A stretch of 44,926 bases of DNA from an uncultured Gammaproteobacteria bacterium (lineage in GTDB: Bacteria; Patescibacteriota; Patescibacteriia; UBA9934; GWF2-40-263). Below the pieces are notes generated by a model that was not told the origin of the DNA, did no database searches, and worked only from the letters and a program-made list of their open reading frames with translations. Location of the stretch: the NCBI GenBank assembly GCA_964471375.1, contig CAYYFM010000073.1, positions 1 through 44,926 of the forward strand. Direction: 5' to 3'. This document shows, one piece after another, positions 1 to 44,926 of this stretch (position 1 is the stretch's first letter; each line of letters opens with the position of its first letter). The translations under genes and the position numbers were made by a program.

Positions 1-7393: not shown

Positions 7394-7924
7394 ATGATCC
7401 GCATCTCTCAACCTGCGCCAAATTTCACAACCGTGACGGCTTATAAAAAAGGAACAGACGGTTTCACGACCGTGAGTTTGTCTGATTACGCTGGCAAATG
7501 GCTCGTGTTCTTTTTTTATCCACGCGATTTCACCTTCATCTGCCCAACAGAGCTCAAAGGATTTTCTACACACCGTGCTGAGTTCACAGCTCTGAACGCC
7601 GATATTCTCGCGGCATCAACCGATTCAGAATGGAGCCACAAAAATTGGTTTGAACGCGACTTGCCTGAAGTCGATTACCCGATCCTCGCTGACAACACCC
7701 ATTCGATCAGCGAAGCATACGACGTGTACAATCCAGCGGACGGACTCGCCGAACGCGGAACATTCATCATCGACCCAAGCGGTGTCGTCCGCTACGCCCT
7801 CGTCTCCTCAGGCTCTGTCGGTCGTTCTGTCTCGGAAACTCTCCGCGTCCTCAAAGCTTTGCAGTCCGGCGAACTATGTCCAGTTGAGTGGAGTACAGGC
7901 GAAAAAACGCTAGGTAAAGCGTAA
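7394..7924 (+). CDS. 2-Cys peroxiredoxin (AhpC/Prx1 type)
   Basis: Peroxidatic motif FFFYPRDFTFICPTEL and resolving-Cys motif GELCPVEW. Confidence 0.9.
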   Translation: MIRISQPAPNFTTVTAYKKGTDGFTTVSLSDYAGKWLVFFFYPRDFTFICPTELKGFSTHRAEFTALNADILAASTDSEWSHKNWFERDLPEVDYPILADNTHSISEAYDVYNPADGLAERGTFIIDPSGVVRYALVSSGSVGRSVSETLRVLKALQSGELCPVEWSTGEKTLGKA

Positions 7925-7979
7925 AAAACAAAAAAGACGCTTGACAAAGGCACCCTTCCAAACAAACCAACTTCTCACA

Positions 7980-8250
7980 ACACGATCCACTTCCGCGAGC
8001 GCTCGCACCGCCCGCCGGAAGCGTCAACTGTCACATTTGGGGGAAACGTTCCCCTGCGGGTGAAAAGGCACACCGTGACAGTTATACCAGACGGCCGCAC
8101 GAACGGATCTGAAATCGTGCGACGGAAGTCCGTCGTGAGAGCGCCCTTTCATCCCAACACAGTCGGGAACGGAACTCTCTTTAGGAACTTGGCAGGCTGT
8201 CAGCGGATTTTTCAGGAAGAAGCGAATTCTGAATCCGATTTATTTTCACA
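7980..8250 (+). ncRNA. candidate structured non-coding RNA, family unknown
   Basis: GC-rich non-coding gap between convergent genes with at least five stable hairpins:
- CTTCCG/CGGAAG, 7990-8021
- AACTGTCAC/GTGACAGTT, 8026-8083, enclosing GGGGAA-acg-TTCCCC and GGTG-a8-CACC
- CGCACGA/TCGTGCG, 8096-8121
- GACGG-aagt-CCGTC, 8121-8134
The stretch ends in a stem (8204-8237) plus a U-rich tail. The strand assignment comes from that tail. No convincing -10 box was found. Confidence 0.35.
8204..8246 (+). terminator. putative intrinsic terminator at the end of the candidate RNA
   Basis: CGGATT..AATCCG stem followed by ATTTATTTT. On the minus strand the stem is not followed by a T-run. Confidence 0.45.
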
Positions 8251-8255
8251 TGTCG

Positions 8256-8486
8256 TTACACTCCAAATATTTTTTTCATTTTCTTTTCATCATACCCAAC
8301 AATAATCTCATCTCCAATCTCAATCACAGGCACACCCATTTGGCCAGTTTTTTTAATCATTCTATCTGCTGATTCGCTGTCAGCGGAAACGTCGATATCA
8401 GTGAATTTCACCTTATGCTCGGCAAGAAATTTTTTTACGAGTTTGCAATACGGGCAGGTCGGGGTTGAATAGACAGTTACGGTCAT
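8256..8486 (-). CDS. glutaredoxin-like protein (NrdH/Grx family)
   Basis: YSTPTCPYCKLVKKFL (CPYC active site) and GVPVIEIGDEIIVGYD. Start set at ATG 8484-8486 (MTVTVY); the upstream extension is repeat sequence. Confidence 0.85.
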   Translation of the reverse strand: MTVTVYSTPTCPYCKLVKKFLAEHKVKFTDIDVSADSESADRMIKKTGQMGVPVIEIGDEIIVGYDEKKMKKIFGV

Positions 8487-8552
8487 AGGACTTGACGCCA
8501 CTAAAGTGGCTTTGAATAAATAGCTAAATTCCTAGCGATTTTAATCGCGTCC
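8487..8552. repeat. two half-elements of the palindromic family (GCCACTAAAGTGGC and variant GCGATTTTAATCGC)
   Basis: aggacttGACGCCACTAAAGTGGCtttgaat abuts the grx start. TTCCTAGCGATTTTAATCGCGTCC (8529-8552) contains the stop codon (8541-8543) of the ferredoxin gene. Confidence 0.85.
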
Positions 8553-8825
8553 AGTAATCCGAGAAACAATCTCTGGAATATCCTCCTCTGTTACTTGCCC
8601 GAGCCAGATGTTGTCTGGCATGATTACGACCGTAGCGCCTGTTGTGCAGTTATCGAGGCAACCAGATTTGGCAACACGGACGTCTGTCGTAACCGCTTTG
8701 ACCGCTTCTTTAATTTTCTTATGAAGTTCAACGGCATTTTTCTGAGCACAACATTCCGTCCCGTCCACACGTTCATTGGTACAAACCAAAACAAGTTTGC
8801 GAAATTTTTTCAAGGTTTCCATCAT
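8541..8825 (-). CDS. thioredoxin-like [2Fe-2S] ferredoxin
   Basis: VLVCTNERVDGTECC...GCLDNCTTGATVVIMPDNIW is the typical Cys pattern of (2Fe-2S) ferredoxin-domain proteins. Confidence 0.7.
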   Translation of the reverse strand: MMETLKKFRKLVLVCTNERVDGTECCAQKNAVELHKKIKEAVKAVTTDVRVAKSGCLDNCTTGATVVIMPDNIWLGQVTEEDIPEIVSRITGRD

Positions 8826-8867
8826 AAAATTGAAGAAATCTAAACGCTAAACGCTACACACTACTCC

Positions 8868-10364
8868 CTACAGGGACCTCAAGTACTCAATCAACGTCCT
8901 GACCCCGTGACCCGTGCCTCCTTTTGGCGTGTATGCGTTGATTTGTTTTTCTGCAAAAGCAGGACCAGCGATGTCGAGATGGACCCAAGGAATTCCGGCG
9001 ACGAATTCTTGAAGGAGTAGTCCAGCGGTAAGCGAACCGCCCCATCGTGGAGCATCATTTTTGTAATCTGCAATGTCGGTTTTGATCAGTTCTTTATACT
9101 GCTCTGGCAATGGAAGCTCCCACATGTTCTCGCCCGCTTCGGCAGCAGCGGCGAGAACTTTTCTTCCGAGAGCGGGATTGTTTGTCATGAGTCCTGTGAA
9201 CTCTTCACCAAGAGCGATAACACACGCTCCTGTCAGCGTGGCGAGATCAATAATCACATCTGGTTTTTGTTTTGTTGCGTACGTGAGTGTATCTGCAAGT
9301 GTCACACGACCTTCGGCATCGGTGTTTTTAATTTCAATTGTTTTGCCATTCATGATCGTAACAACATCTCCTGGACGAATTGCCTTGCCTGAAGGCATGT
9401 TTTCCACGGCGCCGAAAATTCCGTGAACTTCGGCGTCTGGTGCTAGTTTATCGATCACAGAAAAAACCCCAAGCACAGCCGCCGCCCCAGCCATATCACA
9501 TTTCATCGTTTCCATTGAGTTTGCTGGTTTGAGTGAAAGTCCACCAGAATCAAACGTCACGGCCTTTCCAACAAGCGCGATCCGCCTTATGCCTTTCCCT
9601 CCGACCCTCCGAACCTCAGGACCTTTCGTTCCCTTTGGTCTATAAACCATGTGCACCAAAAACGGCTCGTGCTCTGACCCTTGTGCAATTCCTAGCAAAC
9701 CACCACAACCCATCTTTGCAAGCTGATCACGACCAAAAACTTTGAGCTTGATCGAACCTTTCCCTTTCGCGATCGTTCGTGCAGATTCAACCAAATCCTC
9801 CGGTCGCATGTGCGCGGCAGGAGTATTGACAAGATCTCGTGCAAGAATCGTGCCATCCGCCTCCAGATTCGCGCGAACCAATTGCTCCCCCGCTATCCGA
9901 GCAAGGCGTGCATCGTCGGTAACCAGTTCGAACATCTTCGGTGATGAATTATCTTCATCCTTTTTATATCTTCCAAAAGAGTAATCCGCCAATCGAATCC
10001 CTTCAATGATTGCATGCGCAGATCCAAACAAATCACACACCACAGATTTTACTTTGACAGATTTTACCGCCTTCAAGGCACTTGCTCCTGCCTCCCGCGC
10101 TTTTTCATCAGTAAATTTTTTCTTTTCTCCGAGCCCAAGGAGAACCACACGCTTTGCGTTCAATAAACCGCTCGTTCGAATCATCAAAACAGACCCAAGT
10201 TTTGGCTTGAATCCTTCCTCCTTACAAATCGTTTCGATGAGACCGTCCAACGCTTTATTCACCATCGCCGATGTTCCGCTCAACTTTGTGTCAAGAAACT
10301 GACTGACAATGAGAACGTCTGATTTTTCCTCTAAAATGTTTGCTTTGCGAGTCGTAATATTCAT
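8868..10364 (-). CDS. pepA: leucyl aminopeptidase (M17)
   Basis: VGKAVTFDSGGLSLKP, MKCDMAGAAAV and NTDAEGRVTLAD motifs. Confidence 0.9.
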   Translation of the reverse strand: MNITTRKANILEEKSDVLIVSQFLDTKLSGTSAMVNKALDGLIETICKEEGFKPKLGSVLMIRTSGLLNAKRVVLLGLGEKKKFTDEKAREAGASALKAVKSVKVKSVVCDLFGSAHAIIEGIRLADYSFGRYKKDEDNSSPKMFELVTDDARLARIAGEQLVRANLEADGTILARDLVNTPAAHMRPEDLVESARTIAKGKGSIKLKVFGRDQLAKMGCGGLLGIAQGSEHEPFLVHMVYRPKGTKGPEVRRVGGKGIRRIALVGKAVTFDSGGLSLKPANSMETMKCDMAGAAAVLGVFSVIDKLAPDAEVHGIFGAVENMPSGKAIRPGDVVTIMNGKTIEIKNTDAEGRVTLADTLTYATKQKPDVIIDLATLTGACVIALGEEFTGLMTNNPALGRKVLAAAAEAGENMWELPLPEQYKELIKTDIADYKNDAPRWGGSLTAGLLLQEFVAGIPWVHLDIAGPAFAEKQINAYTPKGGTGHGVRTLIEYLRSL

Positions 10365-10666
10365 ACCGAGAAACCGTACACGATCGGAAGCGTCATGGCA
10401 ATAAAGATAAGCGCGGAGATGAGAAAGGTGTGATAGGCCCTATCGCGATGGTCGCTACAATCACGTCCTTTACACCATGCAAGAGAAAAGAAAAAAATGA
10501 TCGCATACACAGAGACAACAAACAAATACAAAGAACCGAGCGAATCAACAAGATTGGATCGATACCAAATGAGATTGAGAATCCATCCTGCGTGCAACGC
10601 GGCAGAAGCAGCAACGAGTGCGGCGACGGCAATGGATTCGTGGATGCGTTGTTTGAATGGGAACAT
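10361..10666 (-). CDS. small integral membrane protein
   Basis: 101 aa with about 3 TM segments. ATGA overlap with the pepA start. Confidence 0.5.
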   Translation of the reverse strand: MFPFKQRIHESIAVAALVAASAALHAGWILNLIWYRSNLVDSLGSLYLFVVSVYAIIFFFSLAWCKGRDCSDHRDRAYHTFLISALIFIAMTLPIVYGFSV

Positions 10667-10669
10667 ATT

Positions 10670-11086
10670 TTAAAGCATTGCCTCGATGGCTATAACGATA
10701 ATTGCAATGAGTGAGATTCCACTTGCAACGGCAACGGTGTTTCGATAATCGCGTGCATGTTTTTCAGCGATACGTTCGAGATAGACTGAAAGGACGAACA
10801 AGGACGTTCCGACGAGGAGAATAGGGAGCATGATGAGCAAGCGTCGGTGTGTTGCCGCTGCAAGAGAGAGAACCGCGGATTGTTCTGTTACAATCGTTTG
10901 AATACCGACACCAAACAGATCGACGAGGACGATTCCAAGCAGGGCAAAAAACGAAATGGCGAGCGTTCCGAAAAGCACGCGCGCGATCGGCGAGTGGTGA
11001 TGGACGAGCAAGGAAAGCGTGGTAGATGCAGTAAGAGTTACCATCGCAATTCCGAGCAGAATTGTTGTTGGATCAAACAGGTCCAT
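10670..11086 (-). CDS. integral membrane protein
   Basis: 138 aa with about 4 TM segments, 3 nt upstream of the next ORF. Confidence 0.5.
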   Translation of the reverse strand: MDLFDPTTILLGIAMVTLTASTTLSLLVHHHSPIARVLFGTLAISFFALLGIVLVDLFGVGIQTIVTEQSAVLSLAAATHRRLLIMLPILLVGTSLFVLSVYLERIAEKHARDYRNTVAVASGISLIAIIVIAIEAML

Positions 11087-11164
11087 AGATCATTGACACT
11101 ATACCACGTTTCTAGTATCCTTTCAGCATAAATCGATCTTGGCTCTTGAATCTTTCAAACATTT

Positions 11165-11323
11165 ATGGGAATGAGAAAAAAAATTCGATTAATGTGGAAG
11201 AAGGACCGACAGGTCAATCTTGCTGATCAACGCAAAGCAAAAGCAATTCGTCTCACGAAAGCAGGATCCACCGCAACAAAAGTTGGATCAAAGGCGAGTG
11301 CCGCTAAGACCCAAAGTCACTAA
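11165..11323 (+). CDS. possible small basic protein (52 aa)
   Basis: Hand-translated as MGMRKKIRLMWKKDRQVNLADQRKAKAIRLTKAGSTATKVGSKASAAKTQSH. It is below the track's size cutoff, no family is recognised, and there is no clear SD. Confidence 0.25.
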   Translation: MGMRKKIRLMWKKDRQVNLADQRKAKAIRLTKAGSTATKVGSKASAAKTQSH

Positions 11324-11355
11324 GAGCCGGTCACTTTCGACCGACTCTTAGTGAC
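11316..11355. repeat. 17-bp-stem hairpin sharing the CTAAGAGCCGG core of the REP family
   Basis: GTCACTAAGAGCCGGTC-actttc-GACCGACTCTTAGTGAC (one mismatch). It overlaps the small-ORF stop and the GTG listed as the rlmN start. Confidence 0.8.
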
Positions 11356-11365
11356 CACCTCGCGT

Positions 11366-12463
11366 ATGCGCAAGGAGCAGTTCAGCCAATTATTTCCCGA
11401 CACGCCTGCTTACCGCTGGAAACAGATTGAGCAGGCGTTTTTCGTTCCGACCATTGTGTCTTGGGATGGCATCACTTCGCTTTCAAAAAAAATGCGAGCG
11501 GGCCTTGTGGACATTCCGTTTATGTCGGTGAAGGCAACACAAATCATGGTCAGTGCAAAAAAAGATACACACAAAGCATTACTTGAGTTATCTGATGGTC
11601 AAATCGTCGAATCTGTTCTCATGGAGAACGCACGCGGCGATTGGACGATTTGCGTTTCCTCACAGGTCGGTTGCGCCATGCGCTGTGGGTTTTGTGCCAC
11701 AGGAAAAATGGGCCTGAAGCGATCGCTCACGACCGATGAGATTGTGGATCAGTACCGATTCTGGAACTACTTCCTAGCCACTTTTTTACCCACCAAAGCT
11801 TTAGCGTCGGTGGGAGTCCAGTCCGAGACGGACGGGACTAAAGTCCCTAGGAACATGAAACGGATCAGCAACATCGTTTTCATGGGCATGGGTGAACCAC
11901 TTGCGAATTACGAAAATGTCAAAGCAACGCTCAACACATGGCTTGCCAATACCGACATTGGAAAAACACGCATCACGGTTTCAACGGTCGGAGTGCTTCC
12001 CCGTCTCGAACAAATCCTGACCGACAAAGACTGGCCACACGTTCGCCTCGCTGTCTCGCTTCACTCTGCAATTGCCGAAACGCGCAAACAGATCGTGCCA
12101 ACATCGTACGATGATTTTCTTCCAAAACTGCAAGACTGGGCGCGACGTTACTTGAGCATCCTTGGAAACCGTCGTCATCATCTGACGTTTGAGTACGTGA
12201 TGCTGAAAAACATCAACGACACCGACGAACACGCGCATGCACTCGCCGCATTCGTTCACTCGATTGGAAACGTCCGATGTAATCTCATTCCATACAACTT
12301 GACCGATTGTGAATTTTCGCGAAGCGAAGACAATCAGATTGCAAAATTTATTTCCATTTTAGAAAAAGCAGACGTCACCGCGACACGTCGAAAAACCATG
12401 GGAGATGATATCGCTGCTGCTTGTGGACAGTTGATTGTGCTATCAAAAAAAGCCAAAGGTTAA
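11366..12463 (+). CDS. rlmN: 23S rRNA/tRNA (adenine-C2)-methyltransferase, radical SAM
   Basis: AYRWKQIEQAFF, QVGCAMRCGFCATG (CxxxCxxC), MGMGEPLANY and GDDIAAACGQL motifs. Start set at ATG 11366, outside the hairpin. An 83-bp repeat is read through in frame. Confidence 0.9.
   Translation: MRKEQFSQLFPDTPAYRWKQIEQAFFVPTIVSWDGITSLSKKMRAGLVDIPFMSVKATQIMVSAKKDTHKALLELSDGQIVESVLMENARGDWTICVSSQVGCAMRCGFCATGKMGLKRSLTTDEIVDQYRFWNYFLATFLPTKALASVGVQSETDGTKVPRNMKRISNIVFMGMGEPLANYENVKATLNTWLANTDIGKTRITVSTVGVLPRLEQILTDKDWPHVRLAVSLHSAIAETRKQIVPTSYDDFLPKLQDWARRYLSILGNRRHHLTFEYVMLKNINDTDEHAHALAAFVHSIGNVRCNLIPYNLTDCEFSRSEDNQIAKFISILEKADVTATRRKTMGDDIAAACGQLIVLSKKAKG
11771..11853. repeat. composite palindromic element (83 bp) inside rlmN
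   Basis: TTCCTAGCCACTtttttaCCCACCaaagctttagcgtcGGTGGGagtccagtccgagacgGACGGGACTAAAGTCCCTAGGAA. Translated as FLATFLPTKALASVGVQSETDGTKVPRN. Confidence 0.9.
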
Positions 12464-12470
12464 CCCTCGG

Positions 12471-13103
12471 CTAGTGGAAGACGGATAGACCTTCGCGAAT
12501 TTGTGGAGTCACCATCCCTTTGCTCTGCAGATAGTTCAAGAACAACTGTGACGCTCGACGCTCAATCTGTGGCGTCAATCGACGAAGAACATTTTCAAAA
12601 TAGCTCAGCACCCATTCGTCGAACGGACCAGTGATCGTTCGGTCGATGAGTACCATGATCGGCTTTTGATCCTTAAATGGATGTTTCGTCAGACGCGAGA
12701 CAATCGCAACAGAACCAGGTCTGAACAACTGAACAAATTGTTCATGTCCAATCAGGAAACCTAGAACCTGATCACTTCCCCACTGAATCACTTCCTGATC
12801 CGTTGAAGGAATCCCCTCGATACTGCGAACGAGTTCTGCAAAGAGCATGTCGACCAGTTCAGCGAGCAACCCGTTGATCTTGTTGCATGACCAAACGTCT
12901 GGTCCGTCTCCTTTGAAACCTTCGTCACGCGAGTACGAAAGCATATAGCACCCGTCCTTCAGATCACGTCGAACATGCGCCAGCATTCCCGTCAATTCCG
13001 CAAGAGACTGCCCTGCGATTTTCGGCTCCGTCACGATCGTGATCGGATTCACATTGCTCTGATCAACGAAAACGTGCAAACGGAACAGTCTAGAGTTTCC
13101 CAT
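12471..13103 (-). CDS. hypothetical protein (210 aa, GC-richer island)
   Basis: Start set at ATG 13101-13103 (MGNSRLF), preceded by a GAGAGGAGA SD, with its own TTGACT-17-TACTAT promoter. No family recognised. Confidence 0.6.
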   Translation of the reverse strand: MGNSRLFRLHVFVDQSNVNPITIVTEPKIAGQSLAELTGMLAHVRRDLKDGCYMLSYSRDEGFKGDGPDVWSCNKINGLLAELVDMLFAELVRSIEGIPSTDQEVIQWGSDQVLGFLIGHEQFVQLFRPGSVAIVSRLTKHPFKDQKPIMVLIDRTITGPFDEWVLSYFENVLRRLTPQIERRASQLFLNYLQSKGMVTPQIREGLSVFH

Positions 13104-13145
13104 TGTCTCCTCTCTTTGTCCTGGATACATTCCAGAAACGCAATG

Positions 13146-13174
13146 ATAGTATCAAAATATTATGAACGAGTCAA
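13146..13174 (-). promoter_or_regulatory. sigma70-like promoter TTGACT-17nt-TACTAT
   Basis: On the minus strand, -35 at 13169-13174 and -10 at 13146-13151. Confidence 0.45.
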
Positions 13175-13304
13175 CACGCAGTCTTGTCCCAATACAAAAT
13201 GAGCCCCAAATGGGTTTTCGATTCCAATGCAACATGAGCCCCAAATGAGGGGGTTTTGGAATCATCCACAGCTTGGAGTACGGAAGGGGTTTATGATTTT
13301 TTTT

Positions 13305-13448
13305 ATGAATGACAATCTACTCGTAACCGTAGAGCAACTTTCAGCGTTTGTGTCCGCATCCCGCGACATGAACTTTGTTGGAGGAACTCGTCGAGAAAAG
13401 TACACGTGGATTGAGCGCCCGGCTCTAAGAGCCGGGCGACCACTGTAA
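13305..13448 (+). pseudogene. probable 5' remnant of a transposase/integrase gene, truncated by a REP hairpin
   Basis: MNDNLLVTVEQLSAFVSASRDMNFVGGTRREKYTWIER resembles N-termini I recall from rve-type integrase/transposase genes (unverified). The frame then runs into REP-encoded PALRAGRPL and stops. Confidence 0.3.
13416..13438. repeat. REP hairpin (variant)
   Basis: CGCCCGGCTC-taa-GAGCCGGGCG, a perfect 10-bp stem. Confidence 0.85.
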
Positions 13449-13458
13449 ACATTGGGTC

Positions 13459-13481
13459 ATTCCGGCTCTAAGAGCCGGAAT
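13459..13481. repeat. REP hairpin
   Basis: ATTCCGGCTC-taa-GAGCCGGAAT, identical to the copies flanking the RAYT gene. Confidence 0.9.
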
Positions 13482-13484
13482 TGC

Positions 13485-13513
13485 TTGACAGGGGGTGAGT
13501 TTCGAGGTACGCT
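13485..13513 (+). promoter_or_regulatory. sigma70-like promoter TTGACA-17nt-TACGCT
   Basis: Lies immediately after the REP hairpin and upstream of the 13557 gene. Confidence 0.4.
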
Positions 13514-13556
13514 CAGTGTCCGTCTGATGTTCAATTTCAACTTAACGGATGGAGAA

Positions 13557-14384
13557 ATGACTTCTATTACCTTTGCCGATGTAGTGGGGTGGACGGATAG
13601 TTTGGAACTGTTTCGTCTCACCCATGATCAACTCATTCTTCAAGAAGGAGAAAAGGATTTACTCCCTGTCAGAGCTCTGCGAACGGTCATGACTGACTAC
13701 TTCGCTGGCCGTACCTTTCAGGGAAACGCTCTGATGACCGTTCGCGAGGTCGAGGACGACTCACATCCTGCCATGACCCACCTACGTCGTGGAGCATTCC
13801 TCACAGGAGTTGCTTCGGCACGTCAGCATGCCAATGGACGATTCGAGGTGATCGATTCAGCACGCATTGCATCGACAGGGCTGAAGTACATTACTCGGGC
13901 GTTTCTGCACCTACGTCAAGAAGATTTCTTTCGCGTTTTCAGCACCGTTGATGCTGCTCATGAGCCGTTCCTTCACCATGCGCTTGCCGGTGCCCTTTCG
14001 GAAGCTCATGTGGCCACCCTTGTCGTCAAAACCGGATACACAATTCGTTTCCCGACGACAGAAGAAGATCTCCTGTTCGGAGTTGACTGGATCGTTCCAT
14101 TTGGCGATGGGTCCTGTGGAGTGGTGCTCCAAGTCAAAAGTAATGTCGAATCATCCGGTATTGAGTTCGTCGCCGTGACACAACAAAATGCTTTCCATTC
14201 TCCCAGTGGACCGAACCTCTTTCGGGATGGCTGGTCAAAGACCCAGGGATTCAATGAAGCGTATAACGTGTCCTACTCCCCTGCCATCGCTTACGTAGTC
14301 AGCACGAGCGACCGACGATTCCACTTCGACCGACAGGGCAACATCGATGTCACTCGCGCATTCCTCACCTCTCTCGCCTCATAG
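13557..14384 (+). CDS. hypothetical protein (275 aa) with a possible PD-(D/E)xK-like motif
   Basis: ATG at 13557 follows GGAG (13551-13554); the alternative ATG at 13527 is in frame. The track's longer N-terminus (MGHSGSKSRN..) is REP sequence. EAH..GVDWIV..VVLQVKS loosely fits a restriction-endonuclease-fold motif (weak). Confidence 0.6.
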   Translation: MTSITFADVVGWTDSLELFRLTHDQLILQEGEKDLLPVRALRTVMTDYFAGRTFQGNALMTVREVEDDSHPAMTHLRRGAFLTGVASARQHANGRFEVIDSARIASTGLKYITRAFLHLRQEDFFRVFSTVDAAHEPFLHHALAGALSEAHVATLVVKTGYTIRFPTTEEDLLFGVDWIVPFGDGSCGVVLQVKSNVESSGIEFVAVTQQNAFHSPSGPNLFRDGWSKTQGFNEAYNVSYSPAIAYVVSTSDRRFHFDRQGNIDVTRAFLTSLAS

Positions 14385-14485
14385 CCCTTCGACGGTCTTG
14401 ACAGGCGAGTTTTTTTATCGTCAAACGTGTGACGAGGTGGTAAACTTTATCCATCATTTTTAATGGACATCTGTCCACCGATCAT

Positions 14486-14761
14486 ATGAACCTTCGTGAG
14501 GTACCACCAGGTCAACCTAAATCTCCGTTCGACGCTCCAGAGCCGCCGTGGGAACTGAGCAAAAACGGTCCTCCTGAGTTTCAAGATAACGAGAACCCAG
14601 CCACGGGACAGATTACAGTAGATATTCACCCAGACGACAAAGGGATACAAATTGTCGACATCAAGCCTAGCCCAGAAGATTCCCTTGAAGAAGTATTTCC
14701 AATGGATGACGAAGAATCGGATGAGCCAATCGAAATGCCAGCCGCTGAGGAAGCGGCGTAA
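14486..14761 (+). CDS. small acidic Pro/Glu/Asp-rich protein (91 aa)
   Basis: ORF followed by a double TAA and a strong terminator. The C-terminus is DSLEEVFPMDDEESDEPIEMPAAEEAA. No family recognised. Confidence 0.5.
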   Translation: MNLREVPPGQPKSPFDAPEPPWELSKNGPPEFQDNENPATGQITVDIHPDDKGIQIVDIKPSPEDSLEEVFPMDDEESDEPIEMPAAEEAA

Positions 14762-14766
14762 TAAAC

Positions 14767-24200: not shown

Positions 24201-27200
24201 ATCCCACATCAGTTTTGAAGATGACGCTGTATCACAATCTGAAAGTCCGCCACCAGAAAGCCCTTCGCTAGAATCGGACGAAAGAGTGACATGGCCAGCA
24301 AAGGTGATACCACCACCGGAAACGAAGTCGGTTCCGCTGTCACCGATATTTGTGAGGAGATTTGTATTCGCATCGAGGGTTCCTGAAAGGGTGTGGGCAC
24401 CGAGTGTGTCGGTGGAATTGTCGAAGGTGATGCCTCCATTAGCTGCAAGAGCACCGGCGACGGAGGCGGTGGACGAAAGTGTTGTTGCACCTGTGACTCC
24501 CAGCGTAGATCCGGCAGAAACAGCGCCTGACAATGAAGTCGTCGTTGAAACGGTCAGAGCACCTGTCACATCAACTCCAGAATTCGCGTCGACATTTCCA
24601 GCGAATGTAACCTGTCCAGTCGAGGCAAAAGAGAGAGCGCCAGTTCCAGATGTGGACAGAGTTGCGGATCCAAGGACAATCGCGGTTGCGGCGTCGAGAG
24701 TGAGGCTGTCGGCGAGTTCGGTGAAGTCGAGCGCGTCGTCGACTATATCGACAGTCACTGCTGCCGTCTCAGATCCTGAACCAGAAATTGAGATGTCACC
24801 AGATCCTGCGTCGGAAAGCGTTGCGAGATAATTTCCAGTCGTGTCTGTTCCGAGAGCGATTGAGTTTGAGCCAATCGTTGTTGCTCCTGTTGAGGAGATG
24901 GAGATGTCACCAGAGATTGCGACGGGATTATAGTTTGTACCGTCCGCAACAAGGATGAATCCTGAGGTGTTCGTTGCCATGAAAAGGTCGTCACCAGAGA
25001 TCGTGACATCACCGCCGATGGTGGCGTTTCCTGTTGTTGAAAGAGTAGATCCAATACTAACAGCTCCCGTGAGTGTTGAAGTTCCTGCCACTGCCAGCGT
25101 AGACGAGAGAGTTGTTGCGCCTGTCACGCCAAGAGTAGATCCAGCAGTGACTGCACCAGAGAGAGTGGATGTTGTCGAGACAGTGAGTGCTCCCGTCACG
25201 TCGAAACCAGAGTTCGCGTCAACGTTTCCAGCGAACGTTACCTGTCCAGTCGATGCAAAAGAGAGAGCGCCAGTTCCTGACGTTGAAAGAGCGACGGAGC
25301 CTAGAGCGATGTTTGTTGCAGCATCGAGTGTGAGACTGTCGGCGAGTTCTGTGAAGTCGAGCGCGTCGTCGACGATGTCAATCGTGACCGCGGCGGTTTC
25401 GGAGCCAGAACCAGAAATTGAGATGTCCCCAGATCCTGCGTCGGAAAGCGTTGCGAGATAGTTTCCTGTCGTGTCTGTTCCAAGAGCGATTGAGTTTGAG
25501 CCAATGGTCACCGCACCAGTGGAGGAGATCGTCATGTCGCCAGAGATGGCCACTGGGTTATAATTTGTCCCGTCAGCGACGAGGATAAAACCTGACGTGT
25601 TTGTTGCCATGAACAGATCGTCGCCAGAGATCGTGACATCACCGCCGACGGTGGTATTTCCTGTTGTTGAAAGAGTAGATCCAATACTAACGGCTCCTGT
25701 GAGCGTTGATGTTCCCGAAACAGAAATAGACGATAGTGTTCCGACTCCCGTGATCGCCGTCGAGACAGCATCGTTTGTGTCGAGTAGCGCGGCGTCTTTT
25801 CCGTCGAGACGATCGAGTTCGGTTGCAGAGATGGTTGTTGATGTTGTCGTGATGTCATTTGAGCCAATCGCAAGTGCTGTGACGATATCAGAATCGGATG
25901 CATCGATTGCTGTTGTGATGGCTCCAGCCGCGGATGAAATTTCAAGGGCGGTTGTGACAGCTTCGTCGGTGTCTGCGTTATCAAGAACAAGAAGACGTTC
26001 GGTGTTTGTTGAACCAGTGGAGTTGGCATTCTGGAGAACGAAAAGACGTTGGGATGTTGCGTCTGTCGAACCATCGTTTGTGATGGTGTACGTCAAACCA
26101 TCAAATGCTGCTGCAGTTGACGCGGTATTCCAATCGAGGGTCTGGACGGTTTCATTCATCGCGACAGCACCGTTTCCGGATGGATCACCGATCACATCAA
26201 ACGCGGTCGCTGATCCAGAGTTCTGGTCCGATCCACAGGAAAATTTATTCGTCGTCGCGTCCCACATGAGTTTGGATGTCGAAGCGGTGTCACAGTCAGA
26301 AAGTCCGCCACCAGATAATCCCTCAGATGAATCTGACGAGAGTGTGACATGTCCAGCAAACGTAATTCCACCACCAGAAACGAAGTCAGTTCCGCTGTCA
26401 CCGATGTTCGTGAGGAGGTTTGTATTTGCATCGAGGGTTCCAGCAAGTGTGTGTGCTCCGAGCGTGTCAGTAGAGTTGTCGAAGGTGATGCCACCGTTTG
26501 CGGCGAGAGCGCCAGCGACGGATGCTGTGGAGGAGAGAGTTGTTGCACCGGTTACACCAAGAGTCGAACCAACGGAGACAGCTCCAGACAGTGTTGAAGT
26601 CGTAGAAACAGTGAGTGCTCCTGTCACGTCGAGACCGGAGTTCGCGTCAACATTTCCAGCGAACGTTACCTGTCCAGTCGAAGCAAAAGAGAGAGCGCCA
26701 GTTCCAGACGTTGAAAGAGCGACAGAACCAAGAGCGATGTTTGTAGCAGCATCGAGCGTGAGGCTGTCCGCGAGTTCGGTGAAGTCAAGCGCGTCGTCTA
26801 CTATATCGACAGTCACTGCTGCCGTCTCAGACCCTGAACCAGAAATAGAAATGTCACCAGATCCTGCGTCGGAAAGCGTTGCGAGATAATTTCCTGTTGA
26901 ATCTGTTCCAAGAGCGACTGAGTTTGCGTCAATCGTTGTTGCTCCTGTTGAGGAGAAGGAGATGTCACCAGAGATTGCGACGGGATTATAGTTTGTACCG
27001 TCCGCAACAAGGATGAATCCTGAGGTGTTCGTTGCCATGAATAGATCGTCTCCAGTAACAGTGAGATCACCACCAACTGTGGTGTTTCCTGTCGTGCTTA
27101 GTGTCGAGCCTGTACTGACAGCTCCTGTGAGTGTTGATTCTCCAGAAACGGACACGGAAGAGAGTGTTGATGCTCCACTTACAGAAAGTGTGGAACCAGC

Positions 27201-29033
27201 AGAAACAGCACCGGACAATGTGGATGCGCCTGAGACAGTGAGAGCACCAGTCACGTCTGCGCCAGCGTTTGCATCGACATTTCCAGCAAATGTGACCTGT
27301 CCGGTCGAGACGAATGAAAGTGCGCCTGTTCCAGATGTAGACAGTACAGATGATCCGATGGCAATGTCTGTTGCGGCGTCAAGCGTGAGACTGTCTGCAA
27401 ATTCAGTGAAATCAAGCGCGTCGTCGGTGATGTCGATTGTTACTGACGCGGATTCAGAGCCGGATCCAGTAACCGTCAGATCTCCAGCTCCTGCATCGGC
27501 AAATACGGCGAGATAGTTTCCCGTCGTGTCCGCTCCGAGCTCAGCCGCATTTGGTGTAAGAGTGGTTGTTCCATTTGATGCGAGGATGACATCCCCCGAG
27601 ACAGCGACGGGATTATAGTTGATGCCGTCGGCAACCAGGATAAATCCGTCTGTGTTTGTTGTGAGGAATAGATCGTCACCCGTTATTATGAGATCGCCGC
27701 CAACCGTTGTATTTCCTGCTGTTGAAAATGTAGAACCAGCTGCAACAGCGCCTGCCAACGTCGTCACGCCCGAGACGGTGAATGCGCCTGTAACATCTGC
27801 ACCATTTGTCGCATCCACATTCCCCGCAAAGGTAACCTGTCCAGTCGAAGCAAATGAAAGAGCACCTGTTCCAGAAGTAGAAAGAGTTGAGGAACCAAGA
27901 GCGACATCTGTTGAACTGTCGAGGGTCAATGCATCAGCGAGCTCAGTGAAGTCTAGCGCGTCATCAACGATATCGATAGTCACAGCCGCGTTTTCTGATC
28001 CAGATCCAGTGATAGACAAATCCCCTGCTCCTGCATCTGAAAGTGTGGCGAGATAATTTCCTGAAGTGTCACTCGCGAGGTCAACGGCATTTGATTGAAT
28101 CGTTAACACGCCCAAATCGGACAGACTTGCATCTCCTGAAACTCCGATCGGTGTGAAATCTGTTCCGTTTGCAATGAGCAGAAAGCCTGATGTGTTTATT
28201 CCCATGGAGAGATTGTTTCCACTGATAGTGATGTCACCTGTTACGGTGAGATCAGAACCTGTTGTGACGACACCCGACAATGTTGATGATCCAGAAACAG
28301 AAAGGGATGCAAAGCTCGCGAGATCTGAAACAAAATCTCCGGCGATTGTAAGATCACCCGTTGATGTGAGTGAGTTCGTTGCATTGAAAAAATTGATTGA
28401 TCCAGTAACGCTCGATCCTTGCAATGTGAGAGAGTTGCTTCCTGTTGCGGTCACAGACGGATTCGTATCTCCAAGAACAAGTGAGCCGTCTGTAAGAACG
28501 GGAATCTGTTCGTCGACCGCCGACTGTGATGGAGTGTATCCACCAACGGAGTTGCTATTAATCGCATACCCAGAAGCACCGATACGCAATCGTGGTGAGA
28601 GTGTTTCAAATGTCACTCCTGTGCATGAACTACTAATTTGTTCAGCGACTTCGATGTTGAGATACGCTTCGTCCGTATCAAAAAAATCGAAATCGAGTGC
28701 GTCACCATCTGCAGACGTATCACCGATGCCTACTGAGTACACACCATCAACAACTTCGACGGTCATGGTGGACGGAGCACTCGATGGCCATAACGCTGTA
28801 TCAGGTGCTCCTACGACAGAGTCGCTATACATCGAAAAGCGAAAACAAAAATCTGTCCCATCACCCCCAAGTAAATTTCCTTCTCCATCAAGCAGTCTTC
28901 CTTGATGGTTTAAGATTTCGGGAACACCTGTTGCAGCAAGCAAAACAGCGGGATACCGAAGTATTCCCGTCAACACTAATATTAGACACACGAGACTTGT
29001 GATTATTCGTCTCATAGTTCGTTCGCTGACCAT
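21255..29033 (-). CDS. giant repetitive secreted fibre/adhesin-like protein (2592 aa)
   Basis: Uninterrupted 7.8-kb ORF with:
- a signal peptide
- six ~200-aa A modules (..GDDLFMATNTSGFILVADGTNYNPVAISGD..TGNYLATLSDAGSGD..DDALDFTELADSLTLD..)
- two full and one divergent ~270-aa B modules
- a Cys-containing distal domain
- a phage-tailspike-chaperone-like segment
- an acidic tail
An alternative start is ATG 29015 (MRRIITS). Confidence 0.85.
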   Translation of the reverse strand: MVSERTMRRIITSLVCLILVLTGILRYPAVLLAATGVPEILNHQGRLLDGEGNLLGGDGTDFCFRFSMYSDSVVGAPDTALWPSSAPSTMTVEVVDGVYSVGIGDTSADGDALDFDFFDTDEAYLNIEVAEQISSSCTGVTFETLSPRLRIGASGYAINSNSVGGYTPSQSAVDEQIPVLTDGSLVLGDTNPSVTATGSNSLTLQGSSVTGSINFFNATNSLTSTGDLTIAGDFVSDLASFASLSVSGSSTLSGVVTTGSDLTVTGDITISGNNLSMGINTSGFLLIANGTDFTPIGVSGDASLSDLGVLTIQSNAVDLASDTSGNYLATLSDAGAGDLSITGSGSENAAVTIDIVDDALDFTELADALTLDSSTDVALGSSTLSTSGTGALSFASTGQVTFAGNVDATNGADVTGAFTVSGVTTLAGAVAAGSTFSTAGNTTVGGDLIITGDDLFLTTNTDGFILVADGINYNPVAVSGDVILASNGTTTLTPNAAELGADTTGNYLAVFADAGAGDLTVTGSGSESASVTIDITDDALDFTEFADSLTLDAATDIAIGSSVLSTSGTGALSFVSTGQVTFAGNVDANAGADVTGALTVSGASTLSGAVSAGSTLSVSGASTLSSVSVSGESTLTGAVSTGSTLSTTGNTTVGGDLTVTGDDLFMATNTSGFILVADGTNYNPVAISGDISFSSTGATTIDANSVALGTDSTGNYLATLSDAGSGDISISGSGSETAAVTVDIVDDALDFTELADSLTLDAATNIALGSVALSTSGTGALSFASTGQVTFAGNVDANSGLDVTGALTVSTTSTLSGAVSVGSTLGVTGATTLSSTASVAGALAANGGITFDNSTDTLGAHTLAGTLDANTNLLTNIGDSGTDFVSGGGITFAGHVTLSSDSSEGLSGGGLSDCDTASTSKLMWDATTNKFSCGSDQNSGSATAFDVIGDPSGNGAVAMNETVQTLDWNTASTAAAFDGLTYTITNDGSTDATSQRLFVLQNANSTGSTNTERLLVLDNADTDEAVTTALEISSAAGAITTAIDASDSDIVTALAIGSNDITTTSTTISATELDRLDGKDAALLDTNDAVSTAITGVGTLSSISVSGTSTLTGAVSIGSTLSTTGNTTVGGDVTISGDDLFMATNTSGFILVADGTNYNPVAISGDMTISSTGAVTIGSNSIALGTDTTGNYLATLSDAGSGDISISGSGSETAAVTIDIVDDALDFTELADSLTLDAATNIALGSVALSTSGTGALSFASTGQVTFAGNVDANSGFDVTGALTVSTTSTLSGAVTAGSTLGVTGATTLSSTLAVAGTSTLTGAVSIGSTLSTTGNATIGGDVTISGDDLFMATNTSGFILVADGTNYNPVAISGDISISSTGATTIGSNSIALGTDTTGNYLATLSDAGSGDISISGSGSETAAVTVDIVDDALDFTELADSLTLDAATAIVLGSATLSTSGTGALSFASTGQVTFAGNVDANSGVDVTGALTVSTTTSLSGAVSAGSTLGVTGATTLSSTASVAGALAANGGITFDNSTDTLGAHTLSGTLDANTNLLTNIGDSGTDFVSGGGITFAGHVTLSSDSSEGLSGGGLSDCDTASSSKLMWDASTNKFSCGSDQTSSTATTFDAIGDPSGNGAVAMAETVQTLDWNTASTAAVFDGMTYTITNDSSTDSTSQRLFILQNANTTGSSATERLFVLDNADTNEAVTTALEISSAAGAITTAIDATDSDIVTALAIGSNDITTTSTTISATELDRLDGKDATLLDTNDAVSTAITGLGTLSTLTTSGNATIGGDVTISGDDLFMATNTSGFILVADGTNYNPVAISGDMTISSAGAVTIGSNSIALGTDTTGNYLATLSDAGSGDISISGSGSETAAVTVDIVDDALDFTELGDTLTLDAALSISGSASRTIDWSRTLTNATAENAMTISTIATDTTSATSSQFGLYVDNVASTEALDASIVLDNSDTDDVVGTAIKIIDAGGGFTSVIDNAGTLISGAELNRLDGKDAALVDQNDLTASDGSGATSSGSGLETGTGGIGLIQGCADGDILTWNDSSAVWQCGPNGAADTATFTDTTTELASFTTAADIWDGTFPNITVNTATATVLIAVNIRGTSDDANDQNPVFTIRRAQNSNPTCSSTQVGGEFVGDFLTANSEDWGASATFVDTGAFSASDNVRYTICTTTTGLDDGNTDEIRVSLVELGADLAENYYTTDDSIGPGDVVELDPSIPAGVKKASSPYNKNVIGVVSTAPGIILDDATGIGYGRAVPVALAGRIPVMVSTENGVVKAGDLLTSSSEPGVAMKATQAGQIIGQAMQDYGYNETQGLISMFIKTDFYNGTSSDQTTLDLTDLALVDGITFQTTGKFLHGILVDSIGSLSDLIAIQNDTIFFGRPYFNADMGGFARVSFGDRMVRVEFEDEYLDQPVVTASLTIESSDGSSVTAQTEQAFFNSGLSFIVTDKNTTGFTILLNRSAPADLLFSWTALAIRDARTEYSESGGHEEIRPSNDLQEIEEIEKIQVVEDIIPVIASETKQSSESEEEMTEEIAAPSARNDTEEEIDTSLSTELVESIEVPYVEIIETEIVE
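21351..21434. repeat. inverted pair of CATTGCGAG..GCAATC hairpin units (third small-repeat family)
   Basis: GTCATTGCGAGccgaaggcgcgGCAATC (21351-21378) and GATTGCttcgtttcaCTCGCAATGAC (21409-21434). Read in frame in the giant gene as VIASETKQSSES..EEIAAPSARNDT. Confidence 0.8.
23300..28300. repeat. high-identity internal tandem repeats of the giant gene
   Basis: The antisense shadow ORFs 23581-24831 and 25597-26889 translate almost identically. Strings such as GATCCTGCGTCGGAAAGCGTTGCGAGATA recur at about 24800, 25430 and 26860. The super-repeat period is about 2.0-2.06 kb and the A-module spacing about 0.6 kb. Confidence 0.9.
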
Positions 29034-29055
29034 TATAGGTCAATATTATTGTAAC

Positions 29056-29080
29056 AAAAAAATTGCTCAGGTGCGAGCAA
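29056..29080 (-). terminator. rho-independent terminator after the GT2 gene
   Basis: On the minus strand, TTGCTC-gcacct-GAGCAA is followed by a T7 run. Confidence 0.65.
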
Positions 29081-29098
29081 ATTTGTGGATAACATTTT

Positions 29099-30589
29099 TT
29101 AGGTTTTCCTGATTTTTTTTGTGACGTTAAATCCAAGATACTTTCCGAGCATCAATCGTGTCTGCGCATCGATTGCTGGCAAAGCTCCAAACAAAATAAA
29201 TGTAATAGGAAGCAGTGCCCACTGTAAAATCATCATCACCCATGCGTGTTTCATAACGGTTTTTGGACGCGGGGGTAATAAAAAGAGCGACATCAATCCT
29301 GAAACAAAAACTCCGATCATGGAAAGACGCATGAGCCACTCAAGGGTAAACGGTGCGGTTTGCACGAGAGCGTTTGGTGAAGAACTCGTTACATACAGAG
29401 GCAACCAACCCAAAATAAAAATCAACAATGGAGCGGTAGCCCATGTATACATTCCTTCCATGTGATTAAACAGGTATTTAAATTTTGCCGCGCGGGAAAT
29501 TTTTGGGTGCTTGCGAAACTGATCAATCATGTACGGCAAATGTTCAACTCCCCATGCCCAACGACGCATTTGTTTATAGAGTGCAACAAGAGCGGCATAA
29601 TACGTTTGTCCAGAAACCGTATCCATCGATACTGGCATAAACATCGGTGTTACGCGATAGTTTCCTTCATAATGTAAAAACGCCTGCATAAAAATCCGTG
29701 AATCCTCTGTCACAATATCTTTTTGCCAAAATCCCACGTCCTTCAACATCACCCACGGCATCGAGTGAGAAGAAAATGTCCAAAGTCGTTCTGGTCTCGC
29801 AAGCTCTGTTAAAATCCAAAAGGTTGTTCCAAATGCCGCAATGCGAACAGGAGCAGGAGTTGTCCAGATATTGTTAGCAAAAAGAGCGACTGGTTGATAG
29901 GAAGTGCGAAGTGGTTGATCTACTGTGGTGTAAAGATAGCTAAGGTAAGCGAAATATTGAGGATGGACGACCGTGTCCACATCAAAACAGGAAACAACGA
30001 TTTGCTCATCTGTAATCTCTGAACAGTCACGTGAGAGGATTTCAGCGACCTGCTTTCCGGAATGATGCAAATTAGACCCCTTTCCTGGAACTTCATCCGG
30101 CTGGTTCATCGGATGCTCGGTCACGATAATTTTTTGAAAAACATTTCCAAATTCCCTCCGAACAAGCTCTGCATTTTTTTGAAAGTGAACGGAATCTCTT
30201 TGCTCACCAGCCAAAACAATCATCAACCGATCATTTGGAAAGGCACAATCGCGAATGGATCGAAGTGTTCCACGAATAATGTCGATATTCTCCTGATATG
30301 TCGGAAGAAAAATAAGATGATGAATGTTTTGGGAAGAAGGAATCATCGCGAGTTTACTCAACCAATCTGTCGCGATCGTTGTGCGATATGATTTCCACGC
30401 GCCCATGAGATGAACGACGAAATATAAAACGCGAAACAACCAAAATAAATCAAAGATGATGATGAAAACAATAACCCAAACCGGCACGACAAACGACAAT
30501 AAAATCGAAAAGCCCAAGGTGAGCCAAAACAGCAAACCTTGGAACATTTCCCAAAACCGATGTGTTCCGTAACGATACCCGTCATTCAT
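29099..30589 (-). CDS. membrane-embedded processive family-2 glycosyltransferase (cellulose/chitin-synthase-like)
   Basis: FLPTYQE.., CFDVDTVV (DxD), VTEDSRIF (TED) and KQMRRWAWG (QxxRW), with N- and C-terminal TM bundles. Confidence 0.8.
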   Translation of the reverse strand: MNDGYRYGTHRFWEMFQGLLFWLTLGFSILLSFVVPVWVIVFIIIFDLFWLFRVLYFVVHLMGAWKSYRTTIATDWLSKLAMIPSSQNIHHLIFLPTYQENIDIIRGTLRSIRDCAFPNDRLMIVLAGEQRDSVHFQKNAELVRREFGNVFQKIIVTEHPMNQPDEVPGKGSNLHHSGKQVAEILSRDCSEITDEQIVVSCFDVDTVVHPQYFAYLSYLYTTVDQPLRTSYQPVALFANNIWTTPAPVRIAAFGTTFWILTELARPERLWTFSSHSMPWVMLKDVGFWQKDIVTEDSRIFMQAFLHYEGNYRVTPMFMPVSMDTVSGQTYYAALVALYKQMRRWAWGVEHLPYMIDQFRKHPKISRAAKFKYLFNHMEGMYTWATAPLLIFILGWLPLYVTSSSPNALVQTAPFTLEWLMRLSMIGVFVSGLMSLFLLPPRPKTVMKHAWVMMILQWALLPITFILFGALPAIDAQTRLMLGKYLGFNVTKKIRKT

Positions 30590-30646
30590 ACCATCTCCAA
30601 CTAACCATCCGGCACCATCCTGTCCAAAATTAGGCTCCGACTTTAA

Positions 30647-30687
30647 GAAAAGTCTTCAACATATTTTCGATATGTTTCAGACTTTTC
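30647..30687. repeat. 18-bp-stem hairpin between genes
   Basis: GAAAAGTCTTCAACATAT-tttcg-ATATGTTTCAGACTTTTC with two mismatches. Confidence 0.7.
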
Positions 30688-30750
30688 TTTTCGTCTCGCC
30701 ATGATTTTGAACAGGCTATGCCGAAGCGTTAATTGGAGATAGTATCACAC

Positions 30751-31428
30751 TTATTTTTCACTGGTTAAATCGCGGCGGAGCTTATCAAGACAACGTGTGG
30801 CGTGATCCCGTCCTCCAAGTCCAAACGCGAGTCCACCCGCAAGAGCAAGCATCGCGACAAGTCCAGTAAAGAGCGTGTTAATGAGTCCAGGGGCAATTTG
30901 AAGTTGAACGAGCGCTGCCATAAACGAGAACAAGAGAATCGCCCATTTTGCGATTCCAGATAGAAAATCTGCACTGGCAAGTTCTGCCGCTTCGACCGTT
31001 GTTTTTACAACATTACGCACGAATGTCGCGAGCAATATTCCCGCGAGCAAAATAATCACGGCAATAATAACATTCGGAATATACGTAACAACTTCAGATA
31101 AGTAGTCCGTTACCTGATCCCAACCAAGAATATCTGTCGCCGCGACAAGAGCGACGATGATAAGAAACCATCTCACAATCCATCCAAGAAGTTTTCCAAC
31201 ATGAAGACGGATTCCAATTTTTTCAAGCGAGACTTTCACCTCTAGTTTCGCAACGAGTTCGTCGATGCGCAGAAGCTGAATAACTTTTATGATAACGGTC
31301 TGCAAAACAGAAGCGATAATCATCCCAATAAGGAAAACGAGAATGGCTCCAAGAACGTTCGGAAGATACGCAATGATGCTGTCCCAAAGTCCAAGAACGG
31401 AACTTTGAATGATGTCAACGGCTTGCAT
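30751..31428 (-). CDS. multi-pass membrane protein (conserved TM-helix-repeat / MscS-N-terminal-like)
   Basis: 225 aa with a repeated pattern (..IAYLPNVLGAILVFLIGMIIA.. / ..VTYIPNVIIAVIILLAGILLA..). Family call is from recollection only. Confidence 0.45.
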   Translation of the reverse strand: MQAVDIIQSSVLGLWDSIIAYLPNVLGAILVFLIGMIIASVLQTVIIKVIQLLRIDELVAKLEVKVSLEKIGIRLHVGKLLGWIVRWFLIIVALVAATDILGWDQVTDYLSEVVTYIPNVIIAVIILLAGILLATFVRNVVKTTVEAAELASADFLSGIAKWAILLFSFMAALVQLQIAPGLINTLFTGLVAMLALAGGLAFGLGGRDHATRCLDKLRRDLTSEK

Positions 31429-31456
31429 AGGATTGAAATTAGGAAATTAGGGAAAT

Positions 31457-31837
31457 TTAGGTTATGTGAGGAGGGCGGTTGTAGGTTGGTATGGCGAAGG
31501 AAATGGATTTTTTTAGGTCGATTTGGGTTGCAATTTGATCGATCGAGAGATGATCTGGATTCTCGAGTGGAATAACCGGGATTTGTTTCACAAATGCAAT
31601 CGTGTTTGCGATAACGGTGGAGATGCGACTGGATGTGAATGATCCGGGCCCTGTCACCACAGCGACGGCACTCAGTTCAGATGGTTCAATTCCCCACTCT
31701 CCCATAGTGGAGTCAACTGTGGATAAGTATTGTTCTGGCCTGACGCTAACGGTCTTACTGACGACAAGAACTCCATCCTGTACATGTCCAAGCGACAGAA
31801 AACCAATATCTTGTCCACAGATCAACAACGTCTCCAT
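31457..31837 (-). CDS. tsaB: TsaB-like protein (short form)
   Basis: VAVVTGPGSFTSSRISTVIANTIAF matches the GPGSFTGLRIG motif of the t6A-synthesis protein TsaB. Only 126 aa. Confidence 0.6.
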   Translation of the reverse strand: METLLICGQDIGFLSLGHVQDGVLVVSKTVSVRPEQYLSTVDSTMGEWGIEPSELSAVAVVTGPGSFTSSRISTVIANTIAFVKQIPVIPLENPDHLSIDQIATQIDLKKSISFAIPTYNRPPHIT

Positions 31838-31840
31838 ATA

Positions 31841-32452
31841 CTATACCTTTACTCGGTCAATCATCACAATCTTCTCTCCTTCGAGAATCGAAAATAGGAA
31901 CCGGTCTGTAACCTGTCGGCGATACAAAAACTCCTCTTTTGGCATGAGGGTATAGTTGATTTCATGCCCCATTTCACTTTCGCACTGTGAGACAACTTTC
32001 TGGAGCGCTTTTTGATCAACGGTCCCAACGATCAATATATCCGTCGGAAGATCAGAAACCCCAACAAAACGACCAGTAAACGCTAGGTATGCGATTTCCC
32101 CTTTTTCATCAATCTCTTGAACAAGATTATTCTTCAAGAAAATGCTGGATTTTGAAAAAAGTGAACGTAAATCTTCAAAAAGCACGAATTTCGGATTCAC
32201 AATGTAAAACTTCTTTTTTTCCCCAAGTCTTGCTACTGTTTTTGAAACGGGTTGGTCTATTTTCTCAATAATAATACCTAATTCAACTAAATTCTGTAGT
32301 TCACGTCGCACGGAATTCAACTGAGCGTCGATCCTTCTCGTAAGCTCGCGTACAAAAAAAGCCTGTTCAGAATGCTGCAAAAACAGGGCAAGCAGGCGAG
32401 CCCGTGTCTTTGAACCAAACAACTGTTCAAGTTTAAATCCCTGGTTGTTCAC
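31841..32452 (-). CDS. winged-helix transcriptional regulator
   Basis: FGSKTRARLLALFLQHSEQAFFVRELTRRIDAQLNSVRRELQNLVELGII is a typical ArsR/MarR-like wHTH N-terminus. Confidence 0.55.
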   Translation of the reverse strand: MNNQGFKLEQLFGSKTRARLLALFLQHSEQAFFVRELTRRIDAQLNSVRRELQNLVELGIIIEKIDQPVSKTVARLGEKKKFYIVNPKFVLFEDLRSLFSKSSIFLKNNLVQEIDEKGEIAYLAFTGRFVGVSDLPTDILIVGTVDQKALQKVVSQCESEMGHEINYTLMPKEEFLYRRQVTDRFLFSILEGEKIVMIDRVKV

Positions 32453-32471
32453 AGATGGGACAGTCCTCCTG

Positions 32472-32499
32472 TTGCAGTGGATGAACGATTGTATATAAT
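32472..32499 (+). promoter_or_regulatory. sigma70-like promoter TTGCAG-16nt-TATAAT
   Basis: -35 at 32472-32477 and -10 at 32494-32499, 36 nt upstream of ATG 32535. Confidence 0.45.
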
Positions 32500-32534
32500 G
32501 TACTCAACAAGAGACAAACGCGCAATGCCTGTGT

Positions 32535-34628
32535 ATGAACCCTTATTTGAAGGCCGCGAAGCTGAAGGAGGAGTCAGTAGATCGGAAACACATCAATGAA
32601 ACCGCGCTTCTTCCCCTTGATGGACGTGAAGGGTATGTTTTTTTCATGATTGATATTCGTGGAAAAAATACAAATCCAACGGAACTCATCTCCATCATCA
32701 ACGAGCATAGCGAGCGTCTAGCAAACTCCGTTGGAAAAGATGCAAATGTTCAGCATCGGTTTGAACAATTCTTGAGTGCATTGAACCAAACGCTTTCTGA
32801 ACGTGTGATCAACGGGGATTTTTCTGTTCCGATCGATCAGCTCAATGCGCTTGTTGGAATTGTGTCTGCACACGAAATGTTTTTATCTGGTACAGGAGAC
32901 CTTGTCGCATTATTTTTACATCGGACACAGGAGCAACGTTATCAGGTGTTCAACTTGTTTCGCAGTATTCAGACAGAACAAGCGCTTCCCAATTGGGAAA
33001 AGGCGTTTGCAGTTGTCCTCGATGGGGATATCACGGCCGGCGACGTATTTTGTGTCTCGAACAAAGACATCGGGCGACATATTTCACAAGAAGAGTTAAA
33101 TTCAATTCTTTCAACCCTTCCGCCAACAAGTGCCACAGAAAAAATTCGGCAATATTTTCCAACAAATACAGATTTATCTCTCATCATCGTGCAATCAACC
33201 GAAGACCAAATGGTTCGTGAAGAATTCGCACAGCCACTTGCGAGTGTTTCCATCAATGAACTCGATCGAAAAAAGACAGAAACACGAAAGCTCCTCGAAG
33301 ATCAAAAACCAAAACCTTCTACAAAATTATTCATCAAAATGACACGAGTGCTTGTAAAAACCGCTTGGAAATTTGCAATACGTCATATCCGAACGGGCAT
33401 GCAAGCAACAGTAAAATTCACACGAAAAGAACAGCGTGAACGTGTAATCAATACGGTCAAAACAACGACAGACGCACGCATTCGCCAATTCATCGCTACC
33501 TATAAAGGTCTCCCAAAATCATCCAAAACTCTTGCACTTGCGGGTGTTGGGATCATCATTGCTCTTGCCGTTGGTATTTCCGTTTTACAAAATGCTCAAG
33601 CACGATCTGCCGAAGTTGCTGCGTATGATTCACTTGTAAAAAAAGTTGAAGACACGATTGAAAAAGCAGGTGGAGCTATTATCTATAAAGATGAAACGCA
33701 AGCACGCAAACTTTATACGTCCGCCCTCGCACTCGCGACGGCCCTTCCACAAGAGACAGAGGAACGCGTCGCGCAATCGAAAAATCTGATCGGAGAAATT
33801 AATCAAGCATTTGACACCTTGAGACATCTCGTAAATATTCCGTCTCCAAATCTTGTTGCAGAACTTGGATTCGATGATGGATCGACGGGAAAAACGCTTT
33901 TCTCAAATGGAGGATTGATGTACGTTGTTTCTTCAAATAAACAGCTTTCTGTTCTTGATCTGGCAAAAAAAACATTCACCTCTCTCGAAACAAAAGATGG
34001 AGGTTCAGGAATTCCTCTTGAAACAACAACGGAAGATGGAACCATTCTTATTTTGGATGACCGACCTGGTGTCACGCGACTCGACATTCCAAATGCACAA
34101 ATGCAACTGACAAACGTCAAGCCAATTGAAGGGACTCGATGGACAGATATTGCGCTTTATAATAGTAAATTATACGTCATTGAGCCAAAATCTGGTCAGC
34201 TCATCCGATACAATCGTGCAGGAAACGAATATGACGGCGGAACGCGCTGGATCAAAGCGCTCTCTACAGATTTGTCAGATGCGGTCAGTCTCACGATTGA
34301 TGCAACGGTTTTTGTTCTGAAACAAAACGGAAAAATCGTCCGCTTTGTGAGTGGTTCAGAAGTTGGATGGACACAAGCGAGCGTCGATCCTGTCGTCGCG
34401 ACCGCGACAGACATTTGGACAAATACAGACAGTGCCTACGTCTATGTTTTGGAACCGGCGACGCAAAGACTTATTGTATACAAAAAAGAAGGAGGATCTC
34501 TTGTCACTCAATATCGCTCAGATGCCTTCACGGGCGTAACCGATTTCCTCGTCGATGAACCAAATAAAACAATTTACTTTCTCGCAGGAACCAAGCTCTA
34601 TTCGATCAGTGCAAGTCATTTGAAATAA
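32535..34628 (+). CDS. bitopic membrane protein (697 aa): cytoplasmic domain, TM segment, repeat-rich beta C-terminal domain
   Basis: Single TM segment (TLALAGVGIIIALAVGISVL) mid-protein. In the N-terminal part, ..FFMIDIRGKN.. and ..DITAGDVFCVSNKDIGRHISQEEL.. faintly resemble a degenerate PP2C/SpoIIE fold. The C-terminal part has a propeller-like repeat feel. All weak. Confidence 0.65.
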   Translation: MNPYLKAAKLKEESVDRKHINETALLPLDGREGYVFFMIDIRGKNTNPTELISIINEHSERLANSVGKDANVQHRFEQFLSALNQTLSERVINGDFSVPIDQLNALVGIVSAHEMFLSGTGDLVALFLHRTQEQRYQVFNLFRSIQTEQALPNWEKAFAVVLDGDITAGDVFCVSNKDIGRHISQEELNSILSTLPPTSATEKIRQYFPTNTDLSLIIVQSTEDQMVREEFAQPLASVSINELDRKKTETRKLLEDQKPKPSTKLFIKMTRVLVKTAWKFAIRHIRTGMQATVKFTRKEQRERVINTVKTTTDARIRQFIATYKGLPKSSKTLALAGVGIIIALAVGISVLQNAQARSAEVAAYDSLVKKVEDTIEKAGGAIIYKDETQARKLYTSALALATALPQETEERVAQSKNLIGEINQAFDTLRHLVNIPSPNLVAELGFDDGSTGKTLFSNGGLMYVVSSNKQLSVLDLAKKTFTSLETKDGGSGIPLETTTEDGTILILDDRPGVTRLDIPNAQMQLTNVKPIEGTRWTDIALYNSKLYVIEPKSGQLIRYNRAGNEYDGGTRWIKALSTDLSDAVSLTIDATVFVLKQNGKIVRFVSGSEVGWTQASVDPVVATATDIWTNTDSAYVYVLEPATQRLIVYKKEGGSLVTQYRSDAFTGVTDFLVDEPNKTIYFLAGTKLYSISASHLK

Positions 34629-34633
34629 AAAAA

Positions 34634-34685
34634 TAGTCGGTAGTCAGTAGTCAAGGAAAACCCCAACTACCATCTACCAACTACC
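34634..34685. repeat. imperfect word hairpin (GGTAGT / ACTACC words)
   Basis: tagtcggtagtcagtagtc ... aactaccatctaccaactacc between convergent genes. Confidence 0.55.
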
Positions 34686-34691
34686 TTCTAT

Positions 34692-35090
34692 CTATTTGAT
34701 TGCTCCTGTTGCACCTGCGTCTGTGATTTTCTTCAACGTTTCTTCTGCGGTCGCTTTGTCTACACCTGTTTTTACCACTTTTGGTGCGCCGTCGACAATA
34801 TCTTTTGCTTCTTTCAAGCCAAGACCTGTGATTTCGCGCACGGCTTTGATCGCATTAATCTTGTTGTCTCCTGCCGCAGTGATTTCAACATCAAACGATG
34901 TTTTCTCTTCTACAGCAGCGGCAGCAGCTGGAGCAGCGGCCATCATCATGGCTGGAGCTGCCGCAGAAACACCGAACTTATCTTCGAGCACTTTCACAAG
35001 TTCAGAAAGGTCGATCACGGACATCTTTTCGATTTCAGACACAAGCGCCTGAAACTTCGCTGGAACTTCAACTTTCGTTTCGTCAGACAT
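34692..35090 (-). CDS. rplL: 50S ribosomal protein L7/L12
   Basis: Ala-rich hinge plus [31 protein letters not shown]. Confidence 0.95.
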
Positions 35091-35099
35091 AGACGTTTA

Positions 35100-35196
35100 G
35101 GAGCCACATGGGCCATATGAGCCAGAGGAGCCAGAGAAAAAGGAAATAATTTTCCTTCGCCTTTGGCTCATATGGCTTTTCTGGCTCCTTTGGCTC
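35100..35196. repeat. long word hairpin (GAGCCA / TGGCTC words) between rplJ and rplL
   Basis: ggagccacatgggccatatgagccagaggagccagag - aaaaaggaaataattttccttcg - cctttggctcatatggcttttctggctcctttggctc. Confidence 0.8.
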
Positions 35197-35207
35197 ATTC
35201 TTAAATA

Positions 35208-35732
35208 TTAGGCTGTTTTCTTTTCTTTGATTGCTCCAAGCACCGTGACCAATCCACGCAGGTTTCCTGCGAGAACGTTTACGAAGCCCGTTATAGGAGC
35301 ATTGAGTGTGCCGACCAACTGGCCGAGCAACTGCTGTTTGCTTGGAAGCGTTGCGAGCGTTTTAACCGCCTTGGCATCCATGAGTTTTCCCTCAAGAATT
35401 CCACCAATCATCTGAATCGCATCACGCTTTTTTCCAAACTCTGCCATGAGTTTTGCAGCAGAAACTTCATCGTTGAATCCAACGGTTGTGAGAATACTTC
35501 CCTCAAGCCCTTCGATATTCACATCAAGTCCCGCTTCCTTAAGGGCACGTTCGAGCAATGTTTTTTTTGCCACGAACGATTTGATCCCCTGCTCCTTCCC
35601 TTTTGCACGAAGTGAGTCAGCGTCCTCCATGGTATATCCACCAATCGATGTAAACACCGCTGCCTTCATCGTCCGAAAGTGATTCGCAATCTCAGAAATA
35701 ATCTCCTGTTTTTGCGCGCGTGTCTTTGGCAT
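35208..35732 (-). CDS. rplJ: 50S ribosomal protein L10
   Basis: The N-terminus MPKTRAQKQEIISEIANHFRTMKAAVFTSIGGYTMEDADSLR and the position upstream of rplL are typical of L10. Confidence 0.9.
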   Translation of the reverse strand: MPKTRAQKQEIISEIANHFRTMKAAVFTSIGGYTMEDADSLRAKGKEQGIKSFVAKKTLLERALKEAGLDVNIEGLEGSILTTVGFNDEVSAAKLMAEFGKKRDAIQMIGGILEGKLMDAKAVKTLATLPSKQQLLGQLVGTLNAPITGFVNVLAGNLRGLVTVLGAIKEKKTA

Positions 35733-35996
35733 AATAGTTGTTATTGACTACGAAAACATACGAAATTACGGAAATACGGAAATAACGAGATAAATTTTTT
35801 CTGTACATTCTGTATTTCCGTAATTCAGTATGTTTTCGTCGTATGTAACGATTTTTCGACCTTTAATAAAAAATTCTGCAACCGAAGCGCAGAATTCGAC
35901 AAAACGCGAGAAAACTCACGCAATACCTCGACAGGACTTATGAAAACTCTTCGATACACTCAGAGTCTCCAACCTGTTTTCTACGGCTTAGATTGT
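35733..35996 (-). promoter_or_regulatory. long 5' leader of rplJ-rplL (possible L10 autoregulatory leader), including a word hairpin at 35749-35843
   Basis: About 260 nt lie between the predicted promoter and the rplJ ATG. It contains the near-perfect inverted repeat TACGAAAACATACGAAATTACGGAAATA / TATTTCCGTAATTCAGTATGTTTTCGT. L10-leader identity is not verified. Confidence 0.3.
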
Positions 35997-36003
35997 TGAC
36001 GAC

Positions 36004-36032
36004 ACTATACGGGATCAAAGATTTCCCGTCAA
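36004..36032 (-). promoter_or_regulatory. sigma70-like promoter TTGACG-17nt-TATAGT for rplJL
   Basis: On the minus strand, -35 at 36027-36032 and -10 at 36004-36009. Confidence 0.5.
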
Positions 36033-36049
36033 GAGTTCTAAATATCTCC

Positions 36050-36999
36050 ATTCCGGCTCTTAGAGCCGGAATCAAAACGACAGAATTATACAATCACTTA
36101 ATCCTAAACCCCAGCAAACGGTGCCATTCCGGCTCTAAGAGCCGGAATGGCTTTGACAGAGTAAGATGCCCGAAAGATTAGAACCAGACGAATGATGGTT
36201 CTTCTGCTCCAAAAAAAGTCGGAACTTTCAGATATTGTAGATACGCTTCTTTCGTTGCAAACCACTTTCGCACTATTTCTTCATCAACAACAGGTAACCG
36301 CTGTTTATTTTTCAAATAGACTGGATGACTAGACCAGCGATATTCATTCAGCTTTCTTTCGGCTCCACCATCCCAATTGGTATGACCGCCATCCCGCCAT
36401 TCAAATGGAGACCCATCTAAGGCATTTAAATGAATATAGCGTGGCAACAACTGAAGATGTTCTTCGGAATCGACCGGTTTTGCCTTAAAGGGGCCCTCAC
36501 AAAGCCGACCTTTCCGGTCATATCTGATGTTAAAATAATTGGCGTATCCCATTCCAACACGATGAAGAAATTTCGAAATTCCCTCAGGAACGGTTTGTTT
36601 TAGTAATAGGTGAAAATGAGTAGGTCGTAAACAAAATGAAACAATACTGACGAGTGGTTCTCTTCCGTAGGAATAAACCTCATGACCAGCAAGAAGCGCT
36701 TCTCGTTCTATTTCTGTTCCACCTCTGTGCTTATAATTTAGATCATTAAACAAATACATGGATTCATAAAATCGATGGTAATCATGTTCATCCAGAAAAA
36801 TAACCCGCTTATCTACACCACGGTTATAAACATGATAATAGCTGTTCGAAACAATAGGTTCACGCATAATTTTCGTAGTTAATCTGACCCTAACCGTCAT
36901 TCCGGCTCTAAGAGCCGGAATGAGAATCGGAACACCAGAACGGGTTTTTAAGCAAATTACTAGCAAACGGTGCCATTCCGGCTCTAAGAGCCGGAATGG
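36050..36999 (-). mobile_element. RAYT gene with flanking REP hairpins (REP/RAYT unit)
   Basis: REP hairpins at 36050-36072, 36124-36150, 36898-36922 and 36973-36999 bracket the Y1-transposase-like gene. The 38-nt string AGCAAACGGTGCCATTCCGGCTCTAAGAGCCGGAATGG is repeated in direct orientation on both sides (36113-36150 and 36962-36999). Confidence 0.75.
36178..36867 (-). CDS. REP-associated tyrosine transposase (IS200/IS605 TnpA-like, RAYT)
   Basis: YYHVYNRGVDKRVIF, the HUH motif in PTHFHLLLKQ, and the catalytic-Tyr region LLPRYIHLNAL. Start set at ATG 36865-36867 (MREPIV). The track's upstream 63 codons are REP sequence (..IPALRAG..) and overlap murF. Confidence 0.8.
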   Translation of the reverse strand: MREPIVSNSYYHVYNRGVDKRVIFLDEHDYHRFYESMYLFNDLNYKHRGGTEIEREALLAGHEVYSYGREPLVSIVSFCLRPTHFHLLLKQTVPEGISKFLHRVGMGYANYFNIRYDRKGRLCEGPFKAKPVDSEEHLQLLPRYIHLNALDGSPFEWRDGGHTNWDGGAERKLNEYRWSSHPVYLKNKQRLPVVDEEIVRKWFATKEAYLQYLKVPTFFGAEEPSFVWF

Positions 37000-37040
37000 C
37001 CAGAGTCGGGTTGAACCTGAAGATGCGGAACAGTTGGATA

Positions 37041-38330
37041 TTATGTATCGAGCCACGTACCGTACTGGCGGACAAGGAGTTCTTGGGCGTGGGTGGGTTC
37101 GGCTAGGAGGTCTTTTACGGCTTTTTCCATGCGGGAGGATTGGGAGCCTTTTAGGAGAATTACGTCCCCATGCTTTATGTTGAAATCTAACCAGCGACCC
37201 GCTTCGGTGGATGTGGCGAAAAACTGAATGTGGGACTCATCCATTCCTGCTTCAATGGCACCGCGGCGGATATCGCGAGCTTCTTCGTTGACGCAGATAA
37301 GAAGATCAGCAACTTCTGCGGCGCGTAGGCCGAGCAGACGATGTTCCGGAACGCTATACTGACCGAGTTCGGCCATTTTGCCGAGAACGGCAATACGACG
37401 GGCGGAACCTACGGGACTAAAGTCCCTAAGAACTTCCAAGGCTGAACTCATGGATGCTGGTGCCGCATTATATGAGTCGTCGAGCAGAAGCGTTCCTTTG
37501 ATTCCAGCGAGTGGACGCATTCGTCCTGCGTGTGGCTCAAGCGTTGCAAGAGCTGTCACGATCTCATCGATTGTCATGCCAAGCTGTTTGCCAACCGCGG
37601 CAGCGGCAAGAGCGGCATAGACCTGACCACGCCCAAGCAGATTTGGAAGAACAACGGGGGCACGCTCCCGATCGAGACAGAGATCAAAATGAATCGCGCA
37701 CTTATCCATGCTTGTATCTGTCTGATAATTTTCTGCACGGACATCTGAAACGGCGCTGAATCCATACGTCACCGTTCTGCAATCTATTCGCTGTTCGATC
37801 ACAAGCGGATCATCCGCATTCAAAAATGCGACCCCGCCAGATTTCATCTTACGAACGATCTGACCTTTTTCTTTTGCGAGATCTTCCACAGACGCAAAAA
37901 ACTCTGCATGCACGGGAGTGACCGCGGTTAAAACCGAAATATCCGGAGGTGCCATCTGGCAAAGACGTGAAATATCACCAGGATGATCAAGACCAAATTC
38001 GAGGACGAAGTGGGTGGGTAGCGTGTAACGTTTAGCGTTTAGAACTGAAATAGGATACATCAAGCTAAAAGCATTCCAGAAAACTTTAATCCATCCAAAA
38101 AGAGATTTCCCTGGACTCTTCTCTCCGATAATTGTGAGTGGGACACCAAACTCATTATTATAATTTTCTGTAGGTGATCGAACGGAAAATTTTGTGCTCA
38201 AAACCGTCGCGATCGCATTACGCGTCGATGTCTTTCCTACCGACCCTGTAACAGCAATAACGGTTGGATGGTGTTTGTGAAGAATTTGTCTCGCAAAATA
38301 GGCGAGGAGAAATTGGATGAGTTTTTTCAT
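37041..38330 (-). CDS. murF: UDP-N-acetylmuramoyl-tripeptide--D-alanyl-D-alanine ligase
   Basis: Mur ligase P-loop VIAVTGSVGKTSTRNAI and LLLDDSYNAAPASM (MurF DDSYNANP-like). ATGA overlap with the ftsI stop. Contains two small in-frame repeat fragments. Confidence 0.85.
   Translation of the reverse strand: MKKLIQFLLAYFARQILHKHHPTVIAVTGSVGKTSTRNAIATVLSTKFSVRSPTENYNNEFGVPLTIIGEKSPGKSLFGWIKVFWNAFSLMYPISVLNAKRYTLPTHFVLEFGLDHPGDISRLCQMAPPDISVLTAVTPVHAEFFASVEDLAKEKGQIVRKMKSGGVAFLNADDPLVIEQRIDCRTVTYGFSAVSDVRAENYQTDTSMDKCAIHFDLCLDRERAPVVLPNLLGRGQVYAALAAAAVGKQLGMTIDEIVTALATLEPHAGRMRPLAGIKGTLLLDDSYNAAPASMSSALEVLRDFSPVGSARRIAVLGKMAELGQYSVPEHRLLGLRAAEVADLLICVNEEARDIRRGAIEAGMDESHIQFFATSTEAGRWLDFNIKHGDVILLKGSQSSRMEKAVKDLLAEPTHAQELLVRQYGTWLDT
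37411..37433. repeat. single-arm palindromic element inside murF
   Basis: ACGGGACTAAAGTCCCTAAGAAC, read as VLRDFSPV, a different element frame from the full-length copies. Confidence 0.85.
38018..38042. repeat. TAGCGT-word fragment inside murF
   Basis: GTAGCGTGTAACGTTTAGCGTTTAG uses the same words as the hairpin at 7288-7387 and the stretch at 8843-8866. Read in frame as LNAKRYTLP. Confidence 0.7.
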
Positions 38331-40081
38331 AATCGTTCTGGCGGAATCTCGAAATACTGTAACAGAAACTTGGCGATCTCACCAAACAATGGCGCGGCGG
38401 TGGACTCTGCCCATTTCACGTCTTTCGGATTATCGATACGCACGACCATCGCAAACTTCGGTGCATTCACTGGACCAAACCCTGCAAATGAACCTATCGT
38501 CACATCTGCATCATACCCACCCCTACTTGCCACCTGCGCCGTCCCTGTTTTTCCACCGATGTAGTATCCTTCCACTCCCGCACGTTTCCCATGTCCATTT
38601 TCAATAACAGAAACGAGCATGGCGCCAATCAACCTCGCAGACTTCGCCTGCAATACGCGACGCAACTCCTGTGGTTCTCGCACCTCGTGTGTCCCGTCAG
38701 ACTTCACGACATCCTCGACAATATATGGTTTCATCATCACCCCATCATTTGCAATCGCTGCATACGCCGTTGCCATTTGCAGGGGTGTGACGGTGATTCC
38801 CTGTCCAAATGCTGCGGTGGCCGAATAAATTTCCTGTCCCAAGTCGAGCGCGGCAATCGTCCCAGGCATTTCTGTCTCTAATTCCAAACCCTCACGCACT
38901 CCAAACCCAAAATTTTTCACGTACTCCGTAAATTTGTCCATTCCCATTTGTCGCATGGCAAAAACCATCCCTGTATTCACAGAATTTTCAAGCACTTGCG
39001 TCATGTTGATCACTCCATAAACTTTTAACTCGGCATTATTGAGCGGTTGAGGCCATCCATCAACTAACACAGAACCTATATCCTCAAACGTTGTCACTGG
39101 CGTCACCGCACCCGTATCAATCGCAGCCGCCATGGTGATTGGTTTGAAAATAGATCCCGGCTCGTACGCTTCAAAAATCGCAGGATTATTGAACGTCTCA
39201 ATTTTCTCCACTTCGTTAAACGCATCCGGCTCAAAATCAGGCGACCCACACATTCCTAAAATTTTTCCTGTCTGCGGTTCGATAATCACAACGCTTCCTC
39301 CATCCGCTCCATGTTTCAAAACCGCCGCGTGCAATTTTTCACAGGCAAAATATTGAATCGTTCGATCAATCGTCAAAACCACATCTGACCCATCAATCGC
39401 AGGCTCAATCGAGCGCTCTCCGATAGAAATCAAACGTCCAGCAATATCACGTTCAGATCGTAAAAATCCTGGTGTTCCCGTCAGCTCATCGTTAAAATAC
39501 CCTTCAATGCCATACTTTCCAGACAACGTCCCATCTTCAGATGACCCAACAAATCCAACCACATGCCCACCCAACCCTTCTTCTGGATACAACCGACCTT
39601 CTTCCCGAATGTAGTGAATTCCAGGAATATCAAGCGCAATGAGTTTCTCCAAAAAATCCTCCGTCACCCCACGTGCAATCGGTTCATACGGATCTTGTTT
39701 ATTCTTAATTCGATCTTCAAGTGCATCGATTTGATCATCATTATACCCAAACAACGTTCCAACTTTTTCCGCCGCATCGTCTGCGTCAACAATATTGCGT
39801 GGATCGGCATACACGCGAGCTACTTGCTGAACCGTTGCAATAGGAACAAGCGATTCGTCCTTCATGTCATGAATAAGAATATCCCCACGCGATGGATACA
39901 GCTCGCGAAAAATCTCATGCTGACCAGACGCAAGCGCTTTGTACGTCTCATAATCGAGAATCTGTAAAATCGCGAGTTTTCCAACAATCACCGTGGCAAA
40001 CAAAACCATTCCATACCGAAACGCATTCATGCGCCACGATGAATCAGGTGAACGAGTTTTATGATGCCAGGATCGTTTCAT
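38327..40081 (-). CDS. ftsI: penicillin-binding protein 2 / FtsI-type transpeptidase
   Basis: N-terminal TM segment, then SxxK (GSIFKP), SxN (ENSVNTG) and KTG (GGKTGTA) motifs. Confidence 0.9.
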   Translation of the reverse strand: MKRSWHHKTRSPDSSWRMNAFRYGMVLFATVIVGKLAILQILDYETYKALASGQHEIFRELYPSRGDILIHDMKDESLVPIATVQQVARVYADPRNIVDADDAAEKVGTLFGYNDDQIDALEDRIKNKQDPYEPIARGVTEDFLEKLIALDIPGIHYIREEGRLYPEEGLGGHVVGFVGSSEDGTLSGKYGIEGYFNDELTGTPGFLRSERDIAGRLISIGERSIEPAIDGSDVVLTIDRTIQYFACEKLHAAVLKHGADGGSVVIIEPQTGKILGMCGSPDFEPDAFNEVEKIETFNNPAIFEAYEPGSIFKPITMAAAIDTGAVTPVTTFEDIGSVLVDGWPQPLNNAELKVYGVINMTQVLENSVNTGMVFAMRQMGMDKFTEYVKNFGFGVREGLELETEMPGTIAALDLGQEIYSATAAFGQGITVTPLQMATAYAAIANDGVMMKPYIVEDVVKSDGTHEVREPQELRRVLQAKSARLIGAMLVSVIENGHGKRAGVEGYYIGGKTGTAQVASRGGYDADVTIGSFAGFGPVNAPKFAMVVRIDNPKDVKWAESTAAPLFGEIAKFLLQYFEIPPERL

Positions 40082-40083
40082 AG

Positions 40084-41307
40084 TTATCCACCAAGTCCAA
40101 ACCCAAACAATGTTCCTTCTCCACGTGGATTTTTTCCGCTCAATATTTCTTCGCCATCACTCTTTCCATCTCCATCTGAATCAAACACTTTTGGATCGGT
40201 TCGATAAAACGCTTCGACGATACTTGAAAGACCATCTCCATCAGGGTCATCATTTGTTTCTGATTTTGTCACCGGAAGAGTTGATACATCATCCACAACG
40301 ATTGTTTTTGTAAGATCACGAAGTTCGGCCTGTTCGAGTGTACCAAGAATCGATCGAGCAATCGAAGCGAACGAGATAGATTTTTTTGGAACATTCCCGA
40401 TAAAGGCCGCATTAAAATCGGACAACTCAACGATCATGTCCACAGGAATCAACGTGTGCTTTTCTCCTTCCACGGCACCCGCTGATTGCAACCGGTAGAG
40501 GAGATGATCTTCAACACCAATCCACACACGTATCGTCAAATTATCCAGTGCGTTCGCCTGAGTTTCTACAAGAACGCGATCCGCATCCGTAATCTCACGT
40601 CCTTCGGTCTGACGAATCATCTCGAGTAAAAACGCACGAATCGCATCTGGATCAAAAATCAGATCAAAAATCCGCATGTCTCGATCATCGATCGTTTCGG
40701 TGAGATCGTCGTAGTGGATAAGGAATATATCTGCTTCAGCAAGAAGGTTTTGAAAAATAGAAACTGTTTGGGATAGAGGGCTCGCAGCTCGTAGCTCAGA
40801 TCCTGAACCCCACCCTCCTGGAACATCCAACCCAGGAATCACACTTCCCCACGCGGGCAATTCATTCTTTGCAAGTGAAATCCATGTCTCATTTGAAAAA
40901 TCAAATCCTTCTATGTCAGGACCTGGCGGCGCGTAGGTGAGGTAGTTCGTTCCATCGATCGTTCGAATTTCACCTGAAAGATCGACGTATTCTTTCGCAC
41001 GACTCACACGAAACACGCGAAACTTTGTTTCTTGCTGTAACCCAGATGAGTGTGAAAGATCGATCGGACCGATCGTGTGCACAGTCGTCGTCGTTCGCTC
41101 CCGCCCTTCTCCACGCGTCCAACTAAACGCCGACCGTTCATGGAACGACTGAACCTCAGACATCGCCTGAAGCATACGCGAAATCTCATCCCCAGGATGG
41201 AATTTCATAAAGACAATCCACATGGCTGTCAGAAGAGCAAAAACAAAAATAACACCGCCAAGAATGAGCCAAATTGCTTTTTTATGAAAATGACCTGACA
41301 GTTCCAT
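40084..41307 (-). CDS. membrane-anchored hypothetical protein with C-terminal Asp-rich Ca-binding-type repeats
   Basis: N-terminal TM segment (AIWLILGGVIFVFALLTAMWIVF). C-terminal NDDPDGDGLS..DSDGDGKSDGEE, thrombospondin-type-3-like. Lies 2 nt upstream of ftsI. Confidence 0.6.
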   Translation of the reverse strand: MELSGHFHKKAIWLILGGVIFVFALLTAMWIVFMKFHPGDEISRMLQAMSEVQSFHERSAFSWTRGEGRERTTTTVHTIGPIDLSHSSGLQQETKFRVFRVSRAKEYVDLSGEIRTIDGTNYLTYAPPGPDIEGFDFSNETWISLAKNELPAWGSVIPGLDVPGGWGSGSELRAASPLSQTVSIFQNLLAEADIFLIHYDDLTETIDDRDMRIFDLIFDPDAIRAFLLEMIRQTEGREITDADRVLVETQANALDNLTIRVWIGVEDHLLYRLQSAGAVEGEKHTLIPVDMIVELSDFNAAFIGNVPKKSISFASIARSILGTLEQAELRDLTKTIVVDDVSTLPVTKSETNDDPDGDGLSSIVEAFYRTDPKVFDSDGDGKSDGEEILSGKNPRGEGTLFGFGLGG

Positions 41308-41363
41308 ATTATGAGGTGACCAACAAACAGACTAAAAAAGTCCGAAGACTAAAGATAGTATAT

Positions 41364-41392
41364 CAAAAAACCAAGGTTTTGCGACCTTGGTT
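41364..41392 (-). terminator. rho-independent terminator
   Basis: On the minus strand, AACCAAGGT-cgcaaa-ACCTTGGTT is followed by a T-run. Confidence 0.65.
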
Positions 41393-41405
41393 TTGATTAT
41401 CTTTC

Positions 41406-41855
41406 TTATTCCACCAATACCACGTCATCTTCGCCGACAAGCGACCCAATAAATACAAGTTTATTCCCCGAATTTTCATTGTGAACAAGTCGAATCGTCT
41501 CTCCGTCATCTGCTTCGTAATCGGCAAAAGCGTAGCGTTCGTCGCTTTCGATTTGTGCATCGCCTTCCACAGAAGTTACAGACCCAACATCTTCATAGCT
41601 AAATTCGAAATCTTTTCCGGCATAGCCGACCGTTTCATTCTCCGGTTCAACTTCCTCATCAAGCATACGGAAATACGTCAGCTCTTCGTCATCTGGCGAA
41701 ACGCTTATCATCCCTCCATTTGAACTAAACAGCCAATACCGCGCTTCTCCACCCTCAAGCTCAATCGTGGCTTTGCCAGAAAAAGTAAATGGTTCGTTCG
41801 CAACCATGAGTTCTGCATTTTGAAGGACGTTGGAGAGTAAGTCTTTTATTTTCAT
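41406..41855 (-). CDS. small acidic protein, possibly DUF4178-like
   Basis: 149 aa. The pattern ..EARYWLFSSNGGMISVSPDD.. GYAGKDFEFSYEDVGSVTSVEGDA ..YAFADYEADDGETI is reminiscent of DUF4178 (recollection). Confidence 0.4.
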   Translation of the reverse strand: MKIKDLLSNVLQNAELMVANEPFTFSGKATIELEGGEARYWLFSSNGGMISVSPDDEELTYFRMLDEEVEPENETVGYAGKDFEFSYEDVGSVTSVEGDAQIESDERYAFADYEADDGETIRLVHNENSGNKLVFIGSLVGEDDVVLVE

Positions 41856-41909
41856 AGAGAAAAGGAACTATTACGAATAACAAATCGGATTATACAGGAC
41901 AGGCGTGGA

Positions 41910-41938
41910 TTGACAAGACCGTGTTTTTGTGCTATAGT
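41910..41938 (+). promoter_or_regulatory. near-consensus extended -10 promoter TTGACA-17nt-(TGc)TATAGT
   Basis: TTGACA at 41910-41915 and TATAGT at 41933-41938, preceded by TGC. Confidence 0.55.
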
Positions 41939-42021
41939 AATGATCCGATTCTGCGCTCATTTCCGAGCACAAATCGTCTGCCCAATCCCGGGTATCGTTG
42001 AATTTTCCTGGAGTTTTCATC

Positions 42022-42720
42022 ATGGAAGCAGTTCCTCTGTACAAGGGGTTCGCCCCTGTCGTTTTGAACGAAGAATTCGAAGCGTTGATCAATGGCCAGA
42101 CGGCCAAGTACGAGTACAACGTTCCGACCAAAGGAACGGACATCCTCCACGTTGCAGCTTACGTGCTTCACAAGTGGGAAAATGCAGTTGTGCGAACCAA
42201 CTCCGGCATCACGTTCACCGAAATGCCTGCCAAGGGAAACGCTCCTGCATACATTTTCGCGAAGGCTCACGGCATGGCGATCCATCTCTCGAGTGGCCTG
42301 AAGCCGAACGAGCTGATCGGGCCTGTAACCGTCGAACTTCGCGTGAAGGTAGCCGAGCCGACGAACCGCCCCGAGTTCGATGAGGAAACGGGTGAAGAAA
42401 ACGTCGTCAAGCGTAGTTACGAATTCGTACTCGAGATTTCGCCCGGAACGAGTTCGGAGAAGACGGGAAACCTCTTCATCGAGCGTGCCGGAGCACCCGA
42501 CGCTGTCGTCCTCAACGCCAACCGCAACCTGTGGGTCAACCGCGGGGTGTGCGTGAAAGCGGTTCCGGACGGATACGTTCCGCCGACCAAGACTGAACTT
42601 CGGGAACGGGCTGAAGAGCGCGGACGCGGACGAGACGATTTCGGACACGACCGCAACCGCTACGGCGAGTTCGGCAGTCGAGGAGGACGGGGCGGATACG
42701 GTGGTTCCAACCGCTGGTAG
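42022..42720 (+). CDS. hypothetical protein (232 aa, GC-rich) with an RGG/Gly-Arg-rich C-terminal tail
   Basis: ATG 42022 lies 8 nt after GGAG. The tail is RGRGRDDFGHDRNRYGEFGSRGGRGGYGGSNRW. A strong terminator follows. The long antisense shadow ORF (41932-42894) fits high GC. No family recognised. Confidence 0.65.
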   Translation: MEAVPLYKGFAPVVLNEEFEALINGQTAKYEYNVPTKGTDILHVAAYVLHKWENAVVRTNSGITFTEMPAKGNAPAYIFAKAHGMAIHLSSGLKPNELIGPVTVELRVKVAEPTNRPEFDEETGEENVVKRSYEFVLEISPGTSSEKTGNLFIERAGAPDAVVLNANRNLWVNRGVCVKAVPDGYVPPTKTELRERAEERGRGRDDFGHDRNRYGEFGSRGGRGGYGGSNRW

Positions 42721-42748
42721 CCGACCGTCAGTAGTCAAGGAGTCTCTG

Positions 42749-42804
42749 ACCCCCTGACGCAAGACACCCTTCGGGGCAGCTCTGCGTTGGGGGGTGTTTT
42801 GTTT
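42749..42804 (+). terminator. rho-independent terminator (13-bp stem, inner CCC-UUCG-GGG) plus T-run
   Basis: ACCCCCTGACGCA (42749-42761) pairs with TGCGTTGGGGGGT (42783-42795), followed by GTTTTGTTT. Confidence 0.7.
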
Positions 42805-42840
42805 CGGTCCGACGTACGTCGAACCTCTTCTGCGAATAAC

Positions 42841-42958
42841 AATGAGCTGCGAATAACAAATCGATACAAATTCTACAAATGCAACAAATGGCAACGAATA
42901 TATGTAGCAATTCGTAGTATTTGTTGAATTTGTAGCGATTTGTTATTCGCAGCTCATT
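42841..42958. repeat. 118-bp element with ~40-bp near-perfect terminal inverted repeats (CGAATAACAAATCG words)
   Basis: The left arm is aatgagctgcgaataacaaatcgatacaaattctacaaat (42841-42880). The right arm (42919-42958) is its reverse complement with 2 mismatches. Partial copies of CGAATAACAAATCG lie at 41874-41887 and about 42832. Confidence 0.8.
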
Positions 42959-43022
42959 GACTCCGACTGATTTTCTTGCTACACTGATCGGTCGTTTCTT
43001 TTTCACGACAACAGGAGAAAGC

Positions 43023-44030
43023 ATGGGTCCTTTGAAACCCAGAAAACGGATTATTGTCACGCATATTCCGGAACATGCCGACGAGATGTTGGCGGAATGG
43101 ATTTTTCGGAAGTACGGTCAACGACGGTTTGCGTGGGATGAGCGTAATCCTTTACAAACGCTCTATGCAACGTCGGATGAGGAAGCTCTTTCCTTCATTG
43201 GTGGTCGCGAGGCGGAGTGTATCGTGATCGGCATGCTTGGGTACGATTACAAAGGACCGAAAGATCTTCGTGTCTTTGACGAGCACGGCAAGGAAGGTCG
43301 TATGCCAAACACGACATCTGCAGACCTCGTCGCCCAATACCTCGGTGTCAGCCATCTTCCAGAACTAAAAATGTTGCTCGAGGAAATCCGAAAAGCGGAC
43401 ACACAGCCAGGACAGCAACATCTCGAACTTGGCCAGCTTCTCAAAGTGATGGCGGGCTATGGAACGTTGCATGTCGACGAGATGACATTGTTCATCTTCG
43501 CTGCGTTCGATGCATACCACGCGCGAGCCGTTGAATTCAACGAAACGTGTGCAAGTGAGTTTCAGAAACACGGAGTGGTAGAAACGCTGAACGGGTTCAA
43601 AATCGCATTCGTTCAAAGTGACCTGCGTTCCATGAACGGCTGGTGTCGTAGCAAAAAAGGTGCAGACATCATCGTGCAGATGAGGCAGAACGGTTCTGTA
43701 CAGATGTTCATTCGGACAACGGAACGAAATAAAGCGGGTGTGTGTGCCGTTGCACGTGCGATCGTCAAGGCCGAATTTGACCACGCCGCAAACCTAGACG
43801 TGGAACTGGAAGACTTGATGGAACAGTTCGGGAAGATCGTCACATCAGGAAAAGGCCGCGATCTTCCTGGAGCCGAACACTGGTACTACTTCCACGAAGC
43901 CGGACAGTTACTCAACGGCTCCACCACACATCCGAACATCAGGCCAACGGAACTATCACGTTTTGAAATCGCCCGCGCCGTTCGGAAAGGACTGTCGTCG
44001 ATCCCTCCGCTGACCAAAACCACTCAGTAG
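43023..44030 (+). CDS. hypothetical protein, possibly a distant MYG1/DHH-superfamily phosphoesterase-like protein
   Basis: ATG lies after an AGGAGA SD. IIVTHIPEHADEML and GMLGYDYKGPKDLRVFDEHGKEG resemble the THxGxFHxDE and DVGGxYD..RFDHHQ motifs I recall from MYG1/UPF0160 proteins. Unverified. Confidence 0.55.
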   Translation: MGPLKPRKRIIVTHIPEHADEMLAEWIFRKYGQRRFAWDERNPLQTLYATSDEEALSFIGGREAECIVIGMLGYDYKGPKDLRVFDEHGKEGRMPNTTSADLVAQYLGVSHLPELKMLLEEIRKADTQPGQQHLELGQLLKVMAGYGTLHVDEMTLFIFAAFDAYHARAVEFNETCASEFQKHGVVETLNGFKIAFVQSDLRSMNGWCRSKKGADIIVQMRQNGSVQMFIRTTERNKAGVCAVARAIVKAEFDHAANLDVELEDLMEQFGKIVTSGKGRDLPGAEHWYYFHEAGQLLNGSTTHPNIRPTELSRFEIARAVRKGLSSIPPLTKTTQ

Positions 44031-44047
44031 TCTGAGTGGTATTTTTT
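44019..44047 (+). terminator. rho-independent terminator (stop codon in the loop)
   Basis: ACCACTCAG-tagt-CTGAGTGGT followed by a T6 run. Confidence 0.7.
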
Positions 44048-44585
44048 ATCTCCTATACAAAAACAACTTCGACTTCCCTTCCACTTCATCCACCACCGAT
44101 GGCTCCCAGCCTTCGATGGGCCAGACATACGTGACAACGCGGGTGCCAGGACGGAGTTCTGCTTCGAGTTTTGGTCGGATTTTTTCGTACGTTTCTGGCA
44201 TGAGAAACATGTACACTGCGTCTGCGTCGCGTAAGTTGTATTGAAAGGCGTTTGCGAGGACGAATCGGACGTTCCATGTTCGCAGCATAACACGACGGAT
44301 ATTTGCGATGAGATATTGCAAAAGAGAAAGCTCGACTCCTACCAGATTGCAATTCCTAGGGACTTTAGTCCCATCAGATCCGGACGCCACTAAAGTGGCT
44401 AGGAACATGGAAACTCTTCCATCCCCACATCCAAGCTCCACAAATTTTTCTCCATCCTGAAGCGCAAGCAATTTCTTCAAACGATCAATATCCCCCCGAA
44501 ATGTCGGCACCCAAGGCGCCCCTGATGCCGAGGCGTAGGCAAGGGAAAAAAGTAGAATAAAAAAAATGATCCAAACGAATGTCAT
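44046..44585 (-). CDS. class I SAM-dependent methyltransferase with an N-terminal TM/signal segment
   Basis: SAM motif I VELGCGDGRV. A 53-bp palindromic element is read in frame as FLATLVASGSDGTKVPRN directly after motif I. Confidence 0.75.
   Translation of the reverse strand: MTFVWIIFFILLFSLAYASASGAPWVPTFRGDIDRLKKLLALQDGEKFVELGCGDGRVSMFLATLVASGSDGTKVPRNCNLVGVELSLLQYLIANIRRVMLRTWNVRFVLANAFQYNLRDADAVYMFLMPETYEKIRPKLEAELRPGTRVVTYVWPIEGWEPSVVDEVEGKSKLFLYRR
44353..44405. repeat. double-hairpin palindromic element, 53 bp (type copy), inside the methyltransferase gene
   Basis: TTCCTAG-GGACTTTAGTCC-catcagatccggacg-CCACTAAAGTGG-CTAGGAA. Confidence 0.9.
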
Positions 44586-44589
44586 AAAA

Positions 44590-44665
44590 TGGTCGGGCTG
44601 GCGGGATTTGAACCCACGGCCTCTTCGTCCCGAACGAAGCGCGCTACCATCTGCGCCACAGCCCG
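44590..44665 (-). tRNA. tRNA-Pro (anticodon CGG), CCA encoded
   Basis: The reverse complement CGGGCTGTGGCGCAGATGGTAGCGCGCTTCGTTCGGGACGAAGAGGCCGTGGGTTCAAATCCCGCCAGCCCGACCA folds as a cloverleaf: a 7-bp acceptor stem, GCGC D stem, CTTCG/CGAAG anticodon stem with loop TTCGGGA, and T arm GTGGG-TTCAAAT-CCCGC. Confidence 0.9.
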
Positions 44666-44706
44666 ATTAATTATTGATTGAAATGTTTATCACATCTGTG
44701 TATTCA

Positions 44707-44845
44707 GACGCCACTATATTCTGAACGCCACTAAAGTGGCTAGGAAATGTTCCTAGGGACTTTAGTCCCGTCTGGTTCTGAACGCCACTCCCACCGACGC
44801 TAAAGCTTTGGTGGGTAAAAAAGTGGCTAGGAAATGTTCTTTGGG
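44707..44845. repeat. cluster of palindromic elements next to tRNA-Pro, including a nested CCCACC..GGTGGG insertion
   Basis: GACGCCACT.., GAACGCCACTAAAGTGGCTAGGAA-atg-TTCCTAGGGACTTTAGTCCCGTC, and GAACGCCACT[CCCACCgacgctaaagctttGGTGGGtaaaaa]AGTGGCTAGGAA. Confidence 0.9.
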
Positions 44846-44926
44846 ATAATACTTCAACTTATTTCAGTAGTCCAGCCCCTCTCTTGCCTTCACACCTGAA
44901 TAAAAATAATGCTTTCGGAGTTTCAT

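Follow-up and report, generated by a model that had tools for sequence, protein, structure and literature searches.

We found that the gap between a peroxiredoxin gene (prx) and a glutaredoxin/NrdH-like gene (grx) in a Patescibacteria genome probably holds an unclassified structured RNA. The central part of the gap is non-coding, and its conservation in a second species of the genus exceeds, at the nucleotide level, that of the adjacent coding sequence. Our preferred reading, offered tentatively and with a little less than even confidence, is that this is a lineage-restricted RNA made in the sense of grx, being the structured 3'UTR of the pepA-DUF1636-grx operon or a small RNA (sRNA) derived from that 3'UTR. 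Such a 3'UTR RNA would probably act as a 3' stabiliser or as a binding platform.

Results

The locus

The window (the whole stretch of DNA that was analysed, 44,926 nucleotides) belongs to a 1.14-Mb, 98%-complete Patescibacteria assembly (here G000). An earlier note on this DNA had described a gap of about 330 nt between convergent genes, and we measured 331 nt (7925-8255) between prx on the plus strand and grx on the minus strand (Table 1). The closest named homologues of grx are those of Candidatus Uhrbacteria. In its run of genes, grx comes last, after pepA and DUF1636 ([2Fe-2S] thioredoxin-like), and SOD and peroxiredoxin genes adjoin this redox operon; a link of the element to these surrounding oxidative-stress genes is possible. 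The GC content is 0.57-0.59 across 7950-8174 and 0.47 in the whole window. The gap had been called markedly GC-rich relative to its surroundings, which is true in comparison with grx and the genome but not with prx, the 3' half of which is equally GC-rich (0.57-0.60).

Several other features of this neighbourhood were observed. The intergenic site between prx and grx is rearranged in nearly every species of the genus, and in most congeners it holds a lipoprotein-like gene of 283-290 aa (N-terminal signal and Cys; '...AVYTLDL...'; L015 596-1468 and L003 1909-2760) that is missing from the whole G000 genome. Long palindromes of GTAGCGTGTAGCG-type words flank the prx and DUF1636 genes (window 7286-7392 and 8845-8862), and the candidate RNA contains none of them. 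In addition, the pepA start region (..TGACGCTTCCGATCGTGTACGG..; window 10330-10375) shares the words GACGCTTCC and GATCGTGT with both flanks of the H7 hairpin (window 7975-8026), a likeness that is weaker in the second species (L087, about 705-755).

Table 1. Positions of the genes and of the predicted parts of the candidate RNA in the window.
Feature	Position	Strand	Remarks
prx, 2-Cys peroxiredoxin gene	7394-7924	+	
Second terminator-like hairpin, ACGCU..AGCGU + UUUUUU	7897-7922	-	In last prx codons; -5.6 kcal/mol, z -2.5
Whole candidate RNA region	7923-8255	-	grx stop codon to distal U-tract
Distal terminator-like site: stem GGGUGC/GCGUCU, loop CUUUGUCAA, then UUUUUGUUUUUU	7923-7955	-	Weak, -5.0 kcal/mol
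G/U-rich linker (C/A-rich on plus)	7956-7987	-	Partly alignable with G007 (GGAUCG.UGUU..GUUGG)
H7 hairpin, GC-rich	7988-8023	-	-24.2 kcal/mol minus (z -2.7) vs -14.7 plus
Conserved 179-nt core, domains P1-P4 and P5/P5a/P5b	8022-8200	-	Identity, fold z, alifold, CM R1
Domain B: three-way junction P5 (8075-8084 with 8025-8034)	8025-8084	-	One compensatory pair (U-A to C-G)
P5a (8071-8073/8060-8062) and P5b (8050-8054/8040-8044)	Domain B	-	Junction strands invariant
Domain A: P1 (8191-8194 with 8085-8088) closing P2, P3 and P4	8085-8194	-	Consensus structure
P3: GACG (8131-8134) with CGUC (8090-8093), enclosing P4	8090-8134	-	Intact in both species
P4 hairpin, CGCACGA/TCGTGCG	8095-8122	-	One compensatory pair (A-U to G-C)
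P2 helix, GAGAGUUCC / GG.CGCUCUC	8137-8179	-	One compensatory pair (C-G to U-A)
H1 hairpin, CGGAUU..AAUCCG, inner CAG/CUG stem	8204-8237	-	-6.8 kcal/mol minus, -9.6 plus
grx, glutaredoxin/NrdH-like gene	8256-8486/8501	-	Stop 8256-8258; start 8486 or 8501

A conserved core with a predicted two-domain fold

Homologues were searched for with BLAST against 60 relatives and with a covariance model of the core (CM R1) against 73 genomes of the family, 9 of the genus (E<=10) and 151 of the class. The earlier note had proposed a search of related genomes, which yielded one congener (G007, DAISXX010000033.1; found by BLAST and by the core covariance model) but brought the total to only two species. CM R1 scores the two copies at 220 and 202 bits. 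The element is single-copy in G000 and in G007, and in G007 it is also directly downstream of grx, with a 283-aa gene as its other neighbour where G000 has prx.

Between the two species, the 179-nt core is 85-88% identical, compared with a DNA identity of 76% for grx, 70% for DUF1636 and 68% for pepA. The core is thus conserved at the nucleotide level above the coding sequence next to it. The two genomes differ by 14 points in GC content (47% in G000 and 61% in G007), and the element is intermediate in both (0.53-0.58). Outside the core, identity falls to 70% in H1, and the 3' part, which is about 175 nt longer in G007, can hardly be aligned. This difference between the core and its flanks argues for selection on the core and against uniform youth of the whole element, though the high identity could partly reflect a recent transfer instead of constraint.

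The RNAalifold consensus of the core comprises two domains with 43 pairs, among which three show compensatory changes (one each in P2, P4 and P5), two show one-sided changes and none is broken. Its energy is -51.6 kcal/mol (z = -5.4 against 300 column-shuffled alignments), and when the MFE structure of the window copy is mapped on the alignment, 92% of the cells are paired, compared with 35-50% when the partners are slid. With two sequences the covariation counts are not significant (they were reached by 25 out of 300 column shuffles and 71 out of 500 pair shuffles), and the structural claim therefore rests mainly on thermodynamics and conservation. The earlier note had named absence of conservation and of covariation in relatives as findings that would speak against a structured RNA. 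Our results come close to both of these, as the element is conserved in two species only and covariation cannot reach significance with two sequences.

Two of the helices that had been picked out from the window are kept in G007 with compensatory changes. These are AACTGTCAC/GTGACAGTT (8026-8034/8075-8083), which closes a three-way junction, and CGCACGA/TCGTGCG (8096-8102/8115-8121), the 12-nt loop of which (UUUCAGAUCCGU, 8103-8114) is identical in both species. Two further helices are present in the window but were not recovered as such in the congener. The hairpin GACGG-AAGU-CCGUC (8121-8134) has lost three out of five pairs in G007, and the long-range helix P3 is conserved instead. The stem CUUCCG/CGGAAG (7991-7996/8017-8022) forms the outer part of H7, and in G007 this position is taken by a 12-bp hairpin with another sequence, one G.U pair of which would be C.A on the other strand. 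The two copies are also separated by a 17-nt indel, which corresponds to a complete hairpin at the tip of P2 (8152-8168) that is found in the window genome only.

As a separate observation, the hexamer at the tip of P5b (8044-8050) is palindromic in both species through a double change (AACGUU in the window and AUCGAU in G007). A kissing-loop self-contact or a DNA-level site could account for this palindrome, but the comparison comprises two sequences only and a coincidence is possible.

Distribution across the genus and beyond

The element is present in two out of nine species of the genus. The seven other congeners gave no match even at E<=10, and CM R1 found no element in 71 other genomes of the family or in 150 of the class. 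A pattern search of 185,579 species-representative prokaryote genomes, checked with the covariance model, returned 49 matches, of which only the one in G007 was real. Two pattern scans of JGI metagenome contigs gave 0 matches and 9 chance matches, a pattern scan of IMG/VR viral contigs gave 8 chance matches only, and blastn against phage and plasmid records gave nothing. We also inspected the neighbourhoods of eight close grx homologues in public assemblies: the element was missing from seven, and the eighth is the G007 species itself, represented by six contigs with identical copies. In a tree of pepA, DUF1636 and grx, G000 is the sister of G008 (100/100 support) and G007 falls outside this pair. 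Since G008 has no element, either loss or transfer is needed to explain its distribution, and the element must be dispensable.

This patchiness raises the alternative that the element is a non-functional relic, in which foreign or mobile DNA was inserted beside the grx terminator in one lineage and was then passed on or exchanged through recombination, the two copies being similar because they are young. The helices would then stem from a former life (e.g. as the end of an insertion sequence or of an intron) or be fortuitous. In agreement with this idea, every lineage shows a rearrangement of the site, with the 283-290-aa gene kept or missing and with different terminators. G007 keeps a terminator-like hairpin without a U-tract between grx and the element, and the element matches neither host genome in GC content. 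On the other hand, it is single-copy in both genomes, and neither phages, plasmids and viral contigs nor the species genomes other than that of G007 contain a match. Inspection by eye showed neither inverted nor direct terminal repeats, and the element is adjoined by neither a transposase gene nor an RT gene. The uneven identity described above suggests selection on the core, and the substitutions within helices keep pairing. We consider a relic unlikely, while regarding it as a serious competitor of the 3'UTR reading.

Strand and termination

Both species fold better in the grx sense. Compared with dinucleotide shuffles, the minus strand of the core has a z-score of -3.63 in the window (0 out of 200 shuffles) and -3.45 in G007, whereas the plus strand has -1.92 (6 out of 200) and -1.61. 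For the whole 331 nt, the z-scores are -2.39 (minus) and -1.60 (plus). The distal terminator-like site of the window (7923-7955) has a U-tract in the grx sense only, and its homologue in G007 is a strong, bidirectional terminator. In the stem of this site, the window has three substitutions, each of which leaves a G.U pair in the grx sense but a mismatch on the plus strand. The G.U pairs of H7, in both species, can likewise form in the grx sense only. We favour the minus strand on account of the fold z-scores of the two species, the 24 kcal/mol hairpin at 7988-8023 and the G.U-only stem of the distal site, and estimate it to be roughly twice as likely as the plus strand.

Between the grx stop codon and the element, neither G000 (window 8255-7956) nor G007 has a grx-sense hairpin followed by a U-tract, so that transcripts of the operon should run through the element. 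In the window, the hairpins with a U-tract in the grx sense are located at 7955-7923 and 7922-7897, and both are weak (-5 to -5.6 kcal/mol). Among the six other congeners examined, a terminator hairpin follows grx at once in five, and in the remaining one (G006) grx is overlapped by the end of the next gene.

The earlier note had favoured the opposite strand, with an independent sRNA of about 270-300 nt. This RNA would start after the prx stop codon near the TTGACA at 7941, continue through a single-stranded, C/A-rich 5' region into a structured body, and end in H1 with its U tail (8204-8245). The stem and U-rich tail on which this view was built are indeed present: on the plus strand, H1 looks terminator-like (8204-8237 followed by ATTTATTTT / AUUUAUUUU) and is more stable than on the minus strand (Table 1), with AUUUAUUUU behind it. 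Of the one-sided changes, several allow G.U pairing on the plus strand alone. Moreover, a plus-strand hairpin with a U-tract is found at the grx-proximal end in both species, the one in G007 facing the same way beside the grx stop codon, and thus a plus-strand transcript fits this end as well. The TTGACA is conserved in both species, inside the loop of the distal terminator, and G007 has a plausible -10 hexamer (TAGCCT) at a distance of 17 bp.

Folding nevertheless favours the minus strand, as the z-scores of the plus-strand core are low in both species and H7 loses 10 kcal/mol on that strand. No acceptable -10 hexamer is found in the window 15-19 bp after the TTGACA, and a promoter scan of the window found none. 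Furthermore, H1 is kept in G007 (as GGAUUC..GAAUCC) and no U-tract follows it there, so that its conservation is not explained by a function as terminator, and the grx-proximal hairpin of G007 is weak on both strands. An independent plus-strand sRNA is rather improbable in our judgement.

Candidate targets of the RNA were also searched for. An 18-nt exact match (GGATCTGAAATCGTGCGA) connects the P4 loop and stem (window 8105-8122) with C70:10969-10986, inside an ORF of 450 aa that resembles an FAD-oxidoreductase (blastn, E=0.005). G007 has no equivalent second site for this match, which is probably due to chance. Predictions with RNAduplex against the start regions of neighbouring genes gave only loop-ridden, unconvincing duplexes.

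Comparison with known RNA families

The first reading of the window had found no match by eye to tmRNA, SRP RNA, 6S RNA or common riboswitches and had proposed an Infernal/Rfam search. We ran this search on both copies and found no family. With Rfam 15, the gap had no match at gathering thresholds, and at E<=10 the window copy gave only sub-threshold snoRNA noise that overlaps the coding end of grx. The G007 copy gave only noise from terminator-like sRNAs (E>=0.45).

On the plus strand, two short strings (GGAAGUCCG and GGGUGAAAAGGCAC) are reminiscent of the P4 and J11/12 regions of bacterial type A RNase P RNA (RF00010). Members of this family have a P1-P4 core with the strands of the P4 pseudoknot in the order 5' GGAAAGUCC ... 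ACAGAA 3', and occur as a single essential copy per genome. In the element, by contrast, the strings stand in the wrong order, as had been noticed from the sequence, and lie on the less-favoured strand, and no covariance-model match was found in 7850-8350 at E<=10. The resemblance is coincidental: rnpB of G000 is located at C21:11260-11677 (150.3 bits, model positions 1-367). The gap likewise gave no match to tmRNA (RF00023; tRNA-like domain and tag ORF), the genomic copy of which lies at C10:7100-7567 (106 bits). 6S RNA (RF00013) forms a rod of some 185 nt that opens into a large bubble in the middle and, as a housekeeping RNA, would be expected in all relatives. It was not detected anywhere in the G000 genome at E<=10, and we reject it as an identity for the element, the predicted fold of which is multi-branched instead of rod-like and which is missing from seven out of nine congeners.

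SRP RNA is recognised by its domain IV hairpin, which has a GNRA tetraloop as well as symmetric and asymmetric loops that are conserved, and its partner is Ffh. Neither the small (RF00169) nor the large (RF01854) model matched the gap or the G000 genome, and small SRP RNA was absent from all 40 relatives of the order that were searched (41 genomes with G000). In the six-frame translation of G000 we found no PF02978 or PF00448 domain and no SRP GTPase motif, i.e. neither Ffh nor FtsY, and the controls of the motif scan (EF-Tu, IF2, SecY, SecA and FtsZ) were all detected. The idea that the element is a 'missing' SRP RNA can thus be rejected, as Ffh and FtsY are gone too and seven out of nine congeners do not have the element. 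The absence of SRP has been published for Parcubacteria and other CPR (PMC4508563, PMC8080830), and since this loss is a published CPR trait and Ffh and FtsY are missing, no orphan housekeeping role is left for the element. In our sample of 81 genomes of the phylum (G000 and 80 others), the loss of SRP RNA, Ffh and FtsY appears to hold throughout. Finally, the hairpin of G007 at the position of H7 recalls domain V of group II introns (GAGC...GUUC, with a G.U pair). We rejected this likeness by eye because the hairpin lacks both a bulge and a GNRA loop and because the window copy does not have the motif.

The element is similar in several respects to the large or mid-size orphan RNAs that comparative genomics has revealed, such as raiA motif RNA, HEARO, OLE, ROOL and GOLLD. 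It has multi-helix junctions with invariant unpaired nucleotides, stands out by its GC content from an AT-richer genome, and is likewise an orphan that lies elsewhere than in a 5' leader. These RNAs are all in Rfam, however, and the element matches none of their covariance models even at E<=10; they are also represented by hundreds of sequences with significant covariation, in contrast to the two sequences here. A bolder version of our reading sees the 179-nt core as an independent functional RNA unit of a new class, namely a sensor for a ligand or a protein, or a small ribozyme, which would lie in an unusual place, the 3'UTR of a redox operon of ultra-small CPR bacteria. The invariant 12-nt loop and the junction strands would then form an active or binding site. 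We regard this as a long shot.

Coding potential

The element is non-coding. The 81-aa ORF with a GTG start (8060-8305), which the earlier note had not found credible, has no homologue among 5.8 billion proteins, and neither the ORF translations of the window nor those of the G007 copy match Pfam. When we compared G000 with G007, the codon changes in the element were 4-7 synonymous against 11-14 non-synonymous in all six frames, none of which looks coding, whereas grx has 29 synonymous and 14 non-synonymous changes. One grx-sense frame is open across the core in both species (42 aa in the window). The codons in this shared frame differ by 5 synonymous and 13 non-synonymous changes, the ATG of the window is AAG in G007 and the stop is not conserved. 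In addition, the length of the indel between the two copies is not a multiple of 3. The gap also shows no similarity to the 283/290-aa gene that relatives have at the same place.

We therefore reject the idea of a coding or decayed gene, on the basis of the substitution pattern, the Pfam search and the comparison with the 283/290-aa gene. Convergent genes and terminator-like hairpins that face both ways do resemble some type I toxin-antitoxin loci. Such a locus would have a conserved ORF for a small hydrophobic peptide, overlapped by an antisense RNA, but we found neither a conserved ORF nor a coding substitution pattern, and the ORF and frame translations that we read contain no peptide of hydrophobic appearance. 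A gene for a small protein, a gene remnant and a type I toxin-antitoxin locus are consequently all largely refuted and very unlikely, even though both species share one open frame across the core.

Discussion

We propose that the gap holds the structured 3'UTR of the pepA-DUF1636-grx operon. Transcription of the operon would run through the element and stop at the distal hairpins and U-tracts (about 7955-7897). The stable 3' hairpin H7, together with the compact core, could then protect the mRNA against 3'-to-5' exonucleases that act on its 3' end. Instead of this, or besides it, a stable 3'UTR-derived RNA of 250-330 nt might be released, whose invariant loops (UUUCAGAUCCGU, GGUAUAAC and UUUCACCCGCAGGGG) would bind a protein or another RNA.

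CpxQ from cpxP, SroC from gltI and the icaR 3'UTR of Staphylococcus aureus are reportedly examples of structured 3'UTRs or 3'UTR-derived sRNAs. The element resembles such RNAs in that it directly follows a stop codon with no apparent terminator in between and would share a distal terminator with the mRNA, and in that its structured body is conserved beyond the expectation for intergenic DNA. Such RNAs usually measure 50-150 nt, contain one or two hairpins plus a defined seed and require Hfq, ProQ or RNase E. The core of the candidate RNA differs from these with its 179 nt and its eight predicted helices in two junctions.

The finding is real but narrow, and its reach is small, as the element is present in two species only and is dispensable in the closest relative of the host. 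Genomes of Patescibacteria (CPR) comprise about 1 Mb and contain very little non-coding DNA, which makes a conserved non-coding stretch of 330 nt costly and therefore probably functional. To our knowledge, almost nothing is known about regulatory or structured RNAs in these bacteria. If the element stabilises or regulates an oxygen-defence operon as its 3'UTR, it would be among the first RNA-level controls described in the phylum.

Follow-up and report, generated by a model that had tools for sequence, protein, structure and literature searches.

A probable REP doublet lying in frame within rlmN of a Patescibacteria genome, and its relatives in other genes

An 83-bp palindromic element (TTCCTAGCCACTTTTTTACCCACCAAAGCTTTAGCGTCGGTGGGAGTCCAGTCCGAGACGGACGGGACTAAAGTCCCTAGGAA) was found in frame within an intact rlmN gene of a Patescibacteria genome, in a 44.9-kb stretch of DNA, referred to as the window, that was analysed as a whole. 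The element is probably a REP doublet (REPIN- or BIME-like) of a family linked to RAYT transposases, and we consider it likely that such doublets were mobilised in trans and that selection kept the in-frame copies in permissive loops. The assignment to the REP/REPIN type was made because the same type of REP flanks RAYT genes and because the doublets show no target-site duplication. Together with the next base the 83 bp make up 28 codons, and thus 28 added residues, in rlmN. The peptide read from the element in the rlmN frame, FLATFLPTKALASVGVQSETDGTKVPRN, sits between CAMRCGFCATG and GMGEPL. The initial annotation of this DNA had described an 83-bp in-frame element between the radical-SAM cluster and GMGEPL, with the sequence and peptide confirmed here. 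It did not identify the element as a REP doublet from a family linked to RAYTs.

In its basic form the family consists of a 53-bp doublet, made up of two 23-nt REP hairpins in inverted orientation and a spacer of about 7 nt. The left half has the form TTCNNAG-SSACTTTAGTSS-CGTC and the right half GACG-SSACTAAAGTSS-CTNNGAA. Each hairpin has a 6-bp stem (GGGACT/AGTCCC) that starts with a G-C pair, a loop of TT or AA, the tag CGTC/GACG at its inner foot and an xTAG tag (CTAG, ATAG) at its outer foot. An A/T bias was seen two bases outside the element. The rlmN copy consists of such a 53-bp doublet and a 30-bp second hairpin nested in the loop of its left REP, and the boundary of this nested module is uncertain by about 3 nt because of a T run. 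The nested module was also found at 4922-4975 and 44787-44833. Beyond the window, CCCACC-N10-18-GGTGGG gave one match only, in an unrelated Sulfurovum contig (L061).

The motif GGGACTAAAGTCCC, with up to 3 mismatches, had 21 matches in the window, as compared to 2.1 expected from shuffled sequences. REP halves numbered 18 in the window and 338 (non-redundant) across loci. Two variable stem positions pair in 299 of these 338 halves vs 110 expected if they were independent, and from this covariation local hairpins appear to be what is conserved. A sample of 54 non-redundant doublets (47-109 bp) was collected from the window and 190 loci, and among the doublets heterodimers of a GG-stem and a CC-stem half outnumbered homodimers by 42 to 4 (p=5e-9). 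Folded as single-stranded DNA, the copies were more stable than shuffled sequences (z from -2.4 to -6.0). The family in the window shows several features of REP systems, namely a short (20-40 nt) imperfect palindrome in many copies, an unpaired tetranucleotide tag, and an inverted pair with a short spacer that is able to form a hairpin.

Table 1. Features of the window that are discussed in the text, with their positions.
Feature	Position	Strand	Remarks
rlmN, 365 aa, intact	11366..12463	+	CxxxCxxC, GMGEPL and C-terminal CGQL all present
Composite REP doublet (probable) in rlmN	11771..11853	+	single-strand DNA fold -21.2 kcal/mol, z=-5.25
Nested hairpin module, 30 bp (TTTACCCACC-N14-GGTGGG)	11785..11814	+	exactly 30 extra alignment columns vs simple 53-bp units
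Right REP half GACGGGACTAAAGTCCCTAGGAA	11831..11853	+	perfect consensus
59-bp REP doublet in frame in tatD (FPGTLVPSEADTDATKVAGN)	1979..2037	-	60-nt gap vs L099
53-bp REP doublet in frame in tatD (FTATLVASDPDATKVAVN)	2432..2484	-	
REP cluster, metG/rsmI junction	4846..4975	.	solo half 4846-4868, doublet 4869-4921, left REP + nested module 4922-4975
53-bp REP doublet, 5' end of rsmI-like gene	5648..5700	.	likely ATG 5650-5652 (minus strand) in the TTCATAG end
Two solo REP halves between glutaredoxin and Suc_Fer-like genes	8494..8551	.	8494-8516 and degenerate 8529-8551
Solo REP half in 5' part (near N-terminus) of cohesin-like ORF	18863..18885	+	followed by a 15-bp tandem array
RAYT-like Y1 transposase gene	36178..36867	-	HUH motif THFHLLL, Tyr motif RYIHLNA
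Solo REP half in murF	37410..37432	+	other register (VLRDFSPV); conserved in two other genomes
53-bp REP doublet in frame in SAM-methyltransferase-like gene (FLATLVASGSDGTKVPRN)	44353..44405	-	gene 44046-44585
Extragenic solo half and 84-bp composite doublet beside tRNA gene	44724..44833	.	44724-44746; 44750-44833

Four doublets and two solo halves lie within ORFs of the window, which departs from the extragenic location by which REPIN doublets are defined (Bertels and Rainey, PMC3116915). The final 24 residues and the stop codon of the rsmI-like gene come from the cluster at the metG/rsmI junction. The initial annotation suggested that only frame-preserving insertions survive. In the window no copy breaks a gene, the host ORFs are all intact, and every copy within them is in frame.

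Next we compared the window with a syntenic contig of a sister genome (L099 and L185). Nucleotide identity is about 80-90% along the window, and the alignment breaks at the element sites. The sister contig carries one REP half only, in murF, and is without the REPs in tatD and at the ends of rsmI and grx. Its rlmN (L099) and methyltransferase loops contain other inserts instead, which at the methyltransferase site is a different palindrome. The sister contig thus has empty sites in tatD and no REP at the rsmI and grx ends, and the closest RlmN is without the insert, which supports the view that the copies in the window are insertions.

The initial annotation had looked to empty-site orthologs for the exact inserted length and for any target-site duplication. 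Among the loci searched, the informative sites were those in tatD (vs L099) and one intergenic case (L140 vs L165). At tatD, a gap of 60 nt in the sister contig stands opposite the 59-bp unit; with a measured length of 2 mod 3, a frame-preserving insert is therefore the unit and one base. A target-site duplication was not found, as 0 of the 54 doublets had abutting direct repeats of 3 nt or longer. Short terminal inverted repeats (7 bp, TTCCTAG/CTAGGAA), small size and many copies are also what would be seen in a conventional MITE, i.e. a deletion derivative of a DDE insertion sequence. We find this origin very unlikely, given that the 54 units lack a target-site duplication, that 1.4 Mb of loci contained no parent insertion sequence, that the conserved parts are two internal hairpins with covarying stems, and that the same halves flank Y1 transposase genes.

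The comparison with the sister genome also bears on whether the hairpins are host-selected structures kept in place, serving as RNA stability or termination signals or as sites for a DosR/NarL-type regulator. The covarying stems, the murF half-site that is kept in three genomes, the identity of the 14-nt core with the DosR box core, and the start and stop codons supplied by REPs at gene ends would all agree with such a role. The copies, however, occur in both orientations, in unrelated ORFs and between genes, and those in tatD and at the rsmI and grx ends are missing at the orthologous sister sites. At gathering thresholds Rfam had no family for the element and matched only a tRNA in the window. 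Furthermore, the stem bases are free to vary as long as they pair, which argues for a folded single strand and not for base-specific recognition of a duplex. Taken as an explanation of the family, host-selected structures are therefore highly improbable. The DosR box core was the sole biological match to the hairpin sequence in a literature search, and as an identity for the element it was rejected as coincidental.

The rlmN-type REP was found next to transposase genes in other genomes. The same 23-nt REP flanks IS200-like Y1 genes (Pfam Y1_Tnp, PF01797; RAYT) in three loci. In a Patescibacteria locus (L017) a 179-aa Y1 transposase (27.9 bits, above the cutoff) has TTCATAGCCACTTTAGTGGCGTC on both sides, and in a second one (L190, SCSL01000027) the transposase P0269 is flanked by the REPs GACGGGACTAAAGTCCCTAAGAA and TTCAAAGCCACTTTAGTGGCGTC. 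In a Sulfurovum locus (L070) the Y1 transposase (44.6 bits) has flanking doublets of the form GGAGCAGGGACTTTAGTCCC...GGGACTGAAGTCCCTGCTCC. In one database source a member of this transposase clade is called REP element-mobilizing transposase RayT, and further members have REPs at their flanks that share the architecture but differ in their stems. The hairpin with its GACG tag was also found in doublets of Chloroflexota, Armatimonadota, Cyanobacteria and others, and in Chloroflexota the outer tag is the canonical GTAG.

The only RAYT-like gene of the 45-kb window has doublets of another REP type, CATTCCGGCTCTTAGAGCCGGAATG, on its two sides (36037-36151 and 36886-37000), and thus no RAYT flanked by the rlmN-type REP was found within it. 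The product of this gene has more than 1,300 homologues, and for most of these PF01797 is among the precomputed hits. Each of its orthologues has another lineage-specific palindrome at its flanks. We considered this protein as the mobilising, cognate enzyme and rejected it, as its flanking REPs are of a different type. Because the gene and its orthologues carry different flanking palindromes, we regard it as a second REP system. The different REP beside the sole RAYT of the window speaks against the explanation that we favour.

In that explanation, a RAYT encoded elsewhere in the genome would have moved single-stranded copies of the doublets in trans, with no duplication of the target, and coding and non-coding DNA alike would have received copies. 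Purifying selection would have purged copies that shifted the frame, copies with loop TAG/TAA hits and copies at structurally intolerant sites. The in-frame copies would be left where a surface loop tolerates them, as in the length-variable RlmN loop between the radical-SAM cluster and GMGEPL, and would be translated as 18-28 extra residues.

The host gene was identified as rlmN by its radical-SAM CxxxCxxC, GMGEPL, conserved C-terminal Cys and similarity to solved RlmN structures (E=7.5e-47 for 6fz6 and 1.8e-45 for 3rf9). The ORF product has a Pfam Radical_SAM match and thousands of RlmN homologues, with the nearest in Candidatus Uhrbacteria and other Patescibacteria. The alignment to solved RlmN consists of two blocks, and the insert occupies the gap between them. 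In an AlphaFold model of the protein (mean pLDDT 81, pTM 0.83) residues 144-162 of the insert have a pLDDT below 50. In 95 homologues this loop (RFW to RISNIV) is 7 to 50 aa long, most often 12 aa. Because the loop varies in length, has low pLDDT and splits the alignment to solved RlmN, the insert site is predicted to be a permissive surface loop. From the sequence we infer that the insert is probably translated and that RlmN activity would be retained.

The same loop differs between relatives. The closest RlmN (P0002/L102), 90% identical in the alignment, is without the insert, and the RlmN of the sister contig (P0003) has an unrelated 15-aa loop at this site. A third RlmN (P0015/L192), only 67% identical, has a simple 53-bp doublet at the same codon as rlmN of the window, and the stems of this doublet match that genome's own REP variants. 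This doublet at the same codon, together with the different palindrome at the methyltransferase site of the sister genome, suggests that few permissive sites exist for such inserts.

Doublet length was found to differ between genic and other contexts. Doublets were classed as intragenic when a stop-free register extended over at least 40 codons on each side, and the host ORFs were then checked. This gave 16 verified intragenic doublets from several genomes, and 38 doublets elsewhere. Hosts other than those in the window included UvrA, a class-I tRNA synthetase, DNA pol III subunits, RecJ, TruB, YchF, a Wzy_C protein and an amidohydrolase. Lengths of 3n+2 were seen in 10 intragenic doublets and 13 elsewhere, lengths of 3n+1 in 6 and 12, and lengths of 3n in none and 13, respectively. 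The absence of 3n doublets from genes (0/16 vs 13/38, Fisher p=0.0057) was observed in a small sample from several genomes that was partly curated by eye and classified after the fact. Set aside were a doublet whose ORF is only the shadow of a gene on the opposite strand, for an ECF sigma factor (L071), one in a 118-codon ORF without a domain (L167) and one in an arginine-rich ORF without a domain (L176); with these counted, the proportions become 2/19 vs 11/35 and p is about 0.1 by a hand estimate. Weighting by open frames predicts 4.3 intragenic 3n doublets, with a probability of 0.007 of seeing none, so stop codons do not account for the absence of 3n doublets from genes. The composites follow suit, with 83 bp in rlmN vs 84 bp for the only extragenic one in the window.

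In the window the claims of the initial annotation on length and frame hold. The intragenic doublets of 59 and 53 bp (tatD), 53 bp (methyltransferase) and 83 bp (rlmN) are all 2 mod 3, and all four give the same type of peptide on either gene strand (F-x-A/G-T-L-V...D-A/G-T-K-V-x-x-N, with TTC as a codon). It is also correct that a single frame is open: for 3n+2 units only that register is stop-free, and 18 of 23 have exactly one per strand, from which the shared frame necessarily follows. The doublets at 4869 (3' end of rsmI) and 5648 (start of rsmI) do not lie in the interior of a gene and share the 53-bp length, and therefore the window alone gives no contrast in length.

Among the 16 intragenic doublets of the larger sample two classes are found. 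The 3n+2 doublets in genes read F-x-G/A-T-L-V-P/A-S ... D-G/A-T-K-V-x-x-N, and the 3n+1 doublets read x-x-S-H-F-S-G-V ... D-G-T-K-V-P-x-N. As a general rule, "all 2 mod 3, one frame" thus fails, since six intragenic doublets are 3n+1 and have their first arm in the other register. The census of lengths and frames in genic and other copies that had been proposed gave the expected bias in that 3n doublets are absent from genes, but 3n+1 doublets are genic as well. Accordingly, a survivorship filter on in-frame copies is partly supported: no 3n doublet is genic and the genes of the window are intact, but the 3n+1 class and its second register do not fit the claim as it was made. One fixed element boundary does not predict two genic length classes (3n+1 and 3n+2), which also counts against the favoured explanation.

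The second arm is in the same register in 16/16 intragenic doublets (D-G/A-T-K-V-P/A-x-N/K). The alternative register, T-G-L-K-S-L-G, is stop-free in about 72% of halves and is used in none. A pure stop-and-frame filter does not predict such a constant second arm, and this too counts against the favoured explanation. In genome scans, many of the solo-half matches come from coding sequence that reads D-G-T-K-V by chance, a register whose antisense is open too.

The initial annotation had also considered that the element evolved to be translatable. This is not supported: at least one open frame was present in 81-90% of random palindromic 53-mers, for which one open frame out of three is the usual outcome, and an open frame is therefore no sign of evolved translatability. 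The 53-bp length of the doublets at 4869 and 5648 also speaks against it. A related reading, by analogy with Rickettsia RPEs, is that selection for coding competence shaped the element, with its sequence and length tuned such that an insertion gives a hydrophilic loop peptide that proteins tolerate, read in one preferred register. The constant second arm and the unused alternative register would agree with this, as would the absence of 3n doublets from genes despite equally many open frames and the doublet at the same rlmN site in the distant L192 lineage. Nevertheless, we regard it as unlikely. The open frames of random palindromes apply here as well, the doublets at 4869 and 5648 share the 53-bp length, the classes are post hoc in a small multi-genome sample, and filtering at the peptide level after random insertion yields the same pattern without adaptation of the element. 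Building on the constant D-G-T-K-V-P-x-N second arm, the lack of genic 3n doublets and the rlmN site hit in two distant lineages, a possible though doubtful reading is that doublets are selected for one register and form a mobile loop-peptide module that recolonises permissive sites of housekeeping enzymes, and that the family would supply the transposase reported missing for CGTC REPs.

With selection acting on copies mobilised in trans as the preferred explanation, selfish DNA of the REP/REPIN type, usually called extragenic, would have colonised housekeeping genes in frame in a small Patescibacteria genome. The genes concerned are rlmN, tatD, murF and the methyltransferase gene here, and uvrA, truB, ychF and a tRNA synthetase gene in relatives. 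The length bias is a first quantitative sign of a filter deciding which copies survive. Such inserts also inflate and confuse protein alignments and domain calls in metagenome-assembled genomes.

E. coli BIMEs are extragenic pairs of Y and Z REPs that bind IHF or gyrase. Their pairing of two REP types with different stems is shared by the doublets described here (GG and CC, 42 vs 4), whereas the extragenic location of BIMEs is not. Rickettsia palindromic elements (RPE) were reportedly described by Ogata et al. in 2000 as selfish DNA that sits in frame within the conserved genes of a host with a reduced genome. RPE-1 is 100-150 bp long, and to our knowledge no transposase is known for RPEs. As judged from their description, RPEs resemble the present family in being palindromic selfish DNA that keeps the frame of the conserved genes it enters and is accommodated by surface loops, but they differ in host phylum and in size, which is 53-83 bp here.

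The REP/REPIN-RAYT system (Nunvar 2010; Bertels and Rainey 2011, PMC3116915) has in common with the present family the tagged short palindromes, inverted doublets with a short spacer, the ability to fold into a single hairpin, the lack of target duplication, and, in L017, L190 and L070, repeats flanking a single Y1/HUH transposase gene. The present family differs in that about half of the copies are inside protein-coding genes, the doublets are very short (47-63 bp), the hosts are Patescibacteria and not Gammaproteobacteria, and there is no cognate RAYT within the window. PARCELs (PMC2996958) likewise are palindromic repeats that give a similar peptide in either orientation, but they are tandem intragenic coding repeats in surface proteins, in contrast to the dispersed, transposase-linked hairpin doublets found here.

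A close parallel comes from the text of Di Nocera et al. 2013 (PMC3733652), which describes superfamilies of GTAG- and CGTC-tagged REPs with head-to-head dimers, heterodimers and TAG stops from REP ends. The inner CGTC tag, the head-to-head dimers, the heterodimers and a TAG stop from a REP end recur in our family. The text further reports intragenic GTAG/CGTC dimers that encode 20-30 aa in uvrA, truB, tRNA synthetase and polymerase genes, and classes Rickettsia RPE-4 and RPE-6 as CGTC REPs; it argues that inactivating insertions were purged and that the survivors lie in loops. Intragenic dimers (about 20 aa), often in genes for DNA repair or RNA modification (uvrA, truB, tRNA synthetases), are thus common to both, whereas the Patescibacteria host and the nested composite are particular to this case. 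By the criteria in the text of that paper, CGTC families 1-4 have stems of 8-9 bp that start with A-T pairs, loops of 4-5 nt and a 3-nt tail, and our family differs from them with its 6-bp stem and 2-nt loop. It also has an xTAG outer tag. As far as the text of that survey describes, no linked transposase was found for CGTC repeats; the CGTC-tagged family described here flanks RAYT genes and is tied to them in three genomes of two phyla. In-frame insertion of REPs is an already known phenomenon, and what is new here is the host and the repeat family.

In the SAM-methyltransferase-like gene the window carries a REP doublet, two inverted copies of the 23-nt hairpin half, in frame. At this site the sister locus L185, from the syntenic contig of a close relative, holds a different, GC-rich palindrome (CTCCCTCCTG...GGGGGAGCTAGGAGGGGG), and therefore a single permissive loop has, in these two close relatives, taken up hairpin elements unrelated to each other. 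The window's rlmN composite of doublet and nested hairpin module has a counterpart in rlmN of a 67%-identical relative (L192), where a simple 53-bp REP doublet follows W-N-Y at exactly the same codon. The stems of the L192 doublet are variants of that genome's own. The occupation of one codon in both genomes reflects either recurrent insertion there or an old insertion that has been homogenised with the local REP population.

A solo REP half within murF is common to three genomes. The gene for the RAYT-like protein, a Y1 transposase of the type linked to REPs, lies a few hundred bases from it in the window and in L185, and in the third locus, L055, a RAYT fragment is located about 600 bp away. 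In the window, doublets of another palindrome, CATTCCGGCTCTTAGAGCCGGAATG, border this transposase gene on each side; a further copy of CATTCCGGCTCTTAGAGCCGGAATG and a related palindrome were also detected. In three other Patescibacteria contigs the RAYT-like orthologue is in each case flanked by its own lineage-specific palindrome.

Two tandem arrays in the window begin at REP ends, a (TAGGAA)n array adjoining a doublet and a 15-bp repeat array adjoining a solo half, the latter being read as (RFLAT)n within a long ORF. A low-complexity insert in tatD, EPQEPKEPEGPK, is missing from the sister genome and has an 80% inverted match between the L7/L12 and L10 genes. Tandem 14-bp repeats (CTACACGCTACTCA) occupy two intergenic sites in mutually inverted orientation. 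The sister contig also lacks a block of about 10.7 kb, which contains a 2592-aa protein made of internal repeats of 300 nt and longer, together with dockerin- and cohesin-like ORFs. Three long imperfect palindromes (46-56-nt arms) are intergenic, one of them between divergent ORFs.

Positions of the repeat elements and associated features
Feature	Locus	Position	Strand
Methyltransferase-gene doublet	window	44353-44405	-
Palindrome at same site	L185	1880-1960	
rlmN composite	window	11771-11853	
rlmN doublet	L192	1044-1096	
murF solo REP half	window	37410-37432	
murF solo REP half	L185	9387	
murF solo REP half	L055	1060	
RAYT-like gene	window	36178-36867	-
RAYT with flanking doublets	window	36037-37000	
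Further copy of RAYT-flanking palindrome	window	13446-13484	
Related palindrome	window	11318-11358	
REP doublet	window	5648-5700	
(TAGGAA)n array	window	5695-5755	
Solo REP half	window	18863-18885	
15-bp array	window	18879-18935	
tatD insert	window	2485-2540	
Inverted match	window	35101-35144	
14-bp repeats	window	7289-7388; 8833-8879	
10.7-kb block	window	18201-28924	
2592-aa protein	window	21255-29033	-
Long palindromes	window	42840-42959; 35733-35856; 30619-30715	

Four CAYRYG01 contigs labelled as Gammaproteobacteria (L045, L059, L069 and L071) contained REP doublets near-identical to those of the window, e.g. TTCATAGCCACTTTAGTGGCGTC...GACGGGACTAAAGTCCCTTTGAA, which suggests mis-binning or horizontal spread. 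Numerous copies of GTTCGTAGTAGGCGATTTATCGCC-N-GACGGCACTAAAGTGCCTACTACGAAC were present in Chloroflexota loci, including L001, L003, L005, L006 and L009. These share their architecture and second hairpin with the window doublet, have a canonical GTAG tag and belong to a different phylum. The REP hairpin core GGGACTWWAGTCCC (e.g. window 11834-11847) exactly matches the core of the DosR box from Mycobacterium, TTSGGGACTWWAGTCCCSAA, probably by coincidence.

Follow-up and report, generated by a model that had tools for sequence, protein, structure and literature searches.

A variable rlmN/SIMPL junction in a Candidatus Uhrbacteria genome: three genes of probably separate histories and a predicted new type of nuclease-fold protein

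Is the DNA between rlmN and a SIMPL gene in an ultra-small bacterium a mobile defence island, or a junction at which unrelated genes have come to lie side by side? The question arises at positions 12471-14761 of a 44,926-nt stretch of DNA (the window) from a 1.14-Mb, 98-contig metagenome-assembled genome of Candidatus Uhrbacteria (Patescibacteria), where a first-pass annotation had read two divergent genes and a small acidic open reading frame (ORF) as one GC-richer accessory island, possibly a defence or addiction module. We compared the locus with 73 genomes of the host's taxonomic family, representing 29 genera, among which G000 is this genome and G008 its sister genome. We consider it probable that the interval is not a single island but a variable junction in this roughly 1.1-Mb genome, made up of three unrelated genes with separate histories and two mobile-element scars. 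The three ORFs, here called A, B, and C, lie where they had been annotated, among the following features:

12451-12472, no strand assigned: hairpin between the convergent rlmN and A, overlapping both gene ends and then followed by a U-run on the minus strand; likely terminator of A
12471-13103, minus strand: gene A, an ORF of 210 aa, a shortened member of a genus-restricted family
13146-13174, minus strand: TG-extended TTGACT-17-TACTAT, a promoter-like site for A, from the consensus scan alone
13180-13417, plus strand: left-end stump of an rve (DDE) insertion sequence (IS), by homology to G000:C84:1369-1606
13416-13438, no strand assigned: REP palindrome, variant copy CGCCCGGCTCT-A-AGAGCCGGGCG, abutting the IS truncation point
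13458-13482, no strand assigned: REP palindrome, canonical copy CATTCCGGCTCTAAGAGCCGGAAT, also found upstream of B in G008
13485-13513, plus strand: promoter-like site for B, TTGACA-17-TACGCT, read from the sequence, directly after the REP
13557-14384, plus strand: gene B, 275 aa (285 aa from the alternative gene-caller start at 13527)
14486-14761, plus strand: gene C, an acidic ORF of 91 aa
14762-14803, no strand assigned: hairpin separating the convergent C and SIMPL, a strong bidirectional terminator by fold computation

As the annotation had it, none of the three proteins is recognisable: A, B, C, and the transposase stump gave nothing significant against Pfam, NCBIfam, PADLOC, or PHROGs, and the PADLOC-DB defence models returned no family at E <= 1 for any of the four. 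A scan of positions 12300-14900 against Rfam gave chance-level matches only. The hairpin at 12451-12472 has a fold energy of -13 kcal/mol (z = -3.5) and is kept in G008, while that at 14762-14803 reaches -27.5 kcal/mol (z = -10.2).

The GC content of the three genes is slightly raised, as proposed, but does not leave the usual range of this genome, whose ORFs average 0.474 ± 0.035: A stands at 0.492 (z = 0.5), B at 0.524 (z = 1.45), and C at 0.505 (z = 0.9), and rlmN, at 0.487, is as GC-rich as A. TTGACA-like boxes, which had been assigned to every gene, do exist, but the promoter scan gave one promoter-like site versus 2.4 in shuffled sequence; that single site is A's, and B's box falls below the scan threshold. 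The latter is kept in G008 as TTGACA-17-TACGAT, together with the Shine-Dalgarno sequence of B. A Shine-Dalgarno sequence had likewise been claimed for each gene, and GGAG is present at A and B but none is visible at C.

The region also departs from a genomic island in its architecture, with no tRNA, integrase, or flanking direct repeat near A-B-C (the window's single tRNA lies at 44590) and with an IS stump that lies inside the region rather than at its borders. The initial proposal, read as horizontal acquisition of A, B, and C in one defence or addiction island of three genes that the IS or the REPs mobilised, could draw on the mobile-element remnants between A and B, on the accessory status of all three genes within the genus, and on the codon usage of B, which falls within the lowest 6% of the genome's ORFs. 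However, the families of A, B, and C differ in phyletic pattern and in gene neighbourhood, A is absent from G008, the sole other genome with this B-C pair, and B appears to have arisen through duplication within the lineage (see below). Together with GC z-scores of no more than 1.45, the missing integration features, the interior position of an IS reduced to a stump, and the lack of any PADLOC match for A, B, or C, this leaves the island reading largely refuted, and we regard it as extremely unlikely. B's family is, moreover, largely compositionally typical across the lineage, a property that the first-pass annotation had itself named as counting against its proposal.

Comparison with the sister genome places the breakpoints of the junction. 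DNA homology to G008 covers window positions 11161-12491, 13458-14377, and 14697-15625. Of the genes beyond rlmN, only B, C, and SIMPL are syntenic, and A and the IS stump are replaced by an ABC-transporter segment. The segment with A, the IS stump, and the first REP (window positions 12492-13457) and 3.2 kb of G008 (a 179-aa ORF and the ABC transporter) are mutually exclusive. G008 nonetheless retains a roughly 30-nt stub of the 3' end of A. In a further genome, G002, the ABC gene (61% identical) lies directly beside SIMPL, with no B or C. No orthologue of this ABC gene was found in G000, where the best match is 29-32% identical.

The sequence between A and B contains the truncated transposase-like ORF and the two REP hairpins that had been annotated there. 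The former is the left end of an rve-type IS: positions 13180-13417 match the left end (C84:1369-1606) of a roughly 1.4-kb IS on contig C84 of the same genome, with 92% identity across 239 bp. The full C84 copy encodes a 410-aa product with an rve domain (E = 7e-8; 33.1 bits, cut-off 32.6). A 14-bp subterminal repeat, ATGAGCCCCAAATG, occurs twice in the stump (13199 and 13234), and the motif ATGAGCCCCAAAT is present at both ends of the C84 copy. Its full-length homologue, which encodes an rve domain and has corresponding subterminal repeats at either end, identifies the element as a remnant of an IS with an rve (DDE) transposase; unlike such an element, it retains in the window just its left end and the codons for the transposase N-terminus. 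The 73-aa ORF at 13227-13448 is the transposase stump; its first 31 residues lie upstream of the start of the full copy, and the conserved codons are cut at 13417.

The REP is a 25-nt palindrome with the core CCGGCTCT[A/T]AGAGCCGG, which occurs 17 times in the 1.14-Mb genome versus about 1e-4 copies expected by chance, and its CATT/AATG flanks are conserved among the 17 copies. The two copies in the junction together fold at -43.9 kcal/mol (z = -6.7). REPs often occur in doublets 76 bp apart, and doublets at 36053/36129 and 36902/36978 accompany a gene at 36178-37056 that resembles a REP-associated tyrosine transposase (RAYT). This ORF contains HUH (THFHLL) and YIHLN motifs and matches Y1_Tnp with E = 6e-4 and 20.3 bits, below the Pfam cut-off of 23. 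A perfect short palindrome dispersed in many copies and a Y1 (HUH) transposase-like gene flanked by REP doublets are what define a REP/RAYT system. The present case differs in its sub-cut-off Y1_Tnp match, in its Patescibacteria host, and in that one REP here marks the end of a putative deletion and directly precedes the -35 box of B.

From these breakpoints we infer that an rve-type IS once adjoined A, that it caused an adjacent deletion, and that no more than its first 239 bp survived this deletion, which would have ended at the REP palindrome. The ABC-transporter gene, still found beside SIMPL in relatives, would in this genome also have disappeared from that interval. The proposed ancestral arrangement is rlmN-A-...-ABC-REP-B-C-SIMPL, from which G000 would have lost ABC next to the IS and G008 would have lost A. 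This order of events is drawn from three genomes and the 30-nt stub.

Repeats lie exactly at the junction of a 98-contig metagenome-assembled genome, and the adjacency of A and B might accordingly be an assembly artefact that joined two loci at a repeated IS or REP. An independent Logan contig carries the junction between A and the left end of the IS (98.2% identity over 1405 nt) and encodes a protein identical to A; it ends within the IS stump, at 13218. Run ERR3478687 carries an A locus with 98% identity. However, the stump is a distinct copy, 92% rather than 100% identical to C84, the REP is, at 25 nt, shorter than usual assembly k-mers, and both flanks are syntenic with a single G008 contig (rlmN ... 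B-C-SIMPL). A misjoin is therefore scarcely credible.

Gene A encodes a protein with a pI of 6.2 whose family, by profile search, occurs in 7 of the genus's 9 genomes but in no genome of the 28 other genera. A is a shortened copy within this genus-only protein family, lacking a CxxC-containing segment of roughly 45-65 aa that is present in its relatives (alignment A6). A search of 5.8 billion protein clusters retrieved only A itself, and a word-indexed homology search found no relatives. The family likewise gave nothing in viral and JGI metagenome contigs, and nothing meaningful in a PDB profile search.

The protein of gene B combines an N-terminal helical domain with an Mrr-like PD-(D/E)xK nuclease-fold domain, encoded at nt 13959-14381, at its C-terminus. 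The E..D..QxK pattern that had been noted as weak is real and conserved across 84 family members. The candidate active site comprises E170/D171, D177, Q192, and K194 (275-aa numbering), and the family signature is D..D..QxK, with D181 in 79, D187 in 82, Q202 in 75, and K204 in 73 of the 84 members (285-aa numbering).

Three lines of evidence speak for a nuclease-type active site and bear out the suggested resemblance to PD-(D/E)xK nucleases. The first is this conserved motif. The second is a profile-profile match of the B domain to Mrr_cat, for which hhalign gives a probability of 73% (P = 3e-5) with the D and QxK in register; the alignment score of 31.6 compares with 10.1 ± 1.8, and a maximum of 16.2, in 200 column shuffles. 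The third is structural. An AlphaFold2 model of the C-terminal domain (pLDDT 83.6) has the elements H5-26, E46-50, E55-63, E70-74, H89-104, and E107-115, which form the alpha-beta-beta-beta-alpha-beta core of PD-(D/E)xK nucleases. The conserved acidic residue with which strand 2 opens in that superfamily, and its (D/E/Q)xK motif in strand 3, have counterparts in the conserved D and QxK of the B family. In Foldseek searches the domain model matched the DREN nuclease of SPARDA at the top (E = 2e-3, probability 0.98) and Hjc (probability 0.99), with I-Ssp6803I, arenavirus endonucleases, and the R2 RLE among the other top matches. The majority of its 50 best PDB matches are PD-(D/E)xK nucleases, with marginal E-values (2e-3 and weaker), TM-scores of 0.3-0.47, and a model built from an alignment of only 6 sequences. 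Searched against the PDB and BFVD, the model of full-length B found no similar fold; the C-terminal domain model alone matched. These observations support B as a new type of predicted PD-(D/E)xK-type nuclease-fold protein with an Mrr-like D...QxK site.

Against this assignment stands the result from curated profiles. B itself matches no Pfam or NCBIfam model at threshold, and other family members show only sub-threshold similarity to DUF4365, PDDEXK_9, and Mrr_cat (E = 0.03-0.07), two of them with weak DUF4365 matches. A PDB profile search with the family returned nothing meaningful. The N-terminal domain is all-helical (H48-144), with no Pfam or Foldseek match, and its mean pairwise identity across the family is 17%, compared with 23% for the C-terminal domain. 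The N-terminal domain, being conserved as well, is thus no hypervariable specificity domain. B would most likely bind nucleic acid through the helical domain and cleave DNA in a metal-dependent manner.

Three characterised systems invite comparison. E. coli Mrr is near the 275-285 aa of B in size and has its catalytic domain C-terminally. In B, helix, strand, D-strand, and QxK-strand follow one another as in Mrr_cat (PF04471), and D177 and Q192-x-K194 are in register with domains from 14 Patescibacteria. The Mrr-type site has been named the 'PD-QxK' variant of PD-(D/E)xK nucleases (PMC11037411). B nonetheless remains under the Pfam threshold, and its N-terminus is all-helical, with no known relatives, in place of the Mrr_N winged helix that serves type IV Mrr enzymes as modification reader. 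Whereas typical type IV restriction genes are scattered, the B family mostly keeps to one conserved place on the chromosome within a single lineage, even though 29% of good genomes lack it and tandem duplicates are common. DREN (DUF4365), the effector nuclease of the SPARDA short-Argonaute system (PDB 9qcc, 9vx6, 9jsz; PMC12205087), is structurally the closest match to the C-terminal domain, although identity is just 16-19% over 83-93 columns. No Argonaute or APAZ partner was seen among the inspected B-family neighbours, and a search for DUF4365 in 201 sampled genomes of the phylum found none but likewise gave no match in control genomes, and so carries little weight. Archaeal Hjc (PDB 2wcw, 1ob8) shares the compact PD-(D/E)xK core, with a TM-score of 0.45 by target length, but B has an additional helical N-terminal domain of ~140 aa, QxK in place of ExK, and a host that already encodes RuvC.

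The B family is widespread around the host and rare beyond it, occurring in 50 of the 73 genomes of the taxonomic family, in 22 of its 29 genera, and, outside it, in only 4 of 250 genomes sampled across the phylum. Its homologues form 225 clusters at 50% identity, and all 150 listed measure 150-330 aa; word-indexed homology search recovered no more than 2-4 relatives. A Ser_hydrolase gene is the divergent neighbour in 20 of 25 loci. The copy in the window falls, with 99% support, in a clade with the AI-2E-adjacent paralogues of the genus. Tandem duplicates are common, and a decayed paralogue with an in-frame TAA lies on G000:C62, which suggests that the gene is dispensable and subject to high turnover. 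B is probably a diverged paralogue, arisen by duplication within the lineage, of a two-domain family typical of the host's taxonomic family.

This distribution bears on whether the family has a role in restriction or defence at all. It could instead be a housekeeping DNA repair or recombination nuclease of Uhrbacteria, such as a structure-specific endonuclease, with the window copy as a redundant paralogue. The position beside Ser_hydrolase is conserved across genera, the family is present in 71% of high-quality genomes, the N-terminal domain is conserved along with the catalytic one, and Hjc resolvases are among the best structural matches. However, the family was not found in the other 29% of high-quality genomes, nor in 5 of the 9 genomes of this genus, the tandem duplicates and the decayed paralogue suggest dispensability, and a canonical RuvC is encoded in 63 of the 73 genomes, including this one. 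We consider a housekeeping role unlikely, though a possibility to be taken seriously. The more specific proposal that B is the lineage's missing Holliday-junction resolvase was rejected: with RuvC so distributed, no resolvase is missing. RecU was found in none of the 73 genomes.

Gene C encodes a protein with a pI of 4.05 and with 24 D/E and 16 P among its 91 residues, a composition that suggests it is probably disordered. Its conserved motifs are QPxSx(F/Y)DAPEPP, KG(I/V)Q(I/L/V)V, and, near the C-terminus, EP(I/L)E(M/A), and its final residue is A. Homologues occur in 4 of the 73 genomes, from 3 genera, and lie away from B in 2 of the 4. The acidic composition would suit a DNA-mimic anti-restriction protein of the Ocr/ArdA type. 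Searches of Pfam, PHROGs, and the PDB yielded no homologue of C, scans of the viral collection and of JGI metagenome contigs yielded no relative, and C is linked to B in only one lineage of three. It would be transcribed after or together with B, up to the strong terminator, as a member of a patchy family.

The juxtaposition raises the possibility that B and C form a two-gene module, in which a nuclease (a toxin or restriction-like effector) and an acidic inhibitor, DNA mimic, or regulator are co-transcribed from the REP-adjacent promoter. The two genes are adjacent on the same strand in G000 and G008, both genomes that have this paralogue, no terminator was found between them while a strong one follows C, and the pairing would join a nuclease fold to a very acidic protein. 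As G000 and G008 are close kin, however, the shared order counts as one observation. The C homologues of G066 and G084 lie among unrelated genes; G066 lacks any B-family member, and that of G084 is on a different contig. No small acidic ORF follows the B-family members at the other inspected loci, and the silence of the PADLOC models and of the viral collection likewise weighs against a module, which we regard as improbable. A fuller version would have the B family as an undescribed two-domain nuclease, combining a new helical DNA-binding domain with an Mrr/DREN-like D-QxK domain and largely confined to Uhrbacteria and their class, whose paralogue in the window gained C as a dedicated inhibitor or DNA-mimic partner; taken as a whole, this is very improbable. 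If it were true, B-C would be a new nuclease-inhibitor pair, restriction-like or toxin-antitoxin-like, in an ultra-small bacterium.

The main result is thus a correction, in which a defence-island look-alike becomes a rearranged junction with three unrelated, lineage-restricted genes. As such the locus cleanly illustrates how putative deletion breakpoints can be marked by an IS stump and REP palindromes, one REP immediately preceding a promoter-like site. It is an ordinary variable junction that contains one new nuclease-fold family, comprising about 225 clusters at 50% identity and covered by no curated library. The retention and frequent duplication of a nuclease-fold gene in genomes of ~1 Mb is itself notable.

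The stretch between rlmN and the SIMPL gene is a composite variable junction, in place of the three-gene island or defence module proposed in the first-pass annotation; the sequence features read at 12471-14761 are real. The window, contig C73, comes from a host genome of 1.14 Mb (98 contigs, 98% complete); its close relatives are metagenome-assembled genomes deposited under the name Candidatus Uhrbacteria. The interval is arranged as follows:

11351-12463, plus strand: rlmN-like radical-SAM gene, left neighbour of A
12471-13103, minus strand: gene A, an ORF of 210 aa
13557-14384, plus strand: gene B, an ORF of 275 aa (the gene caller preferred the ATG at 13527, giving 285 aa)
14486-14761, plus strand: gene C, an ORF of 91 aa
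14801-15622, minus strand: SIMPL gene, right neighbour of C

None of A, B and C has a match in Pfam, NCBIfam, PADLOC or PHROGs, and the sole tRNA within the window, at 44590, lies away from them.

A sister genome of the same genus (G008; rlmN 87% identical) has the order rlmN, a 179-aa ORF, a 636-aa ABC transporter, REP, B, C, SIMPL and DUF475, with B 72% and C about 50% identical to the host proteins. DNA homology between the two genomes spans window positions 11161-12491, 13458-14377 and 14697-15625, while window 12492-13457 (A, an insertion-sequence stump and the first REP) and a 3.2-kb segment of the sister genome (the 179-aa ORF and the ABC transporter) are mutually exclusive. The right-hand breakpoint of this difference is the REP common to both. 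In another relative, G002, an ABC orthologue (61% identical) immediately adjoins SIMPL, and B and C are absent; the host lacks any ABC orthologue. Approximately 30 nt matching the last codons of A are retained in the sister genome right after rlmN (L029:1510-1540 versus window 12464-12500), where the rest of A is gone and the start of the 179-aa ORF overlaps the stub. We infer that the common ancestor of the host and the sister genome would have carried rlmN-A-...-ABC-REP-B-C-SIMPL; the host would then have lost the ABC segment by a deletion from within an inserted insertion sequence up to the REP, and the sister genome would have lost most of A.

Over 239 bp, the stump (13180-13417) shares 92% identity with the left end of a ~1.4-kb rve-type element, the only full copy of which in the assembly is on contig C84 (2733 bp). 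The full element codes for a transposase of 410 aa with an rve domain. The ATGAGCCCCAAAT motif forms its subterminal repeats, with two copies on the left and a single inverted copy on the right. The stump ends at 13417, the exact start of the first REP. The A-side of the junction is supported by an independent Logan contig (run ERR3478687; 98.2% identity over 1405 nt), in which the rlmN 3' end and an identical A are followed by the stump's first 39 nt.

Both hairpins of the A-B gap are copies of a palindrome, in full form CATTCCGGCTCT[A/T]AGAGCCGGAATG, of which there are 17 copies genome-wide, several as doublets 76 bp apart. This palindrome and the left end of the C84 element bear out the earlier reading of REPs and a transposase remnant. 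One further ORF of the window is relevant to the palindromes:

36178-37056, minus strand: RAYT-like ORF, between REP doublets 36053/36129 and 36902/36978

Its similarity to the IS200-like Y1 transposase family (Y1_Tnp) is weak (E = 6e-4; 20.3 bits, cut-off 23), and its THFHLL and YIHLN motifs are as expected of a REP-associated tyrosine transposase (RAYT). This ORF probably encodes the RAYT behind the spread of the A-B gap's REP family, and translation is likely to begin at the MREPIV methionine, after the REP-encoded residues. The REP upstream of B may supply or shield the promoter of B.

Relative to host ORFs of at least 200 aa (GC 0.474 ± 0.035), GC is 0.492 for A (z = 0.5), 0.524 for B (z = 1.45) and 0.505 for C (z = 0.9), and the housekeeping gene rlmN stands at 0.487, so the impression of a GC-richer island holds only for B, and weakly. 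The synonymous-codon likelihood of B is in the lowest 6% of the genome's ORFs. Unlike A, B and C, the ORF at 547-1701 genuinely stands apart in composition (GC 0.594, z = 3.5; GC3 0.72, z = 3.8). A promoter scan returned one site (for A) versus 2.4 from shuffled sequence. The TTGACA-17-TACGCT box and GGAG Shine-Dalgarno of B are both kept in the sister genome. In the host (window 13482-13513) and the sister genome (L029, about 4760-4800) alike, the REP that precedes B is followed within 2-3 nt by a TTGACA box. A strong bidirectional terminator (-27.5 kcal/mol, z = -10) lies 3' of C, and a less stable hairpin extends into the ends of both rlmN and A.

A search of 5.8 billion clusters with A returned A alone. 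A profile built from weak hits places its family in 7/9 genomes of the genus and in none of 28 other genera, with no similarity to Pfam or PDB. The relatives of A are 277-308 aa, in some cases in tandem, and carry an internal CxxC-containing segment of roughly 45-65 aa that A lacks. In several congeners they adjoin ychF and a GIY-YIG gene; the ychF locus of the host has no A-family gene.

Of the 91 residues of C (pI 4.05), 24 are acidic and 16 are proline. Its homologues, 49-56% identical and sharing three invariant short motifs, occur in only 4/73 genomes of the taxonomic family, from three genera, and none was found in viral or JGI metagenome collections. In two of these genomes (G066 and G084) C lies among unrelated genes, and G066 has no B-family member at all; the B-C adjacency is therefore one lineage-specific observation. 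A nuclease-inhibitor pairing of B and C is possible but unsupported.

The suspicion that B is a nuclease is supported by motif, profile and fold. The family signature, in the numbering of the 285-aa call, comprises G155, (E180)D181, D187 and Q202-V-K204. Profile-profile comparison with Mrr_cat domains from 14 Patescibacteria genomes gave a probability of 73% (P = 3e-5), versus P of 0.3-0.4 for reversed-sequence and N-domain controls; the score of 31.6 compares with 10.1 ± 1.8, never above 16.2, for 200 column shuffles. D187 and QVK align with the D and QxK of Mrr, whose catalytic motif is usually called 'PD-QXK' (PMC11037411). Curated Mrr_cat membership is not established because no family member reaches the threshold. 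The full-length AlphaFold2 model (pLDDT 78) pairs a helical N-terminal domain with a C-terminal alpha/beta domain and has no fold match. Modelled alone (pLDDT 83.6), the C-terminal domain has PD-(D/E)xK nucleases as its best PDB matches: SPARDA DREN (E = 2e-3, probability 0.98), Hjc (probability 0.99), I-Ssp6803I, arenavirus cap-snatching endonucleases, R2 restriction-like endonucleases and DdmD. Motif, profile and model support B as a predicted PD-(D/E)xK nuclease-fold protein. A role as stand-in for a missing Holliday-junction resolvase is rejected, since RuvC is found in 63/73 genomes, the host included.

An exhaustive HMM search for B gave 225 clusters (50% identity), of which 78 have E < 1e-10; the 150 listed are all 150-330 aa. 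A profile scan places the family in 50/73 genomes and 22/29 genera of the taxonomic family, in one to three copies per genome and frequently as tandem pairs, and in only 4/250 genomes sampled across the phylum outside it. In 20/25 loci inspected across genera of the taxonomic family (L059-L078, 20 relatives, included) a Ser_hydrolase (PF06821) gene divergently adjoins the B-family gene, an arrangement that suggests the gene has been inherited vertically at a constant chromosomal position. A quick tree puts the window's B and its sister orthologue together on a long branch; the clade that contains them (99% support) includes the genus's other B paralogues, which lie beside an AI-2E transporter gene. 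The host's second copy at that location (C62:5467-6054, L012) has an in-frame TAA and is truncated to 165 aa, and the corresponding gene of the sister genome is intact (260 aa); B of the window may be the host genome's sole working copy. Of wider interest here is the family of B only: typical of Uhrbacteria, of nuclease fold and uncurated.

Follow-up and report, generated by a model that had tools for sequence, protein, structure and literature searches.

REP/REPIN-like palindromes within and between genes of Candidatus Uhrbacteria, and a candidate RAYT transposase

Introduction

What kind of element is a short palindrome that recurs throughout a small genome, often inside conserved genes, and what enzyme could have moved it? 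The question is raised by a contig of Candidatus Uhrbacteria (CPR/Patescibacteria), an organism with a small genome; the whole analysed stretch, 44,926 nucleotides long, is referred to here as the window. A preliminary description of this DNA reported an abundant double-hairpin element and did not recognise the family. The family is nevertheless recognisable: it is a REP/REPIN-RAYT system of known kind with a habit like that of the Rickettsia palindromic elements (RPEs), and what is unusual is its host and this habit. REPs are by definition mostly extragenic, and work on REP/REPIN-RAYT systems has dealt almost exclusively with Proteobacteria and some few other cultured groups. A literature search found no paper linking such systems to the Candidate Phyla Radiation.

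Repeat Unit and Hairpin Structure

The 14-mers ACTAAAGT and ACTTTAGT occur 17 times in the window, against about 0.7 occurrences expected. They belong to a 23-nt unit, GACGSSACTAAAGTSSCTRGGAA, of which the window holds 18 intact copies when up to three mismatches are allowed, with 0 expected. A covariance-model search of the window, a method that the preliminary description had proposed genome-wide, recovered the same 18 units and nothing more. Three additional units are split by a nested 26-nt palindrome. The 18 intact and 3 interrupted units are spread over 10 loci in 45 kb and make up about 1% of the window, or one unit per ~2 kb; every locus listed earlier, at least 10 in 45 kb, is indeed occupied, and the type copy at 44353-44405 reads exactly as described. 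Each unit opens with (G)AC, followed by one strand of a 5-bp G+C-rich stem, a TAAA loop, the second stem strand and a TNGGAA tail. Units are mostly paired in the manner of REPINs, as inverted doublets of 53-62 nt with their GAC ends facing each other (6 in the window, 30 analysed overall). Alternating arrays are a second arrangement, and the unit is also found singly. An Rfam search of the window returned a tRNA-Pro as its sole match and none for the repeats, and the elements matched no intron or ribozyme family. A literature search for the 14-mers found only an unrelated paper on DosR boxes, and exact-protein look-ups of the window genes returned no record.

The stems pair in almost every copy. 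In a capture blind to the stem bases, which covered the window and related loci, 99 of 103 units had five of five Watson-Crick pairs, which bears out the earlier claim that each arm is a small hairpin whose stem substitutions are paired. The proportion of pairing cells is 98.9% in a set of 36 distinct units and 70.9% in shuffles, and each of the five stem pairs has changed on both sides. The stem covariation score is 0.638 compared with 0.149 in shuffles, a value that 0 of 500 shuffles reached, and compensatory changes stand well above both the shuffle and the slide controls. A genome scan gave a similar picture: its 80 matches in 72 stretches used three of the four pairing stem combinations and none of the 12 non-pairing combinations that the pattern allowed. 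These comparisons support selection for a folded hairpin. The preliminary description had gone further, placing selection on the fold rather than on primary sequence, and here only the first half stands: the compensatory stems speak for the fold, but the TAAA loop does not vary, and the AC and T-N-GGAA beside the hairpin hardly do. An invariant loop with near-invariant flanks is the pattern expected for a site recognised by a protein.

The doublets as wholes are less regular than their arms. The outer closing repeat (TTCCNAG/CTNGGAA) had been said to covary in the same way as the stems. It is complementary at 1979, 2432, 44353 and 11771 but not at 4869-4921 or 5648-5700, and in a set of 30 doublets from many genomes just 8 show perfect complementarity of the outer 6 nt, so this part of the observation fails while the repeats and arm stems hold. 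Heterodimers with internal mismatches account for 27 of the 30 doublets. ViennaRNA folds a doublet as one long imperfect hairpin, not two small ones, and heterodimers reach only about -9 to -10 kcal/mol; the doublet 2432-2484, by comparison, forms a perfect 23-bp hairpin (-29.6 kcal/mol, z -12.7). Despite this single-hairpin fold, covariation supports the small arm hairpins. Given the share of heterodimers and the few complementary flanks, the doublet is not a well-paired REPIN hairpin.

Copies Within and Between Genes

Approximately half of the loci in the window touch or lie within coding sequence, and the in-frame location of many copies in conserved genes was missed by the preliminary description. 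Four doublets are in frame (two in TatD, one each in RlmN and a methyltransferase), plus one single unit in MurF. In TatD (ORF 1753-2781, - strand), the doublet at 1979..2037 joins unit 1979-2001 (-, GCGAC stem) to unit 2015-2037 (+, GGGAC stem) across a 13-nt spacer and has the conceptual translation FPGTLVPSEADTDATKVAGN. The other, at 2432..2484, is a homodimer with GCGAC stems in both arms and reads FTATLVASDPDATKVAVN. An AF2 model of TatD (pTM 0.80) places both inserts in loops with pLDDT <50. The doublet at 11771..11853, in an RlmN-like radical SAM gene, consists of a left unit (11771-11830) split by a nested palindrome (11789-11814) and a right unit (11831-11853, +), with the translation FLATFLPTKALASVGVQSETDGTKVPRN. 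The type copy at 44353..44405, an inverted doublet with GGGAC and GCCAC arms, lies in a methyltransferase-like ORF (44046-44585, - strand) and reads FLATLVASGSDGTKVPRN. The single unit at 37410..37432 (+) falls in MurF (ORF 37041-38330, - strand), where it encodes LRDFSPV.

None of the four intragenic doublets brings a stop codon into the host frame, and none shifts the conserved domain downstream out of it. The predicted inserts are 18-28 residues long, for instance F-L-A-T-L-V-A-S..D-G-T-K-V-P-R-N, and are probably translated and harmless. In other Uhrbacteria, doublets also lie within long ORFs (230-900 codons), always in an open frame. The in-frame argument rests on genes that have conserved domains to either side of the insert. 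Spacer length modulo 3 was considered as proof of translation and dropped: whatever the spacer class, at least one frame stays open, and the argument is circular, since "intragenic" was defined by a spanning ORF. A doubled profile of the 20-aa insert gave no candidates, and a profile of the four window inserts drew its matches among 1.84 billion representatives mainly from low-complexity repeat proteins, which is uninformative.

Three further loci overlap gene ends, and other copies supply start or stop codons. A four-unit alternating array at 4846..4975 (units 4846-4868, +; 4869-4891, -; 4899-4921, +; 4922-4975, -, the last split by a nested palindrome at 4940-4965) separates a metG-like gene from an RsmI-like one, whose ORF takes its C-terminal tail and stop codon from the array. 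RsmI probably starts at an ATG (- strand, 5652-5650) within the terminal CTATGAA of an inverted doublet at 5648-5700, which is followed by a perfect tandem reiteration of the doublet tail, (TAGGAA)x9.2, at 5695-5749. At 8494..8551, between glutaredoxin and Suc_Fer-like genes, two units have their TNGGAA tails facing (8494-8516, +, GCCAC stem; 8529-8551, -, GCGAT stem with a TTAA-type loop), and the stop codon of the Suc_Fer-like gene is in a hairpin loop. The locus 18863..18948, at the 5' end of ORF 17926-18975, holds a single unit (18863-18885, +), then 3.7 copies of the 15-nt tandem repeat CTAGGAATCTTGTAG (18879-18933) and a terminal TTCCTAG. An intergenic array next to the tRNA-Pro gene, at 44707..44845, comprises a partial unit (44707-44722), units at 44724-44746 (+) and 44750-44772 (-), a unit at 44780-44833 (+) split by a nested palindrome (44790-44815), and another partial unit (44837-44845).

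Empty Sites and Distribution

Comparison with a syntenic relative (L001/L076) suggests that the elements are insertions. The two are 77-88% identical in DNA over most aligned blocks (about 80%), and the alignments break exactly at the elements. The relative has a single ACTAAAGT-type site in 41 kb, which is the shared MurF unit at 37410..37432, kept at the same position in L076. Elsewhere in L001, the metG-like and RsmI-like genes abut with nothing in place of the array 4846..4975, both TatD inserts are absent (from the closest orthologue, P0002/L001), and the RlmN loop has a Pro/Thr-rich linker in place of the doublet 11771..11853. L076 carries a different hairpin insert in the same methyltransferase loop as the doublet 44353..44405. 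The orthologue alignment proposed earlier therefore found a relative without the elements at the same sites, the MurF unit excepted, and this absence points to insertion. The target duplications that were also to be sought did not appear: no direct duplication flanks the filled sites, and no exact insertion junction, target site or strand is definable from the orthologue comparisons, in which the "empty" sites are hypervariable loops often holding other inserts.

The unit is multi-copy in several Uhrbacteria (genomes of 39-65% G+C), in other Patescibacteria and in Zixibacteria; no copy was found in viral contigs. Time and again it is found in the same hypervariable loops of housekeeping enzymes, and its own hairpin loop serves as a landing site for other small palindromes. 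Apparent occurrences in Gammaproteobacteria and Ignavibacteria were rejected as mislabelled bins because their proteins are 75-93% identical to those of Uhrbacteria and 74-82% identical to those of Zixibacteria. That Patescibacteria and Zixibacteria share the unit speaks for a degree of horizontal spread. A broader generalisation, that REP-type elements are a regular source of new protein loops across the CPR and move between phyla, is conceivable and rather unlikely.

Candidate Transposases

Two Uhrbacteria-type genomes have units on both sides of a RAYT homologue. In Uhrbacteria ELA555 (L068), an ORF at 2717-3283 matches Pfam Y1_Tnp (PF01797) above the cut-off and the NCBIfam model of REP-associated tyrosine transposases (NF047646) with an E value of 2e-16 over the whole model, and its alignment with E. 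coli TnpA-REP (4ER8) matches up the catalytic Tyr motif. Four units lie upstream of this gene and five downstream. An unrelated metagenome contig (L082) encodes a 63%-identical homologue with doublets on both sides. The L068-type RAYT is absent from the 45-kb window. All-against-all clustering of the ORFs of 72 loci found no transposase that recurs next to units, and a weak tblastn match of the RAYT in a Zixibacteria locus (L014) proved to be an FAD-linked oxidase. The most recurrent family in the 72 loci was a four-helix-bundle gene resembling the 23S rRNA IVS protein, which is not adjacent to units.

The window itself encodes a Y1/HUH transposase-like protein of 229 aa (36181..36867, - strand) between murF and rplJ, with the motifs HFH and YIHLN. 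Its match to Pfam Y1_Tnp is below the cut-off of 23 bits (E 6e-4, 20.3 bits) and that to the NCBIfam REP-associated transposase model has an E value of 0.023; most of its homologues carry PF01797, and L076 and L080 have the gene in a syntenic position. On either side of it, within 36050..36997, stand two copies of a second palindrome family, ATTCCGGCTCTWAGAGCCGGAAT (36050-36072, 36126-36148, 36899-36921 and 36975-36997); another two are at 13419-13435 and 13459-13481. The hairpin of this palindrome is CCGGCTCTNAGAGCCGG, and homologues of the gene elsewhere have their own co-varying flanking palindromes. The window gene is context, not the cognate enzyme of the ACTAAAGT units. The earlier statement that no cognate transposase is visible thus needs amending on account of the RAYT bracketed by ACTAAAGT units in related genomes and of a Y1/HUH-like gene in the window, although it retains force for the window in that this gene is flanked by a different palindrome.

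Proposed Mechanism and Alternatives

The ACTAAAGT elements are probably a REP/REPIN family, most likely driven by a RAYT, that is, a Y1 HUH enzyme related to IS200/IS605 TnpA. The elements would be unable to move by themselves. A RAYT of the L068 type may have mobilised them: on single-stranded DNA it would recognise the small hairpin together with the conserved unpaired bases beside it, and would then cut and rejoin the strand, so that movement would pass through single-stranded DNA. Such recognition would explain why stem pairing is kept while the bases change and why the loop and flanks are constant. The elements would have landed in the gene-dense DNA of this Candidatus Uhrbacteria genome. 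Depending on spacer length, a doublet has one or two stop-free frames out of three, and the palindrome reads alike in either orientation, so that copies in tolerant surface loops that cause no frameshift could survive. These would be translated as extra loops, and others now provide start or stop codons. A short dispersed palindrome, inverted pairs and a RAYT flanked by the same repeats (in related genomes, not in the window) are all characteristic of REPs. The share of loci that touch coding sequence counts against this reading, as does the occurrence of the family in two phyla, which is hard to reconcile with descriptions of REPIN-RAYT systems as strictly vertically inherited. The preliminary interpretation, as a whole, is partly supported.

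The window's own Y1-like gene (36181-36867) might instead move the elements, or have moved them formerly, in place of an L068-type RAYT. It is at hand and has HUH-like and Tyr motifs, and its palindrome ATTCCGGCTCTTAGAGCCGGAAT has ATTCC/GGAAT ends, as do many doublets (ATTCCNAG...CTNGGAAT), with a similar loop of the C-T-T-A-G type. This is improbable: the gene is flanked by its own palindrome and not by ACTAAAGT units, three homologous loci in other genomes have no ACTAAAGT unit within 20 kb, and it is the L068-type RAYT, without detectable BLASTP similarity to the window protein, that units bracket. The common ATTCC/GGAAT foot is judged probably coincidental because the orthologue in L076 has a CTCCC/GGGAG stem foot, yet ACTAAAGT units are still found in that species. 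Descent from an IS would make the units ordinary MITEs, deletion derivatives with terminal inverted repeats, a DDE transposase and target-site duplications. The elements are short, palindromic, abundant and non-coding, and some copies have inverted ends of 6-7 nt, but the terminal inverted repeats of a parent IS and direct target duplications at filled sites are both lacking, the outer ends are complementary in so few doublets, the repeated module is a single 23-nt hairpin that also stands alone and in arrays, and neither a DDE transposase nor an IS recurs near units in the 72 loci. Such an origin is very unlikely.

It is also quite improbable that the units are host-selected sites kept for their function and not as mobile DNA. 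They could then be RNA stabilisers, terminators or regulators, or DNA sites for a nucleoid or topology protein. Their structure is kept through compensatory changes, many copies lie at gene ends, and such roles have been proposed for REPs (PMC3733652); against this, there is no Rfam match, no T-runs follow the hairpins, copies sit within the coding regions of unrelated enzymes, their presence differs between syntenic relatives, and the link to a transposase gene points to spread by transposition. A secondary host function may exist beside transposition. Removal of the intragenic copies before or during translation, by excision from the transcript or by ribosomal bypassing in the manner of an intron or bypass element, seems extremely unlikely. 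ViennaRNA does predict stable local structures within the mRNAs; however, all four intragenic doublets of the window are stop-free and keep the frame, properties that an excised element would not need, the doublets in long ORFs of other genomes share them, and no intron or ribozyme family matches. The REP/REPIN reading, with a RAYT as its likely driver, accordingly remains preferred.

Significance

A REP system of this kind is very dense in a reduced genome that was expected to be repeat-free. Its elements alter proteins, adding predicted loops of 18-28 residues to TatD, RlmN and the methyltransferase and giving other genes their start or stop codons, and they extend the RPE phenomenon to a second reduced-genome lineage, here tied to a candidate enzyme. 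In CPR metagenome bins, assemblies will break at the units, gene callers will be misled and proteins will look more divergent than they are. A short unit with conserved loop and flanks is also a well-defined substrate for studying target recognition by RAYTs. If RAYT and REPs were exchanged between Patescibacteria and Zixibacteria, for instance between episymbiont and host, the family would mark a physical association and be an exception to the view of REPIN-RAYT systems as vertically inherited.

Comparison With Known Systems

REP/REPIN-RAYT systems (Nunvar 2010; Bertels and Rainey 2011; PMC3116915, PMC3337134) are the closest parallel. As in those systems, the present family is made of imperfect palindromes that are short and scattered in many copies. 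Its units often stand as inverted doublets around a short spacer, or in arrays of alternating orientation; the stems covary while unpaired bases are conserved; and in L068 and L082 the same repeats flank a small gene for a Y1/HUH transposase. The family differs in its very small unit, with a 5-bp stem and doublets of 53-62 nt, compared with ~89 nt for the SBW25 REPIN, in the predominance of heterodimers, which make a poor single hairpin, in having a reduced CPR genome as host and a unit found in two phyla, and in that its copies are not predominantly extragenic. The architecture fits published descriptions both of REPs and REPINs (PMC3337134) and of intragenic REPs (PMC3733652). The latter belong to the GTAG- and CGTC-tagged super-families (Di Nocera et al. 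2013; PMC3733652), whose hairpin likewise comes with a tag and a tail that are unpaired and conserved. They occur mainly as dimers, commonly as heterodimers; some dimers lie within genes and encode 20-30 residues, and REP ends supply stop codons.

Neither tag matches the flanks of the unit. CGTC-tagged REPs have an unpaired CGTC tag, an 8-9-bp stem starting with AT, a 4-5-nt loop and a CCA tail, and are reported without a transposase (PMC3733652), whereas the family here has a candidate one, a 5-bp stem starting with G and the flanks (G)AC and TNGGAA. The 4-nt loop does fit, but CGTC is confined to the opposite strand, where it overlaps the final base of the stem. GTAG-tagged REPs carry the tag at one end, with a stem of 5-13 bp and an association with RAYTs (PMC3733652); stem length and RAYT link agree with the present unit, but its stem-adjacent bases are CCTA, CCCA or CACA, not GTAG. 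The second palindrome of the window, one copy of which reads CCGTC-ATTCCGGCT-CTAAG-AGCCGGAAT, seems nearer to the CGTC type.

The BIMEs of E. coli are mosaics of REPs in alternating orientation. Similarly, alternating arrays with two stem variants paired as heterodimers are found here (4846-4975, 44707-44845); the sequences differ and, unlike in BIMEs, copies occur inside genes. The SDRs of Nostoc, which Elhai and colleagues are said to have described in 2008, are reportedly units of 21-27 nt with compensatory stem changes, nesting and short tandem repeats. By this description they resemble the present family in unit size, compensatory stems, nested elements and association with short tandem repeats; their host is cyanobacterial, and they are not known to be linked to a transposase. 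The RPEs, attributed to Ogata and colleagues (2000, 2002) and also cited in PMC3733652, are said to be in-frame palindromic repeats in conserved genes that are tolerated as surface peptides. The elements in TatD (two), RlmN and the methyltransferase are likewise in-frame palindromic repeats in conserved genes of a small-genome bacterium. They are shorter (53-62 bp compared with about 100-150 bp for RPE-1) and belong to an unrelated lineage, and, unlike for the RPEs, a candidate transposase has been identified for the family.

Repeat Unit and Copy Number

At up to three mismatches, the window contains 18 copies of a 23-nt unit (0 expected). A unit consists of a 5-bp hairpin stem (GGGAC, GCCAC, GCGAC or GCGAT) that closes on a TAAA loop, preceded by GAC and followed by TNGGAA. 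Counting its complement, the 8-mer ACTAAAGT is present 17 times, where shuffled sequences predict about 0.7. A covariance model made from 36 distinct units, run on the window with filters off, recovers exactly the 18 pattern-found units (E ≤ 5e-8), with no significant match beyond them. The 23-nt units are a real, well-supported repeat family. The preliminary description had given the type copy at 44353-44405 as TTCCTAG-GGACTTTAGTCC-CATCAGATCCGGACG-CCACTAAAGTGG-CTAGGAA, which matches the sequence, and the search at up to three mismatches finds a unit at every locus where it had placed a copy.

Stem Covariation and Doublet Folding

Units were captured with a pattern of loop and flanks only (AC-N5-TAAA-N5-TNGRAA), leaving out the stem bases. 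Five Watson-Crick pairs are present in 99 of the 103 units captured in 669 kb, comprising the window and related loci. Across the genome collection, a pattern that left both strands of the stem unconstrained at the two variable positions gave 80 matches; of the four combinations that pair, three are used, and the 12 that do not pair are all absent. In the set of 36 distinct units (7 from a pairing-requiring search, 29 from a search free of that requirement), 98.9% of cells are paired versus 70.9% in shuffles, and each of the five stem pairs varies on both of its strands. Covariation scores 0.638, compared with 0.149 after shuffling, and none of 500 shuffles attains the observed value; when the 3′ partner is shifted by 1-3 columns, pairing falls to 25-46%. 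The compensatory stem substitutions proposed in the preliminary description are thus borne out, whereas the covariation it also saw in the outer heptamers is not general: only 8 of 30 doublets (pairs of inverted units) show full complementarity over their outer six bases, and in the window complementarity fails at 4869-4921 and 5648-5700.

In ViennaRNA a doublet folds as one long hairpin, at -29.6 kcal/mol for a homodimer and only -9 to -10 kcal/mol for heterodimers, whose arms carry different stems and which make up 27 of the 30 doublets. Because the outer bases are rarely complementary and most doublets are weakly folding heterodimers, what is under constraint is the individual unit's small hairpin rather than the doublet as a whole.

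Copies Inside Genes and at Gene Ends

Many copies are intragenic, a point missed by the preliminary description. TatD (ORF 1753-2781, an end-to-end Pfam match) carries two doublets, encoding FTATLVASDPDATKVAVN and FPGTLVPSEADTDATKVAGN. An RlmN-like radical SAM gene carries one doublet with a nested palindrome (28 residues), a methyltransferase-like gene the type copy (FLATLVASGSDGTKVPRN), and MurF one single unit (LRDFSPV). All five intragenic copies lack stop codons in the host frame, and conserved sequence downstream of every copy stays in frame. Depending on spacer length, a doublet can be read through without a stop in one or two of its three frames, and either orientation yields the same peptide since the element is palindromic. 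In an AlphaFold2 model of the window TatD the barrel is confident (mean pLDDT 82.8, pTM 0.80), and both inserts lie in loops with pLDDT <50.

Other copies supply gene ends. The likely start codon of an RsmI-like gene (5650-5652) lies inside the terminal CTATGAA of an element, while its C-terminal tail and stop codon (4906-4908) come from the 4846-4975 array. Another example is a Suc_Fer-like (small ferredoxin-like) ORF, whose stop codon (8541-8543) falls in a hairpin loop.

Nested and tandem repeats also occur in the window. The loops of three further GCCAC units (4922-4975, 11771-11830 and 44780-44833) are split by a 26-nt palindrome, CCCACC-N14-GGTGGG with core GACGCTAAAGCTTT, at 4940-4965 (+), 11789-11814 (-) and 44790-44815 (+). 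With respect to the hairpin that hosts it, the 14-nt core is found either way round, and it looks like a unit that lacks its stem; a metagenome contig (L082) has a different insert at the same loop position. The element tail forms a perfect tandem repeat, (TAGGAA)x9.2, at 5695-5749, and this hexamer reads as FL repeats in an open frame upstream of the RsmI start. A 15-nt repeat, CTAGGAATCTTGTAG x3.7, lies at 18879-18933 and reads on the minus strand as FLATR repeats in a local ORF. Heptamer repeats (GTAGCGT, CTACTCA) occupy 7294-7388, in the spacer between superoxide dismutase and AhpC-like genes.

Absence in Relatives

TatD homologues place the host organism in Candidatus Uhrbacteria. The closest TatD orthologue, 89% identical over aligned residues, is without either insert. 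The contig that carries this orthologue (L001) and another (L076) share synteny with the window over most of its length, and most of the aligned blocks are 77-88% identical in DNA. In 41 kb they carry just one site of the ACTAAAGT type, which is the MurF unit that the window also has. Alignments between window and relatives are interrupted exactly at the elements, which are insertions. The sites are hypervariable loops where relatives often have other content, such as a different hairpin in the methyltransferase and a Pro/Thr linker in RlmN. Comparison of other Uhrbacteria with one another shows an orthologous doublet whose two versions have different stems in one arm (GGGAC versus GCCAC) and a second site at which one genome has a doublet but the other a lone unit. 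No target sequence or target duplication was definable from orthologous-site comparisons.

Other short palindromic or low-complexity in-frame inserts occur in the same protein loops of relatives (L076 ~1890-1985, L001 ~700-745, and TatD homologues P0002, P0018, P0020 and P0035), including the hairpin CTCCCCCTTTAAATGGGGGAG, a Pro/Thr linker, GSPTLTTS and peptides of diverged ACTAAAGT type, for example FQATLVAVQRDGTLVPGN. L076 also lacks a 10.7-kb window segment (18205-28923; cohesin/dockerin-like ORFs and a 2592-aa ORF), whose flanks are contiguous at its position 17540.

Distribution Across Genomes

With a single genome taken per species, a scan for the exact pattern gave 72 loci, against about 4 by chance on our own estimate, in several Uhrbacteria, other Patescibacteria (Parcubacteria, Falkowbacteria) and several Zixibacteria bins. 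The unit is unchanged across host G+C of 39 to 65%. Zixibacteria doublets are intergenic and combine a GCCAC arm with a CTGAC, CCGAC or CCGGC arm. Occurrence in Gammaproteobacteria or Ignavibacteria was rejected, as these bins are probably mislabelled: their proteins are 75-93% identical to Uhrbacteria and 74-82% to Zixibacteria. Probably mislabelled public MAGs include those of loci L021-L075 (CAYRYG01, CAZDDW01, CAYOSZ01). No copy was found in viral contigs.

Transposase Candidates

Clustering across the 72 loci gave no recurring transposase. A scan for HUH and Tyr motifs picked two ORFs. One, in the window (36181-36867, minus strand, 229 aa), is a Y1 transposase-like gene between murF and rplJ, also in relatives. 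It scores below the Pfam Y1_Tnp cut-off (E 6e-4) and at E 0.023 against the NCBIfam RAYT (REP-associated tyrosine transposase) model; most of its homologues carry PF01797. A different palindrome, ATTCCGGCTCTWAGAGCCGGAAT (core CCGGCTCTNAGAGCCGG), flanks it with two copies each side (36050-36072, 36126-36148, 36899-36921 and 36975-36997), with further copies at 13419-13435 and 13459-13481. The homologues are likewise flanked, each by a palindrome of its own, and none has ACTAAAGT units nearby; this gene and its palindrome therefore make up a second REP-transposase pair, present at low copy number, rather than the partner of the ACTAAAGT units. The gene diverges fast (66% DNA identity versus 84-88% for neighbours), as does the foot of its palindrome. 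One copy, CCGTC-ATTCCGGCT-CTAAG-AGCCGGAAT, resembles a CGTC-type REP, a type reported without a transposase (PMC3733652).

The second ORF (2717-3283, 188 aa), at the L068 locus of Uhrbacteria ELA555, scores above the Y1_Tnp cut-off and matches the whole REP-associated tyrosine transposase model at E 2e-16, below its 80-bit naming cut-off. At the Tyr motif it can be aligned with TnpA-REP of E. coli (4ER8). Four ACTAAAGT units lie directly upstream of it and five downstream. Searching metagenomes with this protein turned up a homologue of 63% identity on the unrelated contig L082, with two doublets upstream and one downstream. RAYTs and their REPs are recognised by a gene of this family with the repeats on both sides (PMC3337134), an arrangement that, present in two genomes, shows the transposase link by genomic association. 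Small four-helix-bundle genes (23S rRNA intervening-sequence protein-like) also recur in related genomes (L021 5308-5677, L043 5365-5776, L051 174-564, L038 6492-7203, L075 6510-6897, L022 and L080 2002-2361), several with short tandem repeats just downstream; ACTAAAGT units are not adjacent.

The units are best interpreted as a REP/REPIN family mobilised in trans by a RAYT, which would recognise the 5-bp hairpin, TAAA loop and unpaired AC and TNGGAA flanks on single-stranded DNA; such recognition would keep stem pairing through base changes and hold loop and flanks fixed. Within genes, a stop-free frame and selection would explain survival, only frame-keeping copies in tolerant loops persisting. 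The model presumes the catalytic steps, passage through single-stranded DNA and translation of the inserted segments.

Comparison With Known Families

REP dimers lying inside genes, where they encode 20-30 residues, and stop codons provided by REP ends have been described (Di Nocera et al., PMC3733652). Of the super-families defined in the same work, CGTC does not fit; GTAG agrees in stem length and RAYT link, but the bases beside the stem are CCTA, CCCA or CACA. Rickettsia palindromic elements share the in-frame habit of this family. In the literature library searched, no paper links RAYTs or REPINs with Patescibacteria, and a survey of the HUH superfamily does not mention them. The family is like REP/REPIN-RAYT systems in repeat form, doublets, arrays and a transposase flanked by units; unlike them, it frequently lies within genes, has mainly heterodimeric doublets, resides in a CPR genome and is common to two phyla. 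Its kind is already known, and what is unusual is its density and coding-sequence habit in a reduced genome.
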